Positions 1 through 64,000 of a stretch of 64,000 bases of DNA are shown in pieces. Positions within the stretch are counted from its first letter, which is position 1, and each line of letters opens with the position of its first letter. The notes beneath the pieces are model-generated. The model saw only the letters and a list, made by a program, of their open reading frames with translations, ran no database searches and was not told where the DNA came from. Origin of the DNA: an uncultured Selenomonas sp. (GTDB lineage Bacteria; Bacillota; Negativicutes; Selenomonadales; Selenomonadaceae); the NCBI RefSeq assembly GCF_963528755.1, contig NZ_CAURXA010000003.1, forward strand, positions 113,030 to 177,029, given 5' to 3'. The position numbers and the translations under genes are program-made.

Positions 1-1011
1 CACGATGCGCTTGCCGTTGATCTGCATGACTCCGTCCCGGATGCAGAACTCACGGAAACCGACGCGCACGCGCACGATCTCCTGCAAAACCCCCGCCGCA
101 TCACGCACGCGGATCATAAGATGGTAGAGCCATGGGTGCTCCGCGCTCCAAAGAAGCACGCAGGCAGCCTCCATCGAGCACGCATGGCTCTTTGCCGTGA
201 TGACCGCCTTTTCCCCCTCTACGCAATCTCCTTCCGGATCGCAGAGCAGGATCTCGACATGCTTTTCTGCCGCATCGCCGAATGTGAGGTGCACATCAAG
301 CTTTCCGTGCGTATAGCCATCCCGCTCAAACGGCACGGCACGAACGGCAACATCCTCGATGTGATGCTGCGGTTTCGTGTAGAGAAGGACGTCGCGATAG
401 ATGCCCGAAAAGCGCCAGAAGTCCTGATCCTCAAGCCAGCTCGCGCTCGCATAGCGGAAGACCATCGCTGCCAGCTTGTTCTCCCCCGTCACGAGATACG
501 GCGTCAGGTCGAAGTCTGCAGGCGTGCAGCTGTCTTCACTGTAGCCGACGAAATGACCGTTGAGGAAGAGTGCGAGCGCCGCATCCACGCCGCCAAAGGA
601 GATATAGACGCGCTCCCAATCCTCGGGCACGGCAAAATACTTCACATAGCAGCCGACGGGATTATCGCGCACGGGAATCTCGCCCGGCACGATGCTCTCA
701 TGCCCGTCCCACGGGTACGTCGTATTCGTGTAATGCGGCGCTCCGTACCCCTCCATCTGGATATGCGCCGGCACACGGATCGTCTCCCAATCGCGGCAGT
801 CATAATCCGCCGCCTCGAATCCCTGCGGGATGTGCTCGGTGTTTCGCGCATAGGCGAAATGCCAAATGCCGTCGAGCGTGCGGTAAAATGAGGACACGCC
901 GCGCGCAAGCTCCGCTTCGTCGCGATAGAAGACGTGGTCGCTGTGCGCAGGCAGACGGTTCTCTGCGAAGTAGCACGGATCTTTCAATTTCTCAAAGTCG
1001 AATGCAGCCAT
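1..1011 (-). CDS. beta-galactosidase, GH2 family, N-terminal part (gene runs off the window start)
   Basis: Not in the ORF track because it is truncated. My reverse-strand translation from ATG 1011-1009 (GGAGG upstream) stays open to position 1: MAAFDFEKLKDPCYFAENRLPAHSDH..WETIRVPAHIQMEGYGAPHYTNTTYPWDG..LNGHFVGYSEDSCTPADFDLTPYL..SWLEDQDFWRFSGIYRDVLLY. This is the LacZ-type GH2 sugar-binding domain signature. Confidence 0.8.
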   Translation of the reverse strand, partial: MAAFDFEKLKDPCYFAENRLPAHSDHVFYRDEAELARGVSSFYRTLDGIWHFAYARNTEHIPQGFEAADYDCRDWETIRVPAHIQMEGYGAPHYTNTTYPWDGHESIVPGEIPVRDNPVGCYVKYFAVPEDWERVYISFGGVDAALALFLNGHFVGYSEDSCTPADFDLTPYLVTGENKLAAMVFRYASASWLEDQDFWRFSGIYRDVLLYTKPQHHIEDVAVRAVPFERDGYTHGKLDVHLTFGDAAEKHVEILLCDPEGDCVEGEKAVITAKSHACSMEAACVLLWSAEHPWLYHLMIRVRDAAGVLQEIVRVRVGFREFCIRDGVMQINGKRIV

Positions 1012-1124
1012 GTGAAACCTCCGATCTTGTAAAGGAAGCACGGATAAATGCAGCCACCCGTCTTATCAGCGCTTCCGAAAGAAAGCGGCCGCCGCCGACC
1101 GCTTTCCCATCTCCTAAAATAGAA

Positions 1125-2546
1125 TCACTTGTTCATTTCATCCCATTTCTCTTCGAGTTCTTCCACGATGCGCGCGTGCTCCGCCTCCGTGAGCGTCACC
1201 TTCGCACGGTAGAGAATCGTGCCGAGCAGGATGAGGGCAAACGGCGCAGCGAACATCACGAGCTTGAAGTGAAAGAGATTCTCCGGAGCAATCGTCTCCG
1301 CTGTCGCACCGCTCGTCATGCCGACCCAGATCGCGGTAAGGCCGATCATGCCGCTCGCAATCGCACCTGCGAGCTTGTCCACCAGCGGACGCACGCAGAG
1401 AACAAGCGCCTCGTCGCGATGCCCGAGCTTCAGCTGCCCGTACTCGACCGTATCCGTAATCGTCATGAGCACGACGAGGAAGATCAGCGGCTGCGGCAGG
1501 GAGAACAGACCTGCGGCAAAGAGCGTCATGACGACGCTCGTGCCCGCCATCGCGTAAAGAACAATGCCGGCGAGCATCACGGCGACCGAGCCGAAGAAGA
1601 GCCTGCGACGGCTGAACTTCTCCGTCAGCGTCGGGAAAAGCGCCACAGCGAGCAGACCGATGATGACGTTGATCACGCCGAGGAACGAAAACTGCTTTGC
1701 ATCGCCAAGCACATAGATGAAATAGTAGAGGTTGAAATTGTTGATGATATTCTGCCCAAGAACGAAAACAAGATACGCAATCGCGATCCAGAGCAGCTGA
1801 TCGTTCTTGATAAGCACGGAGAACACGTCCTTGAACGAAGTCTCCGTCTTGTTCTCGCGCAATGCGGAATCCTCTTCCTTCGTGCCAAGGCCGAGGATGA
1901 TCGCCCCGAGGGTCGCGATGCCGCCGCCGATGACGGCAAACGCAAACCAGCCCGCAGAGTCTCCCGCGCCGCCATTTTCATTCAGTGAGAAGTACAGGAC
2001 AACGGGCATGACGATAGCCGTCACCAACTGACCGCCGAACACCGAGCCGATACGCGCATAAGTCGCTGTCACCTCACGCTCGCGCGAGTCGAACGAGAGG
2101 GCGGGAATCATCGACCAGATCGCAACGTCCTTTGCCGAGTAGAACACATCCATGATGAGATAGAGCAATGCGAAGAGGACGAGGTAGAGCATCGGATTCG
2201 ACACTGTCAGCCCGCCCATATCCGTAAAGAGGATCGCAAGGGAAATCGCCGCGACAAACGCACCCACAATCACCCAAGGTTTGAACTTGCCCCAGCGCGT
2301 CTTCGTCTTGTCAATCGTATTGCCGATGAACGGATCGAGGAAGAGCTCGCCCACGCGCAAGACGAGGATGATCGTCGTCACAATGCCGATCATATAAGCA
2401 TCGTGTTCGTGGTTTTCGGAGTGAAACAGATTGCTCGTGACAAAGATCATGAAATACGTCGCGAGCATGGCATAGAACACATCATGTCCGAAGGTGCCGC
2501 AGGAATACGCAATACGCGGCCAGAATTTGCTCTTTTTGTCCGACAT
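1125..2546 (-). CDS. glycoside-pentoside-hexuronide (GPH) family sugar:cation symporter (MelB/LacS-like)
   Basis: 473-aa ORF with a 12-TM-like hydrophobic profile. N-terminus MSDKKSKFWPRIAYSCGTFGHDVFYAMLATYF is typical of GPH carriers. GGAGGG RBS. Lies directly upstream of the GH2 gene. Confidence 0.85.
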   Translation of the reverse strand: MSDKKSKFWPRIAYSCGTFGHDVFYAMLATYFMIFVTSNLFHSENHEHDAYMIGIVTTIILVLRVGELFLDPFIGNTIDKTKTRWGKFKPWVIVGAFVAAISLAILFTDMGGLTVSNPMLYLVLFALLYLIMDVFYSAKDVAIWSMIPALSFDSREREVTATYARIGSVFGGQLVTAIVMPVVLYFSLNENGGAGDSAGWFAFAVIGGGIATLGAIILGLGTKEEDSALRENKTETSFKDVFSVLIKNDQLLWIAIAYLVFVLGQNIINNFNLYYFIYVLGDAKQFSFLGVINVIIGLLAVALFPTLTEKFSRRRLFFGSVAVMLAGIVLYAMAGTSVVMTLFAAGLFSLPQPLIFLVVLMTITDTVEYGQLKLGHRDEALVLCVRPLVDKLAGAIASGMIGLTAIWVGMTSGATAETIAPENLFHFKLVMFAAPFALILLGTILYRAKVTLTEAEHARIVEELEEKWDEMNK

Positions 2547-2558
2547 GGGAAGCCCTCC

Positions 2559-3164
2559 TCAGCCTTTGACCGTGCGGATGTAGGCGATGATGCCGTCCGC
2601 AATCTTTCCGAGCGGTTCTTTACTCGTATTCACAACGAGATCATAGTGCGTTCCGTCGCCCCACTTGCGCCCCGTATAGTAGTCATAGTAGCGCGCGCGT
2701 TTCTCGTTCTCGCGATTCAGCTCCTTGAGCGTCTTGCCCTCGTAGACCGTGCGCCCGCGCTCCTCGCGGTAGTCGTCGTCCGCACAAACGAAGACGGAAA
2801 ATACATCGTCGCGCTTTCGGAGCGCATAGTCCGCGCAGCGTCCGAGGAAGATGCAGGGACCGTCGGCGGCGAGCTTGCGCACAACGTTCGACTCCGCCAT
2901 AAACATCCCCTGGCTCGACTCCCCCATCGCCATGCCGAATGAGTGAAACGGGATGAAGCGCGAGGACAGTGGCTTCACTGTATTCTCAAACTCAAGCAGC
3001 TCCTTCTCATTCAGATCGTTGATGCCAAGCTTCGCCGCGGCAAGATGCACGATCTGACGATCGTAGAGATGGACGCCCAACTTCTCCGCGAGCAGCCCGG
3101 CAAGCTCCCGTCCGCCGCAGCCATATTGGCGGCTGATGGTGAGAATGAATTTCTTCTCCTCCAT
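2559..3164 (-). CDS. cytidylate kinase-like family protein
   Basis: 201 aa. N-terminal ISRQYGCGGRELAGLLAEKLG nucleotide-binding signature of the cytidylate-kinase-like family. AAGGAGG RBS. Stop is 12 nt before the transporter start. Confidence 0.75.
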   Translation of the reverse strand: MEEKKFILTISRQYGCGGRELAGLLAEKLGVHLYDRQIVHLAAAKLGINDLNEKELLEFENTVKPLSSRFIPFHSFGMAMGESSQGMFMAESNVVRKLAADGPCIFLGRCADYALRKRDDVFSVFVCADDDYREERGRTVYEGKTLKELNRENEKRARYYDYYTGRKWGDGTHYDLVVNTSKEPLGKIADGIIAYIRTVKG

Positions 3165-3510
3165 GTGACTTCCTCCTTCATCATTGGGAAACGGCTATGC
3201 GTCTCCCGTAAACAAACCTTGAAAATAATAGGAGCGGGGAATATAGTAAACGTTTTCTTTCTTACGTTTTCTATTATACTCTACAGGTTTCAGAAAAGCA
3301 AACGTTTTCTTTTTGAAATGCAAAACTTTTTTCTCTATAAGAATGCGAACGTTCCTGATGATTATTCATCCGCGAGCGTCCCCTGCCGTATGCGGCCAAT
3401 CTCGCTCTAGGATTATAGACTTAATCGCAAGCATAAAAGAAGGAGGAGACCATCGCCTCCTCCCCCTTTTACGCTTACGTCTACCAGCAGGTACTCCTCG
3501 CCAATCTCGC

Positions 3511-4227
3511 TCACTCACTCAAGTAATACTCGATATGCACCTCGGCGCTCGTCTCCAACATGCCCGGTGCAATCGGCGTCGGAGCTGCATCGGCGGCCAT
3601 GAGCATCTTCGCGCCCGCGCTGCGCTCAGCGAACGGATAGGTGTTCTCCGAGACGGCCTTCAGTCCGACGACGCGCCTGCCCAAAGCGGCGGCAAGCTCG
3701 TCCGCCTTTTTTCGTGCGTCATTGACAGCAGCAGTCAAGGCAATCTTGCGAACCTTGTCCGCATTCTTCACGCCGAAATCCAGCGAAGATATGCTGTTCG
3801 CACCATTCTTGAGCGCGAGGTCGATGACACGGCTGACATCAGCGAGATCATCGATGCGCACCGTCACATTGTTCTCCGCGCGATAGCCCGTGATCTCATT
3901 CTCGCGCGTCTCGCGTTCATAAAGCGGCTGGAAGTAGTAGCCGCGTGTCTGGATGTTCGCCTCGGGGATGCCGGCTGCGACAAGCGCCTGCTGCACCGCC
4001 TGCGCCTTCTTTGCATTCTCCTCCTGCGCCGTCTTCGCGTCCGCTGCCTGCGTGACGACGCCGACCGAGATCGTCGCGCAGTCGGGCGCCGCCTCCGCCC
4101 TGCCCGTGCCGTCGACCATGAGGACGGGCGGCTCTGAAGTCTGCGGTGCTGCTGCCTCTGCCGCCTGCGGTGCGCACAGGAAGAGTCCCGTTGCGATTGC
4201 AGCGAGGATGGATTTCATCTTGTTCAT
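3511..4227 (-). CDS. SIMPL (DUF541) domain periplasmic protein
   Basis: 238 aa with signal peptide MNKMKSILAAIATGLFLCAPQAAEA. The body resembles BP26/SIMPL proteins (..VSVGVVTQA..TAQEENAKKAQAV..). AAGGAG RBS. Confidence 0.8.
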   Translation of the reverse strand: MNKMKSILAAIATGLFLCAPQAAEAAAPQTSEPPVLMVDGTGRAEAAPDCATISVGVVTQAADAKTAQEENAKKAQAVQQALVAAGIPEANIQTRGYYFQPLYERETRENEITGYRAENNVTVRIDDLADVSRVIDLALKNGANSISSLDFGVKNADKVRKIALTAAVNDARKKADELAAALGRRVVGLKAVSENTYPFAERSAGAKMLMAADAAPTPIAPGMLETSAEVHIEYYLSE

Positions 4228-4354
4228 CTCGATCTCTCCTTTTCTTTCCTAAATAGAAAATTTTCACTCGGTGTGTTTCCCCTCTGTGGATATGTCCATT
4301 ATAGCATGACTCCTCAGGAATACGAGTTAGAACTCTCTCACCCCCGTATGTGGT

Positions 4355-4383
4355 TTGCACATCGCCTGCATTGCTGATATACT
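4355..4383 (+). promoter_or_regulatory. sigma-70-type promoter of gltX
   Basis: TTGCAC (4355-4360), 17-nt spacer, then TGaTATACT extended -10 (TATACT 4378-4383). About 50 nt upstream of the gltX start. Confidence 0.5.
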
Positions 4384-4432
4384 ACAACAAGAAACTAGAA
4401 TAGACACAAAAAGAGCATCGGGAGGAATCATC

Positions 4433-5893
4433 TTGAGCAATCGTATACGCACGCGCTTCGCGCCCAGTCCCACGGGCTACATGCACATCGGCAATCTGCG
4501 CACAGCGCTTTACGGCTATCTCTTCGCGAAGTCCCAGGGCGGCGACTTCATCCTGCGCATCGAGGACACGGATCAGGAGCGCTTCGTCGAAGGCGCACGC
4601 GAGGTCATCAACGAGAGTCTTGCCGCCGCACACATCATCGCCGATGAAAGCCCTGAAAAGGGTGGCGCTTTCGGCCCCTATGTGCAGAGCGAGCGCAAGG
4701 CGATCTACAAGGAATATGCCGAAAAACTCGTCGCCAGCGGCCACGCCTATCGCTGCTTCTGCTCGGCGAAAGATCATGCGCACGAGCCGGAATCCGAAAA
4801 GTTCGGCGGCTATGACCGCCACTGCCGCGACCTCGCCCCCGAGGAAATCGAGCGCCAGCTTGCGGCGGGAACGCCCTACGTCATCCGCCAGAAGATGCCG
4901 CTCACCGGCTCGACGACGTACCGCGATCTGATCCTCGGCAGCATCACGATCGAGAACAGCGAACTCGAAGACCAGATTCTCTTGAAGAGCGACGGCATGC
5001 CGACGTACAACTTCGCCAACGTCGTAGACGATCACCTCATGGAGATCACGCACGTCATCCGCGGCAACGAGTACATCACTTCGACGCCCAAGCATGTGCT
5101 GCTCTACGAATTCTTCGGCTGGCAGCTGCCCGAGTTCATCCACCTGCCGCCCGTCATGGGAAAGAGCGAAGACGGCACCGTGTCGAAGCTCTCGAAGCGT
5201 CACGGCGCAGCGAGTTTCGGCCAGCTTCTCGACAAAGGCTACCTCGCCGAAGCCGTCACGAACTATGTCGCGCTCCTCGGCTGGTCGCCCAAGGACACGA
5301 ATCAGGAAATCTTCACGATGGAAGAGCTCATCGGGGCGTTCTCCCTAGACGGCATCAGCAAGTCGCCCGCCATCTTCGACTACAAGAAGCTCGACTGGAT
5401 GAACGGCGAATACTTCAAGTCGATGGAGTCCGACGCCTTCGCCAAACTCGCGCGTCCCTTCGCCGGCGACCTACCAGCAGAACTTGCCGAGAAGTGGGAC
5501 TACGCCGCCGAAGTCCTGCGCCCGCGCCTCAGCCGCCTCGGCGAAATCAAAGAGCAGATCCATTTCCTCATCGAGATGCCCGACTACGACCTCGACTGCT
5601 ACACGAACAAGCGCAACAAGACGAACCCGGAAAAGGCGCGCACTCTCCTTCCCGAAGCGCTGCCGATGCTCGAAAGCATAGAGCCGTGGACTCCCGACGC
5701 CATCAACGCGGCGCTCGACGCCTTCGCAGAACAGCGCGGCGAAAAGAAGGGCGCCGTCATGTGGCCGCTTCGCATCGCCGTCTCAGGGCAGAAAGTCACG
5801 CCGGGCGGCCTCACGGAAGTACTCTTCCTGCTCGGCAAAAAAAATTCTCTCGATCGTCTCAAAAAAAGTCTTGCCAAACTGCAGAATATGTAA
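4433..5893 (+). CDS. gltX: glutamate--tRNA ligase
   Basis: ORF 4355..5893 trimmed to TTG 4433, preceded by GGGAGG. Contains RFAPSPTGYMHIGNLRTALY (HIGH region) and VSKLSKRHG (KMSKS). Full-length similarity to the GltX architecture. Confidence 0.92.
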   Translation: MSNRIRTRFAPSPTGYMHIGNLRTALYGYLFAKSQGGDFILRIEDTDQERFVEGAREVINESLAAAHIIADESPEKGGAFGPYVQSERKAIYKEYAEKLVASGHAYRCFCSAKDHAHEPESEKFGGYDRHCRDLAPEEIERQLAAGTPYVIRQKMPLTGSTTYRDLILGSITIENSELEDQILLKSDGMPTYNFANVVDDHLMEITHVIRGNEYITSTPKHVLLYEFFGWQLPEFIHLPPVMGKSEDGTVSKLSKRHGAASFGQLLDKGYLAEAVTNYVALLGWSPKDTNQEIFTMEELIGAFSLDGISKSPAIFDYKKLDWMNGEYFKSMESDAFAKLARPFAGDLPAELAEKWDYAAEVLRPRLSRLGEIKEQIHFLIEMPDYDLDCYTNKRNKTNPEKARTLLPEALPMLESIEPWTPDAINAALDAFAEQRGEKKGAVMWPLRIAVSGQKVTPGGLTEVLFLLGKKNSLDRLKKSLAKLQNM

Positions 5894-5914
5894 TATAATA
5901 AGTCGTGTTCATGC

Positions 5915-5989
5915 GGCTCCTTCGTCAAGTGGTTAAGACACCGCCCTCTCACGGCGGGTTCATGGGTTCGAATCCCATAGGAGTCACCA
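5915..5989 (+). tRNA. tRNA-Glu (anticodon CUC), CCA encoded
   Basis: Cloverleaf folded by hand: acceptor GGCTCCT/AGGAGTC; D arm GTC-AAGTGGTTAA-GAC; anticodon stem CCGCC/GGCGG with loop CT-CTC-AC; 4-nt variable loop; T arm ATGGG-TTCGAAT-CCCAT; discriminator A plus CCA. Confidence 0.9.
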
Positions 5990-5999
5990 AGAATTTTCA

Positions 6000-6029
6000 G
6001 GGCTGAAGCCATTGGCTTCAGCCCTTTTT
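6000..6029 (+). terminator. rho-independent terminator after tRNA-Glu
   Basis: GGGCTGAAGCC-ATT-GGCTTCAGCCC followed by TTTTT. Confidence 0.8.
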
Positions 6030-6030
6030 A

Positions 6031-6506
6031 CTGACCTATCCAAGAAGCAAGCCCAACGGGCGCAGCTGATTGGCAAATAGGTCGTATGCGAAAACGTCCC
6101 GTAAGTCAAGCCCAAAGGGCGCAGACGAACGGCTGACGTTGACCGCTGCTGACTTGTCCGTAAAGCGAACCCCGAAGGGGTGAAGCTGAACGGGTAACAA
6201 GTCGTATGCGAAAACGTCCCAAGAACGCGAGCCAACGGCGAAGCGTGATTGGTCGACGTTGACCGCTGCTGACCTATCCAAGAAGCAAGCCCAACGGGCG
6301 CAGCTGATTGGCAAATAGGTCGTATGCGAAAACGTCCCGTAAGTCAAGCCCAAAGGGCGCAGACGAACGGCTGACGTTGACCGCTGCTGACTTGTCCGTA
6401 AAGCGAACCCCGAAGGGGTGAAGCTGAACGGGTAACAAGTCGTATGCGAAAACGTCCCGTAAGTCAAGCCCAAAGGGCGCAAACGAACGGCTGACGTTGA
6501 CCGCAC
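6031..6506. repeat. tandem array of eight hairpin-forming units of about 60 nt (period 118-120 bp, four double units)
   Basis: Motif A GTCGTATGCGAAAACGTCCC occurs at 6081, 6201, 6319 and 6439. Motif B GACGTTGACCGCTGCTGAC occurs at 6135, 6255, 6373 and 6493 (the last partial). The segments between them each carry a short GC hairpin (GCCC-AAC-GGGC, GCCC-AAA-GGGC, ACCCC-GAA-GGGGT, GCC-AAC-GGC) with complementary flanks. Confidence 0.9.
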
Positions 6507-6507
6507 C

Positions 6508-6536
6508 TTCTCTTTTTCCCCAGAATATGGTATACT
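6508..6536 (+). promoter_or_regulatory. extended -10 promoter of the small toxin-like ORF
   Basis: TGgTATACT (TG 6528-6529, TATACT 6531-6536). The -35 region is weak. Confidence 0.45.
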
Positions 6537-6586
6537 TTGCTCGTTGCCGCCTCCAGACTGGCACAGGAAGGAGGTGCATGTAGAAT

Positions 6587-6697
6587 ATGGAAAATGTCAC
6601 TACTAACTTCCTTATCTCCGTCGCGGCAGGAATAGTCTGCCACTATCTCTGCAGATGGCTTGACGAGAGAGAAACCGGCAACAAGCCTGAGCGTTAG
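6587..6697 (+). CDS. 36-aa hydrophobic peptide, Fst/Ldr-like type I toxin candidate
   Basis: Below the ORF-track size cutoff. Sequence is MENVTTNFLISVAAGIVCHYLCRWLDERETGNKPER: one TM segment followed by a WLDE-charged tail, as in Fst (..ISRVLDEEDDSRK). GGAGG at 6570-6574. An upstream CCTCC (6550-6554) could sequester the SD. Confidence 0.5.
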   Translation: MENVTTNFLISVAAGIVCHYLCRWLDERETGNKPER

Positions 6698-6717
6698 TCC
6701 CTGCTCGCATCATGGGA

Positions 6718-6793
6718 ACAGGAAAGCCCCCCAAGCTGTAACCTCGGGGGGCTTTCCGCATGTAGAAATGGTGTCACCACTACTTTCCTGCCG
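6718..6793 (-). ncRNA. candidate antitoxin sRNA, convergent to the toxin ORF
   Basis: Its 5' part is the complement of plus-strand GCATGTAGAAATGGTGTCACCACTAC (6759-6784). That sequence is a direct-repeat copy of the toxin translation-initiation region GCATGTAGAATATGGAAAATGTCACTAC (6576-6603). The RNA ends at the shared hairpin. Confidence 0.4.
6721..6758. terminator. shared (bidirectional) 12-bp GC hairpin between the toxin ORF and the antisense RNA
   Basis: GGAAAGCCCCCC-loop-GGGGGGCTTTCC. No clear U-tract on either side. Confidence 0.55.
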
Positions 6794-6798
6794 CACTC

Positions 6799-6828
6799 AG
6801 TATAGCACATTTACCCAGTGATATGCAA
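6799..6828 (-). promoter_or_regulatory. promoter of the candidate antitoxin sRNA
   Basis: Reverse strand reads TTGCAT (6828-6823), 18-nt spacer, then TGcTATACT (TATACT 6804-6799). Confidence 0.55.
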
Positions 6829-6836
6829 GTCATTCC

Positions 6837-7559
6837 TCAATGGCAGCCTCGGTCCTTCCATCGCGCCACCATTTCCCTTGCTGCACCTTCCGCATCTGCC
6901 GCCGCTGCCACGGCGGAGATCACGAAGAAGCCGGCGGCGCCCGCCGCTTTGACAGCGGGAAGATCCGCCGCCTTAACGCCACCGCCGACGATCACGGGCA
7001 CGGGACTCTTTTGGGCGAAGGCGGCGATTTCCGCCAGGCTGCGCGTACGGAAGCTGCCGTCTGCCTCGATGCCGGCATCGGGCTTTGACGCCGTCGCGTG
7101 CAAAGGACCTGTGCCGATGTAGTCGGCAGCCGCCAAATCCTCAGGCGCAAGCCGAGGAAGATCCTGCGGATGCGCCGACAGGCCGACGATCGCCGCTTCC
7201 CCGAGAAGGCGGCGGCAAATATGCGCGGGCACGTCCTTCTGCCCCACATGCACGCCCGCGACGGCGACGCCCATCTCCCGCGCCGCGAGCGCGACGTCGA
7301 GCCGATCGTCGACGAGAAGCGGCACGCTTGCTGCCGCGCCGGCCGCCTCGATCGCCCGCGCCGCCTCGCCGAGCAGCGCGATCTGCTCGCGTGCGCTCTC
7401 CTCCTTCGCGCGAAGCTGCACCGCCGTGAAGCCCGCGCACACCGCCGCCTTGACGATCTCGCCGACGCGCCGCCCCTTCGTATCACGAGGCCCGATGACG
7501 AGATACGCCGTGACCGCGAGATGCGAGCGCAAAGTCATATCGCTCACGGAAAAGCCCAT
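6837..7559 (-). CDS. thiE: thiamine-phosphate synthase
   Basis: ORF 6837..7574 trimmed to ATG 7559 (GGGAGG 9 nt upstream). ThiE-like sequence: ..YLVIGPRD..FTAVQLRAKE..LLVDDRLDVA..GVHVGQKD..IGTGPLHATASKPDAG..VIVGGGV. Confidence 0.85.
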   Translation of the reverse strand: MGFSVSDMTLRSHLAVTAYLVIGPRDTKGRRVGEIVKAAVCAGFTAVQLRAKEESAREQIALLGEAARAIEAAGAAASVPLLVDDRLDVALAAREMGVAVAGVHVGQKDVPAHICRRLLGEAAIVGLSAHPQDLPRLAPEDLAAADYIGTGPLHATASKPDAGIEADGSFRTRSLAEIAAFAQKSPVPVIVGGGVKAADLPAVKAAGAAGFFVISAVAAAADAEGAAREMVARWKDRGCH

Positions 7560-7585
7560 AGGAGCGCCTCCCATCCCTTATCCAT

Positions 7586-7613
7586 ACAAAAAGAGAGCCT
7601 TTCGGCTCTCTCT
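7586..7613 (-). terminator. terminator after rpsR
   Basis: Reverse strand reads AGAGAGCC-GAAA-GGCTCTCT followed by TTTTGT. Confidence 0.7.
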
Positions 7614-7616
7614 TCC

Positions 7617-7850
7617 TTACTCCGCAGTGAACGGCAAAAGCGCAATGTTGCGCGCGCGCTTGATCGCAAGCGTCACCTGGCGCTGATGCTTCGCGCAGTT
7701 GCCCGAAATGCGGCGCGGCAGGATCTTGCCGCGCTCCGTGATGAAACGGCGCAGCTTCGCGACATCCTTATAGTCGATGACATCCACCTTGTCCACGCAG
7801 AACGTGCAAACCTTGCGGCGCGAACGTCTGCCTCTGTCACGTCTGATCAA
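7617..7850 (-). CDS. rpsR: 30S ribosomal protein S18
   Basis: 77 aa, ..[60 protein letters not shown]. Confidence 0.95.
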
Positions 7851-7868
7851 ATCAATTCCCTCCCCTGT

Positions 7869-8306
7869 TTAGAATGGGATCTCCTCATCGGGTATGGAAG
7901 GGCCGAAGGACTCCTGTCCGGCAGGCGGCTGATGGCTCGGCGCACTGCTCTGCATCGGTGTGCCCGGCGCACCCGCGCCCTGCGGACGCGAGCCGGCGAA
8001 CTCGATGTCGTTTGCGACGACTTCCGTCACATAGCGCTTCGAGCCGTCCTGTGCATCGTAGCTTCTCGCCTGCAGACGCCCCTCGACGAGGATGCGGCTG
8101 CCTTTCGTCAGATAGTTACCGCAGAACTCCGCGAGCTTCTCCCATGCGACGATGGAAATGAAGTCTGCCGACGGCTGCTGCCCGTCGTTCGCCTTGCCGA
8201 AGCGGCGGTTCACGGCGAGCGAAAACGAAGCGACCGCCTTGCCGCTCTGCGTGTAGCGCACCTCGGGATCGCGGGCGAGATTTCCGGTCAAAAGCACCTT
8301 GTTCAT
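7869..8306 (-). CDS. ssb: single-stranded DNA-binding protein
   Basis: 145 aa. Starts MNKVLLTGNLARDPEVRYTQSGKAVASFSLAVNR (OB fold). Gly/Pro/Gln-rich linker and acidic DEEIPF tail. Confidence 0.95.
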   Translation of the reverse strand: MNKVLLTGNLARDPEVRYTQSGKAVASFSLAVNRRFGKANDGQQPSADFISIVAWEKLAEFCGNYLTKGSRILVEGRLQARSYDAQDGSKRYVTEVVANDIEFAGSRPQGAGAPGTPMQSSAPSHQPPAGQESFGPSIPDEEIPF

Positions 8307-8324
8307 GGCATTTCCTCCCTCAGC

Positions 8325-8663
8325 TTACTCTGCCTCGCCGGCTTCCGTCTCGGCCTCAGCCTTCTCGCCGGCCGCGATGAGCTCCTCCGCGCGCACGATC
8401 ATGTGCTTCAGAAGATCGTCGGTGATCTTCATGACGCGGTCACACTCCTTCATGCAGGCAGGCTCAGCCGTGACATTGAGCAAGCAGTAGTAGCCGTCCG
8501 TGTAATCCTTGATCTCATACGCCAGACGCTTCTTGCCCCAACGGTCTTCCTTGTCGATCGTGCCGCCGTTCGTCTGAATCAGCTTGACGAACTTCTCAAT
8601 AACAGCGTTCGTCGCTTCCTCCTCCATCGGCTTCACGATAAAGATAACCTCGTATTTTCTCAC
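8325..8663 (-). CDS. rpsF: 30S ribosomal protein S6
   Basis: 112 aa, MRKYEVIFIVKP..WGKKRLAYEIKD..GYY, with an acidic C-terminus. Confidence 0.95.
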   Translation of the reverse strand: MRKYEVIFIVKPMEEEATNAVIEKFVKLIQTNGGTIDKEDRWGKKRLAYEIKDYTDGYYCLLNVTAEPACMKECDRVMKITDDLLKHMIVRAEELIAAGEKAEAETEAGEAE

Positions 8664-8752
8664 AAAAACACCTCCTCTATGGTCTGTGGCTCCCTCGGGA
8701 GCAGGGAAGGCTCAAACTAAAATATTCGAACCAACTGTCCTGTGACTGAATG

Positions 8753-8781
8753 ATTATATCATAAGAAAAGCCTTGGGGCAA
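8753..8781 (-). promoter_or_regulatory. promoter of rpsF-ssb-rpsR
   Basis: Reverse strand reads TTGCCC (8781-8776), 17-nt spacer, then TGaTATAAT (TATAAT 8758-8753). The 90-nt leader contains the GCTCCC-GAG-GGAGC hairpin. Confidence 0.55.
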
Positions 8782-8795
8782 GGAGAAATTCCCAT

Positions 8796-8824
8796 TTGAC
8801 AAAGCGCGGCACCTCCTCTATATT
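8796..8824 (+). promoter_or_regulatory. divergent promoter for the 92-aa / DUF4160 gene pair
   Basis: TTGACA (8796-8801), 17-nt spacer, TATATT (8819-8824). The ORF-track start at 8796 is this -35 box, not a start codon. Confidence 0.55.
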
Positions 8825-8858
8825 TGATGTAGCAGATATTCAGAAGAGGAGGTGCGTC

Positions 8859-9137
8859 ATGAAGCATCATTACAGCACGATCAACGGCATCGTCACAACA
8901 TTTTCCGATATACACCAATCCGCTCAAAAGGGCGAAAGCATCTTGGTCTATATGGAGCGTGCAGCAGAAAACGGCTTTGATACGGCAGAAATCCTGCTGC
9001 CAAGCATCTCGTTCGTAAGCTACAGCGGCTTTAGCGAGGACGAGCGCACCGAGCTGCTCAATTTCGTTCAGCGAAACAGCGCTCTAATCTGGGAGATCGC
9101 ACGCGAGGATGGTGAAATCATTGCCGACGTGGGGTGA
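8859..9137 (+). CDS. hypothetical 92-aa protein, partner of the DUF4160 gene
   Basis: ORF 8796..9137 trimmed to ATG 8859 (AGGAGG 7 nt upstream). I recognise no family. Overlaps the next gene by 29 nt. Confidence 0.6.
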   Translation: MKHHYSTINGIVTTFSDIHQSAQKGESILVYMERAAENGFDTAEILLPSISFVSYSGFSEDERTELLNFVQRNSALIWEIAREDGEIIADVG

Positions 9138-9381
9138 GTTATTCGGTTACCGTCTCTTTTTCTGGTCAAACGAAAATGACGAACCTGTACACATACATGT
9201 TTGTAAAGGTGTACCAACACCAAACGCCACAAAAATTTGGATTCCGCCAACGGGCAATCCCATCGTTGCACATAATCACAGCGGCATTCCGACAAAAGAT
9301 TTGAACCGTCTGCTCAAAGGCATCGCAGCGAACAAAGAGAGCATCGTCTACAGCTGGTACCAGCATTTTGGTCGCTTGTGA
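9109..9381 (+). CDS. DUF4160 domain protein
   Basis: 90 aa. FGYRLFFWSNENDEPVHIHVCKG..ATKIWI....GIPTKDLNRLLKGIAANKESIVYSWYQHF fits the YRFFFYS..EP.HVHV...AKFWL pattern of DUF4160. Confidence 0.7.
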   Translation: MVKSLPTWGELFGYRLFFWSNENDEPVHIHVCKGVPTPNATKIWIPPTGNPIVAHNHSGIPTKDLNRLLKGIAANKESIVYSWYQHFGRL

Positions 9382-9493
9382 GCAATCCAGATACTAAAGA
9401 AATTCCTCCCACCTTTCGATATACTCAATGAAACGGTATATTTTCTCGTGAAGAATCAATGCTATCTTACATTCTCGAAAGGAGCTGGTCATC

Positions 9494-10306
9494 ATGCCAA
9501 CGATATATTCCATGACGCAAGCGAACTACGGCATGTACCGCTTTGCACAGAAGAGCGGCTACTCGCTTTTCGGCGGAATGGGCACTGCGGGCAATTCGCT
9601 TTTTGGAACGCAGTCCTCCCGCGCTTCCAAGGGGCTTTCCTCGCTCTTAAACTCGCAGGGCTTCGGCTCGAACGCCTACGCCCTGATGAACCTCAAGGCG
9701 AACACGCGCGCCGTACTGAAGTCTTACCACGAAGCCTCCGACGGCTTCTACAAAACGTTCGATACGGCGATGAACTCTCTTTCCAAGACATCTGCGGCAC
9801 TGAAGAACACGAACTTCAACGTCACGGGCGCGACCGAAGCGGACACGAAGAAGAACACGGAAGCCGCGATCAAGAACGTCAAAGATTTCGTCTCGGATTA
9901 CAACGACACGATCAAGATGTTCGGCGACTACTCCGACGTCTCAAGTCGTGCTTCGGGCATGGAAAAGCTCTTCGGCGACGCTTCATACAAGGCGGACACC
10001 CTGCGCCAAGTCGGCATAACGGTGAACTCGTCGTCGGGCACGCTCTCCGTCAATGACGCGGCGCTGACGAAGGCGCTCAAGGAAGAGCCGAACCGCGTCG
10101 AGAACATCCTTGGCAAAAACGGCCTTGCGGGTGCGACAGAAAAGAAGGTCGACTTCGCCAAGACGCAGCGTGACAAGATCTTCCCGTCGGCGCAGCAGAT
10201 GCTCGGCCCCAACTACCAGCGCGCGCTCGCCTATACATCGGCAGGCTCCTTGACGAGCATGAATTCCTATGCCAATGTCGGAACGCTGCTGTCGATGTTC
10301 TTCTGA
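9494..10306 (+). CDS. hypothetical protein (Ser/Gly/Asn-rich N-terminus; weak FliD C-terminal-like segment)
   Basis: 270 aa with AAAGGAG RBS and no signal peptide. The segment GITVNSSSGTLSVNDAALTKALKEEPNRVENIL resembles the FliD C-terminal motif. This similarity is weak. Confidence 0.65.
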   Translation: MPTIYSMTQANYGMYRFAQKSGYSLFGGMGTAGNSLFGTQSSRASKGLSSLLNSQGFGSNAYALMNLKANTRAVLKSYHEASDGFYKTFDTAMNSLSKTSAALKNTNFNVTGATEADTKKNTEAAIKNVKDFVSDYNDTIKMFGDYSDVSSRASGMEKLFGDASYKADTLRQVGITVNSSSGTLSVNDAALTKALKEEPNRVENILGKNGLAGATEKKVDFAKTQRDKIFPSAQQMLGPNYQRALAYTSAGSLTSMNSYANVGTLLSMFF

Positions 10307-10332
10307 AGCCTCTCTTAATACAAAACGATACC

Positions 10333-10369
10333 AAAAACGGCCGGAGCTTTTGAGTTCCGACCGTTTTTT
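10333..10369. terminator. bidirectional terminator between convergent genes
   Basis: AAAAACGGCCGGA-loop-TCCGACCGTTTTT (12 of 13 bp), with A/T runs on both sides. Confidence 0.65.
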
Positions 10370-10402
10370 ACTATGAAATTCCAAGAAGTCACGCTTATGC
10401 TG

Positions 10403-11026
10403 TTATTTCATCAGATCTCCTCCTGCGGTTTCGAGAATCTTATCCGACGTGCCCACCATATCGTTCGGCAGCCATACGCCCTTAGAGCTGTCATAGGTGC
10501 ATTCCACCTGGATCGTCTTCGTGCCCTTCGGTTGGAGTCCCTCGATCGCCTTGGCAAAGTTCTTCATAAACGCGTCCATGAGCGTATCCAGCTCAGCATC
10601 TTTCGCAGCGCCCGCCTGCGTCTCTTCCGCAATCTTATCCATATCTATCGAACTTGCGTCGATCGTATCGATCGTCAGTTCGACCTTCGCCTTGTCGTCC
10701 TTCTTTTCCAGCGTCTTTGCCTTCACATTGCATTTTTTCAATGCATTGAGGCAAGCCTCGCCGATCTGCTGCGCTTGATCGTTCGTGAAAAGCCCGCCTG
10801 AAGCAGCCTTAAAGGCCGTGACGAAGGATTTCATGAAGGCACCGCGGACTTCTCCTTCCTTGATGCCGAACTTCTCCATGCCGGCCTTGTCTTCCTGGAG
10901 GAGCGCCTTGCCGAGGGATTCCATGCTGACTTCCGGCTCTTCCTTCTGTCCGCAGCCTGCGATGAGAAGGGTGACGAGAAGGACGCCGAGGAGGGCGGTG
11001 AAGGACTTCCAAACGGATTTTTTCAT
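10403..11026 (-). CDS. putative lipoprotein
   Basis: 207 aa with signal peptide and lipobox MKKSVWKSFTALLGVLLVTLLIAGCGQ. GGAGAA RBS. Confidence 0.75.
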   Translation of the reverse strand: MKKSVWKSFTALLGVLLVTLLIAGCGQKEEPEVSMESLGKALLQEDKAGMEKFGIKEGEVRGAFMKSFVTAFKAASGGLFTNDQAQQIGEACLNALKKCNVKAKTLEKKDDKAKVELTIDTIDASSIDMDKIAEETQAGAAKDAELDTLMDAFMKNFAKAIEGLQPKGTKTIQVECTYDSSKGVWLPNDMVGTSDKILETAGGDLMK

Positions 11027-11050
11027 ATCTTGCGTTCTCCTTTCGTTGAC

Positions 11051-11086
11051 AAAAACATAGCGGGGAAAAGCCTTGCCTTCCCCCGC
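11051..11086 (-). terminator. terminator after gpmI
   Basis: Reverse strand reads GCGGGGGAAGGCAAGGCTTTTCCCCGC followed by TATGTTTTT. Confidence 0.7.
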
Positions 11087-11099
11087 CGCAAAACAAACC

Positions 11100-12632
11100 T
11101 CACTTCATTTCCACGAGGGGTTTGCCCGTCATTTCGGGCGGAATTTCGAGCCCTGCGAGCGTCAAGAGCGTCGGTGCGATATCGCATAGTGCACCGTTAT
11201 GCGCCTTCTTCACGCGGTCGGACACGCATATAAACGGCACGGGATTCGTAGTATGCGCTGTGAAGGGCTGCCCCGTCGCGTGGTCAACCATGCGGTCAGC
11301 GTTGCCGTGATCGGCGATGATGCAAACCTCGCCACCCATCTTCTGCGCCGCTTCGACGAAGCGGCCGACGCAGGCATCGACCGTCTCGACCGCCTTGACG
11401 GCGGCTTCCATGACGCCCGTATGACCGACCATGTCGCCGTTCGCATAGTTCAGAATGATGAAGTCGTACTTGCCCGACTCAATAGCAGCGACGACCTTGT
11501 CTGTGACTTCGAGCGCACTCATCTCGGGCTGCAGATCGTATGTCGCCACCTTCGGCGAGGGCACGAGGATGCGGTCCTCACCCTTGTACGGCTCTTCGAC
11601 GCCGCCGTTGAAGAAGAACGTGACATGCGCGTACTTCTCCGTCTCGGCGATGCGAAGCTGTGTCAAGCCCTTCTGCTCGATGATCGAGCCGAGCGTGTTC
11701 TTGATGCTCTCGGGCGGATAGGCGATTTCAACGTTCATGCCTTCCTCGTACTGCGTCATAGTCGTGAACGCGAGATCAAGCCCTTCGACGCGCGGGAATC
11801 CGTCGAATTTCGTGTCGGTGAAGGCATGCGTGAGTTCTCTCGCGCGGTCGGGGCGGAAGTTGAAGAATATGACGCCGTCACCCTTCTTCATGCCCGCATA
11901 GCCGCCGATGGCGGCAGGAACGACGAACTCATCCGTCACCTTCTCCGCATACGAGGCCTCGATGGCTTCCTTCGCCGTCGCTTTCTTCACGCCGTCTCCC
12001 TTGGCGATGGCGTCATACGCCTTCTCGACGCGCTCCCAGCGCTTGTCGCGATCCATGGCGTAGTAACGTCCCGCGATCGTCGCGATCTCGCCGACGCCGA
12101 TCTCGCGGCATTTCTCTTCGAGTTCGGCAAGATAGCCCGCCGCGCTCGTCGGAGGCACGTCGCGGCCGTCGAGGAAGGCATGCACATAGACCTTCTCGAT
12201 ACCGTTCCGCTTCGCCATTTCAAGAAGCCCGTAGAGGTGCTTTTCGTGGCTGTGCACGCCGCCCGGCGAAACGAGGCCGAGGAGGTGCAGTGCGCCGCCC
12301 GACTTCTTCGCACCCGCGATGGCATGGAGCAGCGCCTTGTTCTCGAAGAACGTACCGTCGGCGATCGCCTTCGTGATGCGCGTGAGCTCCTGGTAGATGA
12401 TGCGTCCTGCGCCGATGTTCGTATGCCCGACCTCGGAGTTGCCCATCTGCCCGTCAGGCAGGCCGACGTACTCACCCGATGCCTGCAGCTGGGCATGCGG
12501 GTATTTTGCCGTGAGGCCGTCCAAGACAGGCGTCTTTCCAACGGCGATGGCGTTCGTCGGGTCTTTCGGGTCGCCGATTCCCCAGCCATCCATGATGATG
12601 AGCGCGACCGGTGCATGTTTCAAAGTTGCCAT
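11100..12632 (-). CDS. gpmI: 2,3-bisphosphoglycerate-independent phosphoglycerate mutase
   Basis: 510 aa, MATLKHAPVALIIMDGWG..NSEVGHTNIGAGRI..IIADHGNAD. Confidence 0.95.
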   Translation of the reverse strand: MATLKHAPVALIIMDGWGIGDPKDPTNAIAVGKTPVLDGLTAKYPHAQLQASGEYVGLPDGQMGNSEVGHTNIGAGRIIYQELTRITKAIADGTFFENKALLHAIAGAKKSGGALHLLGLVSPGGVHSHEKHLYGLLEMAKRNGIEKVYVHAFLDGRDVPPTSAAGYLAELEEKCREIGVGEIATIAGRYYAMDRDKRWERVEKAYDAIAKGDGVKKATAKEAIEASYAEKVTDEFVVPAAIGGYAGMKKGDGVIFFNFRPDRARELTHAFTDTKFDGFPRVEGLDLAFTTMTQYEEGMNVEIAYPPESIKNTLGSIIEQKGLTQLRIAETEKYAHVTFFFNGGVEEPYKGEDRILVPSPKVATYDLQPEMSALEVTDKVVAAIESGKYDFIILNYANGDMVGHTGVMEAAVKAVETVDACVGRFVEAAQKMGGEVCIIADHGNADRMVDHATGQPFTAHTTNPVPFICVSDRVKKAHNGALCDIAPTLLTLAGLEIPPEMTGKPLVEMK

Positions 12633-12750
12633 AGATCTACCCCTTTCCTATGGAGTATGTTGCAAATATTGCAGGAAGCCGCCCATAGAGGCTGCTCCCC
12701 AAAAGGAGCGGCATCGCGTCTGCAGTGCCGCTCAAAAGGTTTCCTTCTCG

Positions 12751-13503
12751 TCAGAACTTCACGATCTCGCTGAAGTCCTTCGCCTTGAGCGACGCGCCGC
12801 CGACAAGAGCGCCGTCGACGTTCGGCTTCTCCATGAGTCCTGCGATCGTTGCGGGCTTGACGCTGCCGCCGTACTGGATGCGGATGGCATCTGCCGCCGC
12901 CTGGTTGAATACCTCGGCAACCGTCGCGCGAATGGCGGCGCAGACTTCCTCCGCCTGCTCAAAGGTCGCCGTCTTGCCCGTGCCGATCGCCCAGATCGGC
13001 TCGTAGGCGATGACGAGATGAGCGACCTCATCGGCAGAGAAGCCGTCGAGTGCCGCCTTGATCTGCTTCGTCACGAAGTCGATGTAGGTGTTCGCCTCGC
13101 GGATTTCAAGTGGTTCTCCGCAGCAGATGATCGGCGTGATGCCCGCCGCATAGGCAGCCTTGGCACGCTTGTTGACACCCTCGTCCGTCTCGCCGAAGTA
13201 CTCGCGGCGTTCGGAGTGGCCGAGCACGCAGTAGTCGACACCGATCTCCTTGAGCATCGCCGTCGAAATCTCGCCCGTATAGGCGCCGCTCTTCTCCCAA
13301 TGTACGTTCTGTGCGCCGATGTGGATGTTCGAGCCTTTGACGGCTTCTGCCACAGCGGCGAGCGCCGTCGCCGTCGGGCAAGCAACGACGTCGACGTCCT
13401 TTGCATCCTTCACGAGCGGCATAAGCTCCTTGACGAGCGCTACACCCTCGGCGATCGTATTGTTCATCTTCCAGTTGCCTGCAATGATGGGCCTTCTTGC
13501 CAT
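12751..13503 (-). CDS. tpiA: triose-phosphate isomerase
   Basis: 250 aa, ..IIAGNWKMN..GAQNV..GAYTGEIS..VLGHSERR..IAYEPIWAIGTG..YGGSV. Confidence 0.95.
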   Translation of the reverse strand: MARRPIIAGNWKMNNTIAEGVALVKELMPLVKDAKDVDVVACPTATALAAVAEAVKGSNIHIGAQNVHWEKSGAYTGEISTAMLKEIGVDYCVLGHSERREYFGETDEGVNKRAKAAYAAGITPIICCGEPLEIREANTYIDFVTKQIKAALDGFSADEVAHLVIAYEPIWAIGTGKTATFEQAEEVCAAIRATVAEVFNQAAADAIRIQYGGSVKPATIAGLMEKPNVDGALVGGASLKAKDFSEIVKF

Positions 13504-13646
13504 AAAATCTTCCTCCTCGTATGGAACATCGGGAGCACGTCAAAGCGACACGCGCTCCCGCAAATCTTCTATCTTCCTCCTGCTTCTTTTGCGGCGAGCA
13601 CGAGCATCCAACTTTGCGGACGCTGTACGCCATCTCGCAGAAGCTC

Positions 13647-14864
13647 TTACTTCTCGGCAATCGCCGCGATGCCCGGCAGAACCTTGCCCTCAAGGAACTC
13701 CAGCGTCGCACCGCCGCCCGTCGAGATGTGCGAAATCTTGTCCGAAAGCCCCGTCTTCTTCAGCGCCGCGATGGAATCGCCGCCGCCGACGATGCTCGTC
13801 GCGCCCGCCTCCGTCGCATCGGCGACGGCTTTCGCGACTGCGAGCGTGCCCTTGGCGAACTCGTCGCACTCGAAGACGCCCATCGGACCATTCCAAATGA
13901 TCGTCTTCGCGCCCTTCAGCGCTTCGACATACGCCTCAGATGTCTTCGGGCCGCTGTCGAGCGCCTGCCAACCGTTCTCCACCTTGTCGACCGCAACGAC
14001 CTTCGTCTTGCCCTCGGAAGCAAACTTCGCCTCGTCAGCGAGCGGGAACATGTTCGCGACGGCGACATCGAGCGGCAGGATGACCTTGACGCCCTTCGCC
14101 TTCGCCTTTTCGAGAAGCTCCTTCGCGAGATCCATCTTGTCCGGCTCGCACAGTGAATCGCCGATCGGCAGCCCCTTGGCCGCATCGAACGTATGCGCCA
14201 TGCCGCCGCCGATGATGATCGTGTCGACCTTCTCGATCATGTTGCTGATGACGCCGATCTTATCCGAGACCTTTGCGCCGCCGATGATAGCGACGAAAGG
14301 ATGCGCGGGTGCTTCGAGCGTCTTGCCGATGTAGTTGATCTCCTTCTCCATGAGGAACCCTGCGACCGTTTCAAGATCAGAAGCGATGCCGACATTCGAG
14401 GCATGAGCGCGGTGCGCGACGCCGAAGGCATCATCAACGGCGACGTCCGCAAGCGAGGCAAGCTGCTTGGCGAAAACGGGATCGTTCTTCTTCTCTTCCT
14501 TGTGATAGCGCAGGTTTTCGAGGAGCAGCACCTCACCAGGCTTCAAGTCCGCAGCCGCCTTCTCGGCCTCAGGCCCTACGCAGTCGGACGCCCACTTCAC
14601 ATCCTTCTTCAGGAGTTCCGAAAGGTGCTTGACGAGATGCTTCGTCGAGAACTTCTCCTCCTTCGCCTCCGTCGGGCGTCCGATGTGGCACGCGAGGATC
14701 AGCGCCGCGCCGCCGTCAAGAAGATAATTGAGCGTCGGCAGCGTGCGCACCATGCGCGTGTCATTCGTGATATTCATCTTGTCATCGAACGGCACATTGT
14801 AATCGACGCGCACGAAGACCTTCTTGCCCTTGACGTCGATGTCCTTAATCGTCTTCTTGTTCAT
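13647..14864 (-). CDS. pgk: phosphoglycerate kinase
   Basis: 405 aa, ..KKVFVRVDYNVP..TNDTR..HIGRP..AIIGGAKVSDKI..GGGMAHTF..WNGPMGVFE..GGGDS. Confidence 0.95.
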   Translation of the reverse strand: MNKKTIKDIDVKGKKVFVRVDYNVPFDDKMNITNDTRMVRTLPTLNYLLDGGAALILACHIGRPTEAKEEKFSTKHLVKHLSELLKKDVKWASDCVGPEAEKAAADLKPGEVLLLENLRYHKEEKKNDPVFAKQLASLADVAVDDAFGVAHRAHASNVGIASDLETVAGFLMEKEINYIGKTLEAPAHPFVAIIGGAKVSDKIGVISNMIEKVDTIIIGGGMAHTFDAAKGLPIGDSLCEPDKMDLAKELLEKAKAKGVKVILPLDVAVANMFPLADEAKFASEGKTKVVAVDKVENGWQALDSGPKTSEAYVEALKGAKTIIWNGPMGVFECDEFAKGTLAVAKAVADATEAGATSIVGGGDSIAALKKTGLSDKISHISTGGGATLEFLEGKVLPGIAAIAEK

Positions 14865-15027
14865 AAAAATCCTCCCATAAAAAGAACAGAGGCCCGGCCC
14901 AAACGCGGCCGGACCTCATGGATCTTGACTCAGCTGATTTTTTCAGAAAGGCGCGCTAGCTTCGCCTCTCCCGTATTTCGCCGACCGCTCTCGCTCTCAG
15001 AAAGCGCTGAATTTATTCGTGCTTTCC

Positions 15028-16041
15028 TTACTTCAGTTCAGCAAAGTACTTGATCGTGCGAACCATCTGGCTCGTGTAGCTGTTCTCGTTGTCGTACCAC
15101 GAAACAACCTGCACCTGCGTGTTGCCGTCACCGATGGGGCTGACCATCGTCTGCGTCGCATCGAAGAGCGAGCCGTAGCGCATGCCGACGATATCGCTGG
15201 AGACGATCTCGTCCTCGTTGTAGCCGTAGGACTCCGTCGCTTCCTTCTTCATCTGCGCGTTGATCTGCTCGACCGTGACCTCACCCTTGACGACAGCGAA
15301 GAGAAGCGTCGTCGAACCCGTAGGAGTCGGGACGCGCTGCGCAGCGCCGATGAGCTTGCCCTTGAGCTCGGGGATGACGAGACCGATCGCCTTCGCCGCG
15401 CCCGTCGAGTTCGGCACAATATTGACGGCAGCGGCGCGGCTGCGGCGCAGATCGCCCTTGCGCTGCGGGCCGTCCAAAGTCATCTGATCGCCCGTGTAGG
15501 CATGGATCGTCGCCATGATGCCGCTCTGGATCGGCGCGAGGTCGTTGAGGCCCTTCGCCATCGGAGCAAGGCAGTTCGTCGTGCAAGAAGCCGCCGAAAT
15601 GATCTTGTCCTCAGGCTTCAGGATCTTGTGGTTGACATTGAAGACGATCGTCGGCAGATCGTTGCCGGCAGGCGCCGAGATGACGACCTTCTTCGCGCCG
15701 GCGGCGAGATGCGCCGAAGCCTTTTCCTTCGAGGTATAGAAGCCCGTGCATTCGAGTACGACGTCGACGTCATGCTTGCCCCAAGGAATCTTCGAGGCAT
15801 CGGCTTCCTTATAGATGTTGATCTTCTTACCGTTGACCGTGATGGAGTCCTCGCCGGCTTCCACCTTGTCCGCGTATTCGTACTTGCCCTGCGTCGAATC
15901 ATACTTCAAGAGGTGCGCGAGCATCTTGGGGTTCGTGAGATCGTTGATGGCTACGACTTCATAGCCCTCTGCATCAAACATCTGACGAAACGCGAGGCGG
16001 CCGATACGTCCGAAACCATTGATCGCTACTTTTACTGCCAT
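15028..16041 (-). CDS. gap: type I glyceraldehyde-3-phosphate dehydrogenase
   Basis: ORF 15028..16101 trimmed to ATG 16041 ([15 protein letters not shown]). Contains the [10 protein letters not shown] catalytic motif. Confidence 0.95.
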
Positions 16042-16167
16042 TTGTAAAATACCCCCTAGTCCTTCCCCCGGCTTTGCCCGGCGGCGATACAGACGAGGCA
16101 CAGAAAGTTCGTGCGCCGTCTGCGAAACCTTCCGGCAAGGGCAAAAGCCCCTGCCAATTCTTCTTTA

Positions 16168-16197
16168 ATATTACACTAGAACGGGAGCGATTGTCAA
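16168..16197 (-). promoter_or_regulatory. candidate promoter of the gap operon
   Basis: Reverse strand reads TTGACA (16197-16192), 18-nt spacer, TAATAT (16173-16168). Confidence 0.45.
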
Positions 16198-16232
16198 TGA
16201 TATTCTAGGTTAGGAAATATTCTGAGAAGACA

Positions 16233-16261
16233 TTGAAGGCAAAAGAAATATTTGTTATAAT
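16233..16261 (+). promoter_or_regulatory. promoter of the repeat-protein gene
   Basis: TTGAAG (16233-16238), 17-nt spacer, TATAAT (16256-16261). Confidence 0.55.
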
Positions 16262-16336
16262 ATGGGGAGAATATCCTAGGAAGATTCCGTGTGAATCATC
16301 AGCATGACCCGGCAGGGAAGCAGGGAGGAAAGAACG

Positions 16337-17167
16337 ATGAGCATCTCTTCAATTTCAGTCAACCCCTACGGCTCGGCAACGTTCGAGAAGATCAACTTGA
16401 ACCTCGCCGAAGTAGGACGCCAGAAGGCCGCCCAAGGATGGCACGAGGCAAAGGAAGTCTACAAGTCTTCGCCCTTCGGCAACGATACGAAGCTCGGTAC
16501 CTCGAAATTTCAGCAGTCAAACAAGGAAGCAGAGCAGCTTGCCAATCGCTCGATCGCGCAGTCTGCACGCGCGGCGAAGGAGATCTACATGTCCTCGCCC
16601 TTCGGCAATGACACAAAGATCGGCACGTCAAAGTTCCAGCAGTCGAACGAGGAGGCGATCGCCCTCGCCGACCGCTCGATCGCCAGCTCCGCCCGAGCCG
16701 CCAAGGCGTACTACATGGGCTCAATCCTCGGCAACGATACGAAGCTCGGCACGTCGAAGTTCCAGCAGGCAAACGAAGAAGCAGCACAGCTCGCCGACCG
16801 CTCGATTGCAAAGTCGGCACGCGAAGCAAAGGCCGTCTACATGGCCTCGCCCTTCGGCAACGACACGAAAGTCGGCTCATCGAAATTCCAGCAGGCAAAC
16901 GAAGAAGCTTTTGTCCTCGCTCAGCAGTCGGCATCGCGTGCCTCACGCGCCGCGAACGCCGTTTCCAAATCCTCGCCCTTCGGCAACGACACGAAGGTCG
17001 GCTCGTCCGCCTTCCAGCAGGCGAACAAGCGCATCGTCGAGACGGCCGCACGCCATACGCCGTCTGTGCTGCAGCAGGCGAAAGCCGCCTACATACGCCA
17101 GATGCAAAATGCCGCCGAAGCCGCGAAGAACCCCACGCGCAACACAAAGGTCGATGTCGGCGCATAA
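16337..17167 (+). CDS. hypothetical protein built of 4.5 tandem 42-aa repeats
   Basis: ORF 16304..17167 trimmed to ATG 16337 (GGGAGG RBS). The repeat SSPFGNDTK(L/I/V)G(T/S)SKFQQ(S/A)NEEAxxLAxRSIAxSARxAKxxYM runs from 16466 to about 17056 (126-nt period). No signal peptide. Confidence 0.75.
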   Translation: MSISSISVNPYGSATFEKINLNLAEVGRQKAAQGWHEAKEVYKSSPFGNDTKLGTSKFQQSNKEAEQLANRSIAQSARAAKEIYMSSPFGNDTKIGTSKFQQSNEEAIALADRSIASSARAAKAYYMGSILGNDTKLGTSKFQQANEEAAQLADRSIAKSAREAKAVYMASPFGNDTKVGSSKFQQANEEAFVLAQQSASRASRAANAVSKSSPFGNDTKVGSSAFQQANKRIVETAARHTPSVLQQAKAAYIRQMQNAAEAAKNPTRNTKVDVGA

Positions 17168-17196
17168 GCAATGCGCCAATACATACCGAAGCCACG

Positions 17197-17240
17197 AAGA
17201 GAGCCTGCCGCATGTTCGTCATGCGGCAGGCTCTCTTTTG
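17197..17240 (+). terminator. rho-independent terminator
   Basis: AAGAGAGCCTGCCGCATG-loop-CATGCGGCAGGCTCTCTT followed by TTG. Confidence 0.8.
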
Positions 17241-17275
17241 AAGCCCGAGCAACCCGAGCAGGAGGCATTCCCCAG

Positions 17276-17857
17276 ATGACAACATATATCGACGGTATCT
17301 CTCTTCGCGCCGCACGGCCTGAAGACGCGGCACAGCTCTCGGCGATCTATCGCCCCTACGTGCTCCATACGGCAATCTCCTTCGAGTACGAGGCGCCGTC
17401 TGCAAACGAATTTCGCACGCGCATCGAGAGGACGCTCGCGCACTATCCCTACATCGTTGCAGAACGCGCAGGCGAGGCGCTCGGCTACGCCTACGCTTCG
17501 CCGCTCCATCCGCGCGCCGCTTATGCTTGGGCGGCGGAAAGCACCATCTACATCAAAGAGGAAGCGCACGCCAGAGGTCTCGGCAAGAGACTTTGCCTCG
17601 TCTTGGAAGACGAGCTTCGCCGCATGAACATCGTCAGTCTCAATGCCTGCATCGCCGTCCCGCGTACAACGGACGATCCCTACCTGACGGAAAACAGCTG
17701 GAAATTCCACGAGCATATCGGCTATCGTCTCGCGGGGCGTTTCCACCAATGCGCCTACAAGTTCGACCGCTGGTACGATATGATATGGATGGAAAAAGAC
17801 CTCGCGGCGCACGAAACCCCGCCGCAGCCCGTGAAGCCTTGGCGGGGTTTTCTATAA
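17276..17857 (+). CDS. GNAT family N-acetyltransferase (phosphinothricin/MnaT-like)
   Basis: ORF trimmed to ATG 17276 (AGGAGG 10 nt upstream). IRAARPEDAAQLSAIYRPYVLHTAISFEYEAPS..EFRTRI..YPYIVAE..GEALGYAY..RGLGKRL matches the PAT-type GNAT layout. Confidence 0.85.
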   Translation: MTTYIDGISLRAARPEDAAQLSAIYRPYVLHTAISFEYEAPSANEFRTRIERTLAHYPYIVAERAGEALGYAYASPLHPRAAYAWAAESTIYIKEEAHARGLGKRLCLVLEDELRRMNIVSLNACIAVPRTTDDPYLTENSWKFHEHIGYRLAGRFHQCAYKFDRWYDMIWMEKDLAAHETPPQPVKPWRGFL

Positions 17858-17893
17858 TATTCACCGTCTTTGCGGTACGTCCCTTCTTCCTCC

Positions 17894-18577
17894 TCAGTCA
17901 TCAATCTCGCGGTAGAGCACCGCGCCTGACTGCGCATCGAGGATCAGTTCATACTTCACATTGTTTGCATAGCACTTCACGCGATACACGGGCTGGAACA
18001 ATGCGCGGTTCGGCGCAGGAGCAGCGGACGCCGTGCCAGGAGCAGGACTCGCAGCATCCGGTGCAGGGGCAGGCGGCTGCTGTGCATCAGGCACCAGAGC
18101 AGGCGACTTCTGCTGCGGCGCGGGAGCGTCCGGCGCCGGCATCTGCCTGTCATGTACATCCTTCGGCTGATCGCCGCGATGATCCTTTCTCTCGTGCTTG
18201 TCCTTCTGATCTCGATGATCCCCCTCACGATGCCCCCCCTTGTGCTTGTCGTCATCGTGCTTCATCCCCTTCGCGCGATTCTCCGTAAGCTCGATCCTTC
18301 GGTAAGTCACCGCCGTCTCATCCACGCCGATGGCGTCGGCGACGAGCGTGCGCACCGCATCCTCCGACAAGAGCGCGAAGCCTTCCTTCTCCGCCTGCGT
18401 CCGAACCATCTGCGTGCGCGCCTCGCTGACGCGCTCCTTGGCGGCGACCTCCTGCCCGTGATGCCAATAAGCGCCACCGCCCGCGAGCACCGCGCCGAGA
18501 GCGGCGACGACGCCTGCGCGCTTCAAATTCTTCGCCGAGAAGATACCCTTCGCCGTTTCCATGATTTTGTTTTCCAT
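17894..18577 (-). CDS. membrane-anchored PepSY domain protein with a His/Asp/Lys-rich and Pro/Ala-rich linker
   Basis: 227 aa with an N-terminal TM segment. Two PepSY-like segments: LSEDAVRTLVADAIGVDETAVTYRRIELTE and YRVKCYANNVKYELILDAQSGAVLYREIDD. Confidence 0.75.
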   Translation of the reverse strand: MENKIMETAKGIFSAKNLKRAGVVAALGAVLAGGGAYWHHGQEVAAKERVSEARTQMVRTQAEKEGFALLSEDAVRTLVADAIGVDETAVTYRRIELTENRAKGMKHDDDKHKGGHREGDHRDQKDKHERKDHRGDQPKDVHDRQMPAPDAPAPQQKSPALVPDAQQPPAPAPDAASPAPGTASAAPAPNRALFQPVYRVKCYANNVKYELILDAQSGAVLYREIDD

Positions 18578-18809
18578 TTGGAAAGCCTCCTTTTACATTG
18601 AACGTCATGTCATAAATGCCTCTGCTGGGCGGCTCATGTGCTCGCCCCTTGCATGGTTCAAGTATACGGCGTGCGCTTAAATCCCCAACAAACGAAAGCT
18701 AAACAAAAACGAAACAAAAGGGAAACAGTTGCAAGAGCCGACACAAAATCGGATATTTCCTGTATAATGGGAGACAAACATCATCCTTGTGGCAACTAAG
18801 GAGGCCTCC

Positions 18810-20312
18810 ATGCTTAAACTCCGAGACATTTCCCTCAAAAAGCGCATCCTCTTGACCAACTTCCTGATGATCGCGCTTCCCGTCGGCTTCCTGCTCGTAC
18901 TCGGCGGCCTGCTCTTCGCGGGGCTCAAGACGACGGGCACGATCCGCGACGCGGAGCTTGCGCTCCTGTGGCAGGACAAGCGCGAGGCACTTTCCATACA
19001 GCTTGCCGTAAGCTCCCTCAAGGCGAAGGCCGATAGCGGCAAGAAGGTCAGCGAGATGGAGGCGGACTGCCGTGCACTTGAGCGATGGGGGATCGATAGC
19101 CTCATCGCCAAGAACGGCGAGACCGTCTACGCCTCCCCTGGCGCCGACCCACAGGAACTCCTGCAAGACGTCCAAATGATCGCCGACAGCTCTCGCTCCT
19201 TCCTGCGCTGGGATGAGCGCGGTCTCGCACTCCTCTATCGCGCAGAGAAAACGCGCACCGTCGTCATCGCGCGCGGCCCCATCCCGTTCCACGCGCGTGC
19301 GCCAAAGGAAGAAGATCCGCTGCACGATGTATGGGAAATCCTCGCCTACATCTTCCTCGCGGCCATGGCCATCGTCATCACGGCGCTCGGCCGCTATCTC
19401 GCACGCCTGCTCTCCGAGCAGATCCTCTCGCCCTTGGAAAAGCTCAAGATCGCCGCCGAAGAAATCCGCCGCGGCAACCTTGACGCCTCCCCCGCCATCG
19501 ATTCAGCGGACGAGATCGGCGCGGTCGGTCGCTCCTTCGACTTCATGCGGCAGTCACTCAAAGAGGAAAAAGCGCGGCGCGAAAAGTATGACGAGAATCG
19601 CAAGGAACTCATCGCGGGCATCTCGCATGATCTAGCGACGCCCCTGACCGCCATCAAGGGCTACGCGAGCGGCATCCTCGACGGCATCGCCAAAAGCCCT
19701 GAGAAGGAACGCCGCTACATCGAGCAAATTCACGAAAGCGCCTGTCTGATGGAAAACATGGTTGAAAACCTCTTTCTCTTCTCGAAGCTTGACCTCAAGA
19801 AGATTCCCTTTCATCTGGAAAGCGTCGCCCTCGCCGACTACCTCGCCGACTTCGCAAGAGATCGAAGCGACTTGTTCGCCGTGCGCGGCCTCGCGCTTTC
19901 CTTCTCTTCTGACGGCAGGCCGTGCCGCGCCGCCATCGACCGCACGCAGTTCCCGCGCGTCCTTGAAAACTTCCTCGAAAACAGCATCAAGTACCGCCGC
20001 GAAGACGTGCCCGCCGCGCTTCACATCCACATTGAAGAAGCGGGAGAAACCGTCCGCCTGAGCTTCACCGACAACGGACAGGGCGTGCCGGCAGAAGCCT
20101 TGGGCAAGCTCTTCGACACCTTCTACCGCACCGACCGCGCACGCACCGACACGAGCAAGGGCAGCGGCCTGGGACTGGCCATCGCACGCGAAATCATCTG
20201 CGCGTGCCACGGCACGATCCGCGCTGAGGCGAATCCAGCGGGCGGACTCATCCTCAAGATCACCCTGCCGCGACAAGAAGACACGACTGAAGAAAGAAGG
20301 GGCGACGCATGA
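18810..20312 (+). CDS. sensor histidine kinase (TM-HAMP-HisKA-HATPase)
   Basis: ORF trimmed to ATG 18810 (AAGGAGG RBS). H-box ELIAGISHDLATPLTAI, N-box ENSIKY, G-boxes DNGQGV and GSGLGLAI. Confidence 0.9.
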   Translation: MLKLRDISLKKRILLTNFLMIALPVGFLLVLGGLLFAGLKTTGTIRDAELALLWQDKREALSIQLAVSSLKAKADSGKKVSEMEADCRALERWGIDSLIAKNGETVYASPGADPQELLQDVQMIADSSRSFLRWDERGLALLYRAEKTRTVVIARGPIPFHARAPKEEDPLHDVWEILAYIFLAAMAIVITALGRYLARLLSEQILSPLEKLKIAAEEIRRGNLDASPAIDSADEIGAVGRSFDFMRQSLKEEKARREKYDENRKELIAGISHDLATPLTAIKGYASGILDGIAKSPEKERRYIEQIHESACLMENMVENLFLFSKLDLKKIPFHLESVALADYLADFARDRSDLFAVRGLALSFSSDGRPCRAAIDRTQFPRVLENFLENSIKYRREDVPAALHIHIEEAGETVRLSFTDNGQGVPAEALGKLFDTFYRTDRARTDTSKGSGLGLAIAREIICACHGTIRAEANPAGGLILKITLPRQEDTTEERRGDA

Positions 20313-21016
20313 AACGCATCCTGATCATCGAGGACGACAAAGCGATTGCAGAGCTTGAGCGCGACTACCTCGAAGCCAACGACTTTTCCGTGGAAATCAT
20401 CGCCGACGGCAAAAAGGGCGAAGAAAAGGCGCTTGACGAAGACTTCGACCTCATTCTGCTCGACCTCATGCTGCCAAGTGCGGACGGCTTCTCCATCTGC
20501 CGCGCCATCCGCCGGGAAAAAGACACGCCGATCCTCATGGTCTCGGCACGTCAGGAGGAAATCGACAAGGTTCGCGGCCTCGGCCTCGGCGCCGACGACT
20601 ACATCGTCAAGCCCTTCAGCCCCAATGAACTCACGGCTCGCGTCAAGGCGCATATCGCACGCTACGAGCGCCTCACGCAAAAGACGGTGCAAAAGTCGGG
20701 CAGCATCTTCACCGGCGGACTCGAAATCTGCCCCGAAGCGCGCCGCGTCTTCACGGACGGTAAGGAAGTCTCTCTCACGCGCCGCGAATTCGACCTCCTA
20801 CTCTTCTTCGCGGAGAATCCCGGCATCGCTTTCAGCAAGGACAAGCTCTTCGACCGCATTTGGGGCATGGACGCCCTCGGCGACACGGCGACCGTCATGG
20901 TTCACATCAACCGCATCCGCGAAAAGATCGAACCGAACCCCGCCACGCCCATTTACATCGAAACCGTCTGGGGCGTCGGCTACCGCTTTCGAGGTGACGC
21001 CGGGCATACAAGTTAA
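20309..21016 (+). CDS. OmpR/PhoB-type response regulator
   Basis: 235 aa, MKRILIIEDD..DLILLDLMLP..KPF.., with a winged-helix C-terminus ..TVWGVGYRF. ATGA overlap with the kinase gene. Confidence 0.93.
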   Translation: MKRILIIEDDKAIAELERDYLEANDFSVEIIADGKKGEEKALDEDFDLILLDLMLPSADGFSICRAIRREKDTPILMVSARQEEIDKVRGLGLGADDYIVKPFSPNELTARVKAHIARYERLTQKTVQKSGSIFTGGLEICPEARRVFTDGKEVSLTRREFDLLLFFAENPGIAFSKDKLFDRIWGMDALGDTATVMVHINRIREKIEPNPATPIYIETVWGVGYRFRGDAGHTS

Positions 21017-21033
21017 AACGTCTTACAACGCAT

Positions 21034-21087
21034 CAAACACAAAGAAGGAGCTGCCGCACCGTCGCGGCAGCTCCTTCTTTGTGTTTG
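21034..21087. terminator. bidirectional terminator (24-bp stem)
   Basis: CAAACACAAAGAAGGAGCTGCCGC-ACCGT-CGCGGCAGCTCCTTCTTTGTGTTTG, between the convergent regulator and metQ genes. Confidence 0.85.
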
Positions 21088-21096
21088 ATTCCGATC

Positions 21097-21897
21097 TTAG
21101 AACGCGGGGACGATCGCGCCCTTGTACTTCTCGTCGATGAACTTCTTGACTTCCTCGGATCTCAGCGCCTTCATCAGCGCCTGGATCTCGGGACGCTTCT
21201 CGTCGCCCGTGCGCACGGCGACGATGTTGACGTAGGGCGAAGTGCTGTCTTCCATGAAGAGCGCATCCTTCGTCGGAACGAGGTTCGCCTGCATCGCATA
21301 GTTCGTGTTGATGACGGCGGCATCGACGTCATCGAGCGTGCGCGGCACCTGCGCGGCTTCGACTTCCTGGAACTTGAGGTTCTTCTTGTTCTCCGTGATG
21401 TCATGCACCGTCGGGTTCGTGCCCGCGCCTTCCCTGAGCTTCAAAAGGCCAGCCTTTTCAAGAAGCAGGAGCGAGCGGCCGCCGTTCGTCGGGTCGTTCG
21501 GGATCGCGACGGACGCGCCGTCAGAGAGCTCGTCGAGCTTCTTGATCTTGCGCGAGTAGACGCCCATCGGCTCGATGTGCACGCCGCCGGCGTTCGCGAG
21601 CTTCATTTCCTTGTGCTCGGAAATGAAGTTGTCAAGGTATGGCAGATGCTGGAAGAAGTTCGCGTCAAGCTCCTTGTCGTTCAGCGCGATGTTCGGCTGC
21701 ACATAGTCGGTGAACTCGACGATTTCAAGCTTGTATCCTTCCTTTTCCAAGAGCGGCTTGATCGTCTCAAGGATCTCAGCGTGCGGCACAGGCGTCGCGC
21801 CGACCTTGATGGTCTTGGATGCACTTTGTCCGCCGCAGCCCGCAAGGGCAAGGACGGAGAGCGTGAGCGCCGCGAGGATGACGAATAGTTTCTTCAT
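21097..21897 (-). CDS. metQ: MetQ/NlpA family methionine ABC transporter substrate-binding lipoprotein
   Basis: ORF trimmed to ATG 21897. MKKLFVILAALTLSVLALAGCGG lipobox followed by an NlpA-family body. Confidence 0.9.
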   Translation of the reverse strand: MKKLFVILAALTLSVLALAGCGGQSASKTIKVGATPVPHAEILETIKPLLEKEGYKLEIVEFTDYVQPNIALNDKELDANFFQHLPYLDNFISEHKEMKLANAGGVHIEPMGVYSRKIKKLDELSDGASVAIPNDPTNGGRSLLLLEKAGLLKLREGAGTNPTVHDITENKKNLKFQEVEAAQVPRTLDDVDAAVINTNYAMQANLVPTKDALFMEDSTSPYVNIVAVRTGDEKRPEIQALMKALRSEEVKKFIDEKYKGAIVPAF

Positions 21898-21971
21898 AAT
21901 TTTTCCTCCTTGTGAATGGGACTCTTCGGTGAAAGCCGACGAGGCTGCACCTTCGCCCGCTTTCATGAAAG

Positions 21972-22625
21972 TTACTTTTTATTCAAGCCGTTCGCCAGGC
22001 GGTTGCCTAGGAACTGGACGATTTGCACGAGGACGATGAGGATGACGACAGTCGCGATCATGATGTCGGGGCGAAAGCGCTGATACCCGTAGCGGATCGC
22101 GAGATCGCCGAGACCGCCGCCGCCGATCGCGCCCGCCATCGCCGACTCACCGACGAGGGCGATGACGACGGTCGTGAGCTGAGCGACGATGCTCGGCATG
22201 GACTCAGGCAAAAGCACGCGCCGCACGATCTGATAGGGCGTAGCGCCCATCGAAAGCGCGGCTTCAACGAGTCCTGCTGGCACTTCCCGAAGCGACGTCT
22301 CGACCTGACGTCCGATGAACGGGATCGAGGCGAGGACGAGCGGCACCATCGCCGCCGTCGTGCCGATGGATGTCCCGACAATGAAGCGCGTGAACGGGAT
22401 GATCGCGACCATCAGGATGATGAACGGGATCGAACGAAGCGCGTTGACAACAGCGCCGATGGCGCGGTTCAAAGGCATACATTCGAGGATCTGCCCCTTC
22501 GCCGTCGTTGCGAGCAGCACGCCGAGCGGGATGCCGATGAGGCTCGCGACGATCATCGAGACGACGACCATGTAGACCGTCTCGCCGAGCGCCTTCGTAA
22601 GGAGCGGCAGCATATCAGCGGACAT
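21972..22625 (-). CDS. metI: methionine ABC transporter permease
   Basis: 217 aa, five-TM MetI-like protein with the EAA-type loop ..EAALSMGATPYQIVRRVLLPE. Confidence 0.9.
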   Translation of the reverse strand: MSADMLPLLTKALGETVYMVVVSMIVASLIGIPLGVLLATTAKGQILECMPLNRAIGAVVNALRSIPFIILMVAIIPFTRFIVGTSIGTTAAMVPLVLASIPFIGRQVETSLREVPAGLVEAALSMGATPYQIVRRVLLPESMPSIVAQLTTVVIALVGESAMAGAIGGGGLGDLAIRYGYQRFRPDIMIATVVILIVLVQIVQFLGNRLANGLNKK

Positions 22626-23658
22626 AGCCGATCACCTCCTTCGTAAGATCACGCGTATCGAGGTAAGAGAGCGCACGGTCGATCTCTACCTGCTCGCCCT
22701 TGATGCCGACGATCATGCGCCCGTAGGGCACGCTCTTGATCTGGTCGAGCGTGCCGTAAAGAATGGACACCTCGATGGAAAAGCGCCGGATGACATCGGC
22801 GATGACGGGATCGTCAGCGCGTTCGCCGAGGAACGTCAGGCGAAGGAGCAGCTCGCCGCCCTCGACAGGCTCAGGCGAAAGTTCCTTCTTGCGGTAGTTG
22901 ATCGGCAGATCGTTCGACAGGAGCGTGCTGACGAACTCGCGCGTGATTCTTTCTTTCGGCTTCGTGAAGATGTCGAGCACGGAGCCTTTTTCGGCGATGA
23001 CGCCGCCCTCGATGACGGCGACTTTGTCGCATATATCCTTGATGACCTGCATTTCATGCGTGATGATGACGACGGTCAGGCCGAGCTTCTTGTTGATGTC
23101 TGCGATGAGATGCAGGATCGACTTCGTCGTCTGCGGATCGAGCGCACTCGTCGCCTCGTCCGACAAGAGCACCTTCGGATCGGACGCGAGCGCCCGCGCG
23201 ATGCCGACGCGCTGCTTCTGCCCGCCCGAGAGCTGAGACGGATACTGCTGCGCCTTGTCGGCGAGTCCGACGAGCGCGAGGAGCGGCTCGACCTTCGTGC
23301 GGATCTGCTTCTCGTCCGTACCGGAAAGGCGCAGGGGGAAGGCGACGTTGTCGTAGACGGTCGCCGAGGACAGCAGGTTGAAGTGCTGGAAGATCATGCC
23401 GATGCCCTTGCGCTCTTCGCGAAGCTCGGCCTCGCTGAGCGCGGTCAAATCCTTGCCGTCGATGATGACCTTGCCCTCGGTCGGCCGCTCCAGCATGTTG
23501 ATGCAGCGGATCAAGGTCGACTTGCCCGCGCCCGAAAGGCCGATGATGCCATAGATCTCGCCGCGCTCGATTTCGAGGTCGACGCCCTTTAGCGCCGTGA
23601 CCTCGCCCGCCGCGCTCTCATAGCTTTTCTTGATGGCAGCAAGCCTTATCATGCTCAT
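22615..23658 (-). CDS. metN: methionine ABC transporter ATP-binding protein
   Basis: ORF trimmed to ATG 23658. Walker A GLSGAGKST, signature LSGGQKQRV, Walker B LLSDEATSALD, and a C-terminal NIL domain. Confidence 0.92.
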   Translation of the reverse strand: MSMIRLAAIKKSYESAAGEVTALKGVDLEIERGEIYGIIGLSGAGKSTLIRCINMLERPTEGKVIIDGKDLTALSEAELREERKGIGMIFQHFNLLSSATVYDNVAFPLRLSGTDEKQIRTKVEPLLALVGLADKAQQYPSQLSGGQKQRVGIARALASDPKVLLSDEATSALDPQTTKSILHLIADINKKLGLTVVIITHEMQVIKDICDKVAVIEGGVIAEKGSVLDIFTKPKERITREFVSTLLSNDLPINYRKKELSPEPVEGGELLLRLTFLGERADDPVIADVIRRFSIEVSILYGTLDQIKSVPYGRMIVGIKGEQVEIDRALSYLDTRDLTKEVIGYVR

Positions 23659-23724
23659 AAAATCACATCCTTGTGACTGCCGCTTTTGCAGCAGCAAAAT
23701 TCATACCAAATTTATATGATTTGC

Positions 23725-23753
23725 ATGTTATCACAGTGCAGGCGACTTGTCAA
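23725..23753 (-). promoter_or_regulatory. candidate promoter of metNIQ
   Basis: Reverse strand reads TTGACA (23753-23748), 17-nt spacer, TAACAT (23730-23725). The leader is short and has no S-box. Confidence 0.45.
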
Positions 23754-23841
23754 GAACATTTCTGACGACTACAAAAAATCGCCTGCGTCTTTGCCGCCAC
23801 ATACACTCTATTCTACGCGATTCGTCTTCTTTTGTATAGTC

Positions 23842-23875
23842 AAAAAAACGCGTGCAGCGTCGAAATGCTGCACGC
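23842..23875 (-). terminator. terminator after the ClC gene
   Basis: Reverse strand reads GCGTGCAGC-loop-GCTGCACGC followed by GTTTTTTT. Confidence 0.8.
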
Positions 23876-23890
23876 AGAAGCACATCTCCG

Positions 23891-25459
23891 TCAGTCGCGC
23901 GAAAAGCCGCCGCTTGCCTCCCCTGCCGCTCTTTCCAGCGCTCCAAGCTCGCCCTCCTCAGTCAGCACATAGAGCATGTCGCCCGCCTTGAGCATGAGGC
24001 TGCCCTGCGGCAGAAGCTCGATCGTGCCGCGCCGCACATTCATGACGTAGCCGTGCGCTCCCCAGTCGATCGCAGAGACGCATCGACCCTCCATCGCGCT
24101 TCCCGCCGCGACGCAAAGCTCCGCCATGACGCGGCGGCGCGAGCCTCTCGCGCCCTGCCCGCGCGAACGCTCGTAAAGCTCGTCGTAGATGGGTCGGCCG
24201 CCCGTGAGATCGTTGACGAGCGCAGCGCAGGCGGAGACGCAGACGACGGCAAGCAGGTGCTCAAAGGAGCCGGTGATCTCCATGATGAGGAGGCTCGCCG
24301 TCAGCGGCGCCTTGATGCTTCCTGCGAAAAAGCCCGCCATGCCGAGGACGACGAAGGTCGGGCAGAGTGCCGCGGGCAGAGCGCCAAGCGCGGCCGCTGC
24401 CGCAGCGAAGAGCGCACCGGAAAGCGCACCGAGGACGAGAACGGGCAGGAAGATGCCGCCCGGCACGCCCGAGCCATAGCAGAAGACCGTAAAGAGGAAC
24501 TTGCCGATGAAGATGACGAGGATCGCGCCAAAGACGAGCGGTTCCTGCACCATGCGGTTGACGAGAAAGTTGCCGCCCGAAAGGATCTCAGGCAGCAAGA
24601 AACTGAGAACGCCCGCCGCGAGGAACGGGATCGCCGTGCGAAGACCGAGAGAAGGCACAAAGCGCCCCCAGGTGTCGAGCGCGAGGCAAAGCACGCGGTT
24701 GAAGAGCCTGCCGAGCGCACCCGAGAATATGCCGAGCAGGAAGAGCAGCAGGTACGCGCTGCCGAGCGGCACGGCGGGCACGGAGTCGACGGCGAACATC
24801 GGGCCAACGCCGAAGATCTCCTGCGTCACGAAGCCCGCGGCGATGGCAGAGCCGAGGACGCCCATGAGCATCTGCGGCGAGAAGTTCTTTGCCAGCTCCT
24901 CGAAGGAAAAGACGAGACTCGCCAAAGGCGCGTTGAAGATGGCGGCAAAGCCTGCGCCAGCGCCCGCCGTCAGAAGGAATCGCTCCTCGGCACGCGCACG
25001 CCCGGCCGTGCGGCTGACGCCTGCCCCCACACAGGCGCCGATCTCCACGCTCGGGCCGCCGCGCCCAAGCGACAATCCCGCACCGATGCCGAGCACGACG
25101 CTGGCGAACTTGCCGAAGAGCACGCGCGCCCAGCGCAAGTGACTGTCGCCGCGCAGCACGCCCTTGAGATCGGGGATGCCGCCACCGCCGACCATGGAGT
25201 CAAACTGCATGAGATACCGAACGACGACGGAAAGCGCAAGAAGAGCGAGGAAATACCCCGCCGTCCAGAGCGGCGAAGCGTCGCGCAGGAAGTCGTAGAG
25301 CACGGGGCGCAAATGATCGGCGCTTTCCAAGAGCCAGTGATAGAGCGCGATGACAGCGCCCACGAGGGCGCCGATCAGAAGCCCGTCCGTGAAGAGGCGC
25401 AGGCGAAAGTGCGCGGGCTTTTTCACATAGAGAAGCGCACGCTCAATATTTTCCGGCAT
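23891..25459 (-). CDS. ClC family chloride channel/antiporter with a C-terminal TrkA-C (RCK_C) domain
   Basis: ORF trimmed to ATG 25459 (GGGAGGG 9 nt upstream). Contains GGGIPDLKG, GRGGPSVEIG and GIFLP selectivity motifs. The C-terminus (..CVAAGSAMEGRCVSAIDW..LLPQGSLMLKAGDMLYVL) is TrkA-C-like. Confidence 0.9.
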   Translation of the reverse strand: MPENIERALLYVKKPAHFRLRLFTDGLLIGALVGAVIALYHWLLESADHLRPVLYDFLRDASPLWTAGYFLALLALSVVVRYLMQFDSMVGGGGIPDLKGVLRGDSHLRWARVLFGKFASVVLGIGAGLSLGRGGPSVEIGACVGAGVSRTAGRARAEERFLLTAGAGAGFAAIFNAPLASLVFSFEELAKNFSPQMLMGVLGSAIAAGFVTQEIFGVGPMFAVDSVPAVPLGSAYLLLFLLGIFSGALGRLFNRVLCLALDTWGRFVPSLGLRTAIPFLAAGVLSFLLPEILSGGNFLVNRMVQEPLVFGAILVIFIGKFLFTVFCYGSGVPGGIFLPVLVLGALSGALFAAAAAALGALPAALCPTFVVLGMAGFFAGSIKAPLTASLLIMEITGSFEHLLAVVCVSACAALVNDLTGGRPIYDELYERSRGQGARGSRRRVMAELCVAAGSAMEGRCVSAIDWGAHGYVMNVRRGTIELLPQGSLMLKAGDMLYVLTEEGELGALERAAGEASGGFSRD

Positions 25460-25480
25460 CGTATCTTTCCCTCCCAAGCG

Positions 25481-25512
25481 AAAAGCCGCGCAGCCTCAAA
25501 GGATGCGCGGCT
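25481..25512 (-). terminator. terminator after galM
   Basis: Reverse strand reads AGCCGCGCA-loop-TGCGCGGCT followed by TTTCG. Confidence 0.65.
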
Positions 25513-25547
25513 CTTGACGCTTGCTCAAAACGGCTCGCTTATGGGCG

Positions 25548-26660
25548 TCACGCCAAGCCAAAGGCGAACACCGTCCGCGCCTGCCACTTCTTGCCCGAGC
25601 GCAGGAGCGGCTGCGGGAAGTTCGCATGATGCACGGCGTCGGGGAAGACCTGCGCTTCGAGCGTGAAGCCTGCGCGCGGAGCGAATGCCGCGCCCGCCTT
25701 GCCCGCGAGCACGCCGTCGAGATGGTTGCCCGAGTAGAACTGCACGCCGGGCTGCGTCGTGTAAGCGTGCATGTGGATGCCGGTCTTTTCAGCATAGGCG
25801 TGGGCGAGCTTATGGAGGTTCGCGTAGTCGATAGGGCACGCGGCGTCTTCGCCGAGACCCAGTTTCTTCGCCTCTTCTTCAGCGGGCGTTTGATCGAGCA
25901 CGAAGTTGTGGTCGTAGCCGCCCGCCCAGCGCATCTGGCTGAACGGCGCGTCGATGCGTGCGCCGATCTCCTTCATCTCACGGAAGTCGAGCGGCGTCCC
26001 TTCTACGAGCAGGATGCGCCCGTCAGGAATCAGCTCATTGTCCGTCGGCGTGTACTTCTCGGCGAAGATGCGGATCTTATGGTCGAGCACCGAGCCGGAG
26101 CTGAAGCCTTCGAGATTGAAATACGTATGATGCGACGGATTGCAGATCGTATCGCCGTCCGCCTCCGCTTCATAGGAAATAACGAACTCGTTCTTCTCGG
26201 AGAGCGCATACGTCACGGCGAGCTTCAAGTCGCCCGGGTAGCCGCCCTCGCCCGCAGGACTCAGGTAGCGAAGCACAAGCGCCCCGTCCTTTTCTTCCGC
26301 CGCCCAGACCTTCTTGTCATAGCCGCCCAAGGAGCCGCCGTGCAGATGATTCCTGCCCTCGTTGCACTCTAAGACGTACTTCTCGTCGTCGATCGGCAAA
26401 TCGCCGAAAGCGATGCGCCCCACGGAGCGCCCTACGATCGCGCCGAAATACTTGTCGTCCGCCTCGTAGCCTTTGAGATCATCGTAGCCGAGCGCCACGT
26501 CGATGCTCTTGCCCTCTCTGTCGGGCACGATGAGCGACTGCACGCGCGCGCCGTAGTCCATGATGCGAACCCTCATGCCGCCGCTGTTCTCCAACGTATA
26601 AAGCGTGATGAGCCTGCCGTTCTTCAGCTCGCCGAACGCTTCCTTCGTGATCTTCGCCAT
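25548..26660 (-). CDS. galM: aldose 1-epimerase (galactose mutarotase)
   Basis: 370 aa, ..GYDDLKGY......FGAIVGR..NRI....F.....Y.L..N.G.NHLHGG.., typical mutarotase. GGGAGG RBS. Confidence 0.9.
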   Translation of the reverse strand: MAKITKEAFGELKNGRLITLYTLENSGGMRVRIMDYGARVQSLIVPDREGKSIDVALGYDDLKGYEADDKYFGAIVGRSVGRIAFGDLPIDDEKYVLECNEGRNHLHGGSLGGYDKKVWAAEEKDGALVLRYLSPAGEGGYPGDLKLAVTYALSEKNEFVISYEAEADGDTICNPSHHTYFNLEGFSSGSVLDHKIRIFAEKYTPTDNELIPDGRILLVEGTPLDFREMKEIGARIDAPFSQMRWAGGYDHNFVLDQTPAEEEAKKLGLGEDAACPIDYANLHKLAHAYAEKTGIHMHAYTTQPGVQFYSGNHLDGVLAGKAGAAFAPRAGFTLEAQVFPDAVHHANFPQPLLRSGKKWQARTVFAFGLA

Positions 26661-26666
26661 CTGCTA

Positions 26667-28370
26667 TCACCTCCCTGCTTCTTTCTCTATGAGTGCCGTA
26701 AAATCCTCCCTCGCCATAGGTTTTGCAAAATAATATCCTTGAATTTTGTCACAATCGATGCTCGACAAGAAATCGATCTGCGCCTTCGTCTCCACGCCCT
26801 CGACGACGACGCTCATCTTGAGATCGTGCGCCATCTCGACGACGCGCCGCAAGATGGTGGGCGCACGCTCAGAATCTTCGAGATTTTGCACAAATCCCAT
26901 GTCGATCTTCAGAATATCGACCGTCACATTCTTGAGCATGTTGAGCGAGCTGTAACCGCTGCCGAAATCGTCCATGAGGATCGTGAGGCCGATGTCGTGC
27001 AGCCGTTTCAGGACGCTCAAAAGCTGCACCGGATTGTCCGTATAAGCCGACTCCGTAATTTCCAGGCGCAGGAGCGAAGGATCAAGCCCGTACTTCTGCA
27101 AGAGACTGACGACCGTATCGCAGAAATCGTTGTCGTAGAAGTTCAGCCGTGAGACGTTGACGGAGACCGGCACGACGGGAAGTCCCGCGCGGATGCGCTC
27201 GGCGAGCATACGACAGACCTCCTCCCACGCGAAGCGGTCGAGCCGCACGACGAAGCCGTTGCGCTCGAAGAGCGGCACGAAGCGCACGGGCGGAATGATG
27301 CCCGCCGTCGGATGACGCCAGCGCACGAGCGCCTCGGCGCTGACGGCGCGTCCCGCCTTGATGCTGTAAATCGGCTGATAGTACACGCAGAACTGCCCCG
27401 AAGAAAGCGCCTGCTCCATCTCGCGGAGCAGCATTTGCTCTTCGAGCAGCGTCTCGCGCATCTTCTCGTCGTAGTAGGCATAGCGCTTCTTGTACAGCCC
27501 TTTGACCGTATTGAGTGCCATGTGGGCGCGGTCACACATCTGATTGACGGGCACCAGGACATCGTCGACCGGATAGATTCCCGCATAAAAGAGAATATTG
27601 TTCTTGATGCCGAGGGAGAAGATCGCACTGTCTATGCCTTCGAGCAGAATGTCGATATCAAGCATATCCTCGGGCATGCAGATGGCGAAATGGTCGGCCT
27701 CCATGTGGGCTGCAACGCCGATGCCCTCAGTGATCGTCTTGAAATACGTGCCCGCCGTCTTCAAGATCAGATTTCCTGTTTCGATATGGAAAAGATCGTT
27801 GATGATCTTGAAGCAGTTGATATCAAAATACAAGATATTGTAGCGCACGCTGCGGTTCTGCTGCAAAAGCTCGACCGTCTTCTCGTAAAACGCCTCGCGG
27901 TTGTACACACCTGTCAGGGCGTCGATCTCGATGTGGTGGCGCATCTCCAGGATCTGCCGCTCACGCGCCGCCTGTTCAAGTTTGCGCCACTCGTTCTCCA
28001 TGCGCGCCATGACATTCTTCACGCGGCATCGCACGATTGTCGGATTGTACGGCTTCGTGATGAAATCTGCCGCCCCCATCTCCATCGCGCGCACCTCGAC
28101 AGTACGTTCATTGCGCGCCGTCGTGACGATGACGGGAATTGCCGACAGACGCTCGTCGTGCTTCAAGCGGGCGAGCAGGTCGAAGCTGTCCGGTCCCGGC
28201 ATCACGAGGTCGAGCAGAATGATGTCAACGGTCTTTTCCGCGAGCAGCGCCATCATCTCATTGCCGTCCGCCGCCTCCAGAAGATCGTATTCCGCTTTGA
28301 AAAATTGCGCGAGAATGGCACGATGCATCTCCACATCGTCCACGATCAGCATCACAGGTTTCTTTTCCAT
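26667..28370 (-). CDS. response-regulator receiver-GGDEF-EAL protein (c-di-GMP turnover)
   Basis: ORF trimmed to ATG 28370. Receiver MLIVDDVE..DIILLDLVMP..KP; a GGDEF-type domain (..DALTGVYNREAF..); EAL domain (..AEALVRW.., EITES, DDFGSGYSSL). Confidence 0.9.
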   Translation of the reverse strand: MEKKPVMLIVDDVEMHRAILAQFFKAEYDLLEAADGNEMMALLAEKTVDIILLDLVMPGPDSFDLLARLKHDERLSAIPVIVTTARNERTVEVRAMEMGAADFITKPYNPTIVRCRVKNVMARMENEWRKLEQAARERQILEMRHHIEIDALTGVYNREAFYEKTVELLQQNRSVRYNILYFDINCFKIINDLFHIETGNLILKTAGTYFKTITEGIGVAAHMEADHFAICMPEDMLDIDILLEGIDSAIFSLGIKNNILFYAGIYPVDDVLVPVNQMCDRAHMALNTVKGLYKKRYAYYDEKMRETLLEEQMLLREMEQALSSGQFCVYYQPIYSIKAGRAVSAEALVRWRHPTAGIIPPVRFVPLFERNGFVVRLDRFAWEEVCRMLAERIRAGLPVVPVSVNVSRLNFYDNDFCDTVVSLLQKYGLDPSLLRLEITESAYTDNPVQLLSVLKRLHDIGLTILMDDFGSGYSSLNMLKNVTVDILKIDMGFVQNLEDSERAPTILRRVVEMAHDLKMSVVVEGVETKAQIDFLSSIDCDKIQGYYFAKPMAREDFTALIEKEAGR

Positions 28371-28504
28371 GAGACTACCTTTCCTGTCACAAAGAGCCGC
28401 TGATTCCTCGATGTTTCCATAGGAATCCTTTCTCCTATATTCTATCACAAAGCGAGCATAAGTAAAAGGTCTTATTTTTTATTTCATTAGTGCAAAAGGC
28501 AGGG

Positions 28505-28539
28505 AAAAAGAGGGGGCAAGCCGGTCAACCTGCCCCCTC
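28505..28539 (-). terminator. terminator after the PBP gene
   Basis: Reverse strand reads GAGGGGGCA-loop-TGCCCCCTC followed by TTTTTCCC. Confidence 0.75.
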
Positions 28540-28541
28540 CT

Positions 28542-30554
28542 TCATGGCGAAAAGACGACCGTGACCGTCTCGCCCGGATCGATGACGCTGTAGGCGGGCG
28601 CACTCTGGTAGCTTGCCCTGCCCGAGCCTTCAGCTTCGAGCGTCATGCCGATCTCGGCGAGCTTTTCCGCCGCCTCGCGGATCGTCAGGCCGTCGAGGTC
28701 GGGCATGACGACTTTGCCGCTCGGCACGACATCGGGCAGGCGCGGCTTCTTCTTCGGCAGCGCCTGCGCTTCTTTCTGCGCACGCTTCTCGTCCATCTCG
28801 ACGAAGGGATCGCTCGACGGTTCGATGTGCATGTAGCGGAAAATCTGCGAAAAGATCGCACCCGCGACGGGTGCTGCGATCTGTCCGCCGTAGAAGTTGC
28901 CACCTGACGGATCGTCGAGAATGACGAGCACGACGACCTTCGGATCATCGACGGGCGCAAAGCCGCAGAACGACGCGATGTAATGGCCGTCCATGTAGCC
29001 CGCACCGTTCGGACGAATCTTCTGCGCCGTGCCCGTCTTGCCGCCGATGCGGTAGCCCTTAACCTGCGCTTTCTGTCCGCCGCCCGCCGCGACAACCTGC
29101 TCCAGAAGCCCGACGAGCGTCTTCGTCGTCGCCGACTGCAGCACGCGGCGCACCTCGTCGCGCTTCGTCTGCAGGTAGGTCGAGCCGTCGGCGTTTCGGA
29201 TCTCCTTGACGATATGCGGCTTCAGAAGGACACCGTCGTTGGCGATCGCCGCCATCGCCGTCACGAGCTGCAACGGCGTCACGGCGATGCTCTGACCGAT
29301 CGCCATCGTCGCCATATCCGAATCGCGCATGTTCTCCGGCTCGAAGAGGATGCCGCCCTCCTCCGCCGGAAGCTCCACGCCCGTCGGCTCGCCGAAGCCG
29401 AAGAGCTTCGCGTACTTTGTGAGCCTTTCGGCGCCGAGATCGAGTCCGACGAGCGCGAATCCCGTATTGAGCGAGTTCTTGACGACATCGGTGAACGTCA
29501 CCGTGCCGAAGCTCTCGCCGTTCCAGTTCTGTATGCGCCTGCCCGAGACCATGACGTAGCCAGGATCGACGAAGATCTGGTTCGGCGTGACAATCTTCTC
29601 CTCAAGCGCCGCGCCCGCCACGACGGACTTGAAGGTAGAACCCGGCTCATAGATCGAGGAGACGGCGAGGTCCTTCCACGTCTCGCTCGAATACTTGCCG
29701 AACTCGTTCGGGTTGTACGAAGGCCGCATGGCGAGCGCGAGGATATTGCCCGTCTTGGGATCCATGACGATCGCTGTCGCATGCTGCGGCGCGTTCTCCG
29801 CCATCGCGCGGTCAAGCTCCTGCTCCACGATGAACTGAATGTTGCTGTCGATCGTCAGTGTCACCGCCTTGCAGCGATCGCCCGTATACGTGTCCGGCAT
29901 GAAGAGCGAGCTTAAAATCGGGCGGCTCTTCATGTCCGTGAGGATGAAATTTTCCTCCTCGACGCCCTTGATCAAGCCATCGAATTGCTGCTCAATGCCG
30001 TCGAGTCCCTTGTCGTCCGTGCCGACGAAGCCCAGGACGTTCGCCGCGAGCACGTCGTTCGGATAGTAGCGCTTCGCCTCATCACGAAACCCCAGGCAGT
30101 CGCCGTATGACTTTTCGCGGATGAGCGCCTTCACGGCATCCGACATGTACGGCTCCATGCGACGCTTGACCCAGACGAAGCCGCCGCCCTGCTCGATGTC
30201 TTCCAAAATGTCTGCCTCGCTGAGGCCCACGATCGGCGCGAGGTCGGCGGCAAGCTGCGCCGCATCCCCGACATGGCTCGGGTCGACGAAGAGCGACTTC
30301 GTCATCGAGGAAACGGCAAGCTCCCTGCCGTTCGCATCGAGAATCGCGCCGCGCGGCGACTGCGCCACGCGCTCCTCCCCCGACTGCATGCGCACACGCT
30401 CCGACATCTCCGATCCCTTGACGATCTGCACCCAGCCGTAGCGGCAAAGCGTCAAAAAGAACAGGGAGAGCACGAACAGCACCACGATCTGCACGTTGTC
30501 GCGCACGCGCCGCCTGCGCTTTTCCGCGCGCTCCGCCTTATTTTTCACGTTCAA
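28542..30554 (-). CDS. class B penicillin-binding protein (FtsI/SpoVD-type D,D-transpeptidase) with a C-terminal PASTA domain
   Basis: 670 aa with a TTG start (AAGGGG RBS). Has a TM anchor, a dimerisation domain, and the transpeptidase motifs STFK, SLN and KTGT. PASTA-like tail (VMPDLDGLTIREAAEKLAEIGMTLEAEGSG). Confidence 0.9.
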   Translation of the reverse strand: MNVKNKAERAEKRRRRVRDNVQIVVLFVLSLFFLTLCRYGWVQIVKGSEMSERVRMQSGEERVAQSPRGAILDANGRELAVSSMTKSLFVDPSHVGDAAQLAADLAPIVGLSEADILEDIEQGGGFVWVKRRMEPYMSDAVKALIREKSYGDCLGFRDEAKRYYPNDVLAANVLGFVGTDDKGLDGIEQQFDGLIKGVEEENFILTDMKSRPILSSLFMPDTYTGDRCKAVTLTIDSNIQFIVEQELDRAMAENAPQHATAIVMDPKTGNILALAMRPSYNPNEFGKYSSETWKDLAVSSIYEPGSTFKSVVAGAALEEKIVTPNQIFVDPGYVMVSGRRIQNWNGESFGTVTFTDVVKNSLNTGFALVGLDLGAERLTKYAKLFGFGEPTGVELPAEEGGILFEPENMRDSDMATMAIGQSIAVTPLQLVTAMAAIANDGVLLKPHIVKEIRNADGSTYLQTKRDEVRRVLQSATTKTLVGLLEQVVAAGGGQKAQVKGYRIGGKTGTAQKIRPNGAGYMDGHYIASFCGFAPVDDPKVVVLVILDDPSGGNFYGGQIAAPVAGAIFSQIFRYMHIEPSSDPFVEMDEKRAQKEAQALPKKKPRLPDVVPSGKVVMPDLDGLTIREAAEKLAEIGMTLEAEGSGRASYQSAPAYSVIDPGETVTVVFSP

Positions 30555-30579
30555 GCTGAAAACCCCTTGTCGTTTTTGT

Positions 30580-30608
30580 TTTCTATTATAGCATAGTTAT
30601 GGTATAAT
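30580..30608 (+). promoter_or_regulatory. extended -10 promoter pointing away from the PBP gene
   Basis: TGgTATAAT (TG 30600-30601, TATAAT 30603-30608). Same core as the promoter at 6528-6536. Confidence 0.45.
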
Positions 30609-30614
30609 GTAAGT

Positions 30615-30656
30615 GGTGCTATCCAAGCGGTAGGCGGTCGATTCTTAGCCCCTAGG
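30615..30656 (+). repeat. left arm of an imperfect inverted repeat
   Basis: GGTGCTATC..GGTA..CGGTC..AGCCCCT. Its partner is the reverse complement of 30911-30939. Confidence 0.6.
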
Positions 30657-30775
30657 CGGTCAACGTCATCCGCGCATCTGCGCTCTTCGAGCTTGATTTG
30701 CGGGACGTTTTCGCATACGAGCCATTTGCCAATCAGCTACGCCCTGCGGGCTTGCTTTTTGGATGGCTCAGCAGG
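30655..30775 (-). repeat. about two units of the 6031-6506 hairpin repeat family, in inverted orientation
   Basis: Reverse complement contains CTGCTGAGC, ..GCAAGCCCGCAGGGCGTAGCTGATTGGCAAATGG.., CTCGTATGCGAAAACGTCCC (motif A, 19 of 20) and GACGTTGACCGCC (motif B). Confidence 0.75.
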
Positions 30776-30785
30776 GGCGTTGCTT

Positions 30786-30857
30786 ATGGAACTGTACGAT
30801 TTTTTGTCGTTGGTTTTCCTCGTGACGATTTGCGTCGTTGCGTTAAAAGCAAAATAA
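30786..30857 (+). CDS. 23-aa hydrophobic peptide (speculative type I toxin-like ORF)
   Basis: MELYDFLSLVFLVTICVVALKAK, with AGGGG 8 nt upstream. Its stop abuts the shared hairpin. There is no homology evidence. Confidence 0.3.
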   Translation: MELYDFLSLVFLVTICVVALKAK

Positions 30858-30897
30858 GAATCCCCCGCCACGAGCGACCAACTTAGGCGGAGGATTC
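30858..30897. terminator. hairpin; on the minus strand a good intrinsic terminator
   Basis: GAATCCCCCGCC-loop-GGCGGAGGATTC (11 of 12 bp). The minus-strand reading is followed by TTATTTTGCTTTT. Confidence 0.6.
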
Positions 30898-30910
30898 TCT
30901 TCCACATGAG

Positions 30911-30939
30911 ACAGGGGCTGACCGTTTACCGATAGCACC
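30911..30939 (-). repeat. right arm of the imperfect inverted repeat
   Basis: Reverse complement is GGTGCTATCGGTAAACGGTCAGCCCCTGT. Confidence 0.6.
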
Positions 30940-30951
30940 TTTTCCAGTTTT

Positions 30952-30980
30952 ATTATACGACAGAACCGTGACCAAGTCAA
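30952..30980 (-). promoter_or_regulatory. strong minus-strand promoter just downstream of rlmH
   Basis: Reverse strand reads TTGACT (30980-30975), 17-nt spacer, TATAAT (30957-30952). Confidence 0.55.
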
Positions 30981-30985
30981 ACTCT

Positions 30986-31465
30986 TCACCAATGATACTT
31001 CTCGCCGCGATTGATCTTGAACGCGCGATAAATCTGCTCGTAGAGCAAGAGCCGCACCATCTGATGCGTGAAGGTCATCGGCGAAAATGAAATTCTAAGA
31101 TCGGCGCGATCTCGCACCGCTGGCGACAGGCCGAACGCGCCGCCGATGAGGAACGTGAGATCGCTCTGCCCTTGAAGCGCGAGCGAGGCAAGCTCTTTTG
31201 CCAGCACTTCCGACGAAAGGAGCTTCCCCTTGACATCGAGCACGATGAGGAAACTCTTCTCCGGCACGAGACGCAGGAGACGCTCGCCCTCTTTTGCGAG
31301 CGTCTCCTGCCTTTGTGCTTCGGACGGATTCTCCGCCATATATTCTTCGCGCGTTTCCCGAAGCTCCACAGAAGCGAACGGAGCGAGGCGTTTCTCATAC
31401 TCAGCGACGCCTTCCCTCAAGTACTTCTCCTTGAGCTTTCCCACGGCGACGATGCGGATCTTCAT
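30986..31465 (-). CDS. rlmH: 23S rRNA (pseudouridine1915-N3)-methyltransferase
   Basis: 159 aa, MKIRIVAVGKLKEKYL..Y.KRL......E.......LDVKGK..SS..LA.......G.SDLTFLIGGAFGLS..V...AD...SFS.MTF.HQM.R.LL.EQIYRAF.I..G..YH. Confidence 0.93.
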   Translation of the reverse strand: MKIRIVAVGKLKEKYLREGVAEYEKRLAPFASVELRETREEYMAENPSEAQRQETLAKEGERLLRLVPEKSFLIVLDVKGKLLSSEVLAKELASLALQGQSDLTFLIGGAFGLSPAVRDRADLRISFSPMTFTHQMVRLLLYEQIYRAFKINRGEKYHW

Positions 31466-32577
31466 CGATTCGACTGCGGCATTTCCTTGAGCGTCACCGT
31501 CACCGTTTCCTTCTTGCCGTCCCTCTCGATGACGAGTTTGACTTGATCGCCAACCTTATGTTCCGCAACAGCCGCGCGGAGATCGGCGACGGTGTTCGTC
31601 TCCTTGTCGTCGATCTTCAGGATCAGATCGCCGCGCATGACGCCCGCCTGATTTGCAGGGCCGCCGAGTTCGAGATGCTCAACGTAGACGCCCTTGTCCG
31701 CATTCAGCGTGTAGCCGGCGCGTGCCGCCGTCTCCTTGTCAAAGATGCCAACGCCGAGGTAGGGGCGCACGACGTAGCCGTTCGAGAGAAGCTGATCGAT
31801 GATCTCCTGCACCGTGTTGATGGGGATGGAAAAGCCGATGCCCTCTACGCCATTCGCCGCAATCTTCGCGCTGTTGATGCCGACGACCTCTCCGTCCGCA
31901 TTGACGAGCGCACCGCCCGAGTTGCCGGGGCTGATCGCTGCATCCGTCTGAATGAGCTTCAAGCGGCGCTCACTGATGTCGAGCGTACGGTTCAAAGCGC
32001 TGATGACGCCCGCCGTCACTGTTCCCTGAAACTCAAGCCCCATCGGATTGCCGATGGCGATGGCCGGCTCGCCGACGACGAGATCATCGGAATTGCCGAA
32101 CTTCGCCGTAGGCAGCCCCGTGGCCTCGATTTTCACAACGGCGATGTCCGTAAGCTCGTCTGCCCCCACAAGCTTCCCCTTGAAGCTGCGCCCGTCCGGA
32201 AGCGAGACAGTGATCTCCTTCGCGCCCTGGATCACATGGTTATTCGTAACGATGTAACCATCGCTCTTAAAGATGACGCCCGAGCCGACACCCTCCGTCT
32301 CGACCGGCATATTGAACCAGTCGCGCACGACCGTCTTGTTCGTGATGCCGACGACGGCAGGGCCTACCGCGCGTGCCGCACGAACTGCCGGCGTGTTGCG
32401 CGCATCCGACAAAGGCTTCTGGCTCGCCGCCTGCTCTACGGCAATGCCGCCCGCAACGGAATTGTCCTTCTCCTTCGCCGTACTGTCCGAGCAGCCCGCG
32501 AAGAGCACGGCACCAACGACGAAGACGCCAATCGCGCCCGAAAGAACCTTCTTCTGCCTATTCCAAAAACAAGTCAT
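31462..32577 (-). CDS. HtrA/DegP-family serine protease (trypsin-like domain plus PDZ)
   Basis: ORF trimmed to ATG 32577 (GGAGGAGGG RBS). TM anchor, TNNHV, DIAVVK and GNSGGAL catalytic-triad contexts, and a C-terminal PDZ. ATGA overlap with rlmH. Confidence 0.9.
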   Translation of the reverse strand: MTCFWNRQKKVLSGAIGVFVVGAVLFAGCSDSTAKEKDNSVAGGIAVEQAASQKPLSDARNTPAVRAARAVGPAVVGITNKTVVRDWFNMPVETEGVGSGVIFKSDGYIVTNNHVIQGAKEITVSLPDGRSFKGKLVGADELTDIAVVKIEATGLPTAKFGNSDDLVVGEPAIAIGNPMGLEFQGTVTAGVISALNRTLDISERRLKLIQTDAAISPGNSGGALVNADGEVVGINSAKIAANGVEGIGFSIPINTVQEIIDQLLSNGYVVRPYLGVGIFDKETAARAGYTLNADKGVYVEHLELGGPANQAGVMRGDLILKIDDKETNTVADLRAAVAEHKVGDQVKLVIERDGKKETVTVTLKEMPQSNR

Positions 32578-32699
32578 GCAAAACCCTCCTCCAATTTCGG
32601 GGCGCGAGCGAAACCTTCGCCAACATCGCCCACTCTTCGGGAAGAATGGAACCCTTCCGCACTTCCCTGGAAAATGAATCACAAACTACACGCACAAAC

Positions 32700-32767
32700 G
32701 TCCACTTTGTGGACATTGTGCGCCGCCCTTAGTAAAGTCATTATAGCACGCTTTGCATCTTTCGCAA
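32700..32767 (-). promoter_or_regulatory. htrA promoter with a downstream perfect palindrome (candidate operator)
   Basis: Reverse strand reads TTGCGA (32767-32762), 16-nt spacer, TATAAT (32745-32740). The palindrome GTCCAC-TTT-GTGGAC lies at 32700-32714, about 25 nt downstream of the -10. Confidence 0.45.
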
Positions 32768-32941
32768 GCGACACGGCCATGTTTCAGCAAACTGTAACGT
32801 AAACGACGGGACATTTCTCTGCTCCACCGCCTACATTACAATTTGCTGCCCTGCGCCCTGCCGAGGAAAAACACACTGCAATGCAAAAGCCGATGCACGA
32901 ACGATTCCCATGCATCGGCTCTTCTCTTTTTCCGCTTCGGC

Positions 32942-33733
32942 TCAGAGCGCAGCGCCTGCTGCCTTCTTCTGCTGTGCATCCTGCGCAGCTGCCACGGCAT
33001 CCTTCGGTGCAGCATCCTTCGCCGCATCCGCTTTCGGCGCATCGTCTTTCTTCACGAGCTTGTCGAAGCGCCCCATGATCTCGTCGTAGGTCTTGCCCGT
33101 GATCTCTGGCATATCTTTCTTGCCCGTCATCTGCTTGAAGTCGATGCCCGCCTGCTTGAAGCCATCCTGCACGGCAGAGCGCAGGGCTTCAAGCTTCTTC
33201 GGATCGTCGCCCGCGATCGACGTCGCCATGCTCATGATGCGGTCAGCCACTGCCTTGACCGACCAGTCGCCGCCGTCGGCAACCGCCTTCGCCGCTTCCT
33301 CCGGCGTCGTCGCGACATCAGGCAAAGCAAACTGCGCCGTCAGCACCTTGCGCCCGTCGAAATTTAGGAAACCCACGCCATCCTTCTGCCATGCCTGAAG
33401 CTGTGCATTCTGCTCCGTCATAGTCTTGATGAGGATATTGTAGCTGTTGTCGATATCATCCTGCAGAGCCTTGACCTCGTCTGCCGTCAAGCCCTTTGTC
33501 TTGCCGTTCTTCGCCGGCTCGTCCGTCTCAGCAGCTTTCGCGTCCGCCGCCTTCTTTTTCGCAGCGTCAGAGATCTTCACATCAAAAGCAGCGCCTGCAT
33601 CCTGCGCCGTCTTCGCCGCATCTGCCGCGCCGCCTTTCGGCATTTGCGCCGTCTGCACGCGCTCCGTCTGCGGCAGCTTCGCCGCACTCTGATTCATGGC
33701 ATACGCCATCTTGCTCATCGCTGTTACATCCAT
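32942..33733 (-). CDS. hypothetical Ala/Lys/Asp-rich protein
   Basis: 263 aa. Good codon periodicity and a GGAGGA RBS. No signal peptide and no family I can name with confidence. Confidence 0.7.
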   Translation of the reverse strand: MDVTAMSKMAYAMNQSAAKLPQTERVQTAQMPKGGAADAAKTAQDAGAAFDVKISDAAKKKAADAKAAETDEPAKNGKTKGLTADEVKALQDDIDNSYNILIKTMTEQNAQLQAWQKDGVGFLNFDGRKVLTAQFALPDVATTPEEAAKAVADGGDWSVKAVADRIMSMATSIAGDDPKKLEALRSAVQDGFKQAGIDFKQMTGKKDMPEITGKTYDEIMGRFDKLVKKDDAPKADAAKDAAPKDAVAAAQDAQQKKAAGAAL

Positions 33734-33866
33734 GTTCGTTCCTCCTACTCTGTCTTCAAAGCGCCCCGTCCTATGGGCATTTTCTTTTATATCGTCATTT
33801 TGACGAAAAAAATAAGCATCACGCAGCGAAGTGGACGTTTACACGTGTAGTTTATCAGCATTTCCC

Positions 33867-35204
33867 TCACCTAACTTCCTTCGGCAAACGTCGAACCGTC
33901 ATAAAATACGCAATGGCGAGCGGCACGCATGAGCCGAGCCATGCCATGGGATTTCCCAGACAGGCGCCGAGGAAGCCGAGGGCGTCGACAAGCACGATGC
34001 CCGCCGTCGCGCGCATGATGAGTTCCATGACGCCGGCGACGGTCGGCACGATGGACTGTCCGAGTCCCTGCAGCGTGTAGCGGAAGATGAAGAGCAGCGA
34101 CAAGATCCAGTACGTCAGGCCGTTGACGAGGAAATACGTCTGCCCAAGCCGGATCGCTTCCGCTTCGCCTGCACCGACGAAAAGCTCCATCAGGTACGGT
34201 CCTGCCGCAATGACGAATGCACCTGCTGCAAGACTAAAGCCGACGGACATCCGACAGCACGCCTGCACGCCCGTGCGGATGCGGCTGAACTTGCCCGCGC
34301 CGTAATTCTGCGCCGTATACGCCGCCATGGCTGCGCCGAACGACATCATCGGCATCATGGCGATCGTGTCAACCTTCTGCGCCGCCGCATATGCCGCGAC
34401 GGGCACTGCCCCCAGACCATTCAGCGCGACCTGCAGGATCACGGCTCCGAAGGCGATGATCGTCGCTTGAAAACCCATGGGCAGACCGATGGCGAGATGC
34501 ATGCGCAAAAAGCTCCACGATAAGCGCCAATCCTCGCGCCGCACATGAAGCTCAGGCACACGCCTCGCGATGTAGACGAAAAAGATCCCCGTTGCAAGAG
34601 CCCACGAAACTACGGTCGCAAATGCCGCGCCCGGAATACCCCAGCCGAATGCGAGCAGAAAAAGCACTTCAAGTGCAATGTTGATGGCGATGCCGACCCC
34701 GAGGATGACGGTCGGCATCTTGCTGTCGCCGAGGGCGCGCAGGATATTCGCCGCCATCAATGCGGCAGTGGCGAAGACCGCTCCGCCGCAGATAATCGAA
34801 AAGAACGCCGTCGCATTGTCCAATAACTCAGGCGGCGTGTTCATGAATTCAAGCAGCGGGCGGCAGAAGAAGAATCCGACGATGCTCAAGAGGATAGCGA
34901 TTGAGAAGGAGAGTACAGCGCATGCCGCCGCGCTCTTTCTGACGCCTGCGGCGTCCTTCGCACCGTAGCGCTGCCCCGTACAGATGGCCAGTCCCGAAGT
35001 CAGGCCGATGACGAAGCCGAGCATCAGAAACATCAGGCTGCCCGTGCAGCCGACGGCGGCCAGCGCTTCGATCCCGAGGAAGCGCCCGACGAGCAGCGTG
35101 TCGATGAAGGCGTAGAGCTGCTGCATGATATTGCCCGCGATGAGCGGCAGTGTGAAGAAGAGGAGAAGCTTCGCGGGGCTTCCCTCGGTCATATCTTTTG
35201 CCAT
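33867..35204 (-). CDS. MATE family efflux transporter
   Basis: ORF trimmed to ATG 35204. MAKDMTEGSPAKLLLFFTLPLIAGNIMQQLY is a MATE N-terminus. 12 TM segments. Confidence 0.9.
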   Translation of the reverse strand: MAKDMTEGSPAKLLLFFTLPLIAGNIMQQLYAFIDTLLVGRFLGIEALAAVGCTGSLMFLMLGFVIGLTSGLAICTGQRYGAKDAAGVRKSAAACAVLSFSIAILLSIVGFFFCRPLLEFMNTPPELLDNATAFFSIICGGAVFATAALMAANILRALGDSKMPTVILGVGIAINIALEVLFLLAFGWGIPGAAFATVVSWALATGIFFVYIARRVPELHVRREDWRLSWSFLRMHLAIGLPMGFQATIIAFGAVILQVALNGLGAVPVAAYAAAQKVDTIAMMPMMSFGAAMAAYTAQNYGAGKFSRIRTGVQACCRMSVGFSLAAGAFVIAAGPYLMELFVGAGEAEAIRLGQTYFLVNGLTYWILSLLFIFRYTLQGLGQSIVPTVAGVMELIMRATAGIVLVDALGFLGACLGNPMAWLGSCVPLAIAYFMTVRRLPKEVR

Positions 35205-35205
35205 G

Positions 35206-35964
35206 TCATTTCCCCAAGCAGTACGTGACGGCAGTGCGCAGACTCTCCTGCAACACGACGGCATTCGTGTGCAGCGCATCCGCCGAAGGCGCGAGCTTCA
35301 CAACGTGAAAGATCGGATGATGGCTGACCATGTAATCCGTCGGATACGGTACGACCTCGATGCCAAGTTTCTCATAGTTCAAGACGGAACGCTTCATGTG
35401 GAAGGCGCTCGTGACGAGGATCGGGCGCACGAGGCCGTGCTCCTTGAGGATCTTCGCCGTATAGGCCGCATTCTGCACCGTGTTCTGGCTCGCGCCCTCG
35501 ACGAGGATGCGGCTCTCGGGAATGCCGAGGGAAATGAGTGTGCGCTTGGCGAGCAGCGCTTCCTTGCCGCTCTCCTGGAACACTTGCCCGCCCGATACGA
35601 GAATCGGCAGGTCGAGCTTCTGTGCGAGCCGCACGGCGGTCAGAAGGCGCGTCGACGGGCTTGCCGTCAGCGCACCCTCGCCGTCAACGTCGGGCGCATC
35701 GGAGAAAGCGCCGCCGCCGAGCATGATGACGACGTCTCCCTCGGGCTTCGCGGGCGGCGCGTAGGCGCCTTCAAGCGCACCCATGAGCACGTCGGCGACG
35801 AGATACGTCGACAGGAGGTAGAACACTGCGGTAATGAGCATGATTGCCTTCGCTGCGAAGCGCTCACCCTTCTTCCATGCAAAATAAGCAAGGAAGAGAA
35901 AGGCGAGAAAAAAGATACCGGGCGGTAGAAAGAAACTCGCCCCAAATTTCAGAAACTGGATCAT
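35206..35964 (-). CDS. YdcF family (DUF218) protein
   Basis: ORF trimmed to ATG 35964 (AGGAAAGGG RBS). Two N-terminal TM segments and DUF218 motifs ..VVIMLGGG.. and ..ILVTSAFHMKRS. Stop is 1 nt before the MATE start. Confidence 0.85.
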   Translation of the reverse strand: MIQFLKFGASFFLPPGIFFLAFLFLAYFAWKKGERFAAKAIMLITAVFYLLSTYLVADVLMGALEGAYAPPAKPEGDVVIMLGGGAFSDAPDVDGEGALTASPSTRLLTAVRLAQKLDLPILVSGGQVFQESGKEALLAKRTLISLGIPESRILVEGASQNTVQNAAYTAKILKEHGLVRPILVTSAFHMKRSVLNYEKLGIEVVPYPTDYMVSHHPIFHVVKLAPSADALHTNAVVLQESLRTAVTYCLGK

Positions 35965-36068
35965 CGAACAATTTCCCTTTCCTGGAAAAGAGGATTCCGG
36001 CAAGAATCCGCGAATAAAAGCAATAGGTATAACGAAGTAGAATAAAACGGTGAAAAGGGGAGAACCAC

Positions 36069-36413
36069 ATGGCAATTCTGCAAGGAAACATCGAAGTCCG
36101 CAAGAACGCTGCGGGCGGCAAAGGCGAAGTCAGCCTTGAGCACCTGCTCGGCAAGGAGCAGATGGGCGACAAATGCTCGACCTTCGCACGCGTCACGATC
36201 AAGCCCGGCTCGTCACTTGGCTACCATCAGCACAAGGGAAACAGCGAGACATACTTCATCCTGCAGGGCAAGGGTGTCTACAACGACAACGGCACGGAGA
36301 TCGAAGTCGGCCCGGGAACGACGACCTTCTGTCCCGATGGCGAGTATCATGGCCTGTCGAACGAAAACGGCACGGAAGATCTCGTGTTCATGGCTCTGAT
36401 CATCAACAGCTGA
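36069..36413 (+). CDS. cupin domain protein
   Basis: 114 aa with cupin motifs G.SLGYHQHKGNSETYFILQG and G.YHGL.N. Confidence 0.85.
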   Translation: MAILQGNIEVRKNAAGGKGEVSLEHLLGKEQMGDKCSTFARVTIKPGSSLGYHQHKGNSETYFILQGKGVYNDNGTEIEVGPGTTTFCPDGEYHGLSNENGTEDLVFMALIINS

Positions 36414-36493
36414 ATATACTTCTAGGGAAGCGCTGATAAATTCAGCCGCCCATCTTCGCATGTCTGCGCGACTTCATTTCATCCGCGCTCTCC

Positions 36494-36527
36494 AAAAAAA
36501 GAACCTGCCAAGGCAGGTTCTTTTTTT
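36494..36527. terminator. bidirectional terminator
   Basis: AAAAAAAGAACCTGCC-AA-GGCAGGTTCTTTTTTT. Confidence 0.85.
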
Positions 36528-36528
36528 A

Positions 36529-37461
36529 CTAGCCCTCGCACTTGCCGCAGAAGTACTCGTATGTGCGCCGAAGCCCATCGGCAAGCGTTGTGGCAGGCTG
36601 CCAGTCGAGGCCGCGGCGGGCGCGGCTGTTCGAGAGCATCGACTTGTAGATGTCTCCCTCGCGCTCCGCGCCGTACTTTGGGACAATCTCGCGCCCGCGA
36701 ATCTCAGCGAGGAGTGACACGAGCTCGCGAAGGCTCGTTTCCGTCTGCGTCGAGAGGTTGTAGGCGGCATTCACTTCCTCAGTACGAAGCGCCGCCCATA
36801 TACCCTCGGCGATGTCGCCCGCATAGACAAAATCGCGCGTCTGCTCGCCGTCACCGTAGATCGTGATGTCTCGCCCCTCGGCCACCGCCTTGGCGAAGAT
36901 GCTGATGACACCACCCTCGCCGCCGTCGCCCTGGCGCTCGCCGTAGACGTTCGCAAAGCGCAGGACGACGTACTCCATGCCGTAAATCTTACGATACATC
37001 TCAAGGTACTTCTCCACCGAGAGCTTCGACAGGCCGTAAAACGACATCGGCTCCGTCGGCTGCGCTTCGCGCACGGGCAGGTCGTCCTCCTTCACGTCCC
37101 CATAGGCGGCGGCGGTCGAAGCGAAGATGACGCGCTTGACGTTCGCCGCGCGTGCCGCTTCCAAGACCTGTACCGTTCCTAGGAGGTTCTCGCGCGTATC
37201 GAGAAGCGGATTTTTGATCGACGTGTCGACCATCGTCTGCGCCGCAAGGTGGACGATGGCGTCGAAAGCTCCCGCCGCCACGACCTTCGGCAGCTCCTCA
37301 TCCAAGATGTCCATCTCGACGAGCTTCGCTTCGGGCGGCAAATTCTCGGCAAGCCCCGTCGACAAATTGTCAAGCGCCGTCACGTTCTCACCCTTCGCGA
37401 GAAGATGGCGCACGAGATGCGAGCCGATGAAGCCCGCGCCGCCGGTCACCAGTATATTCAA
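36529..37461 (-). CDS. NAD-dependent epimerase/dehydratase (UDP-glucose 4-epimerase-like)
   Basis: ORF 36529..37470 trimmed to TTG 37461 (GGAGG 7 nt upstream), giving MNILVTGGAGFIGSH. Has the YGLSK catalytic motif. Confidence 0.88.
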   Translation of the reverse strand: MNILVTGGAGFIGSHLVRHLLAKGENVTALDNLSTGLAENLPPEAKLVEMDILDEELPKVVAAGAFDAIVHLAAQTMVDTSIKNPLLDTRENLLGTVQVLEAARAANVKRVIFASTAAAYGDVKEDDLPVREAQPTEPMSFYGLSKLSVEKYLEMYRKIYGMEYVVLRFANVYGERQGDGGEGGVISIFAKAVAEGRDITIYGDGEQTRDFVYAGDIAEGIWAALRTEEVNAAYNLSTQTETSLRELVSLLAEIRGREIVPKYGAEREGDIYKSMLSNSRARRGLDWQPATTLADGLRRTYEYFCGKCEG

Positions 37462-37573
37462 ATGCAGCACCTCCTAAACAAAATGCAGCCATGCCGCATG
37501 ACTCAGCGAACCCATTATAGCCCACTCATGCGGATGCGTCAAATCAGCGTGAATCAGCTGCATATAACAAACC

Positions 37574-37840
37574 TTAATCATAATGACCCCTGCAAGAGAA
37601 AATCTGTAACGAATCATCCGAAATGCAATAAATCAAGCGATTCTTTTCATCGATCCTGCGGCTCCACAGACCACCCAATTCACCACGAAGCGGCTCAGGT
37701 TTGCCGATCCCCTCAAAAGGATTCCTCTCAATATCTCTCAATAAGATATTTATCCTTTTCAAAGTCTTCTTGTCCTGCATCTGCCAATAGAGGTAATCCT
37801 CCCATGCCTCATCAAACCAGCGCTTCTCCATCGTCTTCAA
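37574..37840 (-). CDS. yoeB: Txe/YoeB family type II toxin
   Basis: 88 aa, ..WFDEAWEDYLYWQMQDKKTLKRINILLRDIERNPFEGIGKPEPLRGELGGLWSRRIDEKNRLIY......L.I.SCRGHY. Confidence 0.88.
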   Translation of the reverse strand: MKTMEKRWFDEAWEDYLYWQMQDKKTLKRINILLRDIERNPFEGIGKPEPLRGELGGLWSRRIDEKNRLIYCISDDSLQIFSCRGHYD

Positions 37841-38093
37841 CCTCGATCAAATCATGCTTTGCGAATTTCCCTGCCTTGAAGGCGGCAATGCCGCGACGAA
37901 TATGAGCCATATTGCTTTCTGAATAAAACGGATCCGGGTCAGCTGAAAGTTCAAATGGAATTTTCCTGTCGCGCACTACACGTTTTGCAAAAATCAAAAA
38001 CGCCGCGGATATCGGAAGACCTATTTCATCACAAACCTTGCCAAACTGCAAAGATAACGCCTCATCCATACGAATCACTACATCCTGCGCCAT
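37812..38093 (-). CDS. type II antitoxin with a RelB/DinJ-type ribbon-helix-helix N-terminus
   Basis: ORF trimmed to ATG 38093. IRMDEALSLQFGKVCDEIGLPISAAFLIFAKRVVRDRKIPFELS resembles DinJ. Overlaps yoeB by 29 nt. Confidence 0.75.
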   Translation of the reverse strand: MAQDVVIRMDEALSLQFGKVCDEIGLPISAAFLIFAKRVVRDRKIPFELSADPDPFYSESNMAHIRRGIAAFKAGKFAKHDLIEVEDDGEALV

Positions 38094-38164
38094 GAAATTC
38101 CCCTCCTTCAAGCAAAGAATATTATTCTGCAAAAATAAAATCGCCAGACGCTCGCACGGATGCG

Positions 38165-39004
38165 TCAAATCAGCTCGACATACCGCGCCACGGCGTCGCG
38201 CCAATCGGGCAGACGCGAGAAGCCCGCGTCATCGAGACATTTCTTCGACAGGCGCGAATTCTTGGGCCGCTTCGCCTTCGTCGGATATTCCTCCGTCTTG
38301 ATCGCCTTCACACGCGTCTTCTTTCCCGCACAACGAAGAGCCTCCGCCGCAAGTTCCGCCCACGAGCATGTGCCTTCGTTCGTCGCATGGTAGACGCCGT
38401 ACTTTCGCGTCTCGATCATGTCGGCGAGCAGGCGCGCGAGATCGCGTGTGTACGTCGGCGAGCCGATCTGGTCGCCGACAATGGAAAGCTCCTCGTGCGT
38501 TTCGGCAAGGCGCAGCATCGTCTTGATGAAATTCTTGCCATTTTCGCCGAAGACCCACGAGATGCGCACGATGAAGAGTTCGTCGATCTCTTTTTGCGCC
38601 GCCTCTTCGCCGAGAAGCTTCGACTCGCCGTAGACGTTGCACGGCGCCTTCTCATCCTCTGGCTCGTAGAAGTCCTCGCCCGTGCCGGGAAATACATAGT
38701 CCGTGCTGATGTAGAGGAACTTCGCGCCGATCTCCTTCGCGAGACGCGCGAGTTCGCCTGTCGCCGCCGCATTCACCTCGCGGCAAAGCTCTGGCTCGTC
38801 CTCGGCCTTGTCCACTGCCGTATACGCTGCGCAGTGGATGATCGCCGTCGGCCGATGTACCTCGACGAAGCGGCGCATTGCCGCGAAGTCCGTCAAGGAG
38901 AAGTCGCTCCTCGATGCGCCTTTCGCCTCGACGCCGCGCGCGAGAAGCTCGCGCATGACGTCGAAGCCCAGCTGTCCGCTCACGCCCGTGACAAGCACCT
39001 TCAT
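38165..39004 (-). CDS. rfbD: dTDP-4-dehydrorhamnose reductase
   Basis: 279 aa, MKVLVTGVSGQLG..IIHCAAYTAVDKAE..YISTDYVF.G..YGESK..RISWVFG. Confidence 0.92.
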   Translation of the reverse strand: MKVLVTGVSGQLGFDVMRELLARGVEAKGASRSDFSLTDFAAMRRFVEVHRPTAIIHCAAYTAVDKAEDEPELCREVNAAATGELARLAKEIGAKFLYISTDYVFPGTGEDFYEPEDEKAPCNVYGESKLLGEEAAQKEIDELFIVRISWVFGENGKNFIKTMLRLAETHEELSIVGDQIGSPTYTRDLARLLADMIETRKYGVYHATNEGTCSWAELAAEALRCAGKKTRVKAIKTEEYPTKAKRPKNSRLSKKCLDDAGFSRLPDWRDAVARYVELI

Positions 39005-39050
39005 AGAAATCCCCTTTCCCTATAGCGAGCACGCCTGACGCGCGGCACAC

Positions 39051-40583
39051 TCATTCCTCCTGCCCCACATCGTCCGCGAGCACGCGCAACGTCCGAAGCG
39101 AGGCGTCCGCCGCACCCGTGACCTTGAGTCCCGCCGCCGCCATCACCTCGATGTAGCGGCAGACCTCCGCCGTGAAGACCTCGCCCGTGCAGATCACAGG
39201 GATACCCGGCGGATAGAAGGCGATGGTCTCCGCCGCGATGCGCCCCGCCGCCTCGCACAGGCGGCAGGGGACAGAGCGGCGATAGAACGCCTCGCGCGGC
39301 GGAATTGCCACAGGCGGCGCGGCGGGAAGGCGCACGACGGAAGGCTGCGCTTTCCCGTTATCCAGCATGGCGGACGCGCCCACCGCCGCGGCGGCAGTCG
39401 CCCCGTGTACCATCTGCCGCTGTGCCAAAGAGCGCAATGCCGCTAAGAGCCTTCCTGCACTTTCTGCCGTATCGGCATAGGTGAGGAGGAAGAGCACGTT
39501 TTGTGCATCGAAAAGCTCCGCCTCAATCTTATGCTCATAGCGCAGGATATGCGCAGCTTCCGCACCCGTTAGGCCGAGTCCCGTGACCGTCACCGTGAGC
39601 TTCAGCGGGTCGAGCGCGAATGCTCCTGCACCTCCCATGCGCTCTTCGCCAAAAGAGAAGAGTCCAGGCGTCGCATTCACCTCGCACCTAAGTTTCCGCG
39701 CCAGCCCCACAGCACGGGCAAGATGCGCCGCGCCCGCCTCTGCCATCTGCAGGCGGGCGATGTCGAGGGATGCCAGCAGCAGGTAGTTCGGGCTTGTCGA
39801 TGTCAGGAGGCTCATCGCCCGCTGCACGCGCTCTTTTTCGATGCGCCCTTCGCGGAGCAACAGGAGCGAGGCCTGCGTCATCGCGCCGAGGAGCTTGTGC
39901 GTGCTCTGCGCGACGAGATCGGCGCCCGCTGCGATCGCCGACTCCGGCAAATCTTCAGAGAACGCGAGATGCGCGCCGTGCGCCTCGTCGACGAGGAGCA
40001 CCATGCCCGCCTCGTGCACGATCTCGGCGATGGCACGCACGTCGGAGGCGACACCGTAATACGTCGGCGAAACGAGCAGCAGCGCCTTCGCCTCAGGATG
40101 CAGGCGGCACGCCTCTCGCACAGCTTCCGTACTAAGCCCGTGCGCTATGCCAAGCGCCTCGTCAACGATCGGCTCGATGTAGACGGGATGCGCGTCGGCA
40201 AGCACGAGACCGCCGAAAACGGAGCGATGCACGTTGCGCGGCACAAGCACGGCGTCGCCCGGTGAGAGAGCGGCCACGAGCATCGCATGGATCGCGCCCG
40301 TCGTGCCGTTGACGGCGAAAAAGGCCGCATCCGCTCCATAGAGCGCGGCGGCGAGATCCTGCGCCTCCTCGATGCAGCCCGTAGGATCGTGCAGATCGTC
40401 AAGCTCTTCCATCAGAGAGACCTCTTCTCGAAGGCCTGTTTCCGTCACGAGTTCGCGCAAGAGCGCATGCGCCCCTGCACCCTGCTTGTGTCCGGGCGTA
40501 TGAAAGGCGAGAGCACCTGCTTCCCGATACGCACACATGGCGGCGGCGAGCGGCGCGCGTCTTTGTCTTTCGTCCGCCGTCAC
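39051..40583 (-). CDS. PLP-dependent Orn/Lys/Arg decarboxylase family protein (SpeA/YaaO type)
   Basis: ORF 39051..40646 trimmed to GTG 40583, which overlaps the upstream TGA (GTGA). HTPGHKQG..NGTTGAIHAM..STHKLLGAMTQAS is the Orn/Lys/Arg decarboxylase major-domain signature. Confidence 0.85.
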   Translation of the reverse strand: MTADERQRRAPLAAAMCAYREAGALAFHTPGHKQGAGAHALLRELVTETGLREEVSLMEELDDLHDPTGCIEEAQDLAAALYGADAAFFAVNGTTGAIHAMLVAALSPGDAVLVPRNVHRSVFGGLVLADAHPVYIEPIVDEALGIAHGLSTEAVREACRLHPEAKALLLVSPTYYGVASDVRAIAEIVHEAGMVLLVDEAHGAHLAFSEDLPESAIAAGADLVAQSTHKLLGAMTQASLLLLREGRIEKERVQRAMSLLTSTSPNYLLLASLDIARLQMAEAGAAHLARAVGLARKLRCEVNATPGLFSFGEERMGGAGAFALDPLKLTVTVTGLGLTGAEAAHILRYEHKIEAELFDAQNVLFLLTYADTAESAGRLLAALRSLAQRQMVHGATAAAAVGASAMLDNGKAQPSVVRLPAAPPVAIPPREAFYRRSVPCRLCEAAGRIAAETIAFYPPGIPVICTGEVFTAEVCRYIEVMAAAGLKVTGAADASLRTLRVLADDVGQEE

Positions 40584-41863
40584 TTCTTCGCAGCCTTTTC
40601 GGGCGCGAGCACGTTCGGGCGGAACGGCATGCGCAGATGGATGCACGTTCCCTTGCCGATCTCCGAAATGATGTTGAGTTCCGCGCCGATGATGGCGGCG
40701 CGCTCTCTCATGCCGAGGAGTCCGTACTGGCCGTAAGCGTTCCTCGATATGGGATCGTTGACATCGCGGTCGTCGTCAAACTGCTCTTCTTCGCTCGGCA
40801 CGGCGTCCTCTTCCGCATCGGGATCGAAGCCCTTGCCCTCGTCCTTGACCGTGATGGCGAGTGCCGAAGCCGTGTAGAGAATGCGCACCTCAGCCTTCTT
40901 GACGCCCGCGTGGCGGCTGACGTTGTTCAGGGATTCCTGCACGATGCGGAAGATGCTGACCTCAGCATACTTCGCGAGCTTCTGCTCCTCGCCCTCCACG
41001 GCGATGGAAGCATCGAGCATGCCGCGTTCGCGCATCTTGCTGATCAGCTGGCGCAGCGCTGGCTCAAGGCCGAGATCGTCGAGCGACATCGGGCGCATGT
41101 CGAAAATGATCTGGCGCATATCCGTCAGGCAGCCGCGAATGTGCTGGCGAAGTTCCTGCAGACCGCGCTTCGCCTCTTCGGGATCGCGGTCGACCATGCG
41201 TTCGATGATCGAAGTCTGAAAGATGAGGTTCGCAATGTCCTGCGCTGGGCCGTCGTGCAGCTCACGAGAAACGCGCAGGCGTTCCTCCTCCTGCGCCTTG
41301 ATGATCTGCGCACCGACGAACTTGCTCTTCTGCGCTTCCTCGATCTGCCAGACGACGCCGTTGATCTGATCGCTCAGATAGCTCAAGACCGAGCCGATGC
41401 AGATCGCCAGATGCTCCGCCGTCCTCAAGATCTCCTTCAAACCGTGCAGGCGAAGCTCCAAGGCGTCGCGCTGCGCACGAAGCTGGTTCTCCTTCTCCCG
41501 TGCCACGCTCAGCTCGATCTGAATGTCCTTGACCGACTCGTAATGCTCGCGTATGCGCTCCTCCGAATAATTGCCGAAGTCACTGCTCGTCTCGGCGAGC
41601 TTCTTTTTCTCTCTCTGCTCGATTTCCGAAAGCTCATCGACCTTCTCGATCGTCTGGCGCGTGAGTTCGCGCAGATCCTCAAGCGTGCGCCGGCTCGACT
41701 CGACCTCGCCGCGCGCCGCCTCGTAGATATCGAAGATCTGCGTCTTATTCGTCTCGATCGTGCTGACCGTACTCTTGAGAATATTATCCAGCGACTTGGC
41801 GCTGAGCTTGTCGATCTGAGTGCGAGGAAACTCCGATCCGCTCTTCTCCTGCTCCATAAACAT
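40580..41863 (-). CDS. DegS-like cytoplasmic sensor histidine kinase (HisKA_3 type)
   Basis: 427 aa. Coiled-coil DegS sensor domain, then IIKAQEEERLRVSRELHDGPAQ (H-box), LDDLGLEPAL, and an HATPase_c ending GLLGMRERA...G.......GKGT. Confidence 0.85.
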   Translation of the reverse strand: MFMEQEKSGSEFPRTQIDKLSAKSLDNILKSTVSTIETNKTQIFDIYEAARGEVESSRRTLEDLRELTRQTIEKVDELSEIEQREKKKLAETSSDFGNYSEERIREHYESVKDIQIELSVAREKENQLRAQRDALELRLHGLKEILRTAEHLAICIGSVLSYLSDQINGVVWQIEEAQKSKFVGAQIIKAQEEERLRVSRELHDGPAQDIANLIFQTSIIERMVDRDPEEAKRGLQELRQHIRGCLTDMRQIIFDMRPMSLDDLGLEPALRQLISKMRERGMLDASIAVEGEEQKLAKYAEVSIFRIVQESLNNVSRHAGVKKAEVRILYTASALAITVKDEGKGFDPDAEEDAVPSEEEQFDDDRDVNDPISRNAYGQYGLLGMRERAAIIGAELNIISEIGKGTCIHLRMPFRPNVLAPEKAAKK

Positions 41864-42056
41864 CGCCGCCCCCTTTTTCCACTAAAGATATTCATTTCAT
41901 TATATAACAGACGCGGCCTCATATTCAAGGAGTTTGATGCAAACATCAACGCATATAGCACAAATCGCTTGATTTTCCATCCTGTTGCCGTTAAACTAAG
42001 AAGAAGCGCTTTTCTATTTATCTAATCTATTATAAAAATCGCGAGGGAGATCAGAT

Positions 42057-42515
42057 ATGAGCATTTTTTCCAGATTCCTGCCCAAGAAGAAGCAGCCGGA
42101 AATCAAGAACAATATTCCAAAGGAAAAGGCGAACATCAAGAAGACGTTCGGCATCTACTGTCACAAGGAGCACGGCACGGAGGGCGACAAGCTGTGCCCC
42201 AAGTGCACGGCGCTCCTTGCCACCGTGCTGATGAAGATGAACCGCTGTCCCTACGGCATCACAAAGCCGATCTGCGACCGCTGCGAAAACCCGTGCTTCT
42301 CGAAGAGCCAGAACATCGAATTCCGCAAGATCATGACGGCGAACCAAAAGAGCATGCTGCTGCGCCACCCGATCATGACGATCAAGCACAAGCTCGCGAG
42401 CATGGGCGTCGACTATGCGCTCAAGGAACGCGCGAAGAAGGAGCAGCAGAAGGTCGATGCGAAGGAGAAGGCGGCGAAGCGCCGCGAGGAAGCGCGCAGC
42501 AAAAAAAAGAAGTGA
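42057..42515 (+). CDS. nitrous oxide-stimulated promoter (YgbA) family protein
   Basis: 152 aa. Cys-rich core YCHKEHG....LCPKC..L......R..RCPYG..KP.C..C...C. Lys-rich tail. Confidence 0.8.
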   Translation: MSIFSRFLPKKKQPEIKNNIPKEKANIKKTFGIYCHKEHGTEGDKLCPKCTALLATVLMKMNRCPYGITKPICDRCENPCFSKSQNIEFRKIMTANQKSMLLRHPIMTIKHKLASMGVDYALKERAKKEQQKVDAKEKAAKRREEARSKKKK

Positions 42516-42525
42516 GGATCTCCCC

Positions 42526-42666
42526 TCACTTCTTCGCGATGATGCCCGAAAGCTCCCGCACGCTGTCGTTCAAGGCTCCGAGCTTACCCTCGATGCGCAC
42601 GAGCAAAAAAGCCGTGACCGCCATCGGGAAACCGTAGCTGCCGAACGCCGCCAGAAGATCGTTCAT
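42526..42666 (-). CDS. yvrJ: YvrJ family small membrane protein (46 aa)
   Basis: Below the ORF-track cutoff. MNDLLAAFGSYGFPMAVTAFLLVRIEGKLGALNDSVRELSGIIAKK matches the YvrJ pattern (..GFP.....YLLVRIE..L..L). GAGGGGG RBS. Terminator GAAGTGAGG-loop-CCTCACTTC followed by TTTTTTTT on the minus strand (42533-42500). Confidence 0.7.
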   Translation of the reverse strand: MNDLLAAFGSYGFPMAVTAFLLVRIEGKLGALNDSVRELSGIIAKK

Positions 42667-42846
42667 CTCATCACCCCCTCGCACGCATACATGCGGCGAG
42701 GGGGCTTTTTCATATCACTGCAGATGCGCGAATCCGCAGCATGTCCAACCGACTGCATTGCGCAAAGCTCACCGACACACCCGCGTTCCCAAACGGCACA
42801 TGCCGCCTCTCGCTTAGGAGGACGCAAGGATAAAACGGCGCTCCTT

Positions 42847-43695
42847 CTAAGCGATCACGTTCCGAAGATCGCCGATGCCCTCGATCTTCACGACGATCTC
42901 GTCACCTGCCTTGAGCCAGCGCCGCTCCTTCTCGGGCAGACCGAAGATCACGCCGTGCGGTGTGCCCGTGAAGATGACATCACCGGGATCGAGCGTCATG
43001 CACTTCGAAATATAGCTGACGATGGCGGCGGGCGAGAAGATCATGTCCGCCGTCGTCCCATCCTGGCGCATCTCGCCGTTGACAAACGTCTGAACAGCGA
43101 GATGCGAGACATCGATCTCTGCGGCGGGCACGATATAGGGGCCGAGCGGCGCGAAGCCGTCGGGCGTCTTGCCGAGCAGCCACTGCGAGGTGCGGCGCTG
43201 CAAGTCCCGTGCCGTGAAGTCGTTACCCGCCGTATAGCCAAAGATGGCGGCGGCGGCCTCTTCCTCAGCTGCATCCTTGACCTTTTTCCCGACGATGACG
43301 ACAAGCTCCGCCTCGTAGTCAAGCTCCTTCGCGCCCGTGGGCAGGCGCACCTCGCCGCCTGAAGCGTTGAGTGCGTTATTGAACTTGCTGAAGAGCGCCG
43401 GATATTTGGGCGCCCCGAAGGGAACCTCCGCACGGTGGCTCGCGTAGTTCAATCCGACGCAGAGGATCTTGCCCGGCGCCGTCACGGCGGGCGCAAAGCG
43501 CAGTCCGTGCGCCAAAGGCTTCGCGTGTTGCAGAACGCTTTCGATCTGCGGCCGAATCTTCTCCCAATCGGCAAAGATTTCCTGCCAACCCCAGCTATAG
43601 CCGACGGCGCTGACATCGACAGTCTTCTCTCCGTCGCTCGCACCGATATGCACGGCGCCGTCCTCGGCATAGAAATTCAAGAGTTTCACGATCAT
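42847..43695 (-). CDS. fumarylacetoacetate hydrolase (FAH) family protein
   Basis: 282 aa, ..KILCVGLNY..H..E.......P..F.K......G..V..P.....LDYE.ELVVIVGK......GYT..ND.TARD.Q......W...K..D.F.PLGP.. Confidence 0.9.
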   Translation of the reverse strand: MIVKLLNFYAEDGAVHIGASDGEKTVDVSAVGYSWGWQEIFADWEKIRPQIESVLQHAKPLAHGLRFAPAVTAPGKILCVGLNYASHRAEVPFGAPKYPALFSKFNNALNASGGEVRLPTGAKELDYEAELVVIVGKKVKDAAEEEAAAAIFGYTAGNDFTARDLQRRTSQWLLGKTPDGFAPLGPYIVPAAEIDVSHLAVQTFVNGEMRQDGTTADMIFSPAAIVSYISKCMTLDPGDVIFTGTPHGVIFGLPEKERRWLKAGDEIVVKIEGIGDLRNVIA

Positions 43696-43774
43696 TTCCC
43701 CTTTCCTGCTTCCTATATACGACAGACTTCTTCCCGTTCCTGCAAAAAATATTTTAGAAAATTCAAAACCGATA

Positions 43775-43803
43775 TTGTATTTTGTCTCCTATCATGATAT
43801 AAT
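43775..43803 (+). promoter_or_regulatory. near-consensus promoter facing into an ORF-free 600-bp gap
   Basis: TTGTAT (43775-43780), 17-nt spacer, TGaTATAAT (TG 43795-43796, TATAAT 43798-43803). Confidence 0.6.
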
Positions 43804-43809
43804 GAAGCC

Positions 43810-44395
43810 GTAAAGAGGAGAAAGGACGGGCAACGCCAGCGACGAGGACAAGCCTGCATGCAGGTCGGACTCCGCGGGCAGGGCAAGTGCCGGTCAGCCG
43901 AAACAGGCTCTTCTCAATGTGGTTACACGAAAGGTGTGAGGTTTATTGAGGAATAAGCTTTTCCTTCTCCACCTGAGGGTTTCCGGCTAGGAAGTGCACA
44001 CTTTGCATACGAATCCCGCAACGACGGACTGACGAATGGGCAGCGGCCTGGCAGCTCCGAAGGCATTGCGGAAAAAGGCACAACGTCGGAAACAGCGTGG
44101 AGAAGCCCGTGGCAACTTTCACCTTGTCGATGCGTACGCGAGGGTCATTCAGTAGATTGCGCAGTCCCCAGATCGGAACCGAGATACCTGCCGAGCCCGG
44201 GATTTTGAACGATGACGAGTGATGCATCAATCTGTGATATTCCATCACAACCGTTCGATCGAACCGCTTCATACAGCATGGAGGCTTCATCGCGGAGCGC
44301 CATGCAAGACAATTGAATACGAAGGAAAAAGGGTATATGACGATCAAAAGATAAACCCGCCGAGAGAAGTCCCGTGAGACTCCTGCGGCGGGTTT
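43810..44395 (+). ncRNA. candidate large structured non-coding RNA (about 590 nt), class unknown
   Basis: Bounded by a promoter and a hairpin. No plus-strand ORF of 60 aa or more. Many GC helices with GAAA-type loops that I paired by hand (see findings). No RNase P, tmRNA or riboswitch core that I recognise. Confidence 0.4.
44353..44395. terminator. bidirectional hairpin terminator (radical-SAM gene on the minus strand; possible 3' end of the plus-strand RNA)
   Basis: AAACCCGCCG-loop-CGGCGGGTTT. The minus strand is followed by ATCTTTTG and the plus strand by ATTGC (UUUAUU including the stem end). Confidence 0.7.
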
Positions 44396-44402
44396 ATTGC
44401 TG

Positions 44403-45065
44403 TCAGCTTCCCTCATACGTGCGCACGCGCAAATCAAGCCCCCGCGCCTCACACAGTGCGCGGCACTTTGCGATTTCTTCCGCGCCCTCGACCTTTTCGA
44501 CGATCGTCAAGACGACGTGCCTCGCATAGGCCTTCATCTTCTCAGCGAAAGCGAGCATCGCTTCGAAGGATTTGATACCGAACTCGCTTCTCGTCAGCGC
44601 CAAATAGCGTTCGGCGTTCGACGCATTGAGGCTGATGGAAACGGTATCAAGGATGCCGCCCGCGAAGTCCGCCGCCGTGTCACGTCCGTAGACGAGATCC
44701 GAGAGGCCGTTCGTATTGACGCGCGTCGGCAAGTCGGGATGCTGCTCCTTGACGAAGCGCAGCAGTTCAATGAGGTCGGCAAGGCGCATCGTCGGCTCGC
44801 CGAAGCCGCAGAAGACAACTTCCTTCACCGAGTCCCAAGGCGCGGCGAGGAGAGCCGCCTTGACTTCCTCGACCGTCGGCTCTTTGCCGCCGAGCCACAG
44901 GCTCATGTCCTCGGGCATATCCTTCATCGTGCGCAGGCAGAAGGTGCACGCACACGGACATTCATTCGTGATATTGACGTAGAGGCCGCGCTTCCCTTCG
45001 GGGCGGCGCTTGAGGCTTTCTTCGGGCAAGAGGTACTTGCCGCGATCGACCATGTAGACAAGCAT
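44403..45065 (-). CDS. TatD-associated radical SAM protein
   Basis: ORF trimmed to ATG 45065 (GGAAAGGA RBS). Radical-SAM cluster motif NITNECPCACTFC, and FCGFGEPT. Confidence 0.85.
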   Translation of the reverse strand: MLVYMVDRGKYLLPEESLKRRPEGKRGLYVNITNECPCACTFCLRTMKDMPEDMSLWLGGKEPTVEEVKAALLAAPWDSVKEVVFCGFGEPTMRLADLIELLRFVKEQHPDLPTRVNTNGLSDLVYGRDTAADFAGGILDTVSISLNASNAERYLALTRSEFGIKSFEAMLAFAEKMKAYARHVVLTIVEKVEGAEEIAKCRALCEARGLDLRVRTYEGS

Positions 45066-45107
45066 AGATATTTTCCTTTCCAAAAATGTGGATAAATTCC
45101 ACTCCGT

Positions 45108-45149
45108 AAAGCAAACAGCTGCCGCAAACGTACGGCAGCTGTTTGCTTT
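45108..45149 (-). terminator. terminator after nhaC
   Basis: AAAGCAAACAGCTGCCG-loop-CGGCAGCTGTTTGCTTT (17-bp stem). Confidence 0.8.
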
Positions 45150-45158
45150 GCAGCTTTC

Positions 45159-46670
45159 TCAGTCCGCACTGCGGTCTTTGAGCGGCACGGGGACTTTCCA
45201 ATAGACGACGGCCATGACGACGGCGAGGATCACCATCGCGACAGCAAGTCCCAGCCATCCGTTCATCGTGAGGCCATCGACGATGTAGCCGACGACGCAG
45301 ACACCGACGACGACGAGCACATAAGGAATCTGCGTCGATACATGGTCGATATGGTGACACTGTGCACCCGCAGACGCGAGGATCGTCGTATCGGAAATCG
45401 GCGACGCATGATCGCCTGCGACAGCGCCCGAGAGGATCGCCGCGACGCAAAGCACGAGTACGGGGCTGTCCGTGCCGACGATGGCGATAGCGATCGGGAT
45501 CAGGATGCCGAACGTGCCCCACGACGTTCCCGTAGCAAAGGCGAGGCCTGCGCCGACGAGGAAGAAGATGACGGGCAGGAACGTGATGACGCCCGCATTT
45601 GCACTGACTAGCTGACCGACGTAGCCGCCGAGGTCGAGGTACTTGTCGCTGCAGATGCCCGAGAGCGTCCACGCGAGGCACAGGATGAAGAGCGCGGGCG
45701 ACATCGCCTTGAACCCGAGGATGAAACTCGTGCAGAAATCATTGAAGGAAACGACGCGGCGCGGCAAGTAGAGAAGTCCCGTGAAGATGAAAGCGATGAA
45801 AGAACCGAGCACGAGCGACTTCGACGAGTCACAGTTCGCAAAAGCCTCAGCGATGCTCAGTCCATCGTGGATGCCGCCCGTGTAGAGCATGCCGTAGATG
45901 CACGCGGCGATGAGCACTGCCAGCGGAAGCAAGAGGTCGTAGATCTTGCCCTTGCCCTCGATCTTCTCCTCCTTGACATCGGCATACTCGGGCGGAACGT
46001 AGAACTCTCGCTCATTCTTCCGGATAGAGGCGCCCATCTCGGAAAAATCTTTCTCCGACCACACGAGGAAGCACATGAAAATGAGCGTCAGCCATGCGTA
46101 GAGATTGATCGGGATCGTCTGCAGGAAGAGACCGAAACCGTCGATGCTGCTGCCTTCAGGCAGAGACGAGCCGACGGCTGCCGCCCAGCTCGATATGGGC
46201 GCGAGGATGCACACAGGCGCCGCCGTCGCGTCGATGATGTAGGCGAGCTTCGTGCGTGCGATCTTGAACTTGTCCGTCACAGGGCGCATGACCGTGCCGA
46301 CTGTCAGGCAGTTGAAGTAGTCGTCGATGAAAATGACGATGCCGAGGAGCGCCGTGATCGCGAGCGCACTGCGCCTACCCTGAATCGTGCGCACCGCCCA
46401 GTCGCCATAAGCCTTCGTCGCACCCGAGCGCGTGATGGCGGCGACGAGAATACCGAGAATGACAAGAAAGACGAGGATGTTGACATTCGCCCCGACCTTC
46501 GTCTCCATGACTGCGAACATCGTGAGGATCGCTTCGAGGACATTGAAATTCGCGTAGAGCATGGCTCCTGAGAAAATGCCGATGATCAGCGACATATAGA
46601 CTTCCTTCGTCGCGAGCGCCAGCACGATGGTGATGACGGGCGGAAGAACAGCCCATGCCGTTTCTGCCAT
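45159..46670 (-). CDS. nhaC: Na+/H+ antiporter NhaC family protein
   Basis: ORF trimmed to ATG 46670 (GGAAGGGAAGGG RBS). Polytopic, with the NhaC-like N-terminus AVLPPVITIVLALATKEVYMSLIIGIF. Confidence 0.88.
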   Translation of the reverse strand: MAETAWAVLPPVITIVLALATKEVYMSLIIGIFSGAMLYANFNVLEAILTMFAVMETKVGANVNILVFLVILGILVAAITRSGATKAYGDWAVRTIQGRRSALAITALLGIVIFIDDYFNCLTVGTVMRPVTDKFKIARTKLAYIIDATAAPVCILAPISSWAAAVGSSLPEGSSIDGFGLFLQTIPINLYAWLTLIFMCFLVWSEKDFSEMGASIRKNEREFYVPPEYADVKEEKIEGKGKIYDLLLPLAVLIAACIYGMLYTGGIHDGLSIAEAFANCDSSKSLVLGSFIAFIFTGLLYLPRRVVSFNDFCTSFILGFKAMSPALFILCLAWTLSGICSDKYLDLGGYVGQLVSANAGVITFLPVIFFLVGAGLAFATGTSWGTFGILIPIAIAIVGTDSPVLVLCVAAILSGAVAGDHASPISDTTILASAGAQCHHIDHVSTQIPYVLVVVGVCVVGYIVDGLTMNGWLGLAVAMVILAVVMAVVYWKVPVPLKDRSAD

Positions 46671-46746
46671 AAAATCCCTTCCCTTCCATTGGCAATTATG
46701 TTCTTCATTATAATACAGATTATTTTCCGTGGCAATCAAAAAAGGC

Positions 46747-46774
46747 GGTGGTTTCCCACCGCCCTATTCTCCTG
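46747..46774. terminator. bidirectional terminator
   Basis: AAAAAAGGCGGTGG-TTTC-CCACCGCC. T-run on the minus strand. Confidence 0.75.
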
Positions 46775-46909
46775 CATGCAGTCACGGGGCGAATAGCCGC
46801 TTCGCCCCAACAGAGCTCTCTCTGATCCCAACTGCACCCGATCAGCCTCTCCACAAGGCGGCTGCAGCAGCCCGCGCACGCGCAGAAGAAAAGCAGGCGG
46901 GCGCACCGC

Positions 46910-47311
46910 TCATTTTTCAAGACCTCGCTGCCATGCGTAGAGATAGTCAACGATGGCTGCAATCGGCGATCCCGGCACGTACTGTGTTGCAGGCAAGGGC
47001 GTCTTCACGCTCTGGGACACCTCACGTGTATCATAGGTCATTGTTGCAGAGCGAAGAATCTGGTAGGTGCGCGCGGCAAAGTCGAAATGCATGCGATAGG
47101 AAAAGAGACGGTTCTCCTTCGCCTTGATGATGGCGACATCCGCCGTATATTCATGATTGCTGTCGATGGAAATCGTCGTGACATCCACGAAATATCCCGT
47201 ATCACCGCGAGCATCCACAAAACGCCGCCCCTCGTCCCCGGCAAAGCACACGGAGTTTGCGAGGAGAAGGAGCAACGCTGTCATGCTCAACATCAAGGTA
47301 AATTCTCGCAT
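46910..47311 (-). CDS. hypothetical secreted protein
   Basis: 133 aa with signal peptide MREFTLMLSMTALLLLLANSVCFA. I recognise no family. Confidence 0.7.
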   Translation of the reverse strand: MREFTLMLSMTALLLLLANSVCFAGDEGRRFVDARGDTGYFVDVTTISIDSNHEYTADVAIIKAKENRLFSYRMHFDFAARTYQILRSATMTYDTREVSQSVKTPLPATQYVPGSPIAAIVDYLYAWQRGLEK

Positions 47312-47450
47312 CGAATCGTCTCTTTCCTAAATTCAAGAATAAAAATACTTCCTTATTATAGGGAATAGACAGAGATTCGTCAAGGGCTGGTTGGAATCAT
47401 TCCGCCCCTTTCAATGAGAGGTGAAATTTCAATGAAACTACGTCCACACC

Positions 47451-48308
47451 TCAGAGGAACTCATCCGTCGCCAGAAGAAGACCGAACGCGCCCACGGGGC
47501 TTTCGAGATGCAGCCGCAGGAACTTGCTCGGGCATGCCTTCGCATTCAAGGCGTGCGCCGTCCGCGGGATCTCCAGATCAAGCTCCAGATCACGCTCGCC
47601 GAGACGCACGGCGAAGAAGCCGTCCAAGACGTTCAGGAACTCCGCGAGACTATCCACCGCGAGATCGTCAAGCTCCGAAAAATCCTCGTGACTGTAGCGA
47701 CGAGCGAGCGCCAGAAATACCGCATCGGGCGCTTCAAGCCCCGCGACGAGCGAGACGCCGCCCGTGATGGCCTGCGAGACGATGCGGCACGACACGCCCT
47801 CGGCAAAAGACTCCGTCTGCGGCACGACGACGCAGGCGATCTTCATAAAGCGCTTGAAAGCGAGCATAGCGACGCCAACGTACTCCGTGTAGAGCGGCAG
47901 CTCCTCGGCGAGCCTGCCTTCTGCCGCACGCTGGATCGCCTCGGACAAAGGATGCTCGCCCGCACGCTTGAAGTCTCCCAAGAGCCTCTCCAACTCCTTG
48001 TAGTCGAGCCTTCCGGCGTCCAACAAAGCCTGCGCGAAGCGGCAGCCCTCGCCTGCGATCGCCTCGCCGAGGTTGTAAAGCTGCGATGCCGTGAGGACGC
48101 CCTCCCTCTCCGCAGACGCGCGAAACTCCGCGCCCGAAAGCGCGCCGAGCGAAGCCAGGTCGACCGCCGTCGCCACGCCGTGGAAGAGCGCCTGCACAGG
48201 CACGTCGACCTTCGCCGTGAGCATCCTTTCGAGGAAGATGCGAACCTCAGCCGCATCTAAGACACCGCGATTCAGGAGAAATTGTGGGAAAAGCAGATCA
48301 TTGCTCAT
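47451..48308 (-). CDS. CheX/CheC-like phosphatase domain protein with an unassigned 150-aa N-terminal domain
   Basis: ORF trimmed to ATG 48308, which overlaps the receiver gene stop. The C-terminal half (..DDLAVDSLAEFLNVLDGFF..) is CheX-like. Confidence 0.72.
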   Translation of the reverse strand: MSNDLLFPQFLLNRGVLDAAEVRIFLERMLTAKVDVPVQALFHGVATAVDLASLGALSGAEFRASAEREGVLTASQLYNLGEAIAGEGCRFAQALLDAGRLDYKELERLLGDFKRAGEHPLSEAIQRAAEGRLAEELPLYTEYVGVAMLAFKRFMKIACVVVPQTESFAEGVSCRIVSQAITGGVSLVAGLEAPDAVFLALARRYSHEDFSELDDLAVDSLAEFLNVLDGFFAVRLGERDLELDLEIPRTAHALNAKACPSKFLRLHLESPVGAFGLLLATDEFL

Positions 48309-48684
48309 CCAGCCCTGCTTTCTTTCGAATGCGCGTGATGGCATTCTTGATCTGCTCGGGCGTATAGGGCTTCTGGATGAAGTCCAGCGCCCCGAGCTTC
48401 AGCGTCTCCATAAGCTTCTCGGGCGTGCCCGCTGACGACAGCATGACGACGGGAATCGTATCGTCGATTTCCTTGATGACGCGCAGCACCTCGACGCCGT
48501 TGACCTCGGGCATGACGATGTCCAAGATCACGCCGTCGGGACGGTCGCCAAGGCTCTCGGCGATCGCCTCTTTGCCGTTCTCCGTCTCTATGACCTCACA
48601 ATCGAGCGCCTCAAGCTCCTCGCGCAGCTGCTTGCGCAGAAGCTTGGAATCATCGGAAATGAGGATCTTGCACTTTCTTGCCAA
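48298..48684 (-). CDS. single-domain CheY-like response regulator
   Basis: 128 aa with a TTG start (GGGAGG RBS). ..KILISDDS..DGVILDIVMPEVNG..MLSS...........GA.DFI.KP. Confidence 0.88.
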   Translation of the reverse strand: MARKCKILISDDSKLLRKQLREELEALDCEVIETENGKEAIAESLGDRPDGVILDIVMPEVNGVEVLRVIKEIDDTIPVVMLSSAGTPEKLMETLKLGALDFIQKPYTPEQIKNAITRIRKKAGLDEQ

Positions 48685-48852
48685 TCAAAACGCCTCCCAT
48701 CAGTCCGCCCGCCGCACCCGAAAGGGCAGGAAGGCTCTTCCCATGAAACCACTTTTCTATCATTATAGCATATTTTTCTCTTATATGAGAATATTCTACG
48801 GTAAAGTTTGCAAGAAGTTTCTCTTAGTCATTGAAACAATCTCGTAAAGGAA

Positions 48853-48887
48853 AAGGTGCTGCCCGCTGTTACAGCAGGCAGCACCTT
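48853..48887 (-). terminator. terminator after the 380-aa gene
   Basis: AAGGTGCTGCC-loop-GGCAGCACCTT, followed on the minus strand by TTCCTTT. Confidence 0.7.
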
Positions 48888-48912
48888 GCAAGCGCAGATG
48901 TACGCCCTTCAC

Positions 48913-50055
48913 TCAACCCATGTCGTTCTCGGCAAAAATGGCGGCAAGTTCCGGATTTTCATGCAAATACTTCTCTGAAATGCGCTGCCAGTCGTAGGCT
49001 GTGACGCTCGGAATCAGACTTTTTTTCTCTTCCGCTCTCTCCCTCTCCGAAAGTTTGCCATCTGCGCCCTCGCCTGCGTCGCCATCGGTACGATGCAGTT
49101 TGCGCAGGCTCTCCTTGTACACGGTCATGCCATCCTCAAGGTCGCTCTTCCTCTCGGTGATCAGCTGCGAAAGGTCTGAAGAACGTTCCCCCTCCTCCTC
49201 TTTCTCGCCCGCACGATCTCCAAGCATGGCTTCAAGCAGCTCTTCCGTACACTTCGCCTTGCGGCTCATTTCCTGAAAGAAGGCGTATATCGCTGTCTTA
49301 TCGTTGAAATAATCGCCCGCCTTGTCCTTGACCTTCATTGCATCGCCCATGTGGATGCCAAGGTAGGCGCAATATCGCCGGACGAGATCGCTGTGTCCAT
49401 CTTTTTCAAAAAGCTCGATGTTCTTGCCGCTCATCGTCGTGCTGACGAGAGAACGGATCTCGCTTACCAGAGGATTTTCGCCTTTGGGGTCAAGTGCGTC
49501 CAAGCGCTCAAGAACGCTGCTCAGATATGGATCGCCTGCCAAGCTGTGCCCCAAGGCCTTCTGGTGATGACCATAGGCGTTGAGCTGACGAACGAGATAC
49601 ATCTGGATGTCGGCGCCAACGGCGAGGGGATTTTCAGCCGCGCCACGCAAGACGGCGCCGATGCCGCTCTCGATTCCTCTCATGGTTTCTGCCAGCGAAG
49701 CCCGTTCATATTCGGTCGCCCAGTCAAGATCCTCCGCTCGAAGCGGCTTCAACGGGACAGTGCCGGACATGTCCAGCTGCTCTACACTCTGCTTCGCCAC
49801 AGCATCCTGCATAGCAGTCTCGCTGCCGCTTTGCGCCGCTGTTCCATGCAAGGCGGCAAGCCCCCTGCCCTCCTTGCTGATCGATACATGATAAGCCGGC
49901 GATCCAGCGGATTTTTCCGGCTCGCCCACATATTCCTTTTGCTTCTGCGGTGCGACAATCGTTGACTCATGCCCTTTATTTCCAACAAGCCGCTCACCCT
50001 GCAGCAAGCCTTTCTTCATCCCGATGGATGCATCGCCGTTTCCTTGGATCTTCAT
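48913..50055 (-). CDS. hypothetical 380-aa protein (FlgM-like N-terminal features; acidic C-terminal half)
   Basis: ORF trimmed to ATG 50055 (AAGGAGGGA RBS). Starts MKIQGNGDAS and contains AYHVSISKEG. No signal peptide or TM segment. Confidence 0.7.
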   Translation of the reverse strand: MKIQGNGDASIGMKKGLLQGERLVGNKGHESTIVAPQKQKEYVGEPEKSAGSPAYHVSISKEGRGLAALHGTAAQSGSETAMQDAVAKQSVEQLDMSGTVPLKPLRAEDLDWATEYERASLAETMRGIESGIGAVLRGAAENPLAVGADIQMYLVRQLNAYGHHQKALGHSLAGDPYLSSVLERLDALDPKGENPLVSEIRSLVSTTMSGKNIELFEKDGHSDLVRRYCAYLGIHMGDAMKVKDKAGDYFNDKTAIYAFFQEMSRKAKCTEELLEAMLGDRAGEKEEEGERSSDLSQLITERKSDLEDGMTVYKESLRKLHRTDGDAGEGADGKLSERERAEEKKSLIPSVTAYDWQRISEKYLHENPELAAIFAENDMG

Positions 50056-50156
50056 GCAGCTTCCCTCCTTGGAATTGAAATTCAAGTTGAAACCCTTCGT
50101 TTCTTATATCGAATCATCGTCTTTTTTCTTAAATACGCGTATTGGTCAGACACAAA

Positions 50157-50196
50157 CGCAAAAAAGGACGCAGAGCTGTGTCGCTCCGCGTCCTTT
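50157..50196 (-). terminator. terminator after the DUF1659-DUF2922 pair
   Basis: Reverse strand reads AAAGGACGCGGAGC-loop-GCTCTGCGTCCTTT followed by TTTGCG. Confidence 0.7.
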
Positions 50197-50204
50197 CGCC
50201 CTAC

Positions 50205-50426
50205 TCAGGCAAGCTCCTGATCCTCGCTCGAACGGATGTAGACCGCCTTGATCGCCTTGGGATTGACGCCCTTGACGACGAGCGCATTCTTCGCGATCAT
50301 GTCCGTCATGACCGCTTCGGCCTCTGCCTTCGTCAGTCCCGCCTTGGGATCGGCGAGGCTCACGGTCGCCGTCTGCGTATCCGAGAGCTTGAAGACCATC
50401 TTCAGCGCCTTTGCCATTTCCTTCAC
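50205..50426 (-). CDS. DUF2922 domain protein
   Basis: 73 aa. ..KALKMVFKLSDTQTATVSLADPKAGLTKAEAEAVMTDMIAKNAL fits the DUF2922 pattern. Confidence 0.78.
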   Translation of the reverse strand: MKEMAKALKMVFKLSDTQTATVSLADPKAGLTKAEAEAVMTDMIAKNALVVKGVNPKAIKAVYIRSSEDQELA

Positions 50427-50486
50427 CTCCTCCCTGCAAGCGATGGTTTCGGAGCGACGGCAAGGCCGCCCGCGAAACCGCTTCCT

Positions 50487-50711
50487 TTACTCTTCCGTCA
50501 GCGCGGCTGCGTCCTGGCGCATGACGTCCTTCAGCGTGTGCGACTGGAGGCCGCCGAGGCTCTTGCCGATGGCGAGGAAGTCCTCGTCGCCGAGCGCCGG
50601 GTTCACGTTCTGCACCATGCGCTGGCCGTAGGTCGGCAGGCCCTTCTTGTCCGTGCCCGTCTGAACCTTGAGAATCAGCTTCGTCGCCGCTCCCGTTTTC
50701 TTGACTGCCAT
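50487..50711 (-). CDS. DUF1659 domain protein
   Basis: ORF trimmed to ATG 50711 (AAAGGGGG RBS). MAVKKTGAATKLILKVQTGTDKKGLPTYGQRMVQNVNPALGDEDFLAIGKSLGGLQ fits the DUF1659 pattern. Confidence 0.78.
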   Translation of the reverse strand: MAVKKTGAATKLILKVQTGTDKKGLPTYGQRMVQNVNPALGDEDFLAIGKSLGGLQSHTLKDVMRQDAAALTEE

Positions 50712-50773
50712 GTCTCTCACCCCCTTTCGCCCCTATACATGCGGCGAGGAAGCGCGATATATCATGCAGATTC

Positions 50774-50830
50774 AATAGAAAACGAGGGCAGTCGCACAGG
50801 AATCCCGTGCGGCTGCCCTCGTTTTCTATT
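50774..50830. terminator. long hairpin terminator after the porin gene
   Basis: AATAGAAAACGAGGGCAG..loop..CTGCCCTCGTTTTCTATT. Confidence 0.8.
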
Positions 50831-50846
50831 CTGTTTTCCTCATCCG

Positions 50847-52232
50847 TCAGAAGTGATAGTCAAACTGGGTGCGCAGGAGCGAGCGGTTGTACTCCGCGCT
50901 CGTGCCATAGTCGCGCTTCTGCCTGGAAAAGAGCGTCTCCCACTCGACGTTTTTCCACGGCACATACTTGAAGCCGACGATCCAGCCCTTCGTGCCGTTC
51001 CACGTCGAGCCCCATTCGTCGTCGCCCGCGAGCCAGCCGTTCGCGCCGTAGCGCACATAGCGCGCGTAGACGCCGAAGCTGCCGACGTCGTCAAGCTTTG
51101 TGCCCTTGTAGTTGAGACGCAGCGCAACGCTCTTGTTCTGCTCGTCGGCGTCGGTCTGGACGTAGTCGCCGATAACGCGCACGTTCTTCGCGACGTTCGT
51201 CGCCGCGCTGACGACGTAGCCGTAGCTCCTGGGATTCGTCCTGTCGTTGTCCCTGTAGACAGGGAAGACGCGGTGCGTCACCGGATCCGCCTCGTAGTGG
51301 TCGATAAGACCCGAGGTATAGCTCTCGTTCTTGCCAAGGCTGCTCCTCGCATAGGCGACGTTGATGTCGAAGTTGTGTCCGACCGCGCCCCAAAGGCCGA
51401 CGCCGTAAAGGCTCTCCTTGTTGCCTGCGCCCGTCGACGCCATCCAGAAGCCGCTCGCCGTGAGATTCGTTCCCTTGATGGGAATGCCGAACTGGAAACC
51501 GTCCGACTCATTGCCGAAGAGCACATTCTGAAAGCCGAGACCGCGCCACGCACGTCCGAGGTTCAGCCACCTGCCGTCCTGCTGCGCTTCGACCCAGATG
51601 CGCTGGAAGTTGCCGTCGTGCCCCGACCATGTCTGCTGCCAAGTGTCCGTGCCCAGGGCATTTTCACTGCGCAGGTGGCCATTGTTGTAGTGGCGGTTCG
51701 TCTCGCTCTGCGCCTTGACCGTCCAGATGTCGTTGACCTTCATGTCGAGGCGCAGATCCATGTAGAAACGGTTCGCACTGCGGTCGAGCGTATCGGCATC
51801 GGTGTTCTTGTCGTAGTCGTACTGCGTGCGCACAAAGCCGTGCACCTTGAAACGTTCGATCGCCTCGCGGTTCTTGCGGATGTCCTCCGTGTTCTGCTCG
51901 ACTTGGGCGCGCAGCGTGGCAAGCTCCGAGCCATACTCCTTTTCCAGCTTTTCGAGCACCGACCTCGCGCCGATATCGAGGTTCGACGCCTGCATGGCGC
52001 GTGCGGTGATCGCCGCCATCTCGTAGCGGCTCATCGTGCGGTTGCCTTGGAACGTGCCATCTGTGTAGCCTTCGATGACGCCGTTCTTCGCGAGGTAGTC
52101 GAGCGCTTCGTAGCTCCAATGATCTTTGGGCACATCGCTGAAGCTGTCCGCACCATCGGCGGCGAATGCAGTCGCGCTCAGCGCAGTGAACGCCAAGGCG
52201 AGGAGCGCCGTCCTCTTCTTGTAGAATCTCAT
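50847..52232 (-). CDS. SLH-domain outer-membrane porin (Mep45-like major OMP of Negativicutes)
   Basis: ORF trimmed to ATG 52232 (AAGGAAGGGA RBS). Signal peptide ..ALSATAFA, SLH motif FSDVPKDHWSYEALDYLAKNGVIEGYTDGTFQGNRTMSRYEMA, a coiled-coil linker, and a beta-barrel ending ..QFDYHF. Confidence 0.88.
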   Translation of the reverse strand: MRFYKKRTALLALAFTALSATAFAADGADSFSDVPKDHWSYEALDYLAKNGVIEGYTDGTFQGNRTMSRYEMAAITARAMQASNLDIGARSVLEKLEKEYGSELATLRAQVEQNTEDIRKNREAIERFKVHGFVRTQYDYDKNTDADTLDRSANRFYMDLRLDMKVNDIWTVKAQSETNRHYNNGHLRSENALGTDTWQQTWSGHDGNFQRIWVEAQQDGRWLNLGRAWRGLGFQNVLFGNESDGFQFGIPIKGTNLTASGFWMASTGAGNKESLYGVGLWGAVGHNFDINVAYARSSLGKNESYTSGLIDHYEADPVTHRVFPVYRDNDRTNPRSYGYVVSAATNVAKNVRVIGDYVQTDADEQNKSVALRLNYKGTKLDDVGSFGVYARYVRYGANGWLAGDDEWGSTWNGTKGWIVGFKYVPWKNVEWETLFSRQKRDYGTSAEYNRSLLRTQFDYHF

Positions 52233-52280
52233 CCCTGTCCCTTCCTTTCCGTATGATGCATCCTCCTCTTTCATCATACG

Positions 52281-52316
52281 AAAAAAACGCCTCGAATACA
52301 ACGATTTCGAGGCGTT
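52281..52316 (-). terminator. terminator-like hairpin 50 nt upstream of the porin start
   Basis: Reverse strand reads AACGCCTCGAA-loop-TTCGAGGCGTT followed by TTTTTCG. Confidence 0.55.
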
Positions 52317-52500
52317 CAGGCTCTATGTACGCAAGTCGTAAAGGGGTACATGCGATGAAACTTGTTGCAGGGACGCGCTCCTTCGCGTGCGGCATTCAAC
52401 CTGCTCCCTGCACCGTCTTTACATCACATTTTTCCTATGCTAAACTGATAGCAAAGAGCCAAGTCCCTCGACCATCTCAGACAGAAAGGAGTCGATTTTC

Positions 52501-52728
52501 ATGACCACTCTTGCCATCGAGCTGGAAGAGCCTACAAAAGAAGCCCTCGCTGCGTGCGCTGCAAGCCAACATATCTCCCTGGAAGAATTTGCGCGCAACA
52601 TCCTGGTCGAACAAGCCGGCTGCTATAATGCAGAAACCATGCAGGCCATCGACGATGTAAACAACGGACGAAATCTCAGCCGCACGTTCAATACAATAGA
52701 AGAGCTCATGGAGGAACTCAATGCTTAG
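52501..52728 (+). CDS. type II antitoxin (partner of YafQ)
   Basis: 75 aa with an AAGGAG RBS. The C-terminal ETMQAIDDVNNGRNLSRTFNTIEELMEELNA is typical of antitoxins of RelE/YafQ-type toxins. Overlaps the toxin gene by 8 nt. Confidence 0.75.
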   Translation: MTTLAIELEEPTKEALAACAASQHISLEEFARNILVEQAGCYNAETMQAIDDVNNGRNLSRTFNTIEELMEELNA

Positions 52729-52996
52729 GGTTCGCTACCGTAAGCAGTTCAAGAAGGATTTTCGGCGTGCCCTTAAGCAACCGGGACATACGCAAGAACG
52801 GTTCCAAGAAGTGCTGTCCTTGCTTGTAGAAGAAGCGCCGCTGCCCGAAAAATTCCGTGACCACGCCCTGACGGGAAACTATATCGGACACAGGGAATGC
52901 CACATTCTTCCCGATTGGCTTTTGATTTACAAAATCGAATCCGATATCCTCACCCTGACGTTGACCCGCACAGTGTCACACAGCGACCTCTTTTAG
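52721..52996 (+). CDS. yafQ: YafQ family type II toxin (RelE/ParE superfamily mRNA interferase)
   Basis: 91 aa, ..YRKQFKKDFRRALKQ.......F.EVLSLL....PLPEKFRDHALTGNYIGHRECHI.PDWLLIYK......L.L.RT.SHSDLF. Confidence 0.87.
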   Translation: MLRVRYRKQFKKDFRRALKQPGHTQERFQEVLSLLVEEAPLPEKFRDHALTGNYIGHRECHILPDWLLIYKIESDILTLTLTRTVSHSDLF

Positions 52997-54186
52997 GAAT
53001 TCGCAATCTCACGCCAGAAGCTCCGCCCTCGCGTCACAAACTCCACGCCGAAGATCTCGGCGATGGTCGCGCCGACGTCGGCGAATGCGGGGCGCGTGCC
53101 GAGATCGCAGCCCGCGCGTACCGCCGCGCCATAGGCTAGGAGAGGCACGTATTCGCGCGTGTGATCGGTGCCGGGCGCACCGGGATCGCAGCCGTGATCG
53201 GCTGTGATCATGAGCACGTCCGTCTCCTTCATCGCCGCGAGGAAGCCGCCGAGCCATGCGTCGAACTCCATGACGGCGCGTGCATATCCTGCCGTATCGC
53301 GGCGATGGCCGAAGACCATATCGAAGTCGACGAGATTGACAAAGGCGAGACCCGTAAAGTCCTCGCCGAGGAGCGATCTCGTCTTTTTCATGCCGTCGGC
53401 ATTGTCCTCGTTCGTGCCAAGGCTCTTTGTGAGCCCTTTCCCTGCAAAGATGTCGGAGATCTTGCCGACCCCGATGGAGGCGAATCCCGCATCCTTCAAG
53501 GCGTCGAGCACGGTCGCCGGCGGCTCAAGCGAGAAGTCGTGCCGTCCTGCCGTGCGCTCGTAGTTTGGATACTCGCCGATGAAGGGACGCGCGATGACCC
53601 TGCCGACACCGTGCTTGCCCTGCATAATGGCACGCGCCTTGCGGCACGCCTCGTAAAGCTCCTCGCGCGGCACGACATTCTCGTGCGCCGCGAGCTGCAG
53701 CACGCTGTCCGCCGACGTGTAGACGATGAGCGCTCCCGTCTCGATGTGCTCGCGCCCGTAGTCATGAATGACCTGCGTGCCCGAATACGGCTTGTTGCAG
53801 ATGAGCTTCCTGCCGATGCTCGCCTCAAGCGCGGCGATGATCTCGGGCGGGAATCCCTCGGGATACGTCGGCATCGGGTGCTCGCCGACGACGCCCGCCA
53901 GCTCCCAATGCCCCGTCGTCGTGTCCTTGCCGCGCGAGCTTTCCTGCAGCCGTGCAAACGCGCCGCGCGGCGCAGGCACGCGAAGCGCGGCTGCCTCCGC
54001 TGCGTCCTTGATGCCGTCGACAGAGAAGAGCCCGAGCGAGGCGAGATGCGGCGCAGAAAATCCTTCCGAACGCACGAGACTCAGGAGCGTGTTGCACGCG
54101 CCGTCGCCGAAGTCGGCGGCATCGGGTGCGGCGCCGACGCCGAGGCTGTCGAGCACGATGAGGAATACGCGCTTGATCTTTTTCAA
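52993..54186 (-). CDS. deoB: phosphopentomutase
   Basis: ORF 52993..54363 trimmed to TTG 54186 (AAGGAAAGGGG RBS; TTGA overlap with the upstream stop). KRVFLIVLDSLGVGAAPDA..GKDTTTGHWE..NLVDFDM.FGHRRD..ITADHGCDP. Confidence 0.9.
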   Translation of the reverse strand: MKKIKRVFLIVLDSLGVGAAPDAADFGDGACNTLLSLVRSEGFSAPHLASLGLFSVDGIKDAAEAAALRVPAPRGAFARLQESSRGKDTTTGHWELAGVVGEHPMPTYPEGFPPEIIAALEASIGRKLICNKPYSGTQVIHDYGREHIETGALIVYTSADSVLQLAAHENVVPREELYEACRKARAIMQGKHGVGRVIARPFIGEYPNYERTAGRHDFSLEPPATVLDALKDAGFASIGVGKISDIFAGKGLTKSLGTNEDNADGMKKTRSLLGEDFTGLAFVNLVDFDMVFGHRRDTAGYARAVMEFDAWLGGFLAAMKETDVLMITADHGCDPGAPGTDHTREYVPLLAYGAAVRAGCDLGTRPAFADVGATIAEIFGVEFVTRGRSFWREIANS

Positions 54187-54716
54187 AGCTCTTCGCCCCT
54201 TTCCTTGCGTGCGAAGTACTCGCGGTCGAGGATGCCGAGGATCACGAGGTTTTCGTAGACGCCGTCCGTCAGAATCGTCTCGCGGATCAGTCCCTCGCGC
54301 ACGAGGCCTTCCGACTCGTAGACGTGCAGCGCGCGCGCATTGTAGTCCTTGCAGTCGAGCCAAGCGCGATGAAACTTGAGGTCATCGAATGCCCACGACT
54401 TCAGGAGCTTGAGCGTTTCGTGCCCGTATCCCTCGCCCTTCTTGTCGAGGATGATGCGCGTCCACTCGATCTCCTTCGACGGATTGTTGAGCCCTGCGAT
54501 CATCAGAAAGCCGACCGGCTCCAAAGTGTCTATGCGCTCGATGACGAGATGAATCGCGCCCTCGGTGTTGAGCGTCTGGCTATGCACCTCGCGCTCCCAC
54601 GGAATGACGAATTTGCCGTTCTCGGGGCGAAATTCCACTTCGAGGATGTAGTCGAGATCCTTCTCCTCCGCCTGTCGAAATTGCAGACGCGGTCCTTTCT
54701 TCACAATGCCCTGCAT
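54183..54716 (-). CDS. GNAT family N-acetyltransferase (RimJ/RimL-like)
   Basis: 177 aa, ..FRQAEEKDLDYI..., GEGYGHETLKLLKSWAFDDLKFHRAWLDCKDYNARALHVYESEGLVREG. Confidence 0.85.
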   Translation of the reverse strand: MQGIVKKGPRLQFRQAEEKDLDYILEVEFRPENGKFVIPWEREVHSQTLNTEGAIHLVIERIDTLEPVGFLMIAGLNNPSKEIEWTRIILDKKGEGYGHETLKLLKSWAFDDLKFHRAWLDCKDYNARALHVYESEGLVREGLIRETILTDGVYENLVILGILDREYFARKERGEEL

Positions 54717-54825
54717 ACGATGCTCCTTTCTATCGTGTCAAAGCAGACTGTGCATGCGGCCAAGCTCCTATGCGTGTGCTCCTTTCGCTGCTCTTCCTTT
54801 ATTATACCACAAGAAGCCGCTTCTT

Positions 54826-55578
54826 TCAGTCAAGCTCGCGCAAGATCTCGCCGAGCAGCCATTCGGCGAATACGCCTTCGCCTGTGTGCCGCCGGATGTG
54901 CGCGGCGTCTTCCATCGCGAGTGTCTTGGCGGCGAAGGCGCGGTCGGCTGCGGCGAGGAGCGGCGCGTCAATTGCCGTGTCGCCGGCGGCGTAAACTTTG
55001 CGCGGCGAGAAGCGCTGGCGCAGCTCACGGAGCGCCGCGCCCTTCGTGAGCTTCGGCGGAAAGAAGTAGATCTTCCTGCCCGACGGCTCGACGCGAAGGC
55101 TCGTCTGCTTTTGGCACTCGTCCGCCATCGCCTGCGCGTCCACGCTGTCGGCACAGTAGACGAAGAGGTAGGCGTCGTCGACGATGCGGCAGCGGATGAA
55201 CGCGGCATCGCCCAGATAGAGCGCGTGACAGCGCGCGATCTCCTCTCGTGCAGGGGCGATCAAAGCGTCGTGCGCCTCGCACCACGCGGCATCGACCTCG
55301 CCGCCGTGCAAAAGCACCGCGCCGTTCGTCGTCACGGCGTATTCGGGCGCTGTGCCTTCCGGCCACTCGATGCGCCGATACTGCTCGATCGAGCGCGTCG
55401 TCACGGGAATCAACCGCACTTTTTGCGAGACTTCGCGCAGACGCTCGACAGCGAGCGGTGTCATGAAGCCGTGCGCCCTGCCCTTGATATGCTCAACGCA
55501 AATATCGCCCTCGCGCTTGTGACTGCGCGAGTAGAGCAGCGTGTTGTCGAGATCGGAAGCGAATACGATGTCTTTCAT
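54826..55578 (-). CDS. HAD-superfamily (IIB-like) phosphatase, Ter-associated
   Basis: 250 aa with the DLDNTLL motif I at the N-terminus, ..TTRS.., and ..AGDTAIDAPLL. Confidence 0.8.
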   Translation of the reverse strand: MKDIVFASDLDNTLLYSRSHKREGDICVEHIKGRAHGFMTPLAVERLREVSQKVRLIPVTTRSIEQYRRIEWPEGTAPEYAVTTNGAVLLHGGEVDAAWCEAHDALIAPAREEIARCHALYLGDAAFIRCRIVDDAYLFVYCADSVDAQAMADECQKQTSLRVEPSGRKIYFFPPKLTKGAALRELRQRFSPRKVYAAGDTAIDAPLLAAADRAFAAKTLAMEDAAHIRRHTGEGVFAEWLLGEILRELD

Positions 55579-55579
55579 T

Positions 55580-56632
55580 TCAGTTGTCGGCGAGCGAGCG
55601 TATGAGTCCGCATGCGAGATAATTCTCCAGCGGGTACTCCACGACCTCGACGCCTTTCTCCTTTGCCAGTTGATAGAGATGACCGAGCCGCGCTTCGTCC
55701 GTGCGGCTCTTGACGAGAAGTTTCCACGGCAGGCGGCGCAGGAGGACGCGCGTCGCCTCGCCGATGCCGGGCTTCACGAGGTTGATGTCGCGGATGCCGA
55801 AATCGCCCGCGATGCGCTCGACCTCGGCAAGCCCCGACCGATGCACCGCGCCCTCCTCGCGCACCGGCGGCGCTTCCTCAGAGAAGCGCCTTTCCACCGC
55901 CTCAATGAAGTCATACGTCAGATCCTTATCGCGCAGTCCTTCGTAAAAGGCCGCGCCGTGAAAGTCCGCCTCGCCGATCAAATCATCACGCAGCACCGTG
56001 CGGCTCAGAAGCCCCGACACCGTCGAGTTCAGGCATGAACTCGCGATGAGGAAGTCCTCGTGCGTGCCGCATTTCTCCGCCACATAGGCGGGATCGGACA
56101 GGACGGCAAGCCCCGCGCTCACGCCGCGAAACTCTGCCGCGTCGTTTGCGAGCTCGCGCGCGATCGCGCCCTTGCCCGTCCAGCCGTCGACGAACTGCAG
56201 AGCCTCGGGCGCGTGACGCGCGAGGATGTACGCCATGGCGTTCTTGTCGATGCCCCTGCCGCGAATGATGGAAATCGTGTAGTGCGCGACGTCCGCGCCA
56301 AAGCGCCTCTTGATATAGCGCTTGAGCAGAATGCCAATGGGCGTACCCGCACGGGCGAGCGAGACGAGCGCGGCGGATGCGCCCTTCTCCTCGTAAATCT
56401 TCTCGGCGAGACTCGCCGCCGCATGAGCTGTGATCTCGGCATAGCGCGAGAGCGCATCGAAATACGCCTTCAAGTACTTTTCCGACGGCTCGTATTCCAA
56501 GGGCAGCATCTCCGAATAATGCCTGCCCGACTGAATGAGCTTTTCCCTCTCTGCCGTCGGCAGAGGATCGAGCTTTCCCGTGATGTCTTTCAAAAGGATC
56601 GTCACGTCGTCCTTCTTGTATGTACTGAACAT
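55580..56632 (-). CDS. StiP-family / PRTase-like protein, Ter-associated
   Basis: ORF trimmed to ATG 56632 (AGGAAGGAG RBS). ..LVSLARAGTPIGILLKRYIKRRFG..YTISIIRGRGIDKNAM.. resembles the proteins annotated 'cysteine protease StiP' that accompany TerD clusters. Confidence 0.7.
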   Translation of the reverse strand: MFSTYKKDDVTILLKDITGKLDPLPTAEREKLIQSGRHYSEMLPLEYEPSEKYLKAYFDALSRYAEITAHAAASLAEKIYEEKGASAALVSLARAGTPIGILLKRYIKRRFGADVAHYTISIIRGRGIDKNAMAYILARHAPEALQFVDGWTGKGAIARELANDAAEFRGVSAGLAVLSDPAYVAEKCGTHEDFLIASSCLNSTVSGLLSRTVLRDDLIGEADFHGAAFYEGLRDKDLTYDFIEAVERRFSEEAPPVREEGAVHRSGLAEVERIAGDFGIRDINLVKPGIGEATRVLLRRLPWKLLVKSRTDEARLGHLYQLAKEKGVEVVEYPLENYLACGLIRSLADN

Positions 56633-56649
56633 CGCCCGCTCCTTCCTCG

Positions 56650-57774
56650 TCATTCGTCGCGGCTCATCAGATAGACGATGTCCGTGCAGCCGCTCTCGCG
56701 CAGGGCGCGGGCGATACTCTCGACCGCCTCATGCGCCTCGTGCGCCGTGTCCGAGACGATGACGGCATGGTGATAGGGCCGCAAGTTGTAGATGTACGTC
56801 GCACGCTCATCGCCGTAGAAGCTCTTGACCTGCCAGCCCGCTTCGATGGGATAGCCCGCTTCCTCCGAGATGCCGATGGGGCTTCGCGTCGTCGCATGGA
56901 AGAAGACGTTCTCCCAGCCCTTCCGCTCCAAGACCCTGCCGACCATAAGACCCGGCAGCATACATTCCTCCGTGCCGAGCACGAGGATCGACTCGTGCTT
57001 CGCCCACGAAATGCGCTCGGCGAGGACGAGTCCCGCGCCCTGCCAGAGGATCGTATAGTCGCCGATCGCGACGCCCGTGCGCGGCGTCGCGTACTCGCCG
57101 AGCGCAAGCGTGCGGTAGGGGTAACGCCGCGACGGCACGCAGCAGTCCGCCGCCCCGCGCGTTTGAAACGCCGCCGCGCGCGCCTCGTAGTCTTCGGGCG
57201 CAAGCTCCACGAGTGCGACGCACTCGACGCCGCATGCCAAGAGCCGCTCACGATCGGACGCCGTCAGGCGGTTCAAGACGGACGCCGCAACGAGCCTCTT
57301 CTCGCGGAGCGCGGGCAGCTTCTCCTTCATCTGCTCGACGATATTAGAGAGCGTCCTGCCCGTCGAGATCTCATCGTCGACGAAGACGACCGTATCCGTC
57401 TCGGCGAGCTGCGCTTCGAGCACATCGACGGCGAGTCGCTGCTCGGGTGCATGGCTGTGCTCCTCCAAAAACTCGATCGTGCGCACGCCGGACGGCAATT
57501 CCTCGCGCGTCGTCTGCACGTAGAGGCACGAATCCGCGAGCGACTTCGCGACGACGGCGCCGATGGCGGTCGCCGTCTCGGCGAAGCCGATGACGATCCT
57601 TGCCGCAGGCACGGCTGCCTTGACCTTCTCGCCGAGCGCTTCCATGAGGTCGAGCGCTTCGTGCGGCGCGACGGGCATGTGCTTTCCCTGCAGCGGGTTG
57701 ACGAGCAGATAGCCGCGCTTTTCGTTCCTGTGCCGCCTCGCCACGCGCAGCACTTCGTCTGCCGTGTACTTCAT
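56650..57774 (-). CDS. phosphoribosyltransferase-domain protein, Ter-associated
   Basis: ORF 56650..58014 trimmed to ATG 57774, since the longer form would overlap the ATP-grasp gene. The PRPP-binding loop VVFVDDEISTGRT is present. Confidence 0.8.
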   Translation of the reverse strand: MKYTADEVLRVARRHRNEKRGYLLVNPLQGKHMPVAPHEALDLMEALGEKVKAAVPAARIVIGFAETATAIGAVVAKSLADSCLYVQTTREELPSGVRTIEFLEEHSHAPEQRLAVDVLEAQLAETDTVVFVDDEISTGRTLSNIVEQMKEKLPALREKRLVAASVLNRLTASDRERLLACGVECVALVELAPEDYEARAAAFQTRGAADCCVPSRRYPYRTLALGEYATPRTGVAIGDYTILWQGAGLVLAERISWAKHESILVLGTEECMLPGLMVGRVLERKGWENVFFHATTRSPIGISEEAGYPIEAGWQVKSFYGDERATYIYNLRPYHHAVIVSDTAHEAHEAVESIARALRESGCTDIVYLMSRDE

Positions 57775-57784
57775 CGCGCCCGCC

Positions 57785-58801
57785 TCATGCCTTGAGCCGC
57801 TTCGGCGTCTCAAGATTCGCCACGCGATAAACCTTTTGGCGGTCGGGGTACTGCCACGGCTTTTCCTCGCCGAGAAGCTGATGGACGGCGATATCGGGCA
57901 CGTTGATGCCCGTAGCGAGGCACGAGAGCTGCAGGCCGCCCGACATGCGCGGATTGATTTCCAACAGGCAGTACTTCTCTCCGTCGCCCTTGAACTGGAT
58001 GTTGATCGGCACATCGATCTGCAGGAGGTTCATCATCGTGCGGCATTTCTCGACGATCTCCTCATCGAAACGGACTTCCGAATAGCGGTGGTTCGTCTTG
58101 AAACGCGGGATGATGATCTCCTCGCCGGGCGTCCGCAGGCAGTCGACGCTGATCTCCTGCCCTTCGAGGTACGGCATGAGCATGAAGGGCACGGAAAAGT
58201 CGTAGCCCCGAACGACCGTGCGCGCCATGTCCCACGTCAGCTTCATGCCGGGCTTGCGGCGCACGTCGCCCGAGCGCAGAAGCGTATCGTCGATGACGCG
58301 AAAGGTCTCGGCTCCCTCGTCCTTCGTGAGCTTGTAGCAGACGCGCCTGCAGTGCGGCCGCAGCGTCTCGTAGGCGGCGCAGAATTCCTCGTACGTGCCG
58401 GCGATGAGATGCGCGGGCACGAGGGAGGCATCACGCGCCTCGAAGAAAGCGTACGTCGCCGCCTTGTCGTCGAGGAGCCGCATGATCTTATAATCGCTGC
58501 CGACGGCGAGCTTCGTGCCCGCCGCAAGAAATTCCTCACGATAGCGCGAGAGCAGCGTCAGGGCGCGTCGCGGGAAGAATACATCGATATGATGCGCCTT
58601 GCAGAATTCCAGGCAATACTCCACATACTCTTCGGAAACGGGAAGCGCAGGCTCCGTATACCACTCGTCGGAAACGAGACGATAGAGTGCATTGGGATTG
58701 GCGCTTGAGCCGACGAACGTGAACTTCCCGGGCGATCCCGCCCGCATCAGCTCGATCAGATGGTAGGCCGTGCTGAACCATTGGTTGAACCATATACGCA
58801 T
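57785..58801 (-). CDS. ATP-grasp domain protein, Ter-associated
   Basis: 338 aa. Length and layout fit an ATP-grasp enzyme (..KLTKDEGAETFRVI.., ..MPYLEGQEISVDCL.., ..LLEINPRMSGG..). Confidence 0.8.
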   Translation of the reverse strand: MRIWFNQWFSTAYHLIELMRAGSPGKFTFVGSSANPNALYRLVSDEWYTEPALPVSEEYVEYCLEFCKAHHIDVFFPRRALTLLSRYREEFLAAGTKLAVGSDYKIMRLLDDKAATYAFFEARDASLVPAHLIAGTYEEFCAAYETLRPHCRRVCYKLTKDEGAETFRVIDDTLLRSGDVRRKPGMKLTWDMARTVVRGYDFSVPFMLMPYLEGQEISVDCLRTPGEEIIIPRFKTNHRYSEVRFDEEIVEKCRTMMNLLQIDVPINIQFKGDGEKYCLLEINPRMSGGLQLSCLATGINVPDIAVHQLLGEEKPWQYPDRQKVYRVANLETPKRLKA

Positions 58802-58813
58802 AAAGACTTCCCC

Positions 58814-59818
58814 TTACCTTTTGCTCTCGGCGGCGGCTGCCGCCCCATCATCCTTGACGCCATAGATTTCTGCGAGCGTCAGCACGCGCTTTGCCCACTT
58901 GGCATGCGTCTTGACCTCGTTCATGCGCGTGCCGTCCCAGCTCTTCTTCACGCCCGCCTTCCCGTCCTGCCAATTGGCGATCATCTTCGCGTCCTCGTAG
59001 TCGGCACGCTCTGCCTTCAGGCTCTCGAAGACGAAGGGGAGCTGCGCGGGGTGGATGACCGTCTTGCCGATGAAGCCGCTCAAGCGGTCGAGTTCCAGCT
59101 CCCTCTTGAGTCCCGCCGCCCACGCGCCCGCAGGGTCGTCGCCGAAGTAGTTCCAGACGGGGCCGGAGACGATGTAGTCACGCGCGAAGATGTTCAGAAT
59201 GTCGATGAGGATGTCGCGCACGACGCCGACCTCGTAGATCGTGTGCGTGATCGAGCGGCGCACACCGTAGAGATTGCTGAAATCGTTGCCGCCGACGCGG
59301 ATGTTCAGCACGTATTCCCTGTGTGCGTCGAAGATCGCCTTGAGCTCACCGAGGACGGCGGCGCGGCTCTTGATGTCGGCGATAGAAGGACTTTCGAGGA
59401 CAGGCATGAGGTAGCGCTTCTTCGCCGCGCCGTCATTGACCGATCGCATCAGCTCCATGTAGGCTTCGACATTGCCGAGGTTCACCTTGGGCAGGACGTA
59501 GCCTGTCAGAATGTCGCCCGCCGCGCCCACGAAATCAAGAAAATGCTCCATGTGATCGGCGGTGCGCACGCGCACGAAGAGCAGCGGCATTTCGCGCCGC
59601 TCCTCTTTGCAGGCCTCCTTGAGCGCCGTGAGATTCGTGCGCAGGACTCGCTCGGCGTCCTCGACCGCCGTATCGCCGATCGCGTCCTCCAGACAGAAGC
59701 AGATGGCCGTCAGATGCTCATTTTCCCGCCGCTGAATCTTCTCCACGATGTTCTTCTGATTGGCGGGCATGTAGAGAAGCCCGCCCACCTTATACTGCAA
59801 GATTTCCCTATCTTCCAT
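58814..59818 (-). CDS. HpcH/HpaI aldolase / citrate lyase beta-like family protein, Ter-associated
   Basis: 334 aa with a GGAGG RBS. TIM-barrel C-C lyase-like sequence (..FCLEDAIGD.., ..GFIGKTVIHPAQ..). Confidence 0.78.
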   Translation of the reverse strand: MEDREILQYKVGGLLYMPANQKNIVEKIQRRENEHLTAICFCLEDAIGDTAVEDAERVLRTNLTALKEACKEERREMPLLFVRVRTADHMEHFLDFVGAAGDILTGYVLPKVNLGNVEAYMELMRSVNDGAAKKRYLMPVLESPSIADIKSRAAVLGELKAIFDAHREYVLNIRVGGNDFSNLYGVRRSITHTIYEVGVVRDILIDILNIFARDYIVSGPVWNYFGDDPAGAWAAGLKRELELDRLSGFIGKTVIHPAQLPFVFESLKAERADYEDAKMIANWQDGKAGVKKSWDGTRMNEVKTHAKWAKRVLTLAEIYGVKDDGAAAAAESKR

Positions 59819-59869
59819 TCAGGGTAAAACCTCCATCTTTAGGAAGCACGGATAAGCCGCGCCCCCTCT

Positions 59870-60751
59870 CTATTCCACGCTGAGTCCGTAGTCCTCGCAG
59901 AGTCTCGCGAGTCCCGCCTCGTAGCCTGCGCCGACGAGCTTGAGCTTCCATGCGCCGCGATGGCGATAAATCTCCGCCGCGTTCACCGTCTTCTCGCGCC
60001 GCAGGCCGTCGAGATAAAAGCTGTACTTCGGCACGCCGTCCTCCGCGATCGTCAGGCGCGGCGCACGCACATGCGAGAAATCCCTGCCCGTGCCGTCGTC
60101 GTAGACCGAGAAGCACAGGACGAGGCGCTCGACGGCCATGCCAACCTTGGCGATGTCGACGCTCGCACCAATGTCGCCCGCCGTATCCACTTCGATGCTG
60201 TCATCGTCCGCGCGTGCGTTGCCAAAGAAGATCAAATCCTCATCGCCATGTACGCGCCCGCCCGCATAGAGGCGAAACACGTAGGCGTCGACCTCGACGC
60301 CCGGCTCGCGGCCTTCGTCCTCGTAGCGGAAGGCGAGCTTCTCGCTTCCTGCAAGCCGCAGCCGCTCGCCGCGCACAAGCTGAGGAAGCGGCGGCTCGGG
60401 GCTTCTCGCGCGTCTTTCCGGCGCACCCGCACGCGCCTCGCCCGCGATGAATATGCGCCGCTCCTCGCTCGCCGAGCGCATGCTGAGAGCGCCGTAGACG
60501 ACAGAGCCCGCGCGCATCGCGGGAAGCGTCAGAAGGAAGCCGCCCGCCCCCGCCGGCAAGACCTCGGGAGAAACACGTGCATCCGCGATCTCCGCCGTCA
60601 CGCGCACCTCCGCCTCAGGCGATGCGGCGACGGCGAAGCTGTTCTCGCACTCGGGCGCGAATGCGCCGAGGTCGATGAACTTCGGCAGCGCCGCCAAGGA
60701 GGCGCCCGCCGTTCCCATTGCACTTTCTCCCCTCGCCTGTTCCCTTTCCAT
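59870..60751 (-). CDS. TerD-domain protein with a 130-aa Ala/Arg/Glu-rich N-terminal extension
   Basis: ORF trimmed to ATG 60751 (AGGAGG 8 nt upstream). C-terminal TerD fold: VDAYVFRLYAGGRVHGDEDLIFFGN..DDSIEVD....IDIAKV...VERLVLCFSVYD......F..V....L.I.......Y......EKTVNAAEIYRHRGAWKLKLVGAGYEAGLARLCEDYG. Confidence 0.75.
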   Translation of the reverse strand: MEREQARGESAMGTAGASLAALPKFIDLGAFAPECENSFAVAASPEAEVRVTAEIADARVSPEVLPAGAGGFLLTLPAMRAGSVVYGALSMRSASEERRIFIAGEARAGAPERRARSPEPPLPQLVRGERLRLAGSEKLAFRYEDEGREPGVEVDAYVFRLYAGGRVHGDEDLIFFGNARADDDSIEVDTAGDIGASVDIAKVGMAVERLVLCFSVYDDGTGRDFSHVRAPRLTIAEDGVPKYSFYLDGLRREKTVNAAEIYRHRGAWKLKLVGAGYEAGLARLCEDYGLSVE

Positions 60752-60892
60752 CGCATCCGCCTCCTGCGTCGGATTTCGGCAGACTCCCGCACGCGGCTCG
60801 GAACTCCACTTCAGAGCCGCGCCTGGAAATTGCCGAAAAGAACACCCCAAAAACGGGAGGCGCAAGGCCTCCCGTTTTTTTCCAGTGCTTTA

Positions 60893-61477
60893 TCAGACAT
60901 TCACGCCGTACGCGCGGCAAAGGGCTTCCAAACCGCCCTGATAGCCCGCGCCGACCGCGTTGAACTTCCACTCGCCGTTGTGCCGATAGATCTCGCAGAC
61001 GACGAGCGCCGTCTCGACGGAGAACTCCTCCATGAGATCGAAGCGCAGAACCTCCGTACCCTGCATATCCTGCGCGTTCGCCATGCGCGCGACGCGCACG
61101 TAGGCGTTCGATACCTGTCCGAAATTCTGCTTGCGCACCTGCGCCTCGTAAATCGTCACGGTGATGGCGATCTTGTCGACGTCCGCCGGCACTTTCGTAA
61201 AGTCGATCGTCAGAACCTCGTCGTCGCCCTCGCCCTCGCCCGTGAGGTTGTCGCCCGTATGATGCACCGAGCCGTCCGGGCTGTCGAGGTTGCCGTAGAA
61301 GATGAAGTCCTCGTCCTTTCGCACCTTGCCGTTCGCGCCCAAGAGGAACGCCGAGGCGTCGAGGTCGAAGTCCGCGCCGCCGTCGTACTGGTTGACGTCC
61401 CAGCCGAGGCCGACGAGCGCCATCGTCATGCCCTTGTCGAGGCTCACGCGCTGTCCCTTGGAAAGATTCACCGCCAT
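60893..61477 (-). CDS. terD: TerD family stress protein
   Basis: 194 aa, [15 protein letters not shown]...VGLGWD......[48 protein letters not shown]....DF.KVP..VDKI...VTIYEA. Confidence 0.92.
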
Positions 61478-61478
61478 G

Positions 61479-62168
61479 TCATTTTCCTCCCTTTCTCACG
61501 ATCTCCTGAATCCACGTCTCGAAGCCCGACGGATTCCTCGTCTGGATGAGCACGGGACCGGGCCCGCGGAAGCGGCACACGAGGCATTCGCCCGACATGA
61601 CGCTCGAAATCCAGCCGTTCGACGCCTTTTCGATCTTGTAGTTCATGTAATCGGGCCATGCGACGAGGTGGCCATTGTCCACGATGACCTCCTCGCCCGC
61701 TTCGAGGTTCAGCACGTGAATGACGCCGTAGCTGCTCAAGAAGGCGATGCCCTTGCCCGTGAGCTTCAAGAGGAAGAAGCCCTCCTGCGAGAAGAATCCC
61801 TGCATGAGGCCCTGCATCTTCGAGTCGATGTTGACCGTCTCCTCCGCCGCAAGGAAGCCGCCCTTCTGCACGATCATGCCGTAGGAGCCGTCCAAGGCGA
61901 CGTCCATGATGCCGCCGGGCAAAGGATGGCCGAAGAGCACCTTGCCCGCACCGCGCGAGGCGACGAGACGCTGCAGGAAAAAGCTCTCGCCCGTGAAGAC
62001 GCGGCGCATGATGCCGCCGAGCACGCCGCCCTCCATCTTTCCCTCGACGTCGACGGTCGCATCCATCGCGATCATCGCATCGGATTCCGCCTTGATCGCC
62101 TCGCCGTGGCGCAGCGAGCACTCGACCACGGGAAAAGCCTCCGGATATAAGATCTTGTATTCCATCAT
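61479..62168 (-). CDS. AIM24 / TIGR00266 (DUF124) family protein
   Basis: ORF 61479..62354 trimmed to ATG 62168 (AAAGGGG RBS). [58 protein letters not shown]. Confidence 0.85.
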
Positions 62169-62275
62169 CGCACCCCTTTCGATGGAAGAAGCTGTGCACG
62201 AGTCCGAGAGACTTATGCACAGCCCCCTTCTCTCGCCTTCCCCCATGGGAAGGCTCGCCCAACAAAAGAATGCGC

Positions 62276-62854
62276 TTATACGTTGACGCCGTAAGCCTTG
62301 CCGAGTGCGCCGAGGCCGCCGCTGTAGCCCGAGCCGATGGCGTTGAATTTCCACTCCGCACCCTGGCGGTAGAGCCTGCCGACGACGACCGCCGTCTCGA
62401 TGGAGAAGTCCTCGCCGAGGTCGAAGCGGATGAGTTCCTCTCCCGTCGCCTCGTTGACGACGCGGATGAAGGCGTTCGACACCTGGCCGAAGTTCTGCTT
62501 GCGCTCATCGGCCTCGTAGATCGTGACCGTGAAATCGATCTTGTCGATGGAAGCCGGCACCTTCGAAAGATCGACCTTGATCTGCTCGTCGTCACCCTCG
62601 CCCTCGCCCGTGAGGTTGTCGCCCGTATGCTCGACGGCGCCCGATGCGTGCTTGAGATTGCCGTAGAAAACGAAGTCCGCATCGCTCGTGACCTTCTCGT
62701 TCGGTCCGAGAAGGAACGCCGAGGCGTCGAGGTCGAAGTCGGAGCCGCCGTCGTACTTGTTCGTGTCCCAGCCGAGGCCGATCAGGAGCTTCGAGAGACC
62801 CGGATTGCCCTTCGTCAGATCAACTTTCTGTCCCTTTTTCAAACTGATTGCCAT
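62276..62854 (-). CDS. terD: TerD family stress protein
   Basis: 192 aa, [40 protein letters not shown]...[34 protein letters not shown]. Confidence 0.92.
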
Positions 62855-63010
62855 GAAGATTCCTCCTTATGCGTACATGCGGAAGCCGCCTGCAGCCGCA
62901 CGGCCGAAACGCGCGGCAGAGCGGGCGATTTTCCTGCCCGGGCACATATCGTGCCGCTTCATGGGAACAAACGAACCGTTCCCTATATCAAGCCGCAAGG
63001 GCATGATGTC

Positions 63011-63616
63011 TTACTGATAGCGCCGCGCCAGCTCGTTCAGTCCCTTGTCCTTCGTGCCCTGCCCGATGGCATTGAACTTCCACTCGCCGTTATAGCGGTA
63101 GATCTCGCCGAAGATCATCGCCGTCATGCCCGCGTAGCTCTCCGAGAGATTGTAGCGGCAAAACTCCTCGCCTGTCCGCTCGTCGCATATACGGATGAAG
63201 GCGTTCGCGATCATGCCGAAGTCCTGCTTTCTCGACTCGCAGTCGTAGATGTTGACGACGAAGACAAGTTTGTCATAATCTGCGGGCACAGCCGTAAGAT
63301 CGACGAGAATCTGCTCATCGTCGCCCTCGCCCTCTCCCGTGAGGTTGTCGCCCGTATGGACGATCGCACCAGACGGATGCTTGAGGTTGCCGAAGTAGAC
63401 GACGTCCTTCTTCCCCGAGAGGCGGCCGCCCTTGCAGACGATCACGCTCGCATCGCAGTCGATGTCGGGTGCAGAGCCGCCGAAGATCGAGCCGAAAAGC
63501 CCGCCTTTCTTCTGCTCGACGGGATCCCAGCCGAGTCCGATGCGGATGCGCGAGAGCGCCTGACCGTCCGACTTCTTCAAGTTTACCTTCTGTCCTTTTT
63601 GCAGATTCACGCCCAT
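63011..63616 (-). CDS. TerD family stress protein (TerZ/TerX-like divergent paralogue)
   Basis: ORF trimmed to ATG 63616 (AAGGAGG RBS). MGVNLQKGQKVNLKK..IGLGWDPV......DIDCDASVIV.......[31 protein letters not shown]. Confidence 0.9.
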   Translation of the reverse strand: MGVNLQKGQKVNLKKSDGQALSRIRIGLGWDPVEQKKGGLFGSIFGGSAPDIDCDASVIVCKGGRLSGKKDVVYFGNLKHPSGAIVHTGDNLTGEGEGDDEQILVDLTAVPADYDKLVFVVNIYDCESRKQDFGMIANAFIRICDERTGEEFCRYNLSESYAGMTAMIFGEIYRYNGEWKFNAIGQGTKDKGLNELARRYQ

Positions 63617-63827
63617 ATGCCTGCCTCCTTGATTTCTCCTTGCGATAAGAATATCTCCTGTGGAGCAGCCACTCTGCAAGCGCCGCTCCATGAAAACAAT
63701 TTCCCTTATTTAGAAGAATTCGCCCCGCCGCCGCCTTTTCCCTTCATGGCTTTGATGAAAATTTCTTTCATACACCCATCGCCTTCCGTCGAAGCAAAGC
63801 GGCTGCCCGCGGCGAAATGCCGCATGC

Positions 63828-64000
63828 TCAGTCCTTGCTGCCCGGCTCCCAGCGCAGACCCCAGTGATACGCCTTGTCCATGCTCTTGTGTCCGCTGAAG
63901 AAATGCACGAGCTTCTCGACGCTGAAGGTGTCGTTGATGTTTTCGAGCATGGCGATCGCGCACATCGCCTTCGATGAGCCGTACTCGTCCATGCGCACGA
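63828..64000 (-). CDS. C-terminal end of an unidentified protein (gene continues past the window end)
   Basis: My reverse-strand translation is open from the window edge to TGA at 63830-63828: ..VRMDEYGSSKAMCAIAMLENINDTFSVEKLVHFFSGHKSMDKAYHWGLRWEPGSKD*. The composition looks like a real protein, unlike the Arg-rich ORF-track entry 63706..63963 in another frame. Confidence 0.5.
   Translation of the reverse strand, partial: VRMDEYGSSKAMCAIAMLENINDTFSVEKLVHFFSGHKSMDKAYHWGLRWEPGSKD

Follow-up and report, generated by a model that had tools for sequence, protein, structure and literature searches.

A candidate chromosomal type I toxin-antitoxin module of the par kind in an oral Selenomonas

We analyzed a 64,000-nt stretch of chromosomal DNA from an uncultured oral Selenomonas (hereafter the window), in which a small module lies between gltX/tRNA-Glu and thiE. 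An initial annotation, made from the sequence alone, had described there an unlisted 36-aa ORF with its own extended -10 promoter, a CCTCC that could mask the GGAGG Shine-Dalgarno sequence (SD) of this ORF, and an antisense RNA transcribed convergently over a shared hairpin. All the sequence motifs that it claimed are present in the window, and the corrections amount to coordinate shifts of 1 nt and two wordings; the ORF and the TGgTATACT of its promoter were found exactly as described (Table 1). No second copy of the module was detected in the 64-kb window. A thiE-based search of genome contigs returned three loci, one of which was informative (L011, from a related Selenomonas). The neighborhood of thiE in S. 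sputigena was also considered: the module is absent and thiE is adjoined by nuoA. Synteny is not conserved, since close Selenomonas-type relatives of the module (L018-L020) adjoin neither thiE nor gltX.

Table 1. Coordinates of the observed and predicted features of the module (positions within the window)
Feature	Position	Strand	Description
Toxin (RNA I-like) promoter	6508-6536	+	near-identical stretch in L011
Toxin -35 TTCTCT	6508-6513	+	weak; spacer 17 nt
Toxin extended -10 TGgTATACT	6528-6536	+	
Predicted TSS	~6543	+	
Predicted toxin mRNA	6543-6762	+	~220 nt; TSS to just beyond terminator
GUUGCC, 5' arm of long-range helix	6543-6548	+	mRNA 5' terminus
5' stem-loop masking SD	6546-6577	+	MFE fold of 5' UTR
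Anti-SD CCTCC	6550-6554	+	
SD GGAGG	6570-6574	+	
5' repeat copy, predicted antisense target	6576-6603, to 6612	+	just past SD, via start codon, to codon 9
Toxin ORF	6587-6697	+	36 aa; MENVTTNFLISVAAGIVCHYLCRWLDERETGNKPER
GGCAAC-A-AGCCUGAG RNA element	6677-6691	+	translated G-N-K-P-E
GGCAAC, 3' arm of long-range helix	6677-6682	+	pairs with GUUGCC
Predicted antitoxin RNA (RNA II-like)	6715-6792	-	~75-80 nt; placed from promoter position and terminator
Putative shared bidirectional terminator hairpin	6721-6757	both	GGAAAGCCCCCC/GGGGGGCTTTCC; 12-bp stem, 13-nt loop, dG -25.1
3' repeat copy	6758-6783, extendable to 6788	-	predicted antitoxin 5' tail
Antitoxin promoter	6799-6828	-	TTGCAT (6828->6823), 18 nt, TGcTATACT (6807->6799)
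thiE stop codon	6837-6839		convergent with toxin gene

The search for relatives of the encoded peptide with phmmer against 1.84 billion representative sequences yielded 56 hits, of which about 53 (clusters at 50% identity) represent genuine small peptides. Three candidates were rejected as repeat proteins: P0001 (3733 aa, with 17 repeats ..TYTCQWLDE..), P0016 and P0043. The family consists of 24-42-aa peptides with the consensus ..SFLxSVxAGIVCHYICKWLD followed by a charged tail, and AG(I/V)VCHYICKWLD constitutes the common core. The toxin frame is open in all 56 non-redundant homologous loci, without a single stop codon, whereas the other frames are interrupted by stops. Variation across these loci is highest at third codon positions (codon-position entropy of 0.78, 0.29 and 1.06, respectively).

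The peptide of the window presents one transmembrane (TM) helix (mean Kyte-Doolittle value of 1.58 for residues 4-22). This helix contains an SxxxG motif (S11-V-A-A-G15), and a motif of the same type (P/D/S/T-xxx-G), which is found inside the TM helix of most members of the Fst/Ldr superfamily, is present in 41 of the 56 non-redundant loci. A tryptophan (W24) is placed after the hydrophobic stretch, as the superfamily signature prescribes, and this residue reaches at least 90% conservation in the family alignment of 48 sequences. The tail RWLDERETGNKPER is composed of charged residues at 8 of 14 positions. Judged from its sequence, the peptide fits the published Fst/Ldr signature (SxxxG, Trp and charged tail), and hhalign recovered the same R-x-LDE alignment to Fst that had been drawn initially. 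The search with Fst/Ldr HMMs that had been proposed as a check did not reach threshold: the window peptide yielded no hit at E<=10 against Pfam PF13955 (Fst_toxin), PF13940 (Ldr_toxin) or NCBIfam NF033608 (type_I_tox_Fst). Among the 48 relatives, matches to the same curated models were all sub-threshold: Ldr_toxin with 6 members (best E 0.031), which makes it the most frequent weak match among specific Pfam toxin families, Fst_toxin with one (E 0.035) and NF033608 with 6 (best E 7e-4).

We then analyzed the predicted toxin mRNA. In most of 52 family loci, ~46 nt (41-50) separate the sense extended -10 from the start codon downstream. The Rfam model RF02442 (SpF66_sRNA) aligns over its full length (1-239) to positions 6543-6761 of the plus strand (20.8 bits; E 0.087), a score below the gathering score of 42 that defines membership. 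The model also aligns over its full length to 17 of 18 relatives, with 53.3 bits for a relative on an E. faecium plasmid and 21-41 bits for the 16 others. The masking of the SD that had been suggested is borne out by the MFE fold of the 5' UTR, in which CCGCCUCC pairs with GGAGGUG. Of 53 family loci, 39 have at least four of the five SD bases paired with upstream sequence. An exact reverse-complement pentamer test was too strict for detecting the anti-SD (14/53 loci), and motif classes and folding were used instead. SD and anti-SD types are associated across loci (GGAGG with CCTCC, 13:1; GGGGG with C4/CACCC, 17:2). The folding contrast is weak (0.81 vs. 0.66 for shuffles).

A second intramolecular helix joins the 5' terminus of the mRNA to a site near the end of the ORF: when the mRNA is folded in full, GUUGCC and GGCAAC pair in the MFE structure. 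Five Watson-Crick combinations of these arms were observed across loci and 32 of 34 loci are fully paired, a result equaled in none of 5000 partner permutations. In 18 loci the GGCAAC element is part of the ORF, and in 16 it follows the stop codon. By analogy, this helix may be the counterpart of the 5' upstream helix (5'-UH) of par.

Downstream of the ORF, a GC hairpin with a 12-bp stem had been proposed to terminate both transcripts. The hairpin is present, but it spans 6721-6757 and not 6721-6758. A hairpin occupies the same position in 52 loci (mean dG -32), and the stem changes in L011 are compensatory. The base of the stem is A/U-rich (GGAAAG.../...CUUUCC), so that the GCCCCCC/GGGGGGC core is followed by UUUCC in both directions. 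This softens the earlier caveat that the hairpin lacks U-tracts, although the U-tail is minimal; relatives with lower G+C present clear T-runs at the terminator. The hairpin of the window was not listed by a generic terminator scan. It sits where the convergent transcript of thiE must end. As for its loop, AAGCUGUAACCUC presents no clean YUNR U-turn motif by eye and the loop of L011 contains CUGG; the motif is too short to be distinguished from chance.

On the opposite strand, the elements of the convergent promoter described as strong are all there, but the adjective does not hold: the -35 matches TTGACA at 3/6 positions and the promoter is of the extended -10 type. It was absent from the output of a generic promoter scan of the window. 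A convergent promoter was identified in 52 loci, with a mean of 10.5 of 13 consensus points and a -10 located at a median of 10 nt past the repeat copy. The convergent promoters for a toxin mRNA and an antisense RNA were found in silico only.

The region between the hairpin and this promoter contains a direct-repeat copy of the toxin initiation region. This repeat had been recognized initially and its existence stands, with the 3' copy at 6758-6783 rather than 6759-6784. Its matches had been noted as short, yet they are above chance: the start region of the window (-14..+26) aligns to its own downstream region with a local-alignment score of 33, as compared with 14.2 +/- 2.8 against the downstream regions of the 55 other family loci. 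Over all 56 loci, the score with the own partner (31.5) is about 6 sd higher than across loci (14.2 +/- 2.8); the own downstream region is the best match of the start region in 45 loci and ranks third or better in 52. In L011, both repeat copies have changed together (GCATGTAGA..TGTCAC -> GCATACAGA..ATCGCC). Two blocks of the repeat flank the start codon in the window, as in pAD1. The duplex between the predicted antisense 5' tail and the mRNA, another check proposed initially, reaches -39.1 kcal/mol; none of 1000 shuffled duplexes equals this value (-17.0 +/- 3.4; z = -6.6). Because the repeats vary between loci and yet match their own partner, they point to an antisense RNA that pairs with the start region of the mRNA. 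Such pairing would be the only explanation that accounts for the own-partner matching.

The order of elements is the same in 52 of the 56 non-redundant loci: extended -10, 5' SD-masking stem-loop, ORF, strong hairpin, copy of the start region and convergent promoter. The claim of a par-like architecture is thereby supported, with each element conserved in position despite sequence divergence. At the level of comparative sequence analysis, the loci demonstrate that the ORF is under coding constraint. They also demonstrate that the repeat, the hairpin, both promoters and the two intramolecular helices keep their positions and co-vary.

Stand-alone contigs from RNA libraries exactly match positions 6556-6731 (X24), 6556-6730 (X25) and 6556-6706 (X26) and contain nothing of the neighboring thiE or gltX. 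These contigs are unstranded, cover the sense-gene region only and may include DNA. They begin at 6555/6556 and not at the predicted TSS, and the three libraries present zero depth at 6760-6823, in unstranded contigs. A contig of X8 (6659-6839) was rejected as a transcript of the module, as it could represent DNA or thiE read-through. Those of X27, which extends into the upstream repeat, and X28, a single adapter-flanked fragment, were set aside, and X29, X30 and X18 contained no locus material. Both transcripts, with their ends, are predictions.

Our results suggest that the Selenomonas locus, which is chromosomal, is very probably a type I toxin-antitoxin module of the par (Fst/RNA II) kind. 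The extended -10 promoter would drive an mRNA of ~220 nt encoding a 36-aa membrane peptide. This mRNA would restrain itself by two folds, with CCUCC paired to the GGAGG SD in the 5' stem-loop and the 5' GUUGCC paired to GGCAAC near the end of the ORF. The convergent promoter would produce an antisense RNA of ~75-80 nt, whose 3' half would consist of the hairpin common to both RNAs and thus match the terminator of the mRNA in full complementarity, and whose 5' tail would pair in trans with positions 6576-6612 and block ribosome entry. The two RNAs may first contact each other loop to loop, as in par; their relative stabilities are presumed here. When the supply of antisense RNA drops, the peptide would be translated, enter the cytoplasmic membrane and arrest growth; we infer its toxicity and a cellular role of the chromosomal copy.

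Relatives of the module are abundant. We found them in at least 486 metagenome loci and in 507 plasmid records; about 450 clinical Enterococcus plasmids carry them. They also occur on small cryptic plasmids and phage-like contigs, and in chromosomes at sites unrelated to one another. No source gave a name to any family member that we looked up, and the Enterococcus plasmid copies are unannotated or overlaid by a "hypothetical protein" on the wrong strand. Our literature searches found no link of type I toxins to Selenomonas or Negativicutes, and no title or abstract on E. faecium, Fst or type I systems describing the E. faecium plasmid locus. An earlier survey reported Fst in six taxonomic families of one phylum only. 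The module most likely belongs to an unannotated and very widespread branch of the known Fst/par family. The chances seem about even for a more specific reading, namely that the CKWLD peptides form a distinct, unnamed par-like clade, very common in gut and oral Firmicutes and extending to diderm Negativicutes, in which the apparently conserved G-N-K/Q-P tail is the translated GGCAAC-N-AGCCU, an RNA element pairing with the 5' end of the mRNA, and is not selected as protein.

This distribution bears on the possibility that the locus encodes a non-toxic small membrane protein under antisense control, such as a regulator or stabilizer of a membrane complex, and not a toxin-antitoxin module. We regard this as improbable. 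It would suit a locus sitting among housekeeping genes, and the functions of chromosomal par homologues are obscure, some of them having barely detectable toxin mRNA. However, the peptide fits the signature of a family in which toxicity was found for the members put to the test (FstpAD1, PepA1, Lpt and the pneumococcal Fst-B), and double translational masking combined with an antisense RNA is typical where a product must stay off. Moreover, because relatives are scattered over plasmids, cryptic plasmids, phage-like contigs and unrelated chromosomal sites, the module appears to be selfish.

It is more doubtful still that the hairpin is a plain terminator of thiE and the ORF and the 3' repeat an inert partial tandem duplication, with no functional antisense RNA. 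The module is indeed duplicated in tandem in L023, L029, L046 and L047, the antisense -35 of the window is weak (3/6) and no antisense transcript was seen in the unstranded RNA contigs. A remnant would decay, yet 52 of 56 loci have retained the copy, which tracks its own partner there. Furthermore, the 3' copy never preserves the reading frame, an outward-facing promoter always lies on the opposite strand ~10 nt beyond it, and the experimentally dissected par locus is arranged likewise. Least probable of all is a role of the sense transcript as a regulatory sRNA, non-coding and with an incidental ORF, as the typing of RF02442 in Rfam ("Gene; sRNA", not toxin mRNA) and a 2025 survey in which F66 and F67 count as putative sRNAs and have predicted targets would have it: ORF and SD are intact in 85 of 85 occurrences, codon positions vary as in coding sequence, 47% of differing codon pairs are synonymous, and the peptide is conserved far above the flanking RNA.

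Type I toxin-antitoxin modules are usually overlooked by annotation. Taken as a par-type module, the present locus would carry the Fst/par family into a diderm lineage, the Selenomonadaceae. Its clade could also be added to the annotation of hundreds of Firmicute genomes from gut and mouth and of clinical E. faecium plasmids. The Rfam "sRNA" SpF66 would be reinterpreted as a toxin mRNA. With respect to the RNA I/RNA II pairing model, the co-variation data amount to a natural mutagenesis experiment, and the GGCAAC element may offer a small, clean case of RNA structure imposing apparent peptide conservation. Our understanding of how par-type systems work is unchanged by these findings.

We compared the module to known systems. 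The type I toxins of C. difficile (NCBIfam NF047374) present weak similarity in the TM segment (19 of 48 members; best E 1.6e-4), but all these matches are far under the 60-bit cut-off and concern the hydrophobic helix only. S. aureus PepA1 (SprA1/SprA1AS) belongs to the Fst family and carries an xxxG(C) motif in its TM helix; SprA1/SprA1AS and SprA2 were compared via the literature only, no significant sequence match was obtained, and the peptide tails differ. Ldr/Rdl of E. coli resembles the module in its peptide signature, and in the PDB the family profile hits LdrD (5lbj) alone (E 0.39; iSVaAGvvChYiCKWLDer vs. APVIAGILASMIVNWLNKR). However, the control of Ldr follows the hok/sok scheme, which relies on a leader ORF and on an antisense RNA located 5' of the ORF, and it does not involve convergent transcription over repeats.

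The par locus of pAD1 (E. faecalis; Fst, RNA I/RNA II) also resembles the module. Used as a positive control with its annotated Fst family toxin, it presented the same layout of repeat, terminator and promoters with the same script. Both systems combine convergent promoters with an mRNA and an antisense RNA, and the terminator shared by these RNAs in par has a putative counterpart in the hairpin of the window. In both, the antisense 5' tail is complementary to the toxin initiation region via direct repeats, in two blocks around the start; the SD is masked by a 5' stem-loop, and a helix involves the 5' end of the mRNA. Both peptides possess a TM helix, xxxG and a charged tail, and hhalign aligns SVAAGIVCHYLCRWLDERETG with PIFVGLVLEMISRVLDEEDDS (probability 41%, E 2.8e-4 for the family profile vs. 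FstpAD1; 62%, E 7e-5 vs. the RefSeq "Fst family toxin" of pNB304). As for differences, the window peptide has SxxxG where FstpAD1 has PxxxG and Trp where it has Val, and the family shows 29% identity to FstpAD1 over 21 columns, below the Pfam and NCBIfam cut-offs for Fst. The repeat of the window ends 1 nt short of the SD, whereas that of par covers it. In Rfam, par RNAs match RefA9/RefB11 and the window clade matches SpF66. Finally, unlike pAD1 par, the window module is chromosomal, belongs to a diderm Negativicute and possesses a G+C-rich terminator with a minimal U-tail.

The pneumococcal Fst-A/Fst-B locus (F66/F67 = srn502/srn503; RF02442) belongs to the same peptide clade. The model consensus encodes MSLILELVLTIIADVIAGIILYFVCKWLDGKE, with DxxxG in place of the SxxxG of the window, and the SpF66-encoded peptide, of the streptococcal clade, is the only strong match of the family profile (hhalign probability 97.8%, E 9e-13). 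F66 lies at SP2168/SP2169, in tandem with F67, which is annotated as Fst family. Fozo et al. described two Fst genes, and F66 is probably one of these, judging from its position and from our reading of the model consensus; for a pneumococcal Fst homologue they reported toxicity in E. coli and an antisense RNA of 65-75 nt.

We found that the 36-aa ORF of the window locus belongs to a large and mostly unannotated family. When all 1.84 billion representatives were scanned with HMMER, 56 hits were obtained at E ≤ 1e-3. Some 53 of these are peptides whose core is 24-42 aa long; these relatives share the consensus ..SFLxSVxAGIVCHYICKWLD with a charged tail after it (the CKWLD family). Many family peptides were called with in-frame extensions into the 5' UTR or past the terminator, and none of the 10 family clusters that we looked up has a name in any source. 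At least 486 metagenome loci were confirmed by a pattern scan of metagenome contigs. In addition, tblastn matched 507 plasmid records, mostly from Enterococcus (449), with two small cryptic plasmids of uncultured bacteria, and a few phage-like contigs also carry family members. The ORF itself was called by gene callers on 31 blocks of public assemblies. Its frame is open in all 56 non-redundant loci, with stops in the two other frames, and across these loci the entropy at the three codon positions is 0.78/0.29/1.06; where codon pairs differ, the difference is synonymous in 47%. Together, these results indicate that this ORF is a real gene.

Modules of the CKWLD clade are found on E. faecium megaplasmids, such as L014 (CP063569.1, 294281-294475), and some 450 further Enterococcus plasmids carry relatives. 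L014 holds a complete module encoding MKYLFDFVFAIKPLADVVCSYLCKWLDCKIAKKDSKPTR, with the repeat, the terminator and the antisense promoter (TTGCAT-17-TATAAT) all present. Most records leave these plasmid copies unannotated and the others overlay them with an opposite-strand "hypothetical protein". Four other loci (L023, L029, L046 and L047) present two family modules in tandem on one contig, 270-450 nt apart; each copy has its own repeat partner in L046 and L047, as do both in L023, and one of the two copies in L029 is without a recognisable repeat.

Features of the locus and its surroundings (window positions)
Feature	Position	Strand	Remarks
gltX	4355-5893	+	
tRNA-Glu(CTC)	5915-5989		
Terminator of tRNA-Glu	5999-6025		
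Tandem repeat array	6031-6504 (also given as 6031-6506)		between tRNA-Glu terminator and toxin promoter
Sense promoter	-35 6508-6513; -10 6528-6536	+	poor -35 TTCTCT; extended -10 TGgTATACT
Anti-SD	6550-6554	+	CCTCC
SD	6570-6574	+	GGAGG
Toxin ORF	6587-6697	+	ATG 6587; stop codon 6695-6697
Hairpin	6721-6757		12-bp stem; dG -25.1
Direct-repeat copies	6576-6603 and 6758-6783		3' copy extendable to 6788
Predicted antisense RNA	6792 to ~6714	-	79 nt; weakly structured 35-nt tail, then terminator hairpin
Antisense promoter	6828 to 6799	-	TTGCAT, 18 nt, TGcTATACT
thiE	6837-7574	-	
rpsR-ssb-rpsF	beyond thiE	-	

The initial annotation had proposed a convergent toxin-antitoxin locus with the layout of par, the Fst locus of pAD1, and all the sequence elements that it listed are present in the window, although the hairpin end and the 3' repeat copy were each placed one base off. 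The antisense promoter is also present, but its description as strong was overstated, as its -35 agrees with the consensus at only three of six positions; a generic promoter scan listed neither promoter. The hairpin had been described as lacking U-tracts. The base of its stem is GGAAAG/CUUUCC, so that UUUCC follows the G+C core in both directions and forms a minimal bidirectional U-tail.

These elements are conserved and co-vary. A related Selenomonas locus (L011) keeps the ORF with seven substitutions, and both of its repeat copies are altered alike (GCATGTAGA..TGTCAC(C)ACTAC to GCATACAGA..ATCGCCATATC at both sites); its hairpin stem shows compensatory changes and its antisense promoter is TTGCCT, 18 nt, TGtTATAAT. 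We then matched the segment from -14 to +26 around each start codon to the downstream regions of all 56 non-redundant loci. The best match was found at the same locus in 45 of the 56 cases and ranked third or better in 52 (own-locus score 31.5 vs 14.2 ± 2.8 at other loci). Two controls stayed at background, scoring 13.9 for the reverse complement and 11.2 for the remainder of the ORF. In the 52 loci with a repeat, the hairpin (mean dG -32) follows the stop codon and precedes the repeat copy, and the -10 of the convergent promoter lies a median of 10 nt beyond that copy. This promoter averages 10.5 of 13 consensus points and the sense promoter, whose -10 precedes the start codon by a median of 46.5 nt, is weaker by score (9.3/13). 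Direct copies on the same strand are unable to pair with each other; an antisense RNA acting on the start region would predict such co-varying copies, one of them followed by an outward promoter on the opposite strand. The same script applied to the pAD1 par locus, annotated in RefSeq as "type I toxin-antitoxin system Fst family toxin", gave the same picture as a positive control: a repeat split around the start codon, then an opposite-strand TTGACC..TATACT.

In the predicted 5' UTR (TSS near 6543), CCGCCUCC is paired with GGAGGUG, in line with the earlier proposal that CCTCC could mask the SD, and SD type tracks anti-SD type across loci (GGAGG with CCTCC, 13:1; GGGGG with CCCCU/CACCC, 17:2). 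The duplex predicted between the putative antisense tail and the mRNA start region (6576-6612) has an energy of -39.1 kcal/mol, well beyond shuffled sequences (-17.0 ± 3.4). The predicted mRNA 5' end, GUUGCC, is itself paired with GGCAAC at 6677-6682. Across the 34 loci where both hexamers were located, we observed five Watson-Crick combinations (GUUGCC/GGCAAC, GUUGUC/GACAAC, GCUGCC/GGCAGC, GUUACC/GGUAAC and GCUGUC/GACAGC); the hexamers are fully paired in 32 loci and 0 of 5000 partner permutations reached the observed pairing. The GGCAAC arm is part of a conserved element, GGCAAC-N-AGCCU, found inside the ORF in 18 loci (read G-N-K/Q-P), whereas 16 loci have it beyond the stop codon. This presence 3' of the stop suggests that the conserved tail of the peptide reflects, at least partly, a constraint on the RNA.

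Transcript data came from strandless Logan contigs of three runs in two studies: two wastewater metatranscriptomes (X24 and X25) and one other RNA run (X26). Stand-alone contigs identical to the window span 6556-6731 and 6556-6730 (X24, X25) and 6556-6706 (X26). In these runs depth is zero over the 5800-5893 part of gltX, over most of thiE, where only short partial matches occur (~7272-7399), and at 6760-6823. These contigs fit an abundant, stable sense RNA; the antisense RNA was not seen in them. They begin at 6555/6556, 12 nt from the predicted TSS and immediately beyond the CCUCC anti-SD, and the 3' end in X24 and X25 (6730-6732) coincides with the point where the hairpin's 5' arm ends, X26 stopping at 6706. 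Such ends could represent loss of coverage at RNA ends or a processed, translatable form.

The host of the window is an oral Selenomonas species, whose thiE shares 89% identity with the gene of an uncultured Selenomonas MAG and 69% with its counterpart in S. sputigena ATCC 33150; the identical 36-aa peptide was found on metagenome contigs of human oral and other origin. The end of the convergent thiE and the antisense -35 downstream of it are 9 nt apart, and judging from these coordinates any thiE read-through would also carry the antitoxin sequence as far as the shared hairpin. Outside the species, the nearest relatives of the peptide (72-89% identity) are in three G+C-rich loci, L018, L019 and L020, which are probably from other Selenomonas. 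Neither thiE nor gltX adjoins these three modules and S. sputigena has no module beside thiE, which indicates that the module moved, or was gained and lost, within the genus. On one metagenome contig (L001, 4455-5001), the hairpin-repeat array and the toxin module adjoin a DcuA/DcuB transporter gene, in place of gltX-tRNA-Glu. Either the locus has a second genomic arrangement or assembly across the repeat produced a chimera.

The array comprises eight tandem units of about 59 nt, and a second, partial copy lies on the minus strand (30656-30774). Each unit folds into a common 44-nt hairpin, ((((((((..(((..((((...))))...)))..))))..)))), with dG of -16 to -21; stem sequences vary from unit to unit with compensatory changes, and no Rfam family matched. 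The number of units differs among strains, many metagenome contigs break at the array, and in run X1 contig depth reaches 217-1136 on parts of it vs ~10-30 on flanking genes. Elsewhere in the window (8796-9381), two overlapping small plus-strand ORFs of 113 aa (8796-9137) and 90 aa (9109-9381; Pfam DUF4160 in matching metagenome gene calls) resemble a small cassette of two genes that has been inserted between rpsF and a FliD-like gene.

We further compared the locus with known families. In Weaver's review, the Fst/Ldr signature consists of a P/D/S/T-xxx-G motif and a conserved Trp that separates the TM helix from the charged tail; the window peptide has W24, the motif in the form S11xxxG15, and 8 charged residues among the 14 of its tail. 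The Fst/Ldr HMM search gave no Fst or Ldr hit for this peptide. None of 48 relatives reached the threshold of curated HMMs, with weak matches to Ldr_toxin (6), Fst_toxin (1), NF033608 (6) and a C. difficile toxin model (19), and the sole PDB match of the family was LdrD (E 0.39). Profile comparison with FstpAD1 exactly recovered the Fst alignment initially proposed (41% probability) and reached 62% with a RefSeq Fst-family toxin (..FAYWLDKRDDN).

The decisive link to known families is SpF66. The Rfam model SpF66_sRNA (RF02442) aligned over its full length to the predicted window mRNA (6543-6761; 20.8 bits) and to 17 of the 18 relatives tested, and the E. faecium copy L014 exceeded the gathering score (53.3 bits). 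The RF02442 consensus encodes MSLILELVLTIIADVIAGIILYFVCKWLDGKE, which matched the family profile with 97.8% probability (E 9e-13). Rfam files this entry as "Gene; sRNA"; its consensus has an SD together with an intact ORF of 32 codons encoding a peptide of Fst type and, read this way, SpF66 is a toxin mRNA and not a non-coding RNA. The 239-nt pneumococcal RNA F66 maps between SP2168 and SP2169 and has F67 as its tandem neighbour; the annotation of F67 is that of an Fst-family type I toxin. Two Fst homologues in tandem in pneumococcus were described by Fozo et al., who for one of them demonstrated toxicity and an antisense RNA of 65-75 nt, and who noted Fst-like sequences in Clostridiales. Together with the SpF66 match, this places the window locus in a clade already assigned to the Fst family through its streptococcal members.

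In its architecture and, by homology, its mechanism, the window locus is very probably a par/Fst-like type I toxin-antitoxin module, whose peptide would be toxic and whose antisense RNA would be transcribed. Weaver's review lists convergent promoters, DRa/DRb, a bidirectional terminator, 5'-SL and 5'-UH for par-like operons, and all these RNA features are predicted at the locus in silico, the terminator as a candidate with a minimal U-tail. The SD-masking fold corresponds to the 5'-SL of par RNA I, the toxin mRNA, and the long-range helix at the 5' end corresponds by analogy to its 5'-UH. The par/Fst-type system itself is already known and what is new is modest: a module of the CKWLD clade in a diderm Selenomonas, the size and missing annotation of this clade, including some 450 Enterococcus plasmids, the reading of SpF66 as a putative toxin mRNA and the probable RNA origin, at least in part, of the conserved peptide tail. 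Classic par matches RefA9/RefB11, whereas the CKWLD clade matches SpF66.

What the first reader, a model, noticed from the sequence alone, without database searches (positions are those of the whole stretch)
43775..44400. Promoter-driven, ORF-free, highly structured 590-nt region: candidate large non-coding RNA of unknown class
The 700-bp gap between the FAH-family gene (start 43695) and the radical-SAM gene (stop 44403), both on the minus strand, has no credible ORF.

No coding potential:
- No plus-strand ORF reaches 60 aa.
- The only minus-strand ORF (43943..44452, 169 aa) is Cys/Arg-rich, has no RBS and runs into the radical-SAM 3' end.

Boundaries:
- The gap opens with the best promoter in the window, TTGTAT-17-TGaTATAAT (43775-43803). 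It is on the plus strand, so it serves neither flanking gene.
- It closes with a 10-bp GC hairpin (44353-44395) followed by a U-rich stretch.

GC content is lower than in the flanking genes.

Helices I could pair by eye, many capped by GAAA-type loops:
- GGAGAAAGGA (43817-43826) with TCCTTCTCC (43962-43970). This pairing encloses the next two.
- AGCC-GAAACA-GGCT (43896-43909).
- CTCAAT..TACAC-GAAAG-GTGTG..ATTGAG (43913-43950).
- CCGCAA (44016-44021) with TTGCGG (44066-44071).
- TGTGAT-ATTCC-ATCACA (44233-44249).
- The palindrome TTCGATCGAA (about 44254-44263).

Known classes I could exclude:
- It lacks the RNase P P4 core (GGAAAGTCCGGGC; here GAGAAAGGACGGGC).
- It lacks tmRNA features.
- It lacks T-box features.
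- It lacks cobalamin, SAM and TPP riboswitch features.
- It lacks group II intron 5' and domain V signatures.

Its size and ornate appearance resemble the large bacterial RNAs (OLE, GOLLD, ROOL), whose consensus I cannot check from memory.
Basis: seen in the sequence. Interest (0 to 1): 0.8.

Follow-up and report, generated by a model that had tools for sequence, protein, structure and literature searches.

The report
New large structured RNA in Selenomonadaceae
The gap holds a gene for a roughly 590-base non-coding RNA with an elaborate, evolutionarily conserved fold; it belongs to a family found in oral, gut and rumen Selenomonadaceae that matches no catalogued RNA family and may pair with copies of itself.

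Summary

**What is there**
- Window 43775-44400 (+) is a complete transcription unit: a conserved -35 / extended -10 promoter, a body of about 590 nt, and an intrinsic terminator.
- Homologues lie at the same place in at least 50 loci of Selenomonas, Mitsuokella and Megamonas. The RNA sits between a divergent yqeB, selD or FAH gene and a convergent TatD-associated radical-SAM gene.
- No long ORF is conserved.

**Evidence for a fold**
- In 29 non-redundant sequences, 89% of pair cells are paired, against 37-45% in slid controls.
- 45 of 94 pairs change on both sides.
- A covariance model of one domain recovered five distant sequences it was not trained on.

**What it is not**
- Rfam 15 gives no match in the window or in 16 homologous loci (11 at gathering scores, 5 at E<=5). 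That excludes OLE, ROOL, GOLLD, RNase P and group II introns.
- Phage and plasmid collections hold nothing similar.

- Five of six are confirmed.
- The 43817-26 / 43962-70 pairing is not conserved. The conserved partner of that 5' tract (as 43815-21) is 43909-15.

**Inferences**
- Two self-complementary elements stay palindromic while their sequence changes (AGCU, GAUC, GGCC). This suggests homodimer or oligomer formation, as in OLE.
- A conserved 5-codon mini-ORF abuts the terminator. This keeps a cis-regulatory rival alive.
- Expression and function are untested.

The parts
43775..43803 (+). Promoter: -35 TTGTAT (43775-80), 17-nt spacer, extended -10 TGaTATAAT (43795-803). The predicted start is near G43810.
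   Evidence: Sequence. The -35, TG and -10 are kept while the spacer varies in 27-29 homologues. Conservation starts at about 43735 and is lost upstream of that.
43810..44400 (+). Body of the predicted ~590-nt structured non-coding RNA.
   Evidence: Full-length nhmmer homologues in 50 loci. As conserved as the flanking CDS or more so: 90.6% against 85-86% in L003. Structure supported by covariation. No Rfam match.
43815..43915 (+). 5' three-way region. It holds the closing helix GAGGAGA 43815-21 / UCUUCUC 43909-15, the irregular arm 43824-38 / 43881-94, and the invariant hairpin AGCC-GAAACA-GGCU 43896-909.
   Evidence: Helices 2, 3 and 5. They are 96.6%, 78.8% and 100% paired. Nine of 11 pairs of helix 3 change on both sides.
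43911..43951 (+). Its 5' strand overlaps the 3' strand of the closing helix.
   Evidence: 96.1% paired against 37-57% when slid, with 2 pairs changed on both sides. The hairpin forms in nearly all lineages, with variable length.
43979..44093 (+). Domain B, a long irregular arm and the most widely conserved part. In the window: CCGGC 43983-87 / GUCGG 44085-89, GUGC 43994-97 / GCAC 44078-81, CCGCAA 44016-21 / UUGCGG 44066-71, plus inner helices within 44027-44065.
   Evidence: Covariance model R1 finds it in 32 of 81 sources, including 5 distant loci not used for training. 24 of 32 pairs change on both sides. 89.5% are paired against 27-40% when slid.
44220..44229 (+). Self-complementary site 1, UGAUGCAUCA.
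   Evidence: At the equivalent place other lineages carry GUGUACAC, UGUGCACA, GCGCGCGC, GUGCGCAC, UGCACGUGCA or ACGUUGCAACGU. All are palindromic. All except ACGUUGCAACGU alternate purine and pyrimidine throughout, which makes chance palindromes likelier.
44233..44249 (+). Hairpin UGUGAU-AUUCC-AUCACA between the two self-complementary sites.
   Evidence: Forms in nearly all lineages.
44253..44264 (+). Self-complementary site 2, GUUCGAUCGAAC. This is a short hairpin or duplex whose central four bases are always a palindrome.
   Evidence: Helix 16: 98.6% self-paired, and 4 of 5 symmetric pairs change on both sides. The centre is AGCU in most, GAUC in the window clade and GGCC in L100. Adjacent bases cannot pair within one chain.
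44277..44304 (+). Variable hairpin: GCUUC 44284-88 / GGAGC 44294-98, inside CAUGG/CCAUG.
   Evidence: Helix 18 (4 of 6 pairs change on both sides). Compensatory differences also occur within the window clade.
44308..44354 (+). 3' tail: conserved GACAAUUGAAUA (44308-19), Shine-Dalgarno-like GAAGGA (44321-26), and the mini-ORF ATG ACG ATC AAA AGA TAA (44337-54).
   Evidence: ACAA, GAAT and ATG are invariant. The ORF has 5 codons in 27 of 29 sequences, with the stop abutting the terminator stem, and the peptide is not conserved. The tail is kept in the short variants L035 and L095.
44353..44399 (+). Intrinsic terminator: AAACCCGCCG 44353-62 / CGGCGGGUUU 44386-95, then UAUUG. It is two-way and is shared with the convergent radical-SAM gene, whose stop codon is at 44403-05.
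   Evidence: Helix 19 (5 of 9 pairs change on both sides). Most homologues have a U5-6 run on the + strand.

Best explanation
Window ~43810-44400 (+) is the gene for an independently transcribed, ~590-nt, highly structured non-coding RNA. It belongs to a family not in Rfam that is confined, as far as sampled, to Selenomonadaceae.

**Shown**
- A conserved promoter and terminator.
- Conservation equal to or above that of neighbouring genes.
- A multi-domain fold supported by covariation.
- No conserved long ORF.

**Inferred**
- It acts as a free-standing folded RNA, like OLE, ROOL or raiA, and not as an mRNA leader.
- It self-associates. Two elements in the 3' domain (44220-29 and 44253-64) stay self-complementary while their sequence changes. 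They would pair with the same elements of a second copy to give a symmetric dimer or higher oligomer.
- The 5' domain and the 3' tail are the indispensable core, because natural short variants keep only these.

The cellular role is unknown.
For: - **Transcription-unit signals** are conserved.
- **Distribution**: homologues in 50 loci at full length and 9 in part. Loci found by an RNA pattern alone show the same gene order.
- **Conservation**: 96%, 90.6% and 85% identity in the three close relatives, against 83-95% for the flanking genes.
- **Whole structure**: 89% of cells paired against 37-45% when slid. 45 pairs change on both sides against 19-34. Covariation score 0.277 against 0.06-0.10. 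None of 500 shuffles reached the observed value on four of five measures, 2 of 500 on the fifth.
- **Domain B** generalised to held-out sequences.
- **Strand**: G-U pairs fix the + strand.
- **No Rfam family** matches.
- **Terminator**: strong, with no covarying antiterminator.
- **Self-pairing**:
  - Site 2 central tetranucleotide switches between AGCU, GAUC and GGCC.
  - Kretsch et al. 2025 (PMC12286853) read the same signature as support for the symmetric OLE L9.3 kissing loop.
  - Site 1 is palindromic in at least 10 sequence variants.
  - The predicted dimer gain for the site 1-hairpin-site 2 segment averages -12.2 kcal/mol, against -7.7 for shuffles, and is below the shuffle mean in 28 of 29 sequences.
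Against: - There are no expression data.
- Single-sequence folding energy is unremarkable.
- All sequences come from one bacterial family, so covariation events are few and not independent.
- The site 2 centre changed only twice (window clade, L100).
- Most site 1 variants alternate purine and pyrimidine, which raises the chance of palindromes. Per-sequence shuffle p-values are only 0.02-0.6.
- The per-sequence dimer z-scores are modest, with a mean of -1.55.
- Variants L035 and L095 lack the palindrome domain altogether, so self-pairing cannot be essential to the core function.
- Two features fit a cis-acting role equally well: the constant position facing the radical-SAM gene, and the conserved SD-like box, ATG and stop at the terminator.
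Confidence: 0.55

Rival explanations
1. Cis-acting riboregulator. The large fold is a sensor, and the 3' tail is its output. When the SD-like box and the ATG are free, a ribosome translates the 5-codon mini-ORF. It stops on the UAA at the foot of the terminator and prevents hairpin formation. Transcription then reads on. In most lineages that runs antisense into the convergent radical-SAM/TatD operon. In the S. ruminantium clade it runs sense into a membrane-protein gene.
For: - The geometry (promoter, structured leader, terminator, all facing the 3' end of an operon) is kept in nearly all loci, including those found by RNA pattern alone.
- The terminator abuts the radical-SAM stop codon.
- ATG is invariant. 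The stop falls just before the terminator stem in 28 of 29 sequences (27 with 5 codons). L100 carries a 9-nt in-frame insertion.
- The tail is retained in the short variants.
- The ATG can pair with the extreme 5' end, at 95.6% (helix 1).
- Two helices compete for one pyrimidine tract, which could be a switch.
- A co-directional gene sits 60-70 nt after the terminator in the S. ruminantium clade.
- Precedents from my own knowledge, not checked here: the S-box-controlled antisense RNA of the Clostridium acetobutylicum ubiG operon, and Listeria AspocR.
Against: - No upstream segment covaries with the terminator arm, and energies are no better than shuffles.
- The terminators are long, G+C-rich and followed by U runs, as in stand-alone RNA genes.
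- SD-to-ATG spacing varies from about 4 to about 12 nt.
- Helix 1 shows only one-sided changes.
- A 317-377-bp toxin-like insert between the terminator and the radical-SAM gene is tolerated in close relatives.
- 590 nt is far larger than known sensors.
- No known aptamer matches.
Confidence: 0.25
2. Very divergent member of a known large RNA family (OLE, ROOL, GOLLD, RNase P), beyond the reach of the current covariance models.
For: - Size is similar to OLE.
- The host is a Firmicutes-derived anaerobe.
- The site 2 centre switches among the same three palindromes (GGCC, GAUC, AGCU) that are reported for OLE L9.3.
- A few short strings loosely recall RNase P conserved regions. This is my reading and is not a test.
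Against: - cmscan found nothing for these families at E<=10 in the window.
- It found nothing at E<=5 in five diverse homologues, nor at gathering scores in 11 loci.
- The neighbours are yqeB, selD or FAH and a radical-SAM gene, not an OLE-associated protein gene.
- No phage context.
Confidence: 0.05
3. DNA-level element. The region is an extended regulatory region for the divergent gene, and the palindromes are operators for dimeric regulators.
For: - The region lies next to a divergent promoter.
- Conservation starts upstream of the -35.
- It contains several palindromes.
Against: - Operators keep their sequence, whereas here sequence changes and complementarity is kept, G-U wobble included.
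- Long-range covarying helices up to 100 nt apart have no DNA-level rationale.
- The divergent gene differs between lineages (yqeB, selD, FAH) while the element persists.
Confidence: 0.03
4. Decayed or unrecognised protein-coding gene.
For: A 169-aa minus-strand ORF is present in the window.
Against: - The longest ORFs differ in strand, position and length between homologues. The 169-aa ORF is 115 aa in L001 and absent elsewhere.
- The region is more conserved than its coding neighbours, unlike a pseudogene.
- Substitutions are compensatory in helices.
Confidence: 0.02

Closest known systems
OLE RNA (Rfam RF01071)
   Same: - About 600 nt, many helices, and found in anaerobic Firmicutes-lineage bacteria.
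- It is a stand-alone RNA gene.
- OLE forms a homodimer, partly through a symmetric kissing loop (L9.3). The central tetranucleotide of that loop switches between GGCC, GAUC and AGCU (PMC12286853).
- Site 2 here switches between the same three.
   Different: - No covariance-model match at all.
- Different conserved sequences and gene neighbourhood.
- The host range is Selenomonadaceae and not extremophiles.
- Dimerisation here is inferred, not observed.
ROOL (RF03087) and GOLLD (RF01998) RNAs
   Same: - Large, ornate RNAs of unknown function.
- ROOL was first seen in rumen samples.
- Both assemble into RNA-only multimers through kissing loops.
   Different: - No model match.
- No phage context: no similarity in the phage collection and no homologue in viral contigs.
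- This RNA has a fixed chromosomal position.
Riboswitch-controlled antisense RNAs (for example the S-box antisense of the C. acetobutylicum ubiG operon; from my own knowledge)
   Same: A promoter, a structured RNA and a terminator placed at the 3' end of an operon on the opposite strand.
   Different: - No known aptamer.
- No covarying antiterminator.
- Three to five times larger.
- Insertions between the terminator and the target gene are tolerated.
Bacterial RNase P RNA (RF00010, RF00011)
   Same: Comparable complexity.
   Different: No model match even at E<=10. The GAGGAGA tract pairs with UCUUCUC as an ordinary helix.

Membership tests
OLE RNA (RF01071) | Match to the family covariance model | tested here: not met
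   No hit at gathering score, nor at E<=10 in the window or E<=5 in five homologues.
OLE RNA (RF01071) | Adjacent OLE-associated membrane protein gene (oapA) | tested here: inconclusive
   The immediate neighbours are yqeB, selD or FAH and a TatD-associated radical-SAM gene. No specific OapA search was run on the wider loci.
OLE RNA (RF01071) | Symmetric self-pairing loop with a covarying palindromic centre | tested here: met
   Site 2 is 98.6% self-complementary, with centres AGCU, GAUC and GGCC. This is a resemblance in kind only.
ROOL (RF03087) / GOLLD (RF01998) | Match to the family covariance model | tested here: not met
ROOL (RF03087) / GOLLD (RF01998) | Frequent prophage or phage context | tested here: not met
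   No similarity in the phage or plasmid collections. Two viral-contig pattern scans gave no homologue.
RNase P RNA, group II intron, tmRNA, SRP, 6S, raiA, HEARO, riboswitches | Match to any Rfam 15 model | tested here: not met
   The only hit in the 64-kb window is a tRNA at 5915-5986. Region-only hits all have E>1 and are unrelated families.
Stand-alone structured ncRNA gene (generic) | Own promoter and terminator, conserved | tested here: met
Stand-alone structured ncRNA gene (generic) | Secondary structure supported by covariation above controls | tested here: met
   The model generalised to held-out sequences.
Stand-alone structured ncRNA gene (generic) | No conserved protein-coding ORF | tested here: met
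   Only a 5-codon mini-ORF is conserved.
Stand-alone structured ncRNA gene (generic) | Discrete transcript in vivo | not testable with these tools
   No transcriptome data are available. Literature searches found nothing on this locus.
Riboswitch-type attenuator driving antisense read-through | Convergent placement at the 3' end of the target operon | tested here: met
Riboswitch-type attenuator driving antisense read-through | Terminator with a mutually exclusive, covarying antiterminator | tested here: not met
   The best upstream complements to the terminator arm are scattered and no better than shuffles.

The most novel reading that the evidence does not exclude
A previously undescribed class of large ornate bacterial RNA that assembles into a symmetric RNA-only homodimer or higher oligomer through two covarying self-complementary elements. 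It would add a further natural RNA family with conserved quaternary contacts to OLE, ROOL and GOLLD. It occurs in culturable human gut, oral and rumen bacteria.
Probability: 0.3. Interest if true: 0.85.

Novelty: new variant of a known kind. Interest (0 to 1): 0.7.

Why it matters
- **Rarity.** From my own knowledge, bacterial structured RNAs above 500 nt form only a handful of classes. Each has proved unusual: ribozymes, membrane-associated particles, RNA nanocages.
- **Tractable hosts.** This family has culturable hosts with type strains: S. ruminantium ATCC 12561, Mitsuokella multacida DSM 20544 and Megamonas.
- **Useful natural variation.** It has a fixed genomic position and natural deletion variants that separate a core from an accessory domain.
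- **A testable prediction.** The comparative signature predicts self-association, which native gels, mass photometry or cryo-EM can test directly.
- **The alternative is also unusual.** If the cis-regulatory rival is right, it would be an unusually large sensor gating a terminator through a 5-codon ORF.
- **Practical use.** Either way it supplies a new covariance model for annotating an unexplained 0.6-kb gap in these genomes.

Tried and rejected
1. **Rfam.** Gathering scores on the window and on 11 loci, and permissive E-values on the region and on 5 homologues, gave nothing.
2. **Mobile elements.** Distant blastn against phages and plasmids gave nothing. Two viral-contig pattern scans gave 0 and 17 hits, and none of the 17 was a homologue.
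3. **Single-sequence folding z-scores** are uninformative.
4. **Naive all-against-all covariation scan.** It was swamped by clade effects, so I dropped it in favour of consensus folds with slid controls.
5. **MAFFT Q-INS-i** is not installed.
7. **Long-range GAUG/CAUC helix from RNAalifold (43933-36 / 44137-40).** It conflicts with the better-supported local hairpin, so I do not trust it.
8. **Antiterminator search** found no consistent partner.
9. **Alternative pairing of site 2 halves with the CUGAC/GUCAG helix.** The sequences coincide in most lineages, but the pairing fails in the window clade and in L100. It remains unexplained.
10. **FAH as a conserved partner.** It is present only in the window clade and a few metagenome relatives; elsewhere the upstream gene is yqeB or selD.
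11. **Literature.** Seven searches found no description of this RNA.
12. **The large protein-database searches** were not used, because the lack of a conserved ORF made them unnecessary.
Full report
**1. The observation**

The 707-bp gap between the FAH-family gene (42847..43695, -) and the radical-SAM gene (44403..45083, -) is as described.
- No + strand ORF exceeds 52 aa. One 169-aa minus-strand ORF runs into the radical-SAM gene.
- G+C falls to 0.48-0.56, against 0.59-0.64 in the flanks.
- The promoter is at the stated coordinates: TTGTAT (43775-80), a 17-nt spacer, TGaTATAAT (43795-803). The consensus scanner missed it because the -35 matches only 3 of 6.
- The terminator pairs 44353-62 with 44386-95 and abuts the radical-SAM stop codon.
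- Single-sequence folding is not exceptional: z = -1.75 on the + strand and -1.23 on the - strand. 'Highly structured' could not have been established from this sequence alone.

**2. Known families**

Rfam 15 (4227 models) gives only a tRNA at 5915-5986 in the whole window.
- At E<=10 the region yields four unrelated chance hits, all with E>1.
- Eleven homologous loci at gathering scores, and five diverse homologues at E<=5, give nothing at this place.
- Phage and plasmid collections hold nothing similar.
- Two viral-contig pattern scans returned no homologue.

**3. Homologues**

I anchored a genome scan on the radical-SAM protein, which gave 80 loci.
- blastn found the full region only in three uncultured Selenomonas genomes, at 96%, 90.6% and 85% identity. 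That is as conserved as the neighbouring coding sequence or more so; in L003 the figures are 90.6% against 85-86%.
- Iterated nhmmer extended this to at least 27 full-length copies in Selenomonas spp., S. ruminantium, Mitsuokella and Megamonas.
- A metagenome scan with a pattern taken from the RNA itself gave 40 loci, of which 26 are true homologues.
- After removing sequences at 97% identity or above, 29 remain.
- A final profile finds 50 full-length and 9 partial copies.
- Conservation begins just upstream of the -35 and ends at the terminator. Within the promoter the -35, the TG and the -10 are kept while the spacer varies.

**4. Structure**

Consensus folding of the 29 sequences gives a multi-domain structure. 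I counted it with the pair-counting tool.

| Measure | Observed | Slid controls |
|---|---|---|
| Cells paired | 89.0% | 37-45% |
| Pairs changed on both sides (of 94) | 45 | 19-34 |
| Cells changed on both sides | 189 | 39-76 |
| Covariation score | 0.277 | 0.06-0.10 |

None of 500 shuffles reached the observed value on four of the five measures; on the fifth (further pair types) 2 of 500 did.

- Many positions are G-U in a large share of sequences. These would be C-A on the other strand, so the RNA is the + strand.
- A covariance model of domain B (window 43979-44093) recovered the domain in 32 of 81 sources. Five of these are distant loci that were not in the training set, scoring 49-72 bits.
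- On that alignment 24 of 32 pairs change on both sides, and 89.5% of cells pair against 27-40% when slid.
- These tests are not R-scape, and the sequences are related. Even so, the margin over the slid controls is large.

**5.

- AGCC-GAAACA-GGCT is invariant.
- CTCAAT/ATTGAG is 96% paired, with two pairs changed on both sides.
- The TACAC/GTGTG hairpin inside it, and the TGTGAT/ATCACA hairpin, form in nearly all lineages.
- CCGCAA/TTGCGG is one of the best-covarying helices, for example UCCUCAG/CUGAGGA and UCCAAU/AUUGGA elsewhere.
- The pairing 43817-26 with 43962-70 is not conserved. Its duplex energy averages -7.9 kcal/mol against -7.0 for shuffles, and it is favourable mainly in the window clade, L005 and L019.
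- The conserved partner of that 5' tract, as GAGGAGA 43815-21, is UCUUCUC 43909-15. So the Shine-Dalgarno-like 5' box is a helix strand.
- That helix and CTCAAT/ATTGAG overlap on 43911-15. They either branch-migrate at a junction or alternate. I could not decide which.

**6. Coding potential**

The longest ORFs differ in strand, place and length among homologues, so no protein gene or recent pseudogene is conserved.

One small feature is conserved.
- An SD-like AGAAGGA is followed by an invariant ATG and a 5-codon ORF in 27 of 29 sequences (8 and 10 codons in the other two).
- In 28 of 29 sequences the stop falls just before the terminator stem.
- The peptide is not conserved, and the SD-to-ATG distance varies from about 4 to about 12 nt.
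- The ATG can also pair with the extreme 5' end (YGUA/UAUG, 95.6% paired), but only one-sided changes are seen.

**7. Self-complementary elements**

*Site 2 (44253-64, GUUCGAUCGAAC)*
- It is 98.6% self-paired across the family, and four of its five symmetric pairs change on both sides.
- Its central four bases are AGCU in most, GAUC in the window clade and GGCC in L100.
- Adjacent bases cannot pair within one chain.
- Kretsch et al. 2025 used this same signature, with the same three tetranucleotides, as comparative support for the symmetric kissing loop L9.3 of the OLE homodimer (PMC12286853).

*Site 1 (44220-29, UGAUGCAUCA)*
- It is palindromic in at least 10 different sequence versions.
- Nearly all versions alternate purine and pyrimidine, which makes palindromes likelier by chance. 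Per-sequence shuffle p-values are only 0.02-0.6.

*Joint evidence*
- Cofolding two copies of the site 1-hairpin-site 2 segment gains -12.2 kcal/mol on average, against -7.7 for shuffles. The gain is below the shuffle mean in 28 of 29 sequences, but z averages only -1.55.
- The short natural variants L035 and L095 keep the 5' domain and the 3' tail and lack this whole domain.
- Self-pairing is therefore a reasonable inference for most of the family, and cannot be the core function.

**8. Context**

- The downstream convergent gene is a TatD-associated radical-SAM protein (TIGR04038/TIGR04100) in nearly all loci. This includes loci found through the RNA alone.
- The upstream divergent gene is yqeB, a selenium-dependent molybdenum cofactor maturation gene (TIGR03309), in most lineages. 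It is selD in Megamonas. It is the FAH gene in the window clade and a few metagenome relatives.
- The element is absent next to the radical-SAM gene in 48 of the 80 genome loci: 42 from Selenomonadaceae or related genomes, including the fairly close L004, and the six outgroup loci L075-L080. I could not check whether those genomes carry it elsewhere.

**9. Mechanism**

I favour a free-standing folded RNA that self-associates (confidence 0.55 for the package). Within that, I put about 0.9 on 'real structured ncRNA family absent from Rfam' and about 0.35 on dimerisation.

The main rival (0.25) is a cis-acting device in which translation of the mini-ORF blocks the terminator and lets transcription run antisense into the radical-SAM operon.
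- For it: the constant geometry, the conserved tail, and a co-directional gene just after the terminator in the S. ruminantium clade.
- Against it: strong terminators, no covarying antiterminator, variable SD spacing, and tolerated insertions between the terminator and the radical-SAM gene.

A DNA-level role, a decayed gene, or a very divergent known family are each unlikely (sections 2, 4, 6).

**10. Novelty**

- I found no description in seven literature searches. These covered the Breaker-laboratory surveys of 26 and 50 genomes and an oral metatranscriptome ncRNA survey.
- The closest things are OLE, ROOL and GOLLD, in kind only.
- I file it as a new variant of a known kind: large ornate bacterial RNAs of unknown function. 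It is a new family and not a member of any of them.

Noticed in passing
L001:4730-5046 (also L002, L003 and metagenome loci L082, L090, L105, L118); the insertion point in the window is 44400-44402: Close relatives carry a 317-377-bp insert between the RNA terminator and the radical-SAM stop codon. It has its own TATACT promoter, a 34-codon hydrophobic ORF (VTFLTFILSILAGVIANHISKWLDARDDGDEPER), a terminator, and an inverted copy of its 5' region. It looks like a type I toxin-antitoxin module. It is absent from the window and from L081 and L104, so it varies between strains.
   Followed up: partly
L033, L007, L014, L031 (and L083, L116), 60-70 nt after the RNA terminator and on the RNA's strand: The S. 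ruminantium clade has a 240-246-aa multi-pass membrane protein gene inserted between the RNA and the radical-SAM gene, co-directional with the RNA. It had no NCBIfam hit. By eye it resembles Bax-inhibitor-1/YccA-like proteins.
   Followed up: partly
Upstream of the RNA in L016, L005, L009, L100 and others (yqeB), and in L019 (selD): In most lineages the divergent neighbour is yqeB, a selenium-dependent molybdenum cofactor maturation gene. In Megamonas it is selD. The window clade and a few metagenome relatives have the FAH-family gene there instead. A link between the RNA and selenium or molybdenum-enzyme genes is possible but may be inherited gene order.
   Followed up: partly
L035:6674-7057 and L095:2662-3045: Natural short versions of the RNA (about 390-430 nt) keep the 5' domain and the 3' tail with the mini-ORF and terminator. 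They lack the middle and 3' domain with both palindromes. L008, L032, L029 and L036 are also partial.
   Followed up: partly
window 43983-87 / 44085-89 compared with 44254-63: In most lineages the two halves of the site 2 palindrome (UCAG, CUGA) have the same sequence as the two strands of the CUGAC/GUCAG helix of domain B, and they change together in the L033 clade. The match fails in the window clade and in L100. This may be an alternative pairing or a coincidence, and it remains unexplained.
   Followed up: partly
window 43815-21, 43909-17, 43945-51: One pyrimidine tract (UCUUCUCAA) can pair with either of two purine tracts. Both pairings are about 96% conserved. This could be a conformational switch or a migrating junction.
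   Followed up: partly
window 43853-43864, 44132-44139, 44155-44166: The window clade has further palindromes (CCUGCAUGCAGG, GCGUACGC, GAUUGCGCAGUC) in clade-specific insertions. At least the first can fold as an ordinary hairpin.
   Followed up: no
window 5915-5986 (+): A tRNA gene, the only Rfam match in the 64-kb window (61.4 bits).
   Followed up: no
window 42057-42515 (+): A 152-aa Cys-rich protein of the nitrous-oxide-stimulated promoter family (NCBIfam E = 1e-21, below the curated cut-offs).
   Followed up: no
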